Origin: Ruminococcus albus 7 = DSM 20455
Lineage (GTDB): Bacteria; Bacillota; Clostridia; Oscillospirales; Ruminococcaceae
Direction of reading: 5' to 3'
Length of the DNA stretch: 32,000 nucleotides
Assembly (NCBI RefSeq): GCF_000179635.2
Contig: NC_014825.1
Coordinates: forward strand, 210,001 to 242,000
Both the position numbers and the translations under genes were made by a program. This document shows, in pieces, positions 1-32,000 of the stretch. The notes beneath the pieces were generated by a model. It was not told where the DNA came from and did not search any database. It saw nothing but the letters and a program-made list of their open reading frames with translations. Each line of letters starts with the position of its first letter. Position 1 is the first letter of the stretch.

Positions 1-3000
1 TTGTCGTTCAGATACTGCGTTTTCATCAACATATCCTCCGACTTCTGCGCGGCAGTCGTCTGAACGCCTGCAACATTCGACATTTTTGTTGCGACAAAGC
101 AGTTTTTGTAGTAATGCGCCTCATCGCAGACAAGATAATCGAAACCGAGCTTTTCAAAACACAGGCTGTTATCCTTTTTAGATGACATCAGCTTTTCAAG
201 ATGCTCCTCCAGCTTCTTTTTCTGACGCTCCAGTGCCTTAACGGAAATTCTGTCAGAACTATCCACTTCTTCAAGCGCAGCCATCAGTTCATCAAGCTCG
301 CGCTCCATAAACTGCTGCCGGTACTCGGTGGACATAGGTATTCTTTCAAACTGATTGAACGACATAATGACAGCATCATAGTCGCCCGTGACACACCTTG
401 CAATAAACCGCTGTCGGTTTTCCTTTGTGAAATCCTCGGGTCGGGCAACAAGCAGTTTTGCGTTAGGATACAAACGTATCCATTCGCTCGCCATCTGTAA
501 AGTCAAGTGCTTCGGCACTACCACGCAGGCTTTTGAGATAAGACCAAGCCTTTTCTTTTCCATAGTGATAGCGACCATTTCAAAGCTCTTTCCGGCACCA
601 ACACAGTGAGCCAAAAGCGTATTGCCGCCCAGCTTACCACGCATAATAGCATTGTTCTGATGCGGACGCATCTGTATCGCGGGGTTCTTTCCGGGGTAGG
701 TCTGATGTGAACCATCATACTCTCTGCCCCTGATAGCGTTGAAAAGATTATTGTATCGCTCAACATATTTTTCACGCCTATCCATATTCTCCCAAAGCCA
801 AGTTCTGAACGCTTCCTTGATGACACGAGCCTTGTCCTTTGCAAGCTGTGTTTCCTTCGCATTGATCTCATACCAGACTCGCCCGTCCTCCTCTCGCTTA
901 TCACGGACAACAATATCGCGCTGATTGAGCAAGTTCTCCAGAATATGATAACTGCTCATACGGCTTGTACCGTAAGTCTGCGTTGCCGCTACCGACCTGT
1001 CCTGATACCTGCCGTCGATCTTGTATTCGCCCATTCGGGTTCGGGTGATCGGGTGCGAATAAATATCTCCTTTGAGGACCTCCCGCATAAAACGGTTATA
1101 GTCCTCAACATCGACCCAGTTTGCACCGATCCTTACGGATATTTCCGACGCTTCGAGGTCTTTTGGAACAACCGCTTTCAGGGCTTCTACATTACGCTCA
1201 AAGCTGCTGTCGATATGCTTTGAATATTCCTCGGCAATCCTCAGCTTTTCACGGACGTTACCCGAAAGATACTCGCTTGCGTCTTCGTATCCCGAAAGAG
1301 GATCATTGTCCTTTACCTTTTGAGGATTTCTGTAAATATCCGTTCCAAGTTCCGAAATTATCTCGTCAGGCTCAACGCCTACAAGTTCAGCCATAAATGC
1401 AATATCCACTTTACCCTTTCGGTCAATGGATATTTGCAATGCCTCCTGCGGTGTTTCGCACGATACGATTTCCACCTCCGGCATTATCGTGCGCTTTGAA
1501 AATATCTCCGCTTTCTCCACCGTCTTTTTCTCGGTGTCCACTATTTCAAGAGCCGCCAAAGTATTGTAATCATCATCATGCTGAAATACTCTTTCGTTGG
1601 CACGGTCTGTAATTGCTCCGTATGCTCTCTTGAAGCGGTCATAGGTATAGTTGAGTTCCGCTTGCAGCTTTTTCAGTTCAGCATCATCGCAGCCCCTTGC
1701 CTGTGCATCAATTACCGCCATAGCCTTTTGACGTATCTGGTGCATACCCATCATTCTGTCGAGGGTCTTGCCGGTTTCCTGCACAGCGATCATAATCTCG
1801 TTTTCTCTGAAAAACAGCTTGCCGTTGACAACAGTGTGGGTGTAATTTCTTACGGTCGGGTCGGCGGGAATAATTTCAATATCCTTCTTGCCTTCCTCGA
1901 CGATTTTCACCGTTTCGATCTTACCCTTGATTTTTGATATAGCCGCCTGTAACTGCTCGGACAGGGGCTTGCTATCGTCCGGAATACAAGTAGTGACACG
2001 GCTGTCATCGCCGTACTTACCCTTCATGCGCTCGTCCCAAGCCATAGTTCCGAGCACCATGTCAGGGTTATCGACAAAATACTGATTGCAGGGTATGCCG
2101 TCCGCTGTTTGTCCGAAATGTACCCATGAGGGTATCTCTACCGTCAGCGTTTCACGCTTCTGGAAGAACAGAATATCCGTTGTGGTCTCCGTGCCTGCGT
2201 TCTTTTTGAAAGCATTGTTCGGCAGTCGCACTGCGCCTAAAAGGTCACAGCGTTCTGCAAGATGACGGCGAGCTTTATCGTTTATCTTGTCCATTGTGAA
2301 CTTCGATGTTACGATAGCGACCACGCCGCCGGGTTTTACTTTGTCAATGCTCTTTACGGCAAAATAGTCATGTATCTTCAAGCCGAGTTTGTCATAAGCC
2401 TTGTCAGATACCCTATAATCACCGAACGGGACGTTACCAATAACAACGTCAAATGAATTGTTATTAAATCGGGTCTTTTCAAATCCGGTGATCTGTATTC
2501 TGTCCTCGGGGTTCAGAAGCTGTGCTATTCGACCCGAAATGCTGTCCAGCTCCACACCGTACAGCTTAGAACTATCTCTTATGTCATCGGGCATTTTAGC
2601 AAAGAAATTGCCGACACCCATTGACGGTTCAAGGATATTGCCACCCTCGAAGCCGAGCTGTCTGAGAGCCTGAAATACGCCGTCCGTCACTTCCGGGGGC
2701 GTGTAAAAGCTTGTAAGCGTTGACTCCCTCGCCGCCTTGTATTCATCATCCGAAAGCAGCGACCGCAGCTCCTGCTGTTCCTCCTCCCAGCCCGTCGGTG
2801 CGGCATCGCCCAGGTTGCCACCGATACTGTCCGCAGCAAGATCGGTCACGAACGCTTGTGGAATACCGCCCCAGCCGACGTATCCGGCAAGTATAGACTG
2901 TTCCTCGGGCGTTGCATAGCGGTTCTCGGCTTCTATCTTTTGAAGCGTTTTTATAGCTTCGATATTTGCCTTGAATTTCGATTTTGCGCCACCCTGAACA

Positions 3001-6000
3001 ATATCGCCCTCGTTGAAATGGTAAGTGATAGGTGTGCCGCTTTTAGGAACTACGGGGACAGCGGTTATTCTTTCGGGCGCATTTACAGCCACCTTTTTTG
3101 GCTCTGTTTCTGTCGGTGTTTCTTCTGCTCTTTCTGCCACAGGTGCTTCATCGACCTCGGTGTAGTCAACGTCAATAACCTCAGCGGCTTCATTAGGAAG
3201 ATTTGCGAAAATATCCGCTTTCAGCTGTGCCAGTTCCCGAGGAATATCAAGGCTCACGTCCATATCGACCAGCGCCATGAAGTGGTTGTAGTCCTCCACC
3301 TCGGCAAGTGCGTTGCTTGTTGTAGCCAGTATCTCCGCCGCAGCGGTCAGCAGGCTCATGCTTTCTTCCATCTCCCATACGCCGCCGTCGGTAAGCGTGA
3401 GATCGGGGGCATAAACAGAATACGAAATACCCTCATCGGTCTGGTGCAGTTCTATGAATGATTCATCACGAATATCCATATATACTGCCTGCTCCTGCTC
3501 TGCCGCCTGTCCAGTTATCTCGACCGGGATACCCATATCCTGCGCCCGCTGTATGAGCTTTTCTACGGGCTTCTGCTCAACGGCAGTAACGCCCTCAGCA
3601 ACGATACCCTGTTCACCAAGAAATTGAAGTGCTTCATGATAACGTCTGCGCTCGTATTCCTTTTCAAAGCTATCGTAGCTGTCCGGGTCATAGTCCTGAA
3701 CTATGCGCTTGCAGTCATGAATTTTACTGTCAATATCCTTTTGAGTAATATATTTACCCTCGGATACAAGCCGTGAAATGCGCTCTACGACTTCATTCCA
3801 CTTCATAAGGGTCTTAGCGTCCGGTGTGCCTATTTTTTCGCCGCGCACATAAGCGATACCCTTAGAATCGTGCCATTCATCACCTCCGCGCCTCGAACCG
3901 CCGCCCGTGCCGTACTCATTTTTGAGGAACTTAATCTGCTCGGGCAGGGTGTGAGACTCCTTGAAGTATTTTTGTATCCTGAACTTACCGTCCGAATAGC
4001 CACTGCCAAGTCCAAGCAGAGCGTCTTTCTCTCTTTCGGAAATGAAATAGTGACCCTTGAAAGCAAAATCGGGTTTTGTGACAAACTGCCTGCGCTCTAT
4101 TTGTAAGTCTTTCAGACGATACAAAAGTTCTTTCGGCTTATGGAAGTGGAAACGCAGAATATCCCTGTTTTGCTCATAATCGTTCACAAGCTGTGTAAGC
4201 CCGTCTATGTATGATTGCAGGGTATCCTTGTCCAGCAGTGCGATTTTTATTCTCTCGGTGCTTTCAGGGAAACCGCCCTTGAACATATCTTTCGGAATAA
4301 AATACTCGTAATTGTCGTAATCAATATCCTGATGCAGATACCAAAGCCTGTCGGCTATATCCTTTATCTCCTTTTCGGCTGCACCGTCAATAATATCCTG
4401 CGAACAGAACTCGCCGTTTTCAAGAAGATCATTTATACGCCTTGCGGCTATGAGCCAGGGTATCTTTGAGTTCGGGATACCGTTTTCATCAACATTATCC
4501 CCAAGAGTTATCTTAATTCCGAAATCATCGAACCACGATGATATATGTGCTGTCTTTGAAAAATCGGGCGTATTGTAGATATATCCGCGCCCATCATTAC
4601 CGAACTCCTTACGCAAAAATTCGGAGTTTTCCTCGTCCGTCTTTCCCTTTTGGAACTGTGCCACTATCCTTGAAAGCGATCCACGCTCAGGACTGCCGCA
4701 GCGAAGAACATAATATATCATGTCATTGCTTATAGCCCTGATCGACGTGTCAACATTGAGCAATTTCTTCGGTTCTTTTTCCTGCGACTTCTTCTTGGCA
4801 GTCTTTACTGGCTCCGGCTCCCCGAAGAACGAAAGCTGCTCCGCACCTTCGTTATCATCTCTGTCAAAATCATTGACGGGCGCAGGAGTATCTATATCTT
4901 CATCGGATATTTCTTCCTCTGTTTCGTCCTCAGCTTCAAATTCCTCTGTCAGTTCCTCGAAATCGTCAATATCTTCCTCGGGCTCGGGATATTTCTTTTC
5001 TTCGGTCGGCTCTGCAAAAATCGGCTCATCTATCTCCGATACAGCGGTATTAATCAGCAGCCCGCGCTCAACCATATCAGCATAAAAGCTCTGTACCAGA
5101 TCCCAGCTAAAGCCTGACTCCATAGTGCGGGTGAGAAAACTGCCTTTCCAGATGTGGATACCCTCGTCATACGTCTTGTAGCCATAGCGAGTATCTTCGT
5201 TATCGCCCAGTAACAGTTCCGAGTAGTCGGAATTGAATATCTGCTTAACAAAAGCCACACGCTCATCATGGTCGGTGTTGTTCTCGAAAAATGCCGCTAT
5301 CTGATCTCTTTTTATAGCAAAGAACTGGTCATTCCGCAGTATCCCGAAGATTATATTTTCATCGGTAATGGGCGGCAATTCAGTTGTAATAACAGCTTCG
5401 TTCTTGACGATAACTGTATCGTCCTGCGGTTGATTATCGATTATGCTTTCGACTTCTTCCTCAGTCGGTTCGGATAAATCTACTTCGGGAACTTCCTCCG
5501 GAGGGGTTATATCCTCGACTATCTCTGTCGGGAATACCGGCTCCATATTGGTCGGTATCTCTATGCCCGCATAAGGACTTGTAGCAGGCTCGGCAACCGT
5601 CACTTCGGGCGGCTGCTCTGTTTTGACCTGCTCCTGCTCACGCATACGGAGTGCGTTTTCAATGAGGAGAATTATCTCCGCCTGCTGTCTTTCGGAATAC
5701 TTGTATGCTTCGTGTTTCCTGAAAAACTCTACAATATTTACATCGGTATCAAGGAAATCCGCAAGAAAACGCCCTGCTATTTCATAGCTATCAGGGCGGC
5801 GGTTGAAGTCGCTCTGAAGATAACGCTGGATAAGGGCATCGGCTGTCAGCTTCTCAGCTGATACACTATCTCCTCCATTATCCGGTGTTCTATCGTCAGA
5901 AGTCTTGTTTTCTCCCACGCCTGCATTTCGCTGAATGTCACGGGGCGAGGGTTCTCTTTTCGGTAGAGTGCGTCCAGCTCTTTGAAGCGGCTCTCTGCCA

Positions 6001-6926
6001 GTCTGTCTATCTCCCTCGGAATTATGTTCCACCTGCCCGTTACTATCAGCACCGTCACCTCGGTCGGGTACTCCGTGCGCACCCAATCCTGCCACATTCT
6101 GCCCCACCTGCCTATCGGGGTTTTCAGCAGTTCTATCTCCTGCGGATTGCCGCTGTATGCTACCTCTGCTAACATCTGTCCGGTCGGGCTTTGTCTGTAA
6201 TTCATGCTCTTTTTCTCTCCTTCGTCTTAAAATCTGTATGACCTCGCGCTCTATTTCAAGCAGGCTGTCCTTAGCCGACCTCTGCACCAAATCGCAGAAG
6301 CGGATAACGTCACGGGTGTCCTTGAAATAATCAGCGGCATTGAGGTTTATGTTCCCCGAAAGCGGCATACCGCCGTTCTGCTCGCAGCGATTTGCAATTA
6401 CGAAGCGAACTGCCGACACGACAGAACGCTGATAATCTGCAACAGCTTCCTGCGGCATATCTATCTGCGAAATAGTGTACTGCATTTCCGAGTTATGAGC
6501 CTTGATGTTATCCACGGCAACAGCGGCAAGAGCTTCATGAATATCTCTGCACTCCCTGCCGTATTTTTCCGAGATAACATCAACAAGCTCTCCTGCTACA
6601 TCTTCTGTCAACTGCCAGCCGTTCGGAACAGGCTTGCCGTTAGTCTGTGAGATGTCAAACAGGTGTCTGCACCTATCACCCTCGCCGAATACTGCAATAC
6701 TGTGTGCGCCCCTGTTTACAAATCTGCCGAGCTTGTTCCATGTTTCAAGCTCCGCGACTTTTGTGGCGTTAGGGTCATGGTAGAACACAAGTGCCGCGTC
6801 GGGAAATCCCATCTTATAGAGAGAAGCCGAAAAACGCAGGAAACGAGCTAAAGTCTGCTTGTCCCGTCTTAGCCTTTCGGTCACTTCCGACCAGTTGTAG
6901 CATACGCTTTGATACCGATTATTCAA
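1..6926 (-). CDS. Giant polyvalent conjugative-element protein, 3' end beyond window (about 2308 codons here): ArdC-N-like domain, three paralogous LPD-like modules, N6-adenine DNA methyltransferase, SNF2/DEAD-type helicase (first motifs only)
   Basis: Own translation of the minus frame with codon first bases = 2 mod 3. The frame is open from TAA 6957-6959 down to base 1. TTG 6926-6924 follows GAAAGGAGA by 9 nt. The N-terminus (FPDAALVFYHDPNATKVAELETWNKLGRFVNRGAHSIAVF) resembles the ArdC N-terminal ssDNA-binding domain. MTase motif I ILEPSMGVGNFF (2601-2636) and motif IV GNVPFGD (2418-2438), helicase motif I AHCVGAGKS (585-611) and motif II CDEAHY (111-128) are all in the same frame. The track lists no long minus ORF in this frame, as expected for an ORF with no stop inside the window. 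Confidence 0.85.
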   Translation of the reverse strand, partial: MNNRYQSVCYNWSEVTERLRRDKQTLARFLRFSASLYKMGFPDAALVFYHDPNATKVAELETWNKLGRFVNRGAHSIAVFGEGDRCRHLFDISQTNGKPVPNGWQLTEDVAGELVDVISEKYGRECRDIHEALAAVAVDNIKAHNSEMQYTISQIDMPQEAVADYQRSVVSAVRFVIANRCEQNGGMPLSGNINLNAADYFKDTRDVIRFCDLVQRSAKDSLLEIEREVIQILRRRREKEHELQTKPDRTDVSRGSIQRQSAGDRTAENPDRQVGQNVAGLGAHGVPDRGDGADSNGQVEHNSEGDRQTGREPLQRAGRTLPKREPSPRDIQRNAGVGENKTSDDRTPDNGGDSVSAEKLTADALIQRYLQSDFNRRPDSYEIAGRFLADFLDTDVNIVEFFRKHEAYKYSERQQAEIILLIENALRMREQEQVKTEQPPEVTVAEPATSPYAGIEIPTNMEPVFPTEIVEDITPPEEVPEVDLSEPTEEEVESIIDNQPQDDTVIVKNEAVITTELPPITDENIIFGILRNDQFFAIKRDQIAAFFENNTDHDERVAFVKQIFNSDYSELLLGDNEDTRYGYKTYDEGIHIWKGSFLTRTMESGFSWDLVQSFYADMVERGLLINTAVSEIDEPIFAEPTEEKKYPEPEEDIDDFEELTEEFEAEDETEEEISDEDIDTPAPVNDFDRDDNEGAEQLSFFGEPEPVKTAKKKSQEKEPKKLLNVDTSIRAISNDMIYYVLRCGSPERGSLSRIVAQFQKGKTDEENSEFLRKEFGNDGRGYIYNTPDFSKTAHISSWFDDFGIKITLGDNVDENGIPNSKIPWLIAARRINDLLENGEFCSQDIIDGAAEKEIKDIADRLWYLHQDIDYDNYEYFIPKDMFKGGFPESTERIKIALLDKDTLQSYIDGLTQLVNDYEQNRDILRFHFHKPKELLYRLKDLQIERRQFVTKPDFAFKGHYFISEREKDALLGLGSGYSDGKFRIQKYFKESHTLPEQIKFLKNEYGTGGGSRRGGDEWHDSKGIAYVRGEKIGTPDAKTLMKWNEVVERISRLVSEGKYITQKDIDSKIHDCKRIVQDYDPDSYDSFEKEYERRRYHEALQFLGEQGIVAEGVTAVEQKPVEKLIQRAQDMGIPVEITGQAAEQEQAVYMDIRDESFIELHQTDEGISYSVYAPDLTLTDGGVWEMEESMSLLTAAAEILATTSNALAEVEDYNHFMALVDMDVSLDIPRELAQLKADIFANLPNEAAEVIDVDYTEVDEAPVAERAEETPTETEPKKVAVNAPERITAVPVVPKSGTPITYHFNEGDIVQGGAKSKFKANIEAIKTLQKIEAENRYATPEEQSILAGYVGWGGIPQAFVTDLAADSIGGNLGDAAPTGWEEEQQELRSLLSDDEYKAARESTLTSFYTPPEVTDGVFQALRQLGFEGGNILEPSMGVGNFFAKMPDDIRDSSKLYGVELDSISGRIAQLLNPEDRIQITGFEKTRFNNNSFDVVIGNVPFGDYRVSDKAYDKLGLKIHDYFAVKSIDKVKPGGVVAIVTSKFTMDKINDKARRHLAERCDLLGAVRLPNNAFKKNAGTETTTDILFFQKRETLTVEIPSWVHFGQTADGIPCNQYFVDNPDMVLGTMAWDERMKGKYGDDSRVTTCIPDDSKPLSEQLQAAISKIKGKIETVKIVEEGKKDIEIIPADPTVRNYTHTVVNGKLFFRENEIMIAVQETGKTLDRMMGMHQIRQKAMAVIDAQARGCDDAELKKLQAELNYTYDRFKRAYGAITDRANERVFQHDDDYNTLAALEIVDTEKKTVEKAEIFSKRTIMPEVEIVSCETPQEALQISIDRKGKVDIAFMAELVGVEPDEIISELGTDIYRNPQKVKDNDPLSGYEDASEYLSGNVREKLRIAEEYSKHIDSSFERNVEALKAVVPKDLEASEISVRIGANWVDVEDYNRFMREVLKGDIYSHPITRTRMGEYKIDGRYQDRSVAATQTYGTSRMSSYHILENLLNQRDIVVRDKREEDGRVWYEINAKETQLAKDKARVIKEAFRTWLWENMDRREKYVERYNNLFNAIRGREYDGSHQTYPGKNPAIQMRPHQNNAIMRGKLGGNTLLAHCVGAGKSFEMVAITMEKKRLGLISKACVVVPKHLTLQMASEWIRLYPNAKLLVARPEDFTKENRQRFIARCVTGDYDAVIMSFNQFERIPMSTEYRQQFMERELDELMAALEEVDSSDRISVKALERQKKKLEEHLEKLMSSKKDNSLCFEKLGFDYLVCDEAHYYKNCFVATKMSNVAGVQTTAAQKSEDMLMKTQYLND
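5846..6205 (-). CDS. tnpV: TnpV-family small protein (119 aa), nested out of frame inside the giant ORF
   Basis: Track ORF. GAAGGAGAG ends 9 nt before ATG 6205, and there is an in-frame TAA 24 nt upstream of the ATG. PIGRWGRMWQDWVRTEYP..VTGRW..REIDRLAESRF..HRIMEEIVYQL follows the TnpV pattern (GkyGRM..YLkehrP..sGkL..eID..aEEii..Eliy) as I recall it from Tn4451-type elements. Confidence 0.6.
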   Translation of the reverse strand: MNYRQSPTGQMLAEVAYSGNPQEIELLKTPIGRWGRMWQDWVRTEYPTEVTVLIVTGRWNIIPREIDRLAESRFKELDALYRKENPRPVTFSEMQAWEKTRLLTIEHRIMEEIVYQLRS

Positions 6927-6971
6927 TATTAGTTGTCTCCTTTCTCGCTCCTGCGCTTATATTTCAGTTAA

Positions 6972-7178
6972 TCAGGAATATATCCTGTCAAAATCGGGAA
7001 TGTCGGCGCAAGTATCGCTGTCCTCATCGTACATGACACAGCGCTTGCAGCCGCCCGCCATCTCCCCGTCATTCCAGCCGTCATCGTAGCCACTGTTCTT
7101 GCCAAGCTTATAGGCTATAGTGAGCGCAGCCGTGTTTACTGCTATACAAATAAGTGTTTTTATGACATTCTTTCTCAT
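6972..7178 (-). CDS. Small membrane-anchored protein (68 aa), unknown function
   Basis: Track ORF. GAGGAGG lies 8 nt before the ATG. N-terminal hydrophobic helix IKTLICIAVNTAALTIAY, acidic C-terminus with 3 Cys. Same strand and spacing as the operon. Confidence 0.55.
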   Translation of the reverse strand: MRKNVIKTLICIAVNTAALTIAYKLGKNSGYDDGWNDGEMAGGCKRCVMYDEDSDTCADIPDFDRIYS

Positions 7179-7207
7179 AATATCGTCCTCCTCGAATTTT
7201 TGGTTCC

Positions 7208-7240
7208 CTGTATGATTTTATTATTTTCGCTGTATGATTT
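7208..7240. repeat. Two exact copies of CTGTATGATTT spaced 22 bp apart (7208-7218, 7230-7240) in the topB/small-gene intergenic region
   Basis: Read directly from the sequence. The spacing equals two helical turns. Confidence 0.6.
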
Positions 7241-7296
7241 CCGAATACCTATTGACTTAAAAAGCCTGATGAGGTAAAATAGATATGTGGGATAAC

Positions 7297-7310
7297 GTAC
7301 CCGAAGGTAC
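7297..7310 (-). other. GUACC-UUCG-GGUAC hairpin (C(UUCG)G tetraloop) 7 nt after the topB stop on the minus-strand RNA
   Basis: Plus strand reads gtacc cgaa ggtac, so the minus strand gives a UUCG loop closed by C-G. No U-tract follows. Confidence 0.45.
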
Positions 7311-7317
7311 ATCATCA

Positions 7318-9408
7318 TCACTCCTCCTTTGGCTTGCGTCTGCGCGTCTTTGCGTACTCCACAAACTTGAGGTTGACATACTCACCGCTGTCATCAAGCT
7401 CAAACACAGCAGCATACTTGTTGCCCTTGCTTGAAGTACAATTACGGAGCGTCACCTTGCCGTTAGCAAGCAGCTCGCTTATCTCGGCAGCCTTGTAATT
7501 TCTGCCGATACGCTTGTCATGCTTGTAAATGAAGAAATCGCAGTCCTCACCATTGGAGCAGAAAAACGCCTTCTTACCCTCACGGATAGGGCTGCCGCAC
7601 CACGGACACTTGCCGATCTCGACAGGCTGTTCTGCCGCAGTATCTGCATCCTCCATATCTTCGGCAGCGGTATCCACCGTCACCTCTTCGCTTTCGATCA
7701 CATCATTCACATTCTTGATTATTTCACCCATAAAGTCCTCCTCTCCGCACTTGCCCGATTCTATGTCAGAGAGCATCTGTTCCCAGTGTGCAGTAAGCTC
7801 CGGTGACTTGATATTTTCGGGAAGCGCATTCACATAATTTTTACCGAAATCGGTAATGTATAACTGCTTTTTCTTGCGGTAAATGTACTTTGCAGAAATA
7901 AGACCTTCGATAATAGAAGCTCTTGTCGCAGGCGTCCCAAGACCGCGCTCTTTAACAAAAGGCTTTAAATCCTTATCGTCGATGCGGCGGTCAATGTTCT
8001 CCATAACAGCAAGCAAACTTGCTTCGGTGAAGTGTGCAGGCGGCTTTGTCGAGCATTCGCGCACCTCAGCACTGTTTACAAGAACAGCCTGCCCCTTGTC
8101 ATAAGAGATCATCGCCCCGGTGTCCCTGCAATTGTTGTATGCTCTCCACCCAAGCTCGATAGGCAGCTTGGTCGTGAGCTTAAATATCTCACCCTCGACC
8201 TCGAACTCATAACGCTTTTCAAGATAGGTGTAGGGCATATCAAGCGCCGACAAAAAACGGTTAATGACAAGAAGAACTACCTTCTTTTCCTCCTCGTTAA
8301 GGTCAGATGAATCCAGCCAACCTATAAGGTTTGTAGGGATAATAGCATGGTGGTCGGTTATCTTCTCATTGTTCACGACCCGCTTATCAAGGTTAAGCCC
8401 CTGAGAAAGCAGTTTGTCCGTCCTCTCCTTATCGTAGCTTGCAAGGCATTTCACAACACTTTCGGCATAAGGCTTCATATCCTCGGAAATACAACAACTG
8501 TCTGTCCTCGGATATGTCAGCAGCTTCTTTTCGTATAAGCTTTGTGCCGCTTTCAAAGTAGCCGCCGCTGTCATGCCGTATATGTCATTTGCTTCTCTCT
8601 GTAATGATGTCAGGCTGTGAAGTAATGGGCGGTTCTCTTTCTTTTCCTCTCCGACCGCAAAGCATACAACAGCCTCCTTGCCGCTGCATTTGTTTGCAAC
8701 AGCTTCGGCTTCCTCTCTTGTGTCAAAAGTACGGGAACACTCTGCACCGTTATCAAGAACCACCTTGAAATACGGCTTTTTCTCGAATGCCGCTATCTGC
8801 GCTTCACGCTCGGCAATGATGTTGAGAACAGTATTCTTGACCCTGCCGGACTTGTGGTGCTGATCTGTTTTAAGGCTGTAATATCGGGACAGATTCATAC
8901 CGAATATCCAGTCGGATTTTGCTCTGGCGTATCCCGCACGATACATATTATCGAAAACAGATGAATCCATAAGATTATCCATACCGTCTTTTATCGCTTC
9001 ATCTGTAAGAGAGCTTATCCACAGCCGCTTGACGGGCTTTGTGCAGCCAATATACTGATAAATATATCTGAATATGCACTCGCCTTCGCGCCCCGCGTCA
9101 CAGGCATTTATGATCTCGGTCACATCGTTACGGAGAAACAGATTTTTAAGAAAAGCTATCTGCGAACCGTAACCATTTATAGGAAACAGTTTGAAATCGG
9201 GTATCATGGGCAGGTCTTTCAGCGACCACTTTTTGTAGCCGTAGTCCTCCGGATAGCCGATACTCACCAAATGACCTATTGCATTGGTGACGATATATCC
9301 GTTACCATGCCAGTAGAAACGCTTGCCCTCGGAAATCTTTTCGGTTGCTCCCACGCAATAGGCGGTCGTCAACGCGACGGAGGGCTTCTCACAAAGTATC
9401 AGGCGCAA
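7318..9408 (-). CDS. topB: Type IA DNA topoisomerase (topoisomerase III-like) with C-terminal zinc ribbon
   Basis: Toprim-like ACDAGREGE. Active-site LTYPRTDS (Tyr codon 8512-8514). C-terminal CPWCGS..CSNGEDC. TTG start at 9408 with GAAAGGTG upstream. 696 aa. Confidence 0.93.
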   Translation of the reverse strand: MRLILCEKPSVALTTAYCVGATEKISEGKRFYWHGNGYIVTNAIGHLVSIGYPEDYGYKKWSLKDLPMIPDFKLFPINGYGSQIAFLKNLFLRNDVTEIINACDAGREGECIFRYIYQYIGCTKPVKRLWISSLTDEAIKDGMDNLMDSSVFDNMYRAGYARAKSDWIFGMNLSRYYSLKTDQHHKSGRVKNTVLNIIAEREAQIAAFEKKPYFKVVLDNGAECSRTFDTREEAEAVANKCSGKEAVVCFAVGEEKKENRPLLHSLTSLQREANDIYGMTAAATLKAAQSLYEKKLLTYPRTDSCCISEDMKPYAESVVKCLASYDKERTDKLLSQGLNLDKRVVNNEKITDHHAIIPTNLIGWLDSSDLNEEEKKVVLLVINRFLSALDMPYTYLEKRYEFEVEGEIFKLTTKLPIELGWRAYNNCRDTGAMISYDKGQAVLVNSAEVRECSTKPPAHFTEASLLAVMENIDRRIDDKDLKPFVKERGLGTPATRASIIEGLISAKYIYRKKKQLYITDFGKNYVNALPENIKSPELTAHWEQMLSDIESGKCGEEDFMGEIIKNVNDVIESEEVTVDTAAEDMEDADTAAEQPVEIGKCPWCGSPIREGKKAFFCSNGEDCDFFIYKHDKRIGRNYKAAEISELLANGKVTLRNCTSSKGNKYAAVFELDDSGEYVNLKFVEYAKTRRRKPKEE

Positions 9409-9950
9409 GGGAAATCACACACCTTTCCGAGAAACTCCCTTGCGTTCCTGAGCCTGTCCGCAAGCTGAACGCCGAGAGCGATCATAAAGTCTATCGTGCA
9501 AAAGTCCTCTATGTAGTCACACTCTACACGATAAACGGAAGTCATATCACGGTCGGAAACAGTAACAGAATACACGGGGATCACCATGTCGGCATTGACG
9601 TCATAGATAATATCATAACCGCGCTCGATGAGCTTTTCACCATCATCGGTTGCAGAAATATCTGTCTGAATGGTCGCAAGGTGTACCGCCTCGCAGCTTA
9701 TAACACTGTTGTTTACGGCGTCATCCGGCATATAATTCTTTTCGCACTCGCCCTTGATCGTCAGATCGTATCTGTTTATACAGGTAACGGGCAGAACGCC
9801 GTTTCTGATGCCGCGAAGCTGGGCGAAAACCGTGTCAAGCATATTTCTCACTTCCTCGTCCATATACTCATACTGGCACTCGTCCTGCTCCATGCAGAAG
9901 TTGAAAACCGCGTCCATCAGCTTGTTGGTCATAGTTATAAATCTCATCAT
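9399..9950 (-). CDS. Highly acidic, Cys-rich hypothetical protein (183 aa)
   Basis: Track ORF. AAGGA lies 8 nt before ATGATG. By my count 33 D/E versus 16 K/R. Overlaps the topB start by 10 nt. The antisense 208-aa plus-strand ORF looks like a shadow ORF. Confidence 0.6.
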   Translation of the reverse strand: MMRFITMTNKLMDAVFNFCMEQDECQYEYMDEEVRNMLDTVFAQLRGIRNGVLPVTCINRYDLTIKGECEKNYMPDDAVNNSVISCEAVHLATIQTDISATDDGEKLIERGYDIIYDVNADMVIPVYSVTVSDRDMTSVYRVECDYIEDFCTIDFMIALGVQLADRLRNAREFLGKVCDFPCA

Positions 9951-9980
9951 ATATTATTCCTTTCAAAATAGGTGATAGCT

Positions 9981-10002
9981 CCCTGCGGAGAGCTCCGCAG
10001 GG
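9981..10002 (-). terminator. GC-rich stem-loop (CCCTGCGGAG / CTCCGCAGGG) between the adhesin stop and the next gene; weak terminator or attenuator, or an mRNA-stabilising hairpin
   Basis: 10-nt perfect inverted arms separated by 2 nt, so the effective stem is 8-9 bp. On the minus RNA only UAUUUUG follows, about 10 nt downstream. Confidence 0.3.
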
Positions 10003-10019
10003 CTATCCGTTTTAAGTTC

Positions 10020-13000
10020 TTAAAGGTTAGAATAATAGTCCTCGTTCTCGTCGTCCTTATCCCTGCGAATAAGCATACTAACTAAAAGCAGTGCGCCAGC
10101 ACAAGCAAGGATAATTGCCGCCTTGTTGGAAACTTCGGGCGATCCGGTGTGAGGATTAATTGTGGTCGTACCGCCGCTTGGAGTGTTGGAATGAGGTGTG
10201 TCGCTGTGAGGAGTGTCCTCGTGAGGGGTATCTCCGTGAGAGCTGTCATCGCCGTGCGAGTCGTCGTGAGGAGTATCATCATGGGGAGTATCCTCGGTGG
10301 GAGTGTACTCGTCATACATAATGACTTCGGTAACGCTGCCGTCCTCGTTGACCTTGAAGGTAATGTCCTGTGCTATCTCATAGCCTTCGGGAGCGATTGT
10401 TTCGCGCAGAGTGTATTCTTTGCCGACTATCAGCTTACCCTCGATGATATGTTCCTCGTCGGTAGATACCCATTCCTCAATGATCTCATCGCCGTCAAGT
10501 ATCTGTAAGGTAGCACCGGGCAGCTCCTCGCCGGTGGTTATATCACGCTTGGAAATATGAACCTTTGTGGTATCGTCATACATAACGACCTCGGTAACAG
10601 TGCCGTCCTCGTTTACGGTAAACTCAACGTCATTGGCGATAACATAGCCGTCCGCAGGAACAGTCTCATGCAGAGTGTATGTCGAGCCTGCAATCAGAAC
10701 AGCCTCGATATAATGAGCTTCATTTGTAGAAACCCATTCCTCTATAACTGTGCCGTCCTTGATTATCTGTAATGTAGCACCCGCAAGCTCTTCATCATTG
10801 GTGATGTCACGCTTGGAAATGCGTACCTTTGTGGTATCGTCGTACATAGTCACCTTGTCGATCTCGCCGTTGTCGGAAACCGTAAAGGTAACATCACTCG
10901 CAACTACATATCCATCGGGAGAAACTTCTTCATGCAGCGTGTAAGTGCCGCCCGAAATAAGCTGTCCCTCGATGACGTGAGCTTCATTTGTGCTTGTCCA
11001 CTTGTCGATAACATTACCCTCGCTGTTGATAAGCTGAAGCTCCGCGCCCGCTATCTCCTTTTCTCCGGTAATATCGACCTTTGTGATATGGACCTTAGTG
11101 GTATCGTCATACATAACCGCCTTATCAATGGTGCCGTTGTCGGAAACCGTAAAGGTCACATCGTTTGCTACCACATATCCATTGGGAGCATATTCCTCAT
11201 GCAGAGTATAAGTGCCGCCTGCGGTTAGAACGCCCTCGATGATGTGTGCTTCGTTGGTGCTTGTCCACTCATCAACGGTATTGCCCTCGCTGTCAACTAT
11301 TCTGAGCTTTGCACCCACAACTTCCTTAGTTCCGGTAATATCGAGCTTGGTGATATGCACCTTTGTTGTATCGTCCACCATAGTAATGGTAGAATTGCCG
11401 TTCTCGTCGGTGGAAAGCGCGTCAACATTTTCCACAGTCACTACATTGTTTTCATCAATGCTGAAATTGATTGTTGTTGCGATAACAAATCCGGCAGGGC
11501 TGGCTGTTTCTTTCAGAACATAGCTGCCGGCAGGAATATTTGTCACGGTATGGATAGTTCCGTCAGACACCCACTCGGTAAAGATATTGCCCTCGCTGTC
11601 AAGTATCTGCATTGAAGCACCTTTCAGCTCGTTTCCGTAAATATCCTTCTTGGATACGTTCAGATGTGTTGCCGAATTTATTGCGGTTATCTCAACAATC
11701 TGCTCATTTTCCGAAATAGTAACATCGTATTTCTTATCGCTGAAAACATATCCGGCAGGCGGTGCGATCTCGGTAACGATATATTTTCCGTAGGGAATTT
11801 CATCAAAACCGAAATTGCCGTTTTCATCGGAAATCGCAGTAACTATTGCACTTGCCGAATCAAAGGTTTCCGCATCAGCCTTGAACAGACCAAATACAGC
11901 GTTAGCAAGCGGCTCGTCATGCTCATTGACCTTAACGCCCTTGACCGACCCTCGCTTTATTTCGTTTACAAAAGTACCGCCGTCAATATCGACTACCTTG
12001 GTATCCTGACCTGCATACTCAAAAGTCACGATATGCTTTTCACCGCTGATGACATACTTGTCATCGGTGCTTATCTCCTGAATGTAGTATCTGCCGAAAG
12101 GCAGCTTCTGACCAAATCTTACGGTCATATCCTCGCCAACGCTTGCGTAATCCACAAGACCGTCCTTCGGGATTGAAGAACCGTTTTCAGCCACCAGCGG
12201 CTCATCGGCATACAGACCGAAAACAACATTTGCAGCATCGGAATTATCTCCAACACCATAAGTATCGTCATGCTCCATGAACTTAGTGAGATGAATTGAA
12301 ACACCCTGATAATCATTGCTGAAATCAGTATTTACTGTATCTCTGATTGCAACTTCCTGTCCTGCATAGGTCAACTCAACAGTCTGCGGCTCATGATTGT
12401 TCACATAGCCGAAAGCCGCCTTTTTCTCGGTCACGGTATATTTTCCGAGATACAGCAGCGGAGTTTCCGCATAGCCCTTATTATCGGTGGTGATAGTTGC
12501 CACAACATCGCCCTTGTTCGCTCTTACAGTTCCGTCAGCGGTGATAATATCCTCTGCCGCAGTCACCTCGAACTCTGCACCCGCGAGAAACCCGCTTGCA
12601 AAATGAGGAGTGAAGATGTTGTAGCCTGCTTCATGAACAGTGCCGTCCTCGTCTATGGATATAGCAGAACCCAGCGCAGTAACAGCGCTGAAAATCTCGC
12701 CCGTCTTGTGAACGGAAATTTTGCCCTGCTGTGAAGTATTGTCAAAGTCGATACCGAGCTTTGTATACTCAAACTCGTTACCTGCGAAGTTGAATGTAAA
12801 TGTCTTACTATCGGAATTGAGTGTGTAGCCCTCGGGAGCGTTAATCTCGGTAAGGGTATATTCAGCTCCGATATACATTTCAGCGTCACCCGAATCGGCA
12901 TGACCGTCAGCACCCGTAGTCATGGTGCAGATAAGGTCTCCTGCCTTGTGAAGCTGCTTTGACCCGATAGAGAAATCCTTAGCGGCTCTCACCTCGAAAA

Positions 13001-16000
13001 CAGCGTTAGCCAGCGGCTTTTTTGTGCCGTTGTCCATCTTGTAAACATCAAGCACACCTGTCTGAACATCATCGCTGATCGTCACCTCATGAGGGATAGT
13101 CAGCGTGTCAGCTTTCTCGGAAACCGCCGTGAACTTTGTTACATTATTCTTGGGAACAATGTACGGCTCGGGCGCGGAAGTCTCGGTTATAGCGTACTCA
13201 AAATTTGGATAGATAGGCATAACCTTTTCATAGCCCTGAGTGCCGTCGCTTGCATATTCTATATACTTTGAAGAAGCAATACCATTTGCGTCGGTCTTAA
13301 TAGTGCCGATGACCTCGCCTGCCTTCTGAACCACCTTGCCGTTGAACGAAATATCCTCGGTGGGCGCAATATCGAAAGTAACGCCCTTTACGGAATTGTC
13401 GAAAACGTCCTTCTTGTGGACTTTCAGGTCAACAAGCTGTAAGGTGTTCGGAATGTCGGCGGTGTAGGTGATTACGGGATTCGTCTTGCTCTCGATGTCG
13501 TCAAGAGTGGTGACGATCTTAATCTCCCTTGAAGCGTTGCCGTTCTCATCAAGCATGATGTACTTGTCGTTCTCACGCTCGGTTACGGTGTAAACGTTGG
13601 AGAAAGTATCTCCGTTCAGCTTGCCCAGCGGCAGCTCGGAAGCACTTGCATAACCGTTCTTGTCGGTCGTAATAGAAGTGATCGGCTTGCCGTCAAGGGT
13701 AATGTCGAAGATGATGCCCTCGATAGAAATATCATTTATTATGTCGTACTTGTTGAGTTCGATTTTCAGCTCATAAGGCTTATCCTTGACCTCATAACCG
13801 AAGTCACTGAGCTTCGAGTTCTGGAAAGTATCAAGATCGTTTCCGACAGCATTTTCACGGTTGATCTTGTAATACTCAGTGTCCTGAACATAGCCTGCCG
13901 GTGCGGTAATTTCATGCACATAGTAGTCGGTGTTCGGGATAAGGTTGTAGCTGAACTTCGCCTTACCGTCTGCGCCGGTTGTCGCGGTTTTCAGCAGTTT
14001 CTTATTGCTGTTGTAAAGACCATAGGTCGCACCCGAAAGCACGGTATCGCTATCGTCTTTCTTGGTGAGAACAAGCTCGTAGTTCACAAGTTCGTTTACG
14101 ATCTCTGCGTCAGAGTGCAGCTTGTTGCTCTCCAGCTTATTACCAGAAATGGGATAATACTTGCCCGAAGAAATAACGTACTTGCCGCCCTTGCTATCGG
14201 TAACGGTATAGCTGCTTGCGGTATCATTCTTCATCACACCGCTGATGTTTCTCTTATCGGAAACAGAGCCGAGAGTGCTGAGATTTACAGCCTTTGATAC
14301 GTCAATATCATCGTCATAGCCGTAGCCCTTTGCACCGTTCACCTCGATGAAAACTACCTCCTGCGAAACACCTGAACTGTTCAGTGGCAGCAGGTTCAGA
14401 TACACCTGACCAAAATAGTCGCAAGTATCGGAGCCGGAATAGTTATATCCTGCATCAAACACATAAGCCTTAGAAATATCGGTTGAAGTTCTGCTCATGT
14501 CAAAAGTGACATTATGGCTGCTGTCCAGCTTAGTGGGAGCATAATACATTCCGTCCCCTGACTTGTATGCGGTATCATTGAAGTTATTCAGATCATCAAG
14601 GTTTCCGCTGAAAGCGTCCTTGGCGGACAGATAGCCGTTAGTCAGGTAACGCATGGTGCTTCCGTCCCAGTAGCCGATGATGAACTTTGTGGTCTTGTAA
14701 ATGTCAGCAAGTGTCTTAATATCATCGGCATTGTCGGTGGACAGTGCCTTTCCATCACCGTTGTGAACTACCTTATCAAGCGTTGCTGTCCCGACCTTTG
14801 CGTCATAGCCCTCCTCATTGTTATTCAGCTTTACTGTTCCCGTGCCTGCATTTGTTGTAAAATCACTTGTAGGAGAGGGCAGGCTTACCGACTTGGAGAG
14901 TTTTTCATAGCGGTCATTGTCGGGAACGCTGTACTCGGTGACGGTGTAAGTCCTGCCGCTTGACATTGAAGTAGGCAGGTCGCATACAGTGAACGTACCC
15001 TTGTTGTTGGTCTTGCTCAGCGTCTTGAACTTTGTAGCGTTCACGATATTGTTGGTGTAATGGGAAAAGTAATATCCCGTTCCTGCGCTGTTCAGATCTG
15101 CTACAACATAATACTTCGTTCCGTTTATCGTAGTCGATACAACGAACGTTGTCTTGTCAAGCAGATCGGACAGCGCAGTTGCCGTGATAGCGTTATTTCC
15201 ACTGTCGGTGTAGGTCTTTTCGACTGTAAGATTTGGTTCGTTATAGCATCCTATCGCAGTATAACCCTTAACGCTGTCTATTTTGGTTGACAGCAGACAG
15301 GTCTGGTAATTGCTGCTTGCAAAAAGCGACTCACTCTCTGTCAAACCACTCATAAGCTGCATTTCGATAGCCGAAGTGCTGTAAACGCCTCCGCTTGAAG
15401 TGCTTGTGAAAGGACGCTCCTTTGACCATACCACGAACACCGAATAATCGCCGTCAGCAGAAGTATCTATGCCGTAGTCTGTGCCGTATGTGCCGCTGAA
15501 ACGTTCCTTTACCATTTCGGTCAGCTTCGACTTGAAGGTGCTGTAATTATGCTCCAGCGCGTCCTTCTTGATGAAAGCGGTCTTGATCTTGAAAGTAGCC
15601 TCATAGCGCATTTTATCGGTCTTGAACTTCATAATGCGAGGGTCTTCTTTTGCAAGTGCCGCACTCTTTTCCATTATGCCGGGGAGTGTGTAATGGGACT
15701 TTACATCTGCAACTATCGCATTGTACGCCGTTTCAACTCCCGACTTTGAGCACCAGCCGCCCGAAGGATAAGTAAAGTCGTTCCACAGAATATCGCTGCA
15801 CGTTCCGAACGTTTCGGGAGTATGCCCACGATAGCCGAGTATCAGCTCCCAGATAAGGAGCTGTGTTGCCGCGTAGTAGTTGCCGTTCTTGTGGCTCGAA
15901 TAGCCGTAATACTGCACCAGCCCCATGTACTTGGCAATATCGCCGTCCGTACCGCCGAGGGAATTCCAGTAGGCAGTCGAATCAGCCTTGAACTTGTCCG

Positions 16001-16349
16001 AGAGATCGAAAGTATCATACTCGGTAAAGCCATACTGCGTGTACCATGTGCCGGAGGGCGTACCCTGCATTGACTTCGCAGGCTCGATACAAAACGCCCA
16101 ATCGTTACCCGATGAAGGAACAAAGCGGCATAACTGCTCGCCGTACTTCACAAACTGCCCCGATACGCCGTTTGAATTGGCGTACTTGCTTGTGTAAATA
16201 GTCGGATTCACGCTGCTGTCCCATGTGTACCCGATACTGATACCGGAGCTTGCAGCCGACACAGATGTTGCAAGGGTCGATAATCCCATAGCCGCAGCCA
16301 GCGCACCGGACACGCCCCTTTTAAAGAGTTTGTTGATCTTAATATTCAA
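10020..16349 (-). CDS. Cell-wall-anchored surface adhesin (2109 aa): signal peptide, N-terminal thioester domain, many CnaB/SpaA-type Ig-like domains, His/Asp-rich stalk, sortase sorting signal
   Basis: Signal peptide MNIKINKLFKRGVSGALAAAMGLSTLATSVSA. Thioester hallmarks AFCIEP (Cys87, 16089-16091) and ATQLLIWE (Gln163, 15861-15863). C-terminal NPHTG (10143-10157) followed by hydrophobic AAIILACAGALLLVSMLI and RRDK. TTG start 16349 overlaps the upstream stop (TTGA), with AGGAGG 7 nt upstream. Confidence 0.9.
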   Translation of the reverse strand: MNIKINKLFKRGVSGALAAAMGLSTLATSVSAASSGISIGYTWDSSVNPTIYTSKYANSNGVSGQFVKYGEQLCRFVPSSGNDWAFCIEPAKSMQGTPSGTWYTQYGFTEYDTFDLSDKFKADSTAYWNSLGGTDGDIAKYMGLVQYYGYSSHKNGNYYAATQLLIWELILGYRGHTPETFGTCSDILWNDFTYPSGGWCSKSGVETAYNAIVADVKSHYTLPGIMEKSAALAKEDPRIMKFKTDKMRYEATFKIKTAFIKKDALEHNYSTFKSKLTEMVKERFSGTYGTDYGIDTSADGDYSVFVVWSKERPFTSTSSGGVYSTSAIEMQLMSGLTESESLFASSNYQTCLLSTKIDSVKGYTAIGCYNEPNLTVEKTYTDSGNNAITATALSDLLDKTTFVVSTTINGTKYYVVADLNSAGTGYYFSHYTNNIVNATKFKTLSKTNNKGTFTVCDLPTSMSSGRTYTVTEYSVPDNDRYEKLSKSVSLPSPTSDFTTNAGTGTVKLNNNEEGYDAKVGTATLDKVVHNGDGKALSTDNADDIKTLADIYKTTKFIIGYWDGSTMRYLTNGYLSAKDAFSGNLDDLNNFNDTAYKSGDGMYYAPTKLDSSHNVTFDMSRTSTDISKAYVFDAGYNYSGSDTCDYFGQVYLNLLPLNSSGVSQEVVFIEVNGAKGYGYDDDIDVSKAVNLSTLGSVSDKRNISGVMKNDTASSYTVTDSKGGKYVISSGKYYPISGNKLESNKLHSDAEIVNELVNYELVLTKKDDSDTVLSGATYGLYNSNKKLLKTATTGADGKAKFSYNLIPNTDYYVHEITAPAGYVQDTEYYKINRENAVGNDLDTFQNSKLSDFGYEVKDKPYELKIELNKYDIINDISIEGIIFDITLDGKPITSITTDKNGYASASELPLGKLNGDTFSNVYTVTERENDKYIMLDENGNASREIKIVTTLDDIESKTNPVITYTADIPNTLQLVDLKVHKKDVFDNSVKGVTFDIAPTEDISFNGKVVQKAGEVIGTIKTDANGIASSKYIEYASDGTQGYEKVMPIYPNFEYAITETSAPEPYIVPKNNVTKFTAVSEKADTLTIPHEVTISDDVQTGVLDVYKMDNGTKKPLANAVFEVRAAKDFSIGSKQLHKAGDLICTMTTGADGHADSGDAEMYIGAEYTLTEINAPEGYTLNSDSKTFTFNFAGNEFEYTKLGIDFDNTSQQGKISVHKTGEIFSAVTALGSAISIDEDGTVHEAGYNIFTPHFASGFLAGAEFEVTAAEDIITADGTVRANKGDVVATITTDNKGYAETPLLYLGKYTVTEKKAAFGYVNNHEPQTVELTYAGQEVAIRDTVNTDFSNDYQGVSIHLTKFMEHDDTYGVGDNSDAANVVFGLYADEPLVAENGSSIPKDGLVDYASVGEDMTVRFGQKLPFGRYYIQEISTDDKYVISGEKHIVTFEYAGQDTKVVDIDGGTFVNEIKRGSVKGVKVNEHDEPLANAVFGLFKADAETFDSASAIVTAISDENGNFGFDEIPYGKYIVTEIAPPAGYVFSDKKYDVTISENEQIVEITAINSATHLNVSKKDIYGNELKGASMQILDSEGNIFTEWVSDGTIHTVTNIPAGSYVLKETASPAGFVIATTINFSIDENNVVTVENVDALSTDENGNSTITMVDDTTKVHITKLDITGTKEVVGAKLRIVDSEGNTVDEWTSTNEAHIIEGVLTAGGTYTLHEEYAPNGYVVANDVTFTVSDNGTIDKAVMYDDTTKVHITKVDITGEKEIAGAELQLINSEGNVIDKWTSTNEAHVIEGQLISGGTYTLHEEVSPDGYVVASDVTFTVSDNGEIDKVTMYDDTTKVRISKRDITNDEELAGATLQIIKDGTVIEEWVSTNEAHYIEAVLIAGSTYTLHETVPADGYVIANDVEFTVNEDGTVTEVVMYDDTTKVHISKRDITTGEELPGATLQILDGDEIIEEWVSTDEEHIIEGKLIVGKEYTLRETIAPEGYEIAQDITFKVNEDGSVTEVIMYDEYTPTEDTPHDDTPHDDSHGDDSSHGDTPHEDTPHSDTPHSNTPSGGTTTINPHTGSPEVSNKAAIILACAGALLLVSMLIRRDKDDENEDYYSNL
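10180..10310 (-). repeat. 15-nt periodic coding repeat (about 8 units) encoding TPH(D/E/S)D-type pentapeptides
   Basis: Plus strand shows gtgaggagtgtcctc / gtgaggggtatctcc / gtgaggagtatcatc and similar units. The protein reads TEDTPHDDTPHDDSHGDDSSHGDTPHEDTPHSDTPHSNTP. Confidence 0.75.
10305..11380 (-). repeat. Four tandem 264-267-bp coding repeats (88-89-aa CnaB2-like domains) inside the adhesin gene
   Basis: The anchor string ggtatcgtc(a/g)tacat recurs at 10569, 10833 and 11100, with diverged copies at 10305 and about 11366. The protein units TTKVHI(T/S)K.DITG.KE..GA.L.....G.....W.ST.EAH.IEG.L..G.TYTLHE...P.GY..A.DV.FTV...G.......MYDD are highly similar to each other. Confidence 0.85.
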
Positions 16350-16696
16350 TGCTTATCCTCCTGTGATTTATTATCATGGACAGCGGCAGCCGCAGGAACA
16401 TCTTCCGGCTTTTCCGTTTCGGTGTCCATTTCTTTAGGTGTAGTTTCAGCCGAAAAATCTCCCTTTTCTATCGCAGCATTTAGAGCCGATATATCGCAGC
16501 CCTTGTCACGGACTGCCTTGTACAGATCGGCAAACTGCTCTCGCTCCAGCTTTTCTTCAAGCTCCGCTTCTTTTTTGCGGTAGATCTTCAGCATTTTCTT
16601 GTGGTACGCTATCAGCCTTACGGTGTTCTCCGTATTTTTTCTTGCACTCGCGAGCTTGGCTGATAGCTTCTCCACCCTCGCCGCTTTATCTGTCAT
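16346..16696 (-). CDS. Small coiled-coil protein (116 aa), conjugative-element accessory, function unknown
   Basis: Track ORF. Its ATG overlaps the upstream stop (ATGA). Heptad-like LSAKLASARKN..KKMLKIYRKKEAELEEKLERE with an acidic tail. Confidence 0.6.
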   Translation of the reverse strand: MTDKAARVEKLSAKLASARKNTENTVRLIAYHKKMLKIYRKKEAELEEKLEREQFADLYKAVRDKGCDISALNAAIEKGDFSAETTPKEMDTETEKPEDVPAAAAVHDNKSQEDKH

Positions 16697-16953
16697 TTCT
16701 TACCTCTTTTCGTAATATAATAGTAGCCGCACGCAGAGCCTGCAAGCATGATGCCGTCAAGGACGCTGAATTTCAGCGTATGCAGCTGTGAAGCTATCTC
16801 CGGGTCGAATAGTCCTCTGATGACCGTTAAAAGAATAGCCGCCGCGAATACGATAATTACAATGATAAAACGCTTGTCCTTCTTTGGCTCGCTTTCCCTT
16901 TCGGAGCTGTCCGTGAACGGAAAGAAATTATTTCTCTTAAAAAATCCGAACAT
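16693..16953 (-). CDS. Small membrane protein (86 aa, two predicted TM helices)
   Basis: Track ORF. The start overlaps the upstream stop (TGATG). Hydrophobic FIIVIIVFAAAILLTVI and GIMLAGSACGYYYI. Confidence 0.6.
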   Translation of the reverse strand: MFGFFKRNNFFPFTDSSERESEPKKDKRFIIVIIVFAAAILLTVIRGLFDPEIASQLHTLKFSVLDGIMLAGSACGYYYITKRGKK

Positions 16954-18653
16954 CAGATACCCCCTTGTTCAAGCGCGTAATAGTAAGTCCAAAATAGATT
17001 TGTTTCATCTTCCGTAAATCCGAACTTGCCGAGCGCCGTTTCAACATCGTAATTCGTGACCTCGCCCTTGTATATCGTGTGGTCGGGGTTGTCGCAGTAA
17101 ACGGTAGTCGTTTTTATGGTAATATCGTCCCAGTCGATCTTGTTAAAGCCGTCGCTGTCGATATTATATGTTACCTCCCAGTCGGAACCGCTGACGCCCG
17201 CGTCACAGGAGCCGGTTATCGTTCCTCCGTCAGTAGTGGCGATAGTAAGGTCTGTCCACACTGATGATGTATGCTCATAGCAAGTGCCGCGGAAGGAAAC
17301 AGCATACTCATTTGAACTTGCGATATATGCCGTATTAGATACATAAAAATCACCGTTTGCCGCAGTAAGCTCGGTATCCTCGTCCTTCATGCAGTCGCAG
17401 TTGGGACAATATCCCGTTTCGGTGTCCTGCCAGTATTCATAGAATTTCTCTATAACGTCGGCAATGGTTTCATCGGAGATATTGTCGTTTCCGTTTTTAT
17501 ACTCGATAAGAGCCGCCGCAGCAATAACGCCGTTTTCATCGACCGAGATCGAAGTGCTGCCATATTGATTCAGAGAAGTTATCTCACTGCCATCATAGCG
17601 GTATTCGGGAGTATAAGTAAACACGCCGTCAAGCTCGGTCTGCTTTGCAGCCTCTATCGCCTGCACCTGTTCGTGATAGCCTTGCAGAAAGATAGTCTTG
17701 TCTACGTTCGGGTCTTTCGGATCCATCCATGAAAACATTGAACTGATCGCTGTAATAATCATCGAAAGAAATCCCGACAATAGATTTACGCAAAGCAGTA
17801 TCAGCAAAGCACCAAGCGCTACGACTATAAATCCCTTTGACGTTATAAGTTTGCCAATAACGCTCGCGGATTTTTTAACAACCTCACCTGCTGCCTTGCC
17901 GCCTGCTTTTGCACCGCTTTTTGCAGCCCTCTTTGCATGATTTTTACGGATAATGTTCTCCCGTATCTTACGGATCTTCTGCACGTCCTGCTTGACAGCC
18001 TTCGGCGTTTCCTTTATATTTCGTGCAGTCTTTATACCTCCCTGAGCGGCATTGTAAATACCTCGTCCGGCATTCTCGATATATCTGACATCGGTCAGCC
18101 CCTGCTTTACAGCTTCCGTTCCGGTATCGGTCGTTGTGGACTTGTCGATCTTGGTTTGCAGGAGTGACTTGCCGCCCTCCCTGACAGCGTTAGATACAGC
18201 GCCTTTGGCTGCCGTTCCGATACTGCTAAAAGTCTTGCCCACATCTTTGACCGAACCGACCCTCACACCATTCCTGACCGCTGTTTGTATGCGCCCCACG
18301 GTATTTCGAGTGCCGCCCACAGCAGTACGGATAGCACCGCCGCTTTGTATGACACCGCCTGCCGCTTCAAGAGTGCTCTGAACGGTAGTAATATTATTTG
18401 GGCTTTCTTCCTCGCCCTTTGCGGTGATATATTTCTTCCGAGCCAGTTTCATCTTTCGACTCTTGAAATAGTCCTTTCTGCGGTCAATATCCCGTAGCTG
18501 CCGCAGGCGTTCCTCACGGTTGACGTTCGGATTTTTCAGCACCAGATCTTTACCGCCCCACGCCGTCTGAATGTTGCCATGTTTGACGGATTTAATATGA
18601 TACCGATTAGCCACGCCAACCGTAGATTTCTTCGTTTCTATACCATCGCGCAA
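16953..18653 (-). CDS. T4SS-associated bitopic membrane protein (566 aa): basic Gly/Ala/Lys-rich N-terminal half, one TM, Cys-containing extracytoplasmic C-terminal domain
   Basis: Track ORF. TM segment GFIVVALGALLILLCVNLLSGFLSMIITAI. C-terminal GYCPNCDC..GTCYEH..GSCDAG..VYCDNPDH. I could not recognise a hydrolase motif. Confidence 0.7.
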   Translation of the reverse strand: MRDGIETKKSTVGVANRYHIKSVKHGNIQTAWGGKDLVLKNPNVNREERLRQLRDIDRRKDYFKSRKMKLARKKYITAKGEEESPNNITTVQSTLEAAGGVIQSGGAIRTAVGGTRNTVGRIQTAVRNGVRVGSVKDVGKTFSSIGTAAKGAVSNAVREGGKSLLQTKIDKSTTTDTGTEAVKQGLTDVRYIENAGRGIYNAAQGGIKTARNIKETPKAVKQDVQKIRKIRENIIRKNHAKRAAKSGAKAGGKAAGEVVKKSASVIGKLITSKGFIVVALGALLILLCVNLLSGFLSMIITAISSMFSWMDPKDPNVDKTIFLQGYHEQVQAIEAAKQTELDGVFTYTPEYRYDGSEITSLNQYGSTSISVDENGVIAAAALIEYKNGNDNISDETIADVIEKFYEYWQDTETGYCPNCDCMKDEDTELTAANGDFYVSNTAYIASSNEYAVSFRGTCYEHTSSVWTDLTIATTDGGTITGSCDAGVSGSDWEVTYNIDSDGFNKIDWDDITIKTTTVYCDNPDHTIYKGEVTNYDVETALGKFGFTEDETNLFWTYYYALEQGGI

Positions 18654-18706
18654 GATACTCTTTTCGGGAGTATCACGCGCCTTCTGCGTTCTTATCTCTA
18701 TTCAGA

Positions 18707-21556
18707 TCACCCCTTGTTATGGTTGTATTCCGATACCTCATTGAAACTACTGGTCATCAAGCGGTACAAATTGTTCTTCGGGAACTTATCCCTGAACGGA
18801 ATAATAGAACCGCCGCAGCATATAAGTCCCTGTCCCGAATCGCTGTTTGTAACATATGACAGCAGGTTGTCCGAGATATTGAGTATCTTTGCAAGCTGCA
18901 CTCTGTCACTTGTCGCCTGATTGAGCATCATAACAAAATCGGTATTGGAAAGCATAGAACGAGCTGTTTCCGATTTCAGCAAGTCCTCAACATTCTGAGT
19001 AATGCCCGTAGGAACGCCGCCCCATTTACGCGCTCTCTTGTAAAGCTCATAAAGGAAATTTGCGGAATATTCGTTAGCAAAAAGCAAATATATCTCATCC
19101 ATATATATCCATGTGCGCTTGCCCTGCGCTCTGTTGACAGTAATTCTGTTCCAAACGTAGTCCAGAACTATAAGCATACCCAGCGTTTTCAGCTGCTTGC
19201 CCAAGTCCTTTATATCGTAGGAAACAACACGGTTTTTAACGTCAACATTTGTCTTGTGAGCGAATACGTTCAGATTGCCCTTAATGTAAAGTTCAAACGA
19301 CAGCGCCAGTCCCTTTGCTTCCTTTTCCGGCTGCGCTTTGAGGTTCTCATAGAACTCCATGAGAGTCGGTATCTTGTCCGGGTCGAACTTGATGAGATAC
19401 TCGCCATAGGTCATTGTAAGGCAGCGGTCAATAATAGCCTTTTCTTTGGCTGTAAGTCCCTGCTTGCCGACCAGACACTCGCAGAACGAGAGTATGAAAT
19501 CCGACTTCATTACAAGCGGTGATTCATCATCGGAATAATCTTTCGACATATCCAGCGGATTGATGAAATTGTTGCTCGCAGGGGAAACAAATATCGTTTC
19601 TCCGTTTAGCGCCGCAACAAGGTTTGTGTACTCTCTTTCGGGGTCGATGATGATTATATCATCATCGGTAGCTAGAAATACATTCAGCATCTCACGCTTG
19701 GCGCTGAAACTCTTGCCCGAGCCGGGGGAACCGAGAATAAAGCCATTCGGGTTTTTAAGCTGTAAGCGGTCAAAAAGTATCATATTATTCGACAGCGCAT
19801 TCAAGCCGTAGTATTTTCCGTTCTTATGGTTTATTTCTTTTCCGCTAAAGGGCATCAGTACTGCCGTGCTTTCGGTTGTCAGCGTCCTGCGGATTTTGAG
19901 CGTACAGTTACCCAGCGGCAGAACGCTTTGCAAGCCTTTCTCCTGCTGGAATTTCAATGTGGAGAGCGAACAAATATGCTTACGCACCACAGCTTCTATT
20001 GCTTCGGTGTTGCTTTCAAGCTCCTCCATGTCCTTTGCCGTCACCATTATGATGATATTGTCAAGGAACATTTTCTGGTTTTTAGAACGAAGGTCATCCA
20101 AAAGCTCCTCGGCTTCGATAAGACTGTGTTTCAAGTCCTCGTTAATAACGTCCGAAGTGTACCCCGACTGTATCGCCTTTTTCTCAGCTTGCAGCTTGTT
20201 CGCCCTCATGGAAGTCAGCTGATGATTTACTATTTTCAGCGCCTTGTACGGGTCAACGGGTGCAATGTTCACAGTGACCATGACATCAAGATTGGTATTC
20301 GCAATATCCGTCAGCAGATTGTCTTTCAGACTTGCGGGCATATCCTTGATGAACATGGTGCGGGCATATTTATCGCCCCACATGAAGTAGTGTTTTTTGA
20401 ACTCCAGATAATCGGGACAGCAGTAGCCGCGCTCCGCCTGCCGCTTGAAATGCTTTGCTGTAAGCTCCGGAATTTCTTCATCAACGTTGCGGAAAATATC
20501 CTTGAGTAAACAAATACGCTCATTAGAGGTCAGTGCCTTTATGTTAGAGCCAACCTTCTTGAAAGCGTTCAGCAGTTCAAGATCAATGGTGTTGAACTTG
20601 GTCTGCGCATTTTCAAGGTCGGCAGCCTGCAAGGTGACGGTAATATACTTGTTTCTGATGATACCGTTCTGCCCCTGCTCCATTTTCTCGATGAGCATAT
20701 CGTTATACTCATCGCGGTAGTTATCGTAACCGTCGCCCTTGTGACCGATAAGCACCATGCGCTCGAAATCGGCACGATTGACGCGGTTATTATGTACCGT
20801 TATCTGAATGTCGGCGTTAGTATCGAAGCTGTTGAGCACCGAGCAATAGCCTAAGAAAATGCTCTCCTGCTCGTCCTGCTTGGCGATCTGATAATTTATA
20901 TCCTCAAACTTATATGTTTTGGAATATCGGTTATCGTCCACTTTGAAGATATAGTCGTCGCACACCCTCTGGTATGGCAGAGTTTTCTGCACCGTTTTGG
21001 GTACGACACGCTTTTTCTTGATCTTCTTCTGCTTAGGCTTCTTCTTGTTTTCCTCACGAAGCCTGATCTCGTCGCGCTCCTTTGCCGTAAGCGCCGATAA
21101 TTCGGATTCTTCTTTCTTTTTCTTACCGCGCACCTTTACCATGATTACCGCCGCAGCGATCACCACTCCGAAAGCCCCGGCAAGCAGAGTAAAAGCCTGC
21201 GCCTGCTTTGCGTTGAGCGTTATAACGGGCTGCTCCGTAACTGAAGAAACCTCTGTCTCGCTCGCCGTACCCGATGAAAGAACCGTTTCCGCACTCACTT
21301 CTCCTTCTGATGAAACTGTCTCGGATATATCTTCTTCCGACGTGTATCCGCTCTCATAAGGTGAAGCTTCGGAATGACCGGAATACGTTGTCTGCGGATA
21401 ATAGGTCGTGGTCTGCTGTACTCCGGTCTGTGCATAGCTGTCAACTCCCTCATATATGTTATCGGCTGAACTCTGCGGAGAGGTATATGTAACCGGCGCA
21501 GCAGTTGTGACCGTTGTGTTTGTAGTAATAGTTTCGGGCGCAGACGCTTCTGACAT
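18707..21556 (-). CDS. virB4: VirB4-family conjugal transfer ATPase with an unusual ~190-aa N-terminal extension (S/T-rich region, TM helix, Lys-rich segment)
   Basis: Walker A GSPGSGKSF (about 19707-19733). Walker B-like TWIYMDEIYLLF. Core N-terminus QKTLPYQRVCDDYIFKVDDNRYSKTYKFEDINY is typical of Gram-positive VirB4/TcpF/PrgJ-like proteins. Confidence 0.9.
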   Translation of the reverse strand: MSEASAPETITTNTTVTTAAPVTYTSPQSSADNIYEGVDSYAQTGVQQTTTYYPQTTYSGHSEASPYESGYTSEEDISETVSSEGEVSAETVLSSGTASETEVSSVTEQPVITLNAKQAQAFTLLAGAFGVVIAAAVIMVKVRGKKKKEESELSALTAKERDEIRLREENKKKPKQKKIKKKRVVPKTVQKTLPYQRVCDDYIFKVDDNRYSKTYKFEDINYQIAKQDEQESIFLGYCSVLNSFDTNADIQITVHNNRVNRADFERMVLIGHKGDGYDNYRDEYNDMLIEKMEQGQNGIIRNKYITVTLQAADLENAQTKFNTIDLELLNAFKKVGSNIKALTSNERICLLKDIFRNVDEEIPELTAKHFKRQAERGYCCPDYLEFKKHYFMWGDKYARTMFIKDMPASLKDNLLTDIANTNLDVMVTVNIAPVDPYKALKIVNHQLTSMRANKLQAEKKAIQSGYTSDVINEDLKHSLIEAEELLDDLRSKNQKMFLDNIIIMVTAKDMEELESNTEAIEAVVRKHICSLSTLKFQQEKGLQSVLPLGNCTLKIRRTLTTESTAVLMPFSGKEINHKNGKYYGLNALSNNMILFDRLQLKNPNGFILGSPGSGKSFSAKREMLNVFLATDDDIIIIDPEREYTNLVAALNGETIFVSPASNNFINPLDMSKDYSDDESPLVMKSDFILSFCECLVGKQGLTAKEKAIIDRCLTMTYGEYLIKFDPDKIPTLMEFYENLKAQPEKEAKGLALSFELYIKGNLNVFAHKTNVDVKNRVVSYDIKDLGKQLKTLGMLIVLDYVWNRITVNRAQGKRTWIYMDEIYLLFANEYSANFLYELYKRARKWGGVPTGITQNVEDLLKSETARSMLSNTDFVMMLNQATSDRVQLAKILNISDNLLSYVTNSDSGQGLICCGGSIIPFRDKFPKNNLYRLMTSSFNEVSEYNHNKG

Positions 21557-21646
21557 TGAAGCAGTGGTTACAGTAGTTGTCGCCGTCTTTCGCGTCGTTT
21601 CCGCCCTCGAACTGTCATTGTTAGTAGGAATCTCTATCGCCCCCTA

Positions 21647-22534
21647 TTAGTATTCGACAGGCTCACCATAATTGATCTTCTTGATACTCTGTATGTTGCT
21701 GCTCAGATCAAGACCGTACCAATTATAGTAGCCCCATGAACCGCTGTAAGCCACACACCCCGGCAGGCTTGCGTCGTCATAGATAAATTCTATGATACAT
21801 TTTCCGTTGCCCTCGCCGCCGAACCAGTGCCACTTGCCTTCGCCGTCATCTGCCCAGCCCTTGCTGTCGCACTGTTTGACGGTGAACTGTGTCCCGTCCT
21901 CCATACAAACGAGATAACGATCCCCGTCAAGCCCGAAGTGCAGACCCATAGCAACACAGTAATCTCCGTATTCATCACGGCGGATACCGGTATGCGTCAC
22001 GGGGTCGGGGATAGAGCCGTAAATAGCTCCCGACGCAGGTTGTGCCGTCAAGCCGCTGGCTCTCTCGCCCGCCATTGCCGAGGTCCAGCCGTCTATATGC
22101 TCAAATTCCCATATAACCTCAACGGTTTCAGTTTCAGCCTTTACGGTCTGACCCTTCAGCTTGGTTGACTTATCTTCGTTTTCTTTCAGTTCGGGGGTCA
22201 CAGTTATCTCATACTCAGTGCCTTCTCGGAGCCCGTTTATGTAGCACATATCGTTGCCCCGGAACTCGAAGTACATATTATCGGCGTACTCGCCGGCGGT
22301 CTCGGTGCTGCACTCAACATAATAGTCGCGGTCTTTCTCGGCGTTCCATGTCACCTTGATGGTGGACACGGAAATGTTGCTTGCTTTCAGATCGGTAACA
22401 GCAACTATTGGCGTAGGCTCCTTTATGGGCTTGGGTTCTGCCTTCGGCACATCTGCCGCCTGTGAGGACACCGCCACTGCTCCTGCCATTATCATTCGTA
22501 TAATGTGATTTACGAGCGGTTCAATACTTAACAT
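21647..22534 (-). CDS. Secreted FN3-domain protein with a C-terminal domain possibly of the 3D/RlpA-like (double-psi beta-barrel) peptidoglycan-lytic type
   Basis: AAGGAGG lies 5 nt before the ATG. Signal-like N-terminus. FN3-like VSTIKVTWNAEKDRDYYVECS..GTEYEITVTP. C-terminal CVAMGLHFGLDGDRYLVCMEDGTQFTVKQCDSKG..CIIEFIYDD loosely follows the 3D-domain pattern (aaD..G....i.g.G...v.DtG..i.G..iDly). The functional call is weak. Confidence 0.7.
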   Translation of the reverse strand: MLSIEPLVNHIIRMIMAGAVAVSSQAADVPKAEPKPIKEPTPIVAVTDLKASNISVSTIKVTWNAEKDRDYYVECSTETAGEYADNMYFEFRGNDMCYINGLREGTEYEITVTPELKENEDKSTKLKGQTVKAETETVEVIWEFEHIDGWTSAMAGERASGLTAQPASGAIYGSIPDPVTHTGIRRDEYGDYCVAMGLHFGLDGDRYLVCMEDGTQFTVKQCDSKGWADDGEGKWHWFGGEGNGKCIIEFIYDDASLPGCVAYSGSWGYYNWYGLDLSSNIQSIKKINYGEPVEY

Positions 22535-22543
22535 TTTGCCTCC

Positions 22544-22939
22544 TTACTTTTTCCTGAAAAGCCGCTTCTTCCGGGACTTCTTTTCCTCTGTTTCAGTGAT
22601 AAGCTCCTCGGTCATGTATCCGTTTCTCAGCTCCATAAAGGGCGGTTCATACGAATATATCCTTTGCTGCGGAGAGGTATAGAATCTTATGATCTCCAGT
22701 GCGAACTGCTCAAACGCCATATCGTTATACCGGAAAAATCCCGTAAACATTAGCGGAACAGCTATGAGGATAACGACCCACGAAACAGCCTCCTGCGGCA
22801 GAAATCTGTTGCCGAAAATGTATATCGGCACACAGATGAGCAGCGCTATTGCCGTACAAATACACTGCCGCAGCGTCAGTCCGAAAAACAGCTTTTCACG
22901 ATAGTTCTTTATTTCTTTAGGAATACGGATCTCTATCAT
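22544..22939 (-). CDS. prgI: PrgI-family (VirB3-like) T4SS membrane protein
   Basis: MIEIRIPKEIKNYREKLFFGLTLRQCICTAIALLICV..AVSWVVILIAVPLMFTGFFRYNDMAFEQF matches the PrgI-family pattern. I prefer ATG 22939 (GAGGTG 7 nt upstream) over the track start 22966. Confidence 0.8.
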   Translation of the reverse strand: MIEIRIPKEIKNYREKLFFGLTLRQCICTAIALLICVPIYIFGNRFLPQEAVSWVVILIAVPLMFTGFFRYNDMAFEQFALEIIRFYTSPQQRIYSYEPPFMELRNGYMTEELITETEEKKSRKKRLFRKK

Positions 22940-23045
22940 AGGCATACACCTCGTAGAAATAGTCATTCAGCCGCACAAGTACGCAGATGGTGTATATTAT
23001 CCCCGCAGCACCCGCGAACACGGCAGCCCAACTCATGAACTGCAT
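22917..23045 (-). CDS. Micro-ORF, 42 aa, single TM (MQFMSWAAVFAGAAGIIYTICVLVRLNDYFYEVYAYDRDPYS)
   Basis: Not in the track (below 60 aa). ATG 23045 lies 7 nt after GGGGGAG and 3 nt after the stop of the preceding micro-ORF. Its 3' end overlaps the prgI start. Confidence 0.35.
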   Translation of the reverse strand: MQFMSWAAVFAGAAGIIYTICVLVRLNDYFYEVYAYDRDPYS

Positions 23046-23048
23046 CTC

Positions 23049-23135
23049 TTATCTCCCCCTTACCCTGCGCACGATAAATGCGCCTACTGTCCCGACAGCG
23101 ATGACCGCTGCGGAAACAATTATCTTCTTGACCAT
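23049..23135 (-). CDS. Micro-ORF, 28 aa, single TM (MVKKIIVSAAVIAVGTVGAFIVRRVRGR)
   Basis: Not in the track. ATG 23135 is preceded by GGTAGGTGA (5 nt spacer). Classic layout: basic N-terminus, 18-aa hydrophobic core, Arg-rich C-terminus. Fills the gap between the VirB6-like gene and prgI. Confidence 0.4.
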   Translation of the reverse strand: MVKKIIVSAAVIAVGTVGAFIVRRVRGR

Positions 23136-23156
23136 TCACATCACCTACCCTCTGTA

Positions 23157-23954
23157 CTAACCACATCCGATAGCTTGACGCGCCCATTGCCCCGATTTCG
23201 CAACACCCAGAGCCAATGACAGCGCTACTATTGTTATTCCTACCTTGTCCGAGCCTCCCATCAGGTCAATGACCTGCGAGAAGGAATAGAACATCAGCAC
23301 CACTACTAACCCTTGCAGGCAGACAGCGGCATAGTACTTCAGGAAAGCCTTTGCGCTGTCGTGCCAGCCCTCTGCCGCGAATGTAGCAAGCGGTATAGGG
23401 GAAACGGCGGTGTAGACAACTATCTCGAAAATACGCCCGATAAGTATAAGGTTTATCACCCAGCAGGCACCCATGAGAATGAGAAAGGTAGGCATGACCT
23501 CTAAGTATTTTACAAGGTAGTTCAGATTCATGAACCCCTCCTCGGCGGGCTCGCTGAGGATAGCATCCGTTTCAAAGCTTGATAAGAAACCATAGCTTTC
23601 TTCAACGAGCCCTGCCGCAAGTCCATTGAAACTGTTGTAGATTATCCCCATCAAAGCGCTCGCATTCTGTACGATGACCTTAGCGAGAATAAATCTGAAA
23701 AATACCTTGAAGACCTGTTCGTATGATTGTAACTTCAAAAGCATAGCCTCGTTGCAAAGCTGCATTGCGAAAAACAGCGATACAAGCACAAGAGCCACGC
23801 CCTCAACAGCCGACATCGCCGTGCTTACGGCGGTTATCGAGCTGTTAAAAGGAGATATCGTGAGGGTCTCCATTGCGGTGTCGAAGGCGTTGTTTATCAT
23901 GCAAAGCCAGTCGTACACCCAATCCTCGACGGTTTCCCATTCAATAAAACTCAT
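23157..23954 (-). CDS. VirB6/TrbL-like polytopic T4SS channel membrane protein (265 aa)
   Basis: Track ORF with at least 5 hydrophobic helices. Positioned between Maff2 and PrgI, as in Firmicutes T4SS loci. GGGGTGGTG lies upstream of the ATG. Confidence 0.75.
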   Translation of the reverse strand: MSFIEWETVEDWVYDWLCMINNAFDTAMETLTISPFNSSITAVSTAMSAVEGVALVLVSLFFAMQLCNEAMLLKLQSYEQVFKVFFRFILAKVIVQNASALMGIIYNSFNGLAAGLVEESYGFLSSFETDAILSEPAEEGFMNLNYLVKYLEVMPTFLILMGACWVINLILIGRIFEIVVYTAVSPIPLATFAAEGWHDSAKAFLKYYAAVCLQGLVVVLMFYSFSQVIDLMGGSDKVGITIVALSLALGVAKSGQWARQAIGCG

Positions 23955-23989
23955 GTGTCACCACCCCATTTCGACAAGAGAAAGGGAGC

Positions 23990-24454
23990 TTACATGGTGA
24001 ACATATCGTAAGCCTTAGCGACCGCGAACACGATGAAGCCTGATGCCAGACACATAAGACCTCTTGTCTTGCCGTCTGCCGAATCGTCCTTGAAGCCGAG
24101 TGCAAACTGGATAGCACCGATAAAGCCGATAACAAGACCGATACGGGCTACCCAGTCAACGATGAACTGAACGACCGTGTTAAAAGTCTCAACACCGTCA
24201 CCGCCGCCTCCTTCGCCCTCAGCAAATGCTGTGATACCGAAAAGCGAAGTCATCATCATGACCGCCATAAAGCCCATAGAGATCCTGCGCACAGCTCGCT
24301 CACGCTTTCTGTCACGCTGCTCGACTGTCAGTTCACTGTTTCTTGTAAAATCCTCTTTGAAGGCGGTCTTTATCTCAGCCGCCTTGTTACGAATCCACTT
24401 CGTAGTAACCATCTCCTTAAAATTCATCATAATTATCAAGGTAATCATTTGCAT
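23990..24454 (-). CDS. Maff2-family small membrane protein (start uncertain)
   Basis: Internal signal-like MGFMAVMMMTSLFGITAFA/EGEGGGG, then two hydrophobic helices (RIGLVIGFIGAIQFALGF, GLMCLASGFIVFAVA). Matches my recollection of the Maff2 layout. The track start overlaps the end of virD4, and alternative ATGs exist at 24427 and 24412. Confidence 0.65.
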   Translation of the reverse strand: MQMITLIIMMNFKEMVTTKWIRNKAAEIKTAFKEDFTRNSELTVEQRDRKRERAVRRISMGFMAVMMMTSLFGITAFAEGEGGGGDGVETFNTVVQFIVDWVARIGLVIGFIGAIQFALGFKDDSADGKTRGLMCLASGFIVFAVAKAYDMFTM

Positions 24455-26618
24455 TCACACAAATGTAGTCCTTATCATTTTCCATTTCCGGCTCTGTTGT
24501 CACAACAGTATCCTCGTCATCAAGGCTTGCCGGCTCCGGTTTTCCGTTCTTCGGCTTTTTCGGGATATTTGCAAGCCTTTTGGCTGCTTCCATTTCGGCT
24601 ATCCTGCTGTGAGGCTGCTCCGAATCGACCGATATATCCTCGACATGACAATCAAGCTCTTTTTCTTCATTATTATTTTCGGGGGCTGATTCATGTTCGG
24701 TATTATCATCGGCTTCATTATCTTCCGCAGGCTCACTGTGCAAGTCCTCATCATCGGTTTCCGCCGCCTGACCGAATTTCACGGTCATGACATCTTTTAC
24801 AAGATAAGCGTTATCGCCGTTGAAATCCTCCAGCAGCTTGTAATTCGGGTGCTTTTCGATCTTGAACTTATTGCAGAAAAACGGGAAAATACCTCTGACG
24901 AACAGGATACATTCGTTATCCTTCATCGTTTTCAGCTCATCAACTGTCATAAGCTCGCGTCCGAGAATACCGTCATTTTCCGATGTCGAACCCTGCCGTC
25001 CGCGTGTGCGGTTATGCGACCTTGTATCTATTGTTTCTTTTCCGAGTGTCTTTGAAATATGCTCTAATGTAGTCGGCTCCTGACCGCCCAAAAACAGCAG
25101 GCTGTCGCAGTTACCAAGTACATTCTCCCAGCTGTCCTTGTACATCTTTTTGAGCTGAGAAAGGTTCTGGATTATGACGTTAGCGGATATTTCCATAGAA
25201 CGCATAGTTGCCAAAAGCTCCTCAAAGCGCGGAATTTGACCAAGATTTGCGAACTCATCGAGCAGACAGCGCACATGAACGGGCAGCCGCCCGCCGTACT
25301 TGAAATTCGCTCTGTCGTACAGCACATCAAAAAGCTGAGTGTACATCATAGCCGCCAGAAAATTGAACGTATCGTCCGAGCTTGGTATAATGATAAACAT
25401 CGCCACGGGCTTATCGCCTATCGTTTCAAGGTGGATATTATCGCAGCTCGTTAAGTCCATTACTTCGGGGATATTGAATGCCTGCAAGCGCACCGCCGTC
25501 GATATTAGAATCGACTTTGCCGTATCTCCCGCCGCCTTTTTGAAATCCTTGTAGTATTTGATACACATATACTCATGGGGCTGCTTGTCTTTTTTGGCAA
25601 GATCAATAAGGTTTAAATCCTTGACCCTCTTATCAATTTTTCCTGCCTCCTCGGTATATTTATCGGGATTTTCAAGCGCGTCGAAGATCAGATCGAGATC
25701 GGACATATATGCATCATCGCCCTCTTTGACTTCAGCCTTTTTCAGCAGCTTCATGACTTCGGAAAAGTTTTGGCGGCTTTTGTCCTCGCATTCTACAAGG
25801 TAGAAGCAAAGTGCAGCCAGCAGGGCTTTTGTGCTGTCATCCCAGAACTGGTCGCCCCCGCTATTTTCCTTAGATGTGTTCTTCATCAGCACGTTTACCA
25901 TTTTAATAACGGCGGTAGCGCTGTAATGCCCGTCCACATCATAGATGTACTCAAAGGGATTGTAGTTATTGGAGTGCGCCATATCTATCAGATTAAAAAC
26001 TCTGATGTCATATCCGTAATGCTCCAACATCTTTCCGGTTGACCGCAGCAGCTCACCCTTCGGGTCGGTACAGACATAAGAGGTGTTTGCCTGCATGAGA
26101 TTTGGCTTGACGTAGAATCGGGACTTACCGCTGCCCGAACCGCCTATGACCATCACATTCAGGTTTTTCCTCGTCTGCCTTGTGTTCAGCGACATTTTTA
26201 CTTCGTTTGTCAGAACCACGTTATTATCAATGGTGTAGGTCTTATCTTTCTTTTTCCAGAATTTCAAACGCTCGAAGAAATTATGCACCTTGACCTTGAA
26301 CGGCAGCTTTTGTTTCTTGGGCTTGTCCAGCAGGCTCTTGACCTCTTTCGAGTTTGCCCACCTTGCCGAGCCGTGTTCCTCACCTTTGCGGTGAAACTTC
26401 TTTTTGCTTGTGTACTTATTCAGCGCATACAGACCTATCCCAAAAGCTGCAAACATAGGTATCTTTGCAGCATAACCGCCAGCCTTCACAAGCTCGAAAA
26501 CAAGGTGAGTATCCTTCAATGTACTATCCAAAGATTTGGACAGCATATCTAAATCTACCTTTTCCCTATCATCAGCAGCTATATCCATACAGGCACCTAC
26601 CGCTGCCAACATATACAC
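24417..26618 (-). CDS. virD4: VirD4/TraG-type type IV coupling protein (T4CP) with acidic C-terminal tail; true start probably upstream of the track start
   Basis: Walker A GGSGSGKS (26121-26144). EHGSARWANSKEV and LLDEFANLGQIP motifs are typical of T4CPs. GTG 26618 lies inside the first predicted TM helix (see finding). Confidence 0.9.
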   Translation of the reverse strand: MYMLAAVGACMDIAADDREKVDLDMLSKSLDSTLKDTHLVFELVKAGGYAAKIPMFAAFGIGLYALNKYTSKKKFHRKGEEHGSARWANSKEVKSLLDKPKKQKLPFKVKVHNFFERLKFWKKKDKTYTIDNNVVLTNEVKMSLNTRQTRKNLNVMVIGGSGSGKSRFYVKPNLMQANTSYVCTDPKGELLRSTGKMLEHYGYDIRVFNLIDMAHSNNYNPFEYIYDVDGHYSATAVIKMVNVLMKNTSKENSGGDQFWDDSTKALLAALCFYLVECEDKSRQNFSEVMKLLKKAEVKEGDDAYMSDLDLIFDALENPDKYTEEAGKIDKRVKDLNLIDLAKKDKQPHEYMCIKYYKDFKKAAGDTAKSILISTAVRLQAFNIPEVMDLTSCDNIHLETIGDKPVAMFIIIPSSDDTFNFLAAMMYTQLFDVLYDRANFKYGGRLPVHVRCLLDEFANLGQIPRFEELLATMRSMEISANVIIQNLSQLKKMYKDSWENVLGNCDSLLFLGGQEPTTLEHISKTLGKETIDTRSHNRTRGRQGSTSENDGILGRELMTVDELKTMKDNECILFVRGIFPFFCNKFKIEKHPNYKLLEDFNGDNAYLVKDVMTVKFGQAAETDDEDLHSEPAEDNEADDNTEHESAPENNNEEKELDCHVEDISVDSEQPHSRIAEMEAAKRLANIPKKPKNGKPEPASLDDEDTVVTTEPEMENDKDYICVNANDYLDNYDEF

Positions 26619-26683
26619 CGTAAATCCCGCAAGAGCCGAATAGATACTGACCGTTAAAAAATCAAGTTTCTTAGGCTCGCGGC

Positions 26684-28051
26684 TTATTTTCTCGACCCCC
26701 TGTTCTTTGTCTTGTTTGTAAGCGGGTTGGTAGGCTTTGGCAATTTTGCCTTGACCCTCTGGAGCGTGTTCATCGAAACGCTCTGTTTCTTTGCTTTGTT
26801 GAAGATCTTTTCAGCCTTGCTCCTGCTTATTCCGAACTTGTCCGTCAGCTGTTTTATTGCCGAATCCTTATCCGTCAGATCAAGCCGCAGCACAGTATTT
26901 CCGCCCGTGACCGTAAAGCTGTTCTGAGATTCACGCTCTATGACGAAATTCTTGAAATTCAGCATTACAGCCTTTTCTGCAAATCCGAGCTTTTCAGCCT
27001 TTGCCAAAATAGCGGCAATGGTCTCGTTATCATTGACCTTCAAGTAATCGCGGATATTCCGTTCCACGTCCTCGCGCCTGATACTTGCCGCTGACAGCAC
27101 GACAAAATTGCCCTCGCTGTCGGTAATAGTAAGATGCGGCGCTTTCTCGTTTTTGAACTTCATTCTCGCAAAGGAAAACTTCTCAGTGAGGATATTGTCA
27201 TCATCAAGCTTTATATCCTTTTCAAAGTAATCCATTTGCTCGACCGTTCGGGAGCTGCTGTAATAGAACTTCTTCTGTTCATCGGTCAGCCTGCCCGCAA
27301 GGACATTTGCGACCTCCGCTGCCTTGAACGGCTCGAAGCCCATACGCTCATTCAGCATTCGTTCCAGCCTTGCTTTCGTACAGAAGTTCATGGTCAGCTT
27401 TTTACCGTCGTTCATATCGGTAATGACGATCTTAGGCTTGCCCTTTTCCTTTACGACCTCCACCGATATTTTCGATAGTTCCGCCTGCATTTTTCTGTAA
27501 TTCACAAGCGCCCGGTCTATCTGCTTTTCGTAAGCCGCATTGAAGATACACTTAACACCGTCCTGCGATTCCATGAAATTCACGGGAATATCGTGGTCGG
27601 CGCAGTACATCTGAAAGCCCTCGACATTAGCCTTATCAAAGGTTATCATCTTTTCGGCTTGCTCCGGCGGTCCCTGCGCCTTCATAGCATGGATATCCTT
27701 TACGATATTATCAAGCGTAGGCTTGTCCTTTAGGTTGAAGAACACGGACAAGGTGTTTTCCTTGCCCTTTTCTTGAATACCGGCAACAGGTATCCCAAGC
27801 TTCTTGGCTCTTTTTGCAAGTTCCTTGAAGTCCTCCTTGCTGTACGACGGCAGCATACCTATCTCGCCGCCCGATTTCAGCTTCTTCAAACTGACATCGC
27901 CGCGATACTCCTTGGCTTTCTTGACCTTCGGTCCCTTCTGCCGTTCTTTGTCGATGTTTATCTTGATTATTTCCAGAATTATCTCGTTAGCCTTCGAGAT
28001 AAGATCCGTTGTAACAGTAACACCGGCACTTGCGACGTCATCTCCGTGCAT
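26684..28051 (-). CDS. pcfB: PcfB-like (DUF3801-type) protein with a ~300-aa C-terminal extension
   Basis: N-terminal YRGDVSLKKLKSGGEIGMLPSYSKEDFKELAKRAKKLGIPVAGIQEKGKENTLSVFFNLKDKPTLDNIV fits the PcfB pattern. Lies directly upstream of the T4CP, as pcfB-pcfC in pCF10. AAAGGAGTGG lies upstream of the ATG. Confidence 0.7.
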   Translation of the reverse strand: MHGDDVASAGVTVTTDLISKANEIILEIIKINIDKERQKGPKVKKAKEYRGDVSLKKLKSGGEIGMLPSYSKEDFKELAKRAKKLGIPVAGIQEKGKENTLSVFFNLKDKPTLDNIVKDIHAMKAQGPPEQAEKMITFDKANVEGFQMYCADHDIPVNFMESQDGVKCIFNAAYEKQIDRALVNYRKMQAELSKISVEVVKEKGKPKIVITDMNDGKKLTMNFCTKARLERMLNERMGFEPFKAAEVANVLAGRLTDEQKKFYYSSSRTVEQMDYFEKDIKLDDDNILTEKFSFARMKFKNEKAPHLTITDSEGNFVVLSAASIRREDVERNIRDYLKVNDNETIAAILAKAEKLGFAEKAVMLNFKNFVIERESQNSFTVTGGNTVLRLDLTDKDSAIKQLTDKFGISRSKAEKIFNKAKKQSVSMNTLQRVKAKLPKPTNPLTNKTKNRGSRK

Positions 28052-28187
28052 ATTTTCACCACTCCTTTCATGATAGGATGATCGCTGTTAAGAGTGACTT
28101 GCCTGTCTTGCCCTCTCATAAGTTAGGGGTCGGGAAGCCGTTTTTTTGAGGTCGGACAGAGCAAGTTCTCTTTTTTGCACAAACGAA

Positions 28188-28916
28188 TTACAGTCCGAAG
28201 TATTCTCTGCCGGCATTTTTGACAATAGACTTGATCTTTTCGACCGACTCCCATGCGGAGTGAGTGCTTATGCCCTCGTGCTTTGCAATCATGGTCGGGG
28301 TCTGTGCATAGCAGAGATACATCACGGCTCTGTTGGTCAGTATCTCGCCGTAGGGCTTGAACAGTTCTCTGACGGTGATGAGCAGTTCGATCTTTCTGGT
28401 ATTATCCTCCTGATACATACCGTTCATCTCACCTCTCGCCACTTCCTCGAAGCCCTTTCCGTCACGCTTTTTTCTCAGCTTTTCCTTTTCGTAATTATCC
28501 TCGCTTCTGTATTTTGCAAGCTGCATACAGATCTTGTTGGATACCTCAATAAAATCGGGACAGTCTCTGTAATCCTCCATAAGATCACAGAGCTTTACAA
28601 GCACCGTCTTGCGGCTGTTTACATGGTTGAGCTGGCTTACATACGTTTCGGGAGTAACATACACCCATGTTTCTTTCTTGCACAGGTGCGGATAAAATCT
28701 CCTGATGTCCATCTTTACCGCATCATCACTCTCGCTCACAAGCGAAGACATAAGCTCCTTGTAGCGGCAGAGGTCATTATACGCCTCCAGACCCACGTCA
28801 AAATACTCCACGCCCGAAATGTCCTCGGGGAAGTATTCCTTAACAGCGATCCTCATGGTCACGCTGCTCTTGCTGCCGTTTTCCTTATTGCCGATAACCT
28901 TTACATTCTTATTCAT
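28188..28916 (-). CDS. Putative transcription regulator with a C-terminal sigma-70 region-4-like HTH (243 aa from ATG 28916)
   Basis: GGAGG lies 9 nt before ATG 28916; the track start 29051 is unlikely. C-terminal LTNRAVMYLCYAQTPTMIAKHEGISTHSAWESVEKIKSIV resembles region 4.2. Confidence 0.5.
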   Translation of the reverse strand: MNKNVKVIGNKENGSKSSVTMRIAVKEYFPEDISGVEYFDVGLEAYNDLCRYKELMSSLVSESDDAVKMDIRRFYPHLCKKETWVYVTPETYVSQLNHVNSRKTVLVKLCDLMEDYRDCPDFIEVSNKICMQLAKYRSEDNYEKEKLRKKRDGKGFEEVARGEMNGMYQEDNTRKIELLITVRELFKPYGEILTNRAVMYLCYAQTPTMIAKHEGISTHSAWESVEKIKSIVKNAGREYFGL

Positions 28917-28926
28917 GATAAAATTC

Positions 28927-28982
28927 CTCCGTTTTGATAATTGTTTTGATTGATTTTTGTTAAATTCAAATTCAAAACGGAG
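28927..28982 (-). promoter_or_regulatory. 11-bp perfect inverted repeat (CTCCGTTTTGA / TCAAAACGGAG) whose 3' arm contains the SD of the regulator gene
   Basis: Arms at 28927-28937 and 28972-28982, loop 34 nt. On the minus RNA the downstream arm includes the GGAG of the RBS for ATG 28916. Confidence 0.45.
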
Positions 28983-29029
28983 ATCATGGATATTTAGCTG
29001 TAAGGCACAGCCATTTTGCCGATAAAAAC

Positions 29030-29081
29030 ACGAAAAGCCCCTTTCCCGCACACAAATGCCGGAAAGGGGCTATCTAACACA
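29030..29081 (-). terminator. Rho-independent terminator on the minus strand
   Basis: Minus RNA reads AGCCCCUUUCC-(14 nt)-GGAAAGGGGCU followed by UUUCGUGUUUUUAUC. Perfect 11-bp GC-rich stem (29046-29056 / 29071-29081). Confidence 0.7.
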
Positions 29082-29091
29082 GTACAAAATC

Positions 29092-29196
29092 GAGCACAAA
29101 AAAAGCGCTGCACAAAACGACCGAATAAGCCTGCGTACATGAGTACAGATATACTCATATACCGGTTTTTCGGTCAGATTTTGTACGGCGCTTGGT
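29092..29196 (-). other. Nested three-stem element (candidate structured leader RNA, alternatively an oriT-like cruciform)
   Basis: P1 GTACAAAATC/GATTTTGTAC (29092-29101 / 29187-29196). P2 GACCGAA/TTCGGTC (29129-29135 / 29179-29185). P3 is an 11-bp hairpin (29145-29155 / 29162-29172) whose single mismatch is C-A on the plus strand but a G-U wobble on the minus strand. Confidence 0.4.
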
Positions 29197-29311
29197 AGTC
29201 CGCAGTTTTTAAGCTGCGCCTCCGCTAAGACGGGTTTCTCTCCCGCCCCAATTATGCACGATTAGAAATCTTAGTCTATATCCAATTGTAATTATTGATT
29301 ATGTGGTATTC

Positions 29312-29515
29312 TCAGAAATACCTCTTTGCTGTCCTGAAATACGCAAGATTTATCGCAAAAATGCGCTTGCACTTGGGACACTTTATATTCATATGTCCGG
29401 TGCAGTCGGAATAAACGCTCTGCACCTTGTAATTGCACTTTGGGCATTTGATGAACCTCTCGTTCAGCCCTGCCGCGTCTATTTCCATAGAGGAAATAGA
29501 AAGATATTTATACAT
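29312..29515 (-). CDS. Cysteine-rich KTR-type zinc-ribbon small protein
   Basis: FIKCPKCNYKVQSVYSDCTGHMNIKCPKCKRIF, i.e. two CPKC knuckles. The start is uncertain: ATG 29515 lies 5 nt after the upstream stop, while the track uses GTG 29539. Confidence 0.6.
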   Translation of the reverse strand: MYKYLSISSMEIDAAGLNERFIKCPKCNYKVQSVYSDCTGHMNIKCPKCKRIFAINLAYFRTAKRYF

Positions 29516-29519
29516 AGCC

Positions 29520-30242
29520 TCAGTGGTCACTCGCAGCACCTCCGAGGAAAAAGCCTCCCGTAAGCTCTTTTATGTTATGCTTTTCGAGCATATTCAGATG
29601 CTTCAGACGGATAATAAGTGCGCTCATGGATACCTGCATGAAATCGGCGATCTCACGGAGCTTGTTCTGCGTTTCTCTGTCAAAGGTATCATTACCGTAA
29701 ACACATATAGGCTGATCCTCCATTACCGAGCGGCAGGTGTTTCTCACAAGTCTTCTCGGCATGAGGAGCGCGGCAGCACCTCTGTCTGCCTGAAGCTCCC
29801 TTTTATCCATGAGAGTTTTGAGTTCTGCGACAGAACACTTCTTTTCCATGCTGAACTCGGTACGGTATGCCGCAATAGGGGTTCCGTTATTAAAAACGGT
29901 TTCAAGATGATGATACACCTCATGAGCCAGCGTAAAGCGACGTTTATGTTTCTTTTCGTCTACCTTAAGTTCATCAGCGATAAGAATGTTAAATGCAGGG
30001 AAGGTCACGCTCCTCGGTCCTTCTTTAGTCATAACGTTTACCGGAGTTTCTCCGTCGGAATAGAAACCGAGCCTTTTTTCATCTTCCTCATTACAGAAGG
30101 AAACATATCTGAGCGTCAGTCCGATAGACCTTGCAAAGCCTGCAATGTCAACGGGCTGGTACGAATAGTAAAGTCCCGCAAAATCCTTGATAAGCTGTTC
30201 GCAGATCTCGTCCTGCGCTCTCGGTGATAAATAGTAGTTCAT
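29520..30242 (-). CDS. ImmA/IrrE-family zinc metallopeptidase (240 aa), first gene of the leftward operon
   Basis: HExxH in TLAHEVYHHL, downstream ELQADRGAAALLMP. GAAAGGAG lies 9 nt before the ATG. Confidence 0.8.
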   Translation of the reverse strand: MNYYLSPRAQDEICEQLIKDFAGLYYSYQPVDIAGFARSIGLTLRYVSFCNEEDEKRLGFYSDGETPVNVMTKEGPRSVTFPAFNILIADELKVDEKKHKRRFTLAHEVYHHLETVFNNGTPIAAYRTEFSMEKKCSVAELKTLMDKRELQADRGAAALLMPRRLVRNTCRSVMEDQPICVYGNDTFDRETQNKLREIADFMQVSMSALIIRLKHLNMLEKHNIKELTGGFFLGGAASDH

Positions 30243-30330
30243 GTTTCTTTACTCCTTTCACTTTACCTGATACGTTGATATATTTTCATCAGCTCCCGCG
30301 ACCGGGGCTTGCACGTTTGCTGTGATATGA

Positions 30331-30359
30331 ATTATATCACTTCAAAAGCACAATGTCAA
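30331..30359 (-). promoter_or_regulatory. Consensus sigma-A/sigma-70 promoter for the leftward (transfer) operon: TTGACA-17 nt-TATAAT
   Basis: Minus strand has TTGACA (30359-30354), a 17-nt spacer, and TATAAT (30336-30331). About 88 nt upstream of the ATG at 30242. Confidence 0.7.
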
Positions 30360-30420
30360 GCGCATTTCAACAAATTTTGAAATTTTGTAAGTTTGCACCG
30401 AAAAGCGCATTTCAAATGCG
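30360..30420. promoter_or_regulatory. Candidate operator sites: GCGCATTTCAA 11-mers and the 15-bp palindrome CGCATTTcAAATGCG
   Basis: Exact 11-mer at 30360-30370 and 30405-15 (a third copy lies at 30588-30598 inside the XRE CDS). Palindrome at 30406-30420. Confidence 0.5.
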
Positions 30421-30468
30421 TAAAAGTCACAAAAATAGATAAATCGTCGCATTTACTCGGATTTGCTA

Positions 30469-30497
30469 TTGACAAATGCACTTTTTTGTGTTATCTT
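30469..30497 (+). promoter_or_regulatory. Rightward promoter for the XRE gene: TTGACA-17 nt-TATCTT with extended -10 TG
   Basis: TTGACA 30469-30474, TGt at 30489-30491, TATCTT 30492-30497. GGAGG 30547-30551 lies 7 nt before ATG 30559. Confidence 0.6.
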
Positions 30498-30558
30498 AAA
30501 TATACCAAAGTGCGCTTTATAACATTTTGGTTGAGCGCAAATAAACGGAGGTAATATT

Positions 30559-30957
30559 ATGACTTTTGGTGAAAAATTAAAAAATCTGCGCATTTCAATA
30601 GATAAGACGCAGGGAGAAGCAGCAGACGGAATAGGCATTTCAAGGAGAGCTTTGCAGCAGTATGAAATGGGCGAAACTATCCCGAGATTTGACAGGATCT
30701 ATGAACAGGCAGCAAAATACTATAATGTCCCCGTAGAGTTTTTAAAGAACGAATCCGAAGATGATTTTAAGAAGTGCGCAGAATACGGTTACGGTGCCAA
30801 AGGAAAAAAGCAGGCTGAGGAGCTTGCAAACGAGATTGCCGGACTTTTTGCGGGCGGCGAGCTTTCCGAGGAAGATGCCGACAAGATCATGAAGGTCATG
30901 GAAGAAGCATACTGGGAAATAAAGATAAGAAAAAAGAATAAAGACAACAATACATGA
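30559..30957 (+). CDS. XRE-family HTH transcriptional repressor (ImmR-like)
   Basis: N-terminal FGEKLKNLRISIDKTQGEAADGIGISRRALQQYEMGETIP is a canonical XRE/Cro-C1 HTH. Followed by an ImmA-like gene. Confidence 0.9.
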   Translation: MTFGEKLKNLRISIDKTQGEAADGIGISRRALQQYEMGETIPRFDRIYEQAAKYYNVPVEFLKNESEDDFKKCAEYGYGAKGKKQAEELANEIAGLFAGGELSEEDADKIMKVMEEAYWEIKIRKKNKDNNT

Positions 30958-30978
30958 TGTTCCGGAGGTATTCAAACA

Positions 30979-31476
30979 TTGGAAAGTATCTATGCTCTTG
31001 TTATGCAAATTATTTTGACATATATGACGAGAGACCCCTTTGAGATAGCAGAAAGTCTGGGGATACTCGTAAAAGAAGCAGACATGGGTAATCAGCAGGG
31101 CTTTTTCAGATATATTGATGGTGTTCCCTGCATTTTCATTTCATCACGATTAAATGTTTTTCAGCGGCTGATAGTGTGTGCTCATGAGCTTGGACACTAT
31201 TATCTTCATTCGGAAATAGCAAAGGAAAAAGTGCTCCGGGAGTTTGGATTGTTCAACATGAAAAACATAGTTGAAAATGAAGCTAACGTTTTCGCCGCGG
31301 AGCTGCTCATTGACGAAGATGAGTTACTGGAAAAGTTTGAAGAAGGCTATACCATATTTCAAGCTGCAAGTGCTTTGGGCTACAGCAGCAATCTCATATA
31401 TATAAAGCTAAGAGAAATGAACAGACGAGGCTATAATTTCGATTTATCATGGGGAAATCGTGAACTGTTCAATTGA
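30979..31476 (+). CDS. ImmA/IrrE-family zinc metallopeptidase (165 aa)
   Basis: CAHELGHYYLH (HExxH) and ENEANVFAAELL. TTG start at 30979, 10 nt after GGAGG. Confidence 0.8.
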   Translation: MESIYALVMQIILTYMTRDPFEIAESLGILVKEADMGNQQGFFRYIDGVPCIFISSRLNVFQRLIVCAHELGHYYLHSEIAKEKVLREFGLFNMKNIVENEANVFAAELLIDEDELLEKFEEGYTIFQAASALGYSSNLIYIKLREMNRRGYNFDLSWGNRELFN

Positions 31477-31503
31477 TGATAGTTTGATCTATGAAGGGAG
31501 GGA

Positions 31504-32000
31504 GTGCAATGGCAGAACAATGCTATATGTGCGTGGATCTGTCGAAGTTTTTTCGCAAGTGCAGAATGTGTAGCCAGGAATCTTGACCCGAATACGACCG
31601 ACCTTGTAGTTGCCGACGAATCGAGAGGCAAGGGCGCTATCTGCCTTGCTGTATCTCCCGCTATTCATAAAAAGGGTGTTAAGAACCGCTGCCGCCTTTA
31701 TGAGATACCCGACAACCTCGACTACATCATTGCAAAGCCACGAATGAGAATGTACATGAACATCTCGGCTCATATCTACGGCATTTACAAGAAGTTCGTA
31801 GCCCCCGAGGACGTTTATCCTTATTCCATCGACGAGGTTTTTCTGAATGCCGGTCCATATCTTTCGTTATACAAGATGACCCCGAAAGAGTTTGCTAATG
31901 CGATAATGGACAAGATAATGGAAGAAACGGGCATCACCGCGACCGCAGGTATCGGCACGAATATGTTTCTTGCGAAAGTTGCGCTTGACATAACGGCGAA
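31504..32000 (+). CDS. Y-family (ImpB/UmuC/DinB-like) DNA polymerase, 3' end beyond window; the 5' end is frame-disrupted as sequenced
   Basis: Frame with starts = 1 mod 3 reads FFASAECVARNLDPNTTDLVVADESRGKGAICLAVSPAIHKKGVKNRCRLYEIP..YSIDEVFLNAG..TATAGIGTNMFLAKVALD, which contains the Y-family motifs. The well-placed ATG 31509 (AAGGGAGGGAG upstream) and the catalytic-Asp motif CVDL are in a different frame that stops at 31584-31586. Confidence 0.75.
   Translation, partial: MQWQNNAICAWICRSFFASAECVARNLDPNTTDLVVADESRGKGAICLAVSPAIHKKGVKNRCRLYEIPDNLDYIIAKPRMRMYMNISAHIYGIYKKFVAPEDVYPYSIDEVFLNAGPYLSLYKMTPKEFANAIMDKIMEETGITATAGIGTNMFLAKVALDITA

Follow-up and report, generated by a model that had tools for sequence, protein, structure and literature searches.

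This locus raises the question of whether a single stretch of DNA in Ruminococcus albus 7 encodes two proteins at once, a small TnpV-family protein and, in another frame of the same strand, part of a giant polyvalent protein. It lies in what we call the window, the whole 32,000-nucleotide stretch that was analysed (NC_014825.1, positions 210,001 to 242,000), and the coordinates below are those of the window. The initial annotation had proposed an independent TnpV cistron placed out of frame inside a giant ORF, with the host frame held open across it as a hydrophilic linker. This headline held, as did all of its numbers that were checked: the open frame from TTG 6926, the nested ORF at 6205..5846, the +1 offset, the 38 of 119 tnpV codons that begin with AA, AG or GA, the 7 of 119 that end in T, the tnpV Shine-Dalgarno (SD) sequence and in-frame upstream TAA, and the lack of a host-frame start for about 66 codons past tnpV, with ATG 5645 being the first. 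True dual coding, the explanation it had listed first, is favoured by the evidence. Judging from sequence alone, it is very likely that the 360 bases at 5846-6205 are genuinely dual-coding with independent internal initiation, while translation of either product remains unobserved.

The giant host ORF and the TnpV-family gene within it

The host frame can be translated from TTG 6926 for 2308 codons down to window position 1 without meeting a stop (Table 1). TTG is the start in 18 of 21 scorable homologues, and homologues keep GAAAGGAG upstream of the host start. The domains follow in the order ArdC-N-like, linker, ADFNRR, LPD16-like, Eco57I-like N6-methylase and ResIII/SNF2-type helicase. The ORF meets the criterion of a large polyvalent protein, that is, many unrelated effector domains in a conjugative element, and its neighbours in the window (VirD4, a VirB4-like ATPase, TopoIII and an adhesin) represent a T4SS context.

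Table 1. Positions in the window of the giant host ORF, the nested tnpV gene and their parts
Feature	Position	Strand	Details
Giant host ORF	1..6926	-	TTG start 6926-6924; cut by window edge at position 1; >2308 codons
SD-like AAAGGAG	6937..6943	-	10 nt 5' of host TTG start
Host N-terminal folded domain	6192..6926	-	aa 1-245; AF2 pLDDT mostly 70-92
ArdC-N-like part of N-domain	6594-6887	-	residues 14-111; ssDNA-binding type
SD-like GAAGGAGAG for tnpV	6215..6223	-	within host codons R-R-E; 9-11 nt 5' of ATG
tnpV	5846..6205	-	119 codons + TGA; +1 frame relative to host ORF; Pfam PF14198
Host-frame linker	5853..6191	-	aa 246-358; stop-free; overlaps tnpV DNA; predicted disordered
ADFNRRxDSYE helical host domain	5616..5852	-	aa 359-437; conserved (alignment); starts directly past tnpV stop; AF2 pLDDT 66-86
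LPD16-like domain	3294-3500	-	Pfam, 24.5 bits, just below cut-off 27
Eco57I-like N6-methylase	2229-2489	-	Pfam match above curated cut-off
ResIII/SNF2-type helicase	105-677	-	Pfam ResIII match above cut-off

The initial annotation had labelled the N-terminal domain ArdC-N, and this identity is supported only remotely. The domain shows 68% mean pairwise identity among homologues and had no direct Pfam ArdC-N match (hmmscan, E<=0.1), and the N-terminal 470 aa of the host had no significant fold or sequence match in the PDB, ArdC (6i89) reaching only E=5.4 in Foldseek. Since these searches were without a significant match, profile-profile comparison was needed to detect the homology: alignment of the N-domain with PF08401-bearing proteins by hhalign gave 99.3% probability and E=8e-21 over aa 14-111, and PF08401 is present in a homologue that is 60% identical. 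The remote ArdC matches carry the HExxH consensus. The criterion of a full ArdC C-terminal HExxH metalloprotease domain was not met, since the N-domain alignment ends at aa 111 of the profile and no peptidase Pfam match was found.

The TnpV-like identity proposed for the nested ORF held, as it matches PF14198 above the gathering cut-off of 27 (31.6 bits, E=1.7e-7, profile positions 20-107 of 111). With 119 aa, it fits the description of a small mobile-element protein of Bacillota (about 110-140 aa). There are 31 homologues at 58-89% identity, nearly all of 119 aa and named 'TnpV protein' by NCBI, with 33 invariant residues. A search with the TnpV profile returned 95 clusters of 59-226 aa, and the window TnpV represents a divergent branch that shares about 20% identity with plasmid and ICE types; it is because this branch is too divergent that tblastn of the window TnpV against PLSDB found no match. 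AF2 predicts a helical protein (pLDDT 89.1, pTM 0.73). TnpV has been postulated to aid excision on the basis of similarity to lambda Xis (PMC3158075). Foldseek found no match to the TnpV model in the PDB at E<=0.001, Xis included, and the fold search therefore neither points to a function nor backs the Xis idea.

The host frame across tnpV

The initial annotation had suggested asking whether homologues also keep the host frame open and tnpV third positions depleted of T (T3). All homologues whose locus is intact had an open host frame, and the T3 depletion was conserved and context-specific. Across tnpV, no host-frame stop was found in 42 of 42 genome loci with an intact tnpV (56-89% aa identity), and the third frame of the same loci contained 5-18 stops. 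Metagenome loci found via the downstream ADFNRR domain, independently of tnpV, were stop-free in the host frame in 45 of 47 cases, with a full-length tnpV in 42 of them, and the single locus found via the N-domain was likewise stop-free across tnpV. In free-standing tnpV genes, the corresponding frame contained 19-20 stops (relatives L046-48, 47% identity), 8-9 stops (P0077 type, 51-56% identity, similar GC), and 7 and 4 stops (H. coagulans and Vescimonas, respectively).

A referee may ask whether this is due to chance or to an assembly or sequencing artefact, an indel error having been among the worries of the initial annotation. In favour of chance, open runs of 70-177 codons in the +1 frame occur several times per giant ORF, and ORF length alone is therefore no evidence. 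However, when the tnpV amino-acid sequence was fixed and codons were drawn according to the usage of the host ORF, the simulated host frame was open in 0.04% of cases for the window, and for none of the 42 homologous loci did this share exceed about 1%. Since the loci are related, these per-locus probabilities are not independent, which is mitigated by the deep clades, the eleven distant plasmids described below and the free-gene controls. About 100 independent assemblies show the same architecture, isolate genomes and complete plasmids among them. Together with the per-locus simulation probability of at most about 0.01, this all but excludes chance or artefact, and the indel worry is rejected.

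The distribution of T3 was graded by context. Where T would create a host stop it was never used (0 of 1122 positions versus 254 expected), in contexts one mutation from a host stop it was used at 9.1% versus 22.3% expected, and in safe contexts at 25.2% versus 30.7% expected. Per locus, T3 was 4-16% in tnpV versus 21-42% downstream in the same ORF. As a point against the dual-coding reading, the shortage of T one mutation away from a stop is not fully explained by simple stop avoidance.

These data bear on a second rival, in which the host frame is untranslated across tnpV, the ArdC-N, tnpV and methylase/helicase parts are three cistrons, and the openness arises from tnpV codon bias. In its favour, gene callers often call tnpV and then begin the giant gene past it (PGAP in L003 and L005), two loci (L053 and L054) have host-frame nonsense mutations just upstream of tnpV, and host-frame GTG/TTG codons are available inside the overlap, the five found there being an addition to the initial annotation. 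Against it, T3 is wholly absent only where a host stop would arise and is near expectation in safe contexts, which disfavours general codon bias, as such bias would not yield that pattern. Furthermore, free tnpV genes at similar GC contain 4-20 stops, no start codon is conserved past tnpV, L053 and L054 each acquired their stop by a separate single-base change and are closely related to loci with an intact ORF, and the through-ORF is annotated by RefSeq in plasmids. We regard this rival as very unlikely. A separate start for the methylase/helicase part was also rejected for want of a conserved start codon past tnpV: the homologue alignment revealed no conserved start codon belonging to the ADFNRR domain, and the first in the window lies 66 codons downstream of the tnpV stop.

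The linker read from the same DNA is rich in G, R, S and D, lacks W and C, and contains only about 0.1% F and about 0.5% Y. Its predicted read in the window includes the peptides QVGQNVAGLGAHGVPDR and GDGADSNGQVEHNSEGDR, and AF2 places it, without secondary structure (pLDDT 21-27), between two folded domains. Conservation by codon position and frame, a comparison the initial annotation had called for, gave a pairwise amino-acid identity over the overlap of 0.66 for the tnpV frame, against 0.44 for the host and 0.46 for the untranslated third frame, and nucleotide diversity was minimal at tnpV codon positions 1 and 2. Since the identity of the host-frame linker equals that of the third frame, no amino-acid-level selection on the linker was detectable. 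Dual coding in the sense of selection in each frame is nevertheless met, since tnpV is selected at the amino-acid level and the host frame through context-graded stop avoidance. Both frames are open and conserved, the T3 pattern bears the signature of stop avoidance, and the predicted order of TnpV and disorder of the linker agree with dual coding.

A third rival is that the nested frame is an untranslated relic and the giant protein the sole product. In its favour, some loci have lost tnpV with the host frame intact, either by nonsense mutations (L026, L013 and L023) or by an in-frame 87-codon deletion that takes out most of the gene (L085, L087 and L088). Against it are the higher amino-acid identity of the TnpV frame than of the other two within the nested clade, the 33 invariant residues together with the confident AF2 fold, the lowest nucleotide diversity at tnpV codon positions 1 and 2, and an SD and ATG conserved over phylum-level distances, and we consider it very unlikely. 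The variants in which one partner is broken, L053 and L054 among them, do mean that the fusion can be dispensed with in some copies, and TnpV in others.

Sequence evidence for initiation of tnpV

In the window, the tnpV ATG has AAGGAG ahead of it at 6222-6217 and is preceded, at a distance of 24 nt, by an in-frame TAA. A purine-rich GGAG-type motif at the SD spacing of the window (9-11 nt) was present in 32 of 32 non-redundant rumen/gut loci, a GAAAGGGAG-type SD precedes the nested tnpV in eight sampled distant plasmids, and the ATG is kept across homologues even though host coding would permit C at that T. The tnpV-frame stop upstream of the ATG is variable in position, from -6 (L020) to -144 nt. 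An independent start for the inner gene, in the sense of a conserved SD and ATG, is thus met at the level of sequence alone, and its use in vivo is inferred.

The initial annotation had also raised recoding via the A5 run at 6210-6214. In this rival, programmed +1 frameshifting from the ArdC-N domain into tnpV would yield an ArdC-N-TnpV fusion, replacing or accompanying free TnpV. In its favour, the frames are offset by +1, the junction has an SD-like element on its 5' side, in the manner of prfB, and the window contains the A5 run. However, the A-run and nearby nucleotides are not conserved among homologues, and no conserved slippery or hungry-codon motif was found at the frame junction, the putative shift site being without a stop or hungry codon. 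The upstream tnpV-frame stop can be as near as -6 nt and ranges to -144 nt, the ATG is conserved despite host tolerance of C, and free-standing family members are separate small proteins. With the run not conserved, the upstream stop variable and the ATG and SD conserved, recoding is unsupported and this rival too is very unlikely.

In the dual-coding model that we prefer, ribosomes starting at the weak TTG (6926) would produce a single giant polyvalent protein, in which a linker of about 115 residues would join the ArdC-N-like domain to the ADFNRR domain, methylase and helicase. This linker would be the -1 read of tnpV, with no requirement beyond flexibility and the absence of stops. Independently, the internal SD and ATG (6205) would serve other ribosomes as the start for the folded 13-kDa TnpV. 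Purifying selection would act on the amino acids of TnpV and, in the host frame, against stop codons only, and the avoidance of host stops would strip T from tnpV third positions ahead of AA, AG and GA codons. The synthesis of both proteins, the ratio between them and a working partnership of TnpV with the giant protein are all inferred.

Distant plasmids, known systems and the TnpV family

Eleven plasmids, from C. botulinum, C. perfringens, L. seeligeri, L. monocytogenes, L. innocua, E. faecalis (two types), E. hirae, B. cereus, B. thuringiensis and Virgibacillus, carry an ORF of the TnpV family that begins, in the +1 frame, at host aa 172-247. These were reached only via an N-domain search followed by inspection for a +1 ORF, and Pfam scores were obtained only for the nested ORFs of C. 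botulinum and L. seeligeri (PF14198, 91 and 62 bits). Each plasmid had 0 host-frame stops versus 7.8-14.9 expected and was open in 0 of 5000 simulations, and T3 was 5-18% versus 31-46%. By tblastn, 95 records of Listeria and 26 of E. faecalis have such a tnpV-type ORF within a CDS annotated as ArdC-like, SNF2 or helicase; the C. botulinum query matched 26 records, the majority of them with the same nesting. Since distant relatives already carry the fused ArdC-N/SNF2 giant gene with tnpV nested at the same place, the arrangement is ancient, and it recurs in ArdC-N/SNF2 giant genes of plasmids and ICEs across the Bacillota. The three-gene ancestor fused by stop loss, also put forward in the initial annotation, is weakened accordingly; a recent fusion is disfavoured by these plasmids, and the ultimate origin is unresolved. 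RefSeq lists the through-ORF in the plasmid records examined, where a separate tnpV CDS is absent (the PLSDB gene table being incomplete), while several MAGs have a tnpV call and a truncated giant gene, so that the ArdC-N domain is lost from the annotation. The annotation gap extends to about 95 plasmids of Listeria and to dozens from Enterococcus, Clostridium and Bacillus.

Among known systems, mobB lies inside mobA/repB of RSF1010/R1162; the two genes share a strand, differ in frame and are both translated (PMC2200642). The likeness is that of an accessory-protein gene wholly within the gene of a multidomain DNA-transfer protein, the overlapped part of MobA sitting between its relaxase and primase domains. 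The proteins, however, are unrelated and the mobA host is a proteobacterial IncQ plasmid. Unlike mobB, the tnpV family also has free genes and its nesting is conserved over much deeper divergence, and no experiments on TnpV are known. The genes comS in srfA (Bacillus subtilis), Rz1 in Rz (lambda), and B in A and E in D (phiX174) are also fully embedded, on the same strand and out of frame, with their own ribosome-binding sites, and in this they resemble tnpV. They are lineage-restricted and, at 46-120 codons, short, and a de novo origin within a structured host region is assumed for them, whereas here the embedded frame is folded and constrained, and the host frame unconstrained and disordered. 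The free-standing TnpV of Tn4451/Tn4453 and of C. difficile Tn6104-6106 is a small protein of the same family (PF14198) on Bacillota mobile elements, but is encoded by a separate cistron. Lastly, the giant protein resembles the ArdC-N-led polyvalent proteins of Iyer et al. 2017 (PMC5512222) in its N-terminal ArdC-N, methylase, SNF2-type helicase, very large size and T4SS context, and differs in that the window N-domain is without a direct Pfam ArdC-N match; that survey makes no mention of an overlapping gene or linker.

A bolder reading, for which the balance of evidence at present falls a little short, is that the nested state is the ancestral home of the TnpV family and that free tnpV genes (Tn4451 type, Vescimonas, H. 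coagulans pMSR0 and P0077) are repeated escapes, with the corollary that TnpV is a dedicated partner of ArdC-N polyvalent proteins. TnpV would have arisen in the +1 frame of the post-ArdC-N linker, or resided there since early Bacillota plasmid evolution. Since the stop counts and T3 of free tnpV genes agree with the codon usage of neighbouring genes, looking in them for a relic of nesting cannot separate escape from capture. If this reading is true, TnpV may, by analogy with MobB, be for example an adaptor or chaperone for the T4SS-dependent transfer of the giant protein, and internal initiation on a shared mRNA would fix its dose relative to that protein.

As a comparative case, the locus is a clear example of same-strand dual coding over a long region (110-140 codons) in bacterial mobile elements. 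It is a good model for the maintenance of overlaps, being conserved across Bacillota classes, with a simple codon-level signature and natural free-gene controls. The genetics are separable, since tnpV can be deprived of its start by a CAT-to-CAC change that leaves the host protein unaltered, while a third-position T ahead of an AA, AG or GA codon introduces a host nonsense codon without altering TnpV. For the orphan TnpV family, whose earlier link to excision was conjecture, it provides the first strong functional association, as TnpV is physically tied to an ArdC-N/methylase/helicase protein that is thought to enter the recipient with the DNA.

The nested gene and its open host frame

We propose that tnpV is an out-of-frame gene nested within a larger gene for a multidomain protein associated with conjugation, at the part that encodes a linker between domains. 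This is the likely reading, well supported and covering a widespread arrangement, with the translation of both products being inferred. The window belongs to a Gram-positive conjugative element whose genes for topoisomerase III, an SpaA/thioester adhesin, a VirB4-like ATPase and the VirD4 coupling protein lie on one strand. The initial annotation had described tnpV within an open host frame, and this observation held. Its counts were exact on recheck: 38 of the 119 tnpV codons start with AA, AG or GA, 7 of 119 end in T, and the earliest host-frame start past the tnpV stop is ATG 5645, 66 codons downstream.

Features of the window and of homologous loci (L-numbers)
Feature	Position	Strand	Remarks
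Giant host ORF	TTG 6926 to window edge	minus	no stop over 2308 codons
tnpV	6205..5846	minus	119 aa, +1 frame inside host ORF; Pfam TnpV match
AAGGAG, SD-like, upstream of tnpV ATG	6222-6217	minus	from sequence
Further +1 open runs	518-955, 3830-4096, 5054-5296	minus	includes 145-codon run in helicase region
Small 68-aa ORF	6972-7178	minus	just upstream of giant gene; Cys-rich end motif (...CKRCVMYDEDSDTCADIPDFDRIYS)
Variable slot between topB/relaxase gene and giant gene	L002:4617-5206, L005:1921-2513, L003:4478-5209, L118:750-1258, L114:1936-2274		ParE/Phd, YoeB/YefM or MazF toxin-antitoxin pairs, or GIY-YIG nuclease gene

The Pfam search matched tnpV to PF14198 with 31.6 bits (E=1.7e-7), exceeding the curated cut-off of 27. 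A set of 5.8 billion proteins yielded 31 homologues of 58-89% identity, nearly all of 119 aa and with 33 invariant residues in common, several W, P and R among them. The AlphaFold2 model built from the homologue alignment is helical and confident (pLDDT 89.1, pTM 0.73). From the homologues, the invariant residues and the predicted fold, it is very likely that tnpV is a real gene here. An Xis-like role has been conjectured for TnpV (PMC3158075); since a PDB fold search with the model gave no significant match, this conjecture gains no support.

Homologous loci were gathered in three independent ways: via TnpV (6 contigs and 44 genome loci), via the host domain directly downstream of tnpV (47 metagenome loci) and via the host N-domain (1 locus). 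The host frame contained no stop across tnpV in any of the 42 genome loci with an intact tnpV, and the third frame contained 5-18. Of the 47 metagenome loci, whose retrieval made no use of tnpV, 42 carried a full +1-frame tnpV within an open host ORF; the other five comprised three with an in-frame 87-codon deletion, one rearrangement and one contig end. When the TnpV amino-acid sequence was fixed and codons were sampled from the downstream usage of the same ORF, no more than about 1% of the simulations for any locus, and mostly <0.1%, kept the host frame open. It is therefore very unlikely that the frame is open by chance.

Codon constraint, free-standing genes and natural variants

A T at a tnpV third position (T3) creates a host-frame stop when the next codon begins with AA, AG or GA. 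Over 32 pooled loci at least 5% apart in nucleotides, with expectations from synonymous usage, such a T occurred 0 times in 1122 opportunities against 254 expected. Where the next codon was one mutation away from AA, AG or GA, T3 was 9.1% (expected 22.3%), and in safe contexts 25.2% (expected 30.7%). Since the depletion is graded by context, it is unlike general codon bias. The intermediate class could reflect turnover of the next codon through time, protection from mutations to stop, or a linker that avoids Y, C and W, each being no more than possible. Both comparisons that the initial annotation had suggested, openness of the host frame across tnpV in homologues and conserved T3 depletion, were therefore positive. 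Over the same alignment columns, the tnpV frame had a pairwise amino-acid identity of 0.66, compared with 0.44 for the host frame and 0.46 for the third, untranslated one, which means that the host frame is held open without constraint on a particular sequence.

Free-standing tnpV genes have stop counts and T3 in agreement with the codon usage of their neighbours. Those of L046-48 (47% identity, downstream of a Rep3 gene) have 19-20 stops in the host-equivalent frame and T3 of 37-39%. Of the free clusters, P0077 is the nearest (51-56% identity; 748 members), with the gene context ParA-ParB-...-tnpV-DUF6075-RNase T; at similar GC it has 8-9 stops across the homologous core and T3 of 21-23%.

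As natural variants demonstrate, loss of either partner can occur, at least for a time. In three MAG loci a nonsense codon interrupts tnpV and spares the host frame (L026, W41* at 4121-4123; L013, codon 108; L023, codon 95), and an indel in L049 shifts both frames. The 87-codon deletion, found in human-gut metagenome contigs L085, L087 and L088, joins ...IQIKSDR to VQRDTD... and takes out most of tnpV and the linker while the giant ORF stays open, a natural short-linker variant without TnpV. Conversely, host-frame nonsense changes just upstream of the tnpV ATG (L054:5667-5669, GAA to TAA, with an ATG directly after the stop; L053:936-938, CGA to TGA) are independent single-base events in close relatives of intact loci and split ArdC-N from the rest; truncated products of these types form clusters of 48 and 27 member sequences. 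Among called proteins, P0043 switches from the host frame to the TnpV C-terminus, indicating a 1-nt indel in that contig, and P0033, a deletion variant without tnpV, fuses the N-domain directly to sequence past the ADFNRR domain.

Initiation and the host linker

All 32 non-redundant loci keep the tnpV ATG and, 8-12 nt upstream, a GGAG-type SD, which sits within host R-R-E codons. The T of this ATG occupies a third codon position of the host frame and could otherwise vary. A frameshift from the host frame into tnpV, which the initial annotation had placed at an A5 run, is disfavoured by the kept SD and ATG, by the upstream tnpV-frame stop, which lies 24 nt before the ATG in the window (TAA) and varies from -6 to -144 nt across the 32 loci, and by the A5 run, which is not conserved across these loci. 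The pattern, as inferred from sequence, likely reflects an independent internal start. The first-listed reading of the initial annotation, dual coding, is supported by the openness, the context-graded T3, the controls and the conserved SD and ATG. The nested start is always ATG, whereas that of the giant ORF is mostly TTG: in 18 of 21 scorable loci (window 6924-6926) it is TTG behind a strong GAAAGGAG SD. Such a weak-type start would, by inference, suit a scarce giant protein and a more plentiful TnpV, both from one mRNA.

AlphaFold2 of host aa 1-470 predicts a folded N-domain (aa 1-245), a segment of pLDDT 21-27 without secondary structure (aa 246-358) and a folded helical domain (aa 359-437). 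The segment predicted to be disordered falls on the tnpV overlap (host codons 241-361); G, R, S, D and A abound in this linker, and F, Y, W and C are nearly lacking. The N-domain had no direct Pfam hit; its aa 14-111 align with PF08401-bearing ArdC proteins at 99.3% probability. Directly past the tnpV stop begins the conserved "ADFNRRxDSYE" domain, for which no conserved start codon was found among aligned loci. In one nested-tnpV locus (L019:603-887) this domain is absent and the linker joins the next domain (NNxIVETSELPP...) directly; the domain is therefore dispensable. Other +1-frame open runs of 70-177 codons occur within giant ORFs. As judged by position alone, which shows no obvious conservation from locus to locus, these runs are probably due to chance.

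Distribution, origin and known systems

In tblastn against PLSDB, the host N-terminus matched 208-228 plasmids at 20-35% identity; most matches fall at the N-terminal end of proteins annotated as "SNF2-related", which are about 2000-2400 aa long. C. botulinum pCDC3875 and L. seeligeri p60 carry, right after the ArdC-N-like domain, +1 ORFs of 118 and 124 codons that score strongly against Pfam TnpV (91 and 62 bits). Nine more plasmids show the same nesting, namely those of C. perfringens, E. faecalis (two types), E. hirae and Virgibacillus, B. cereus pBFI_3, B. thuringiensis pMC183, L. monocytogenes pLM5578 and L. innocua pLI42. The plasmid ORFs are in the +1 frame and start at host aa 172-247, with a GAAAGGGAG-type SD and ATG evident in eight sampled plasmids. 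Each would be expected to have 7.8-14.9 host-frame stops and has none (frame open in 0/5000 simulations), and T3 is 5-18% versus 31-46%, despite 31-42% GC. By tblastn, nested-type ORFs lie beneath CDS labelled ArdC-like, SNF2, helicase or methylase in 95 records from Listeria, in 26 from E. faecalis, and in most of the 26 matched by the C. botulinum query. No separate tnpV CDS appears in the listed PLSDB rows, the gene table being incomplete. The nested ORF is absent from the gene of a Lacticaseibacillus ArdC-N/DUF3991 protein and from a stand-alone Thermoanaerobacterium ArdC-like gene. Stored gene calls for L001-L006 list tnpV and omit the giant ORF or begin it after tnpV, so that the region coding for ArdC-N has no call; in RefSeq plasmid records the reverse holds.

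The nested TnpVs of the rumen and gut form a single clade. The closest relatives of the window are L056 (JAEEGL016347103.1), 100% identical across the ADFNRR domain and 97% across TnpV, and L008 (Ruminococcus albus AR67, NZ_FOKQ01000001.1), which has an 87% identical TnpV. A rumen element of Ruminococcus type is therefore the probable source of the window. In a family-wide, unbootstrapped NJ tree of these short proteins, free TnpVs are scattered among nested ones: that of H. coagulans pMSR0 clusters with nested Virgibacillus (48% identity), that of a Vescimonas ICE with nested C. botulinum and C. perfringens (37% to C. botulinum), and P0077 and L046 with the rumen clade (51% and 46%). This interspersion means that the state changed three times or more. 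For a self-contained SD-ATG-tnpV cassette, escape on several occasions would seem simpler than being captured each time at one particular codon and frame, which on so weak a tree is only a possibility. A relic test for a nested past in free tnpV genes was negative, without deciding between escape and capture. The bolder reading that the nested state is ancestral and the free genes are escapes is therefore offered only as a possibility, rather less likely than not.

The nearest analogue is mobB within mobA/repB of RSF1010 (PMC2200642). Other embedded genes are comS in srfA, Rz1 in Rz, and B in A and E in D of phiX174. TnpV nesting was not reported in the open-access literature searched, most subscription journals being outside that scope so that prior mention is possible, and overlapping genes go unmentioned in the reference survey of polyvalent proteins. 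Out-of-frame nested genes are already known as a class, and the TnpV case adds a new, widespread example.
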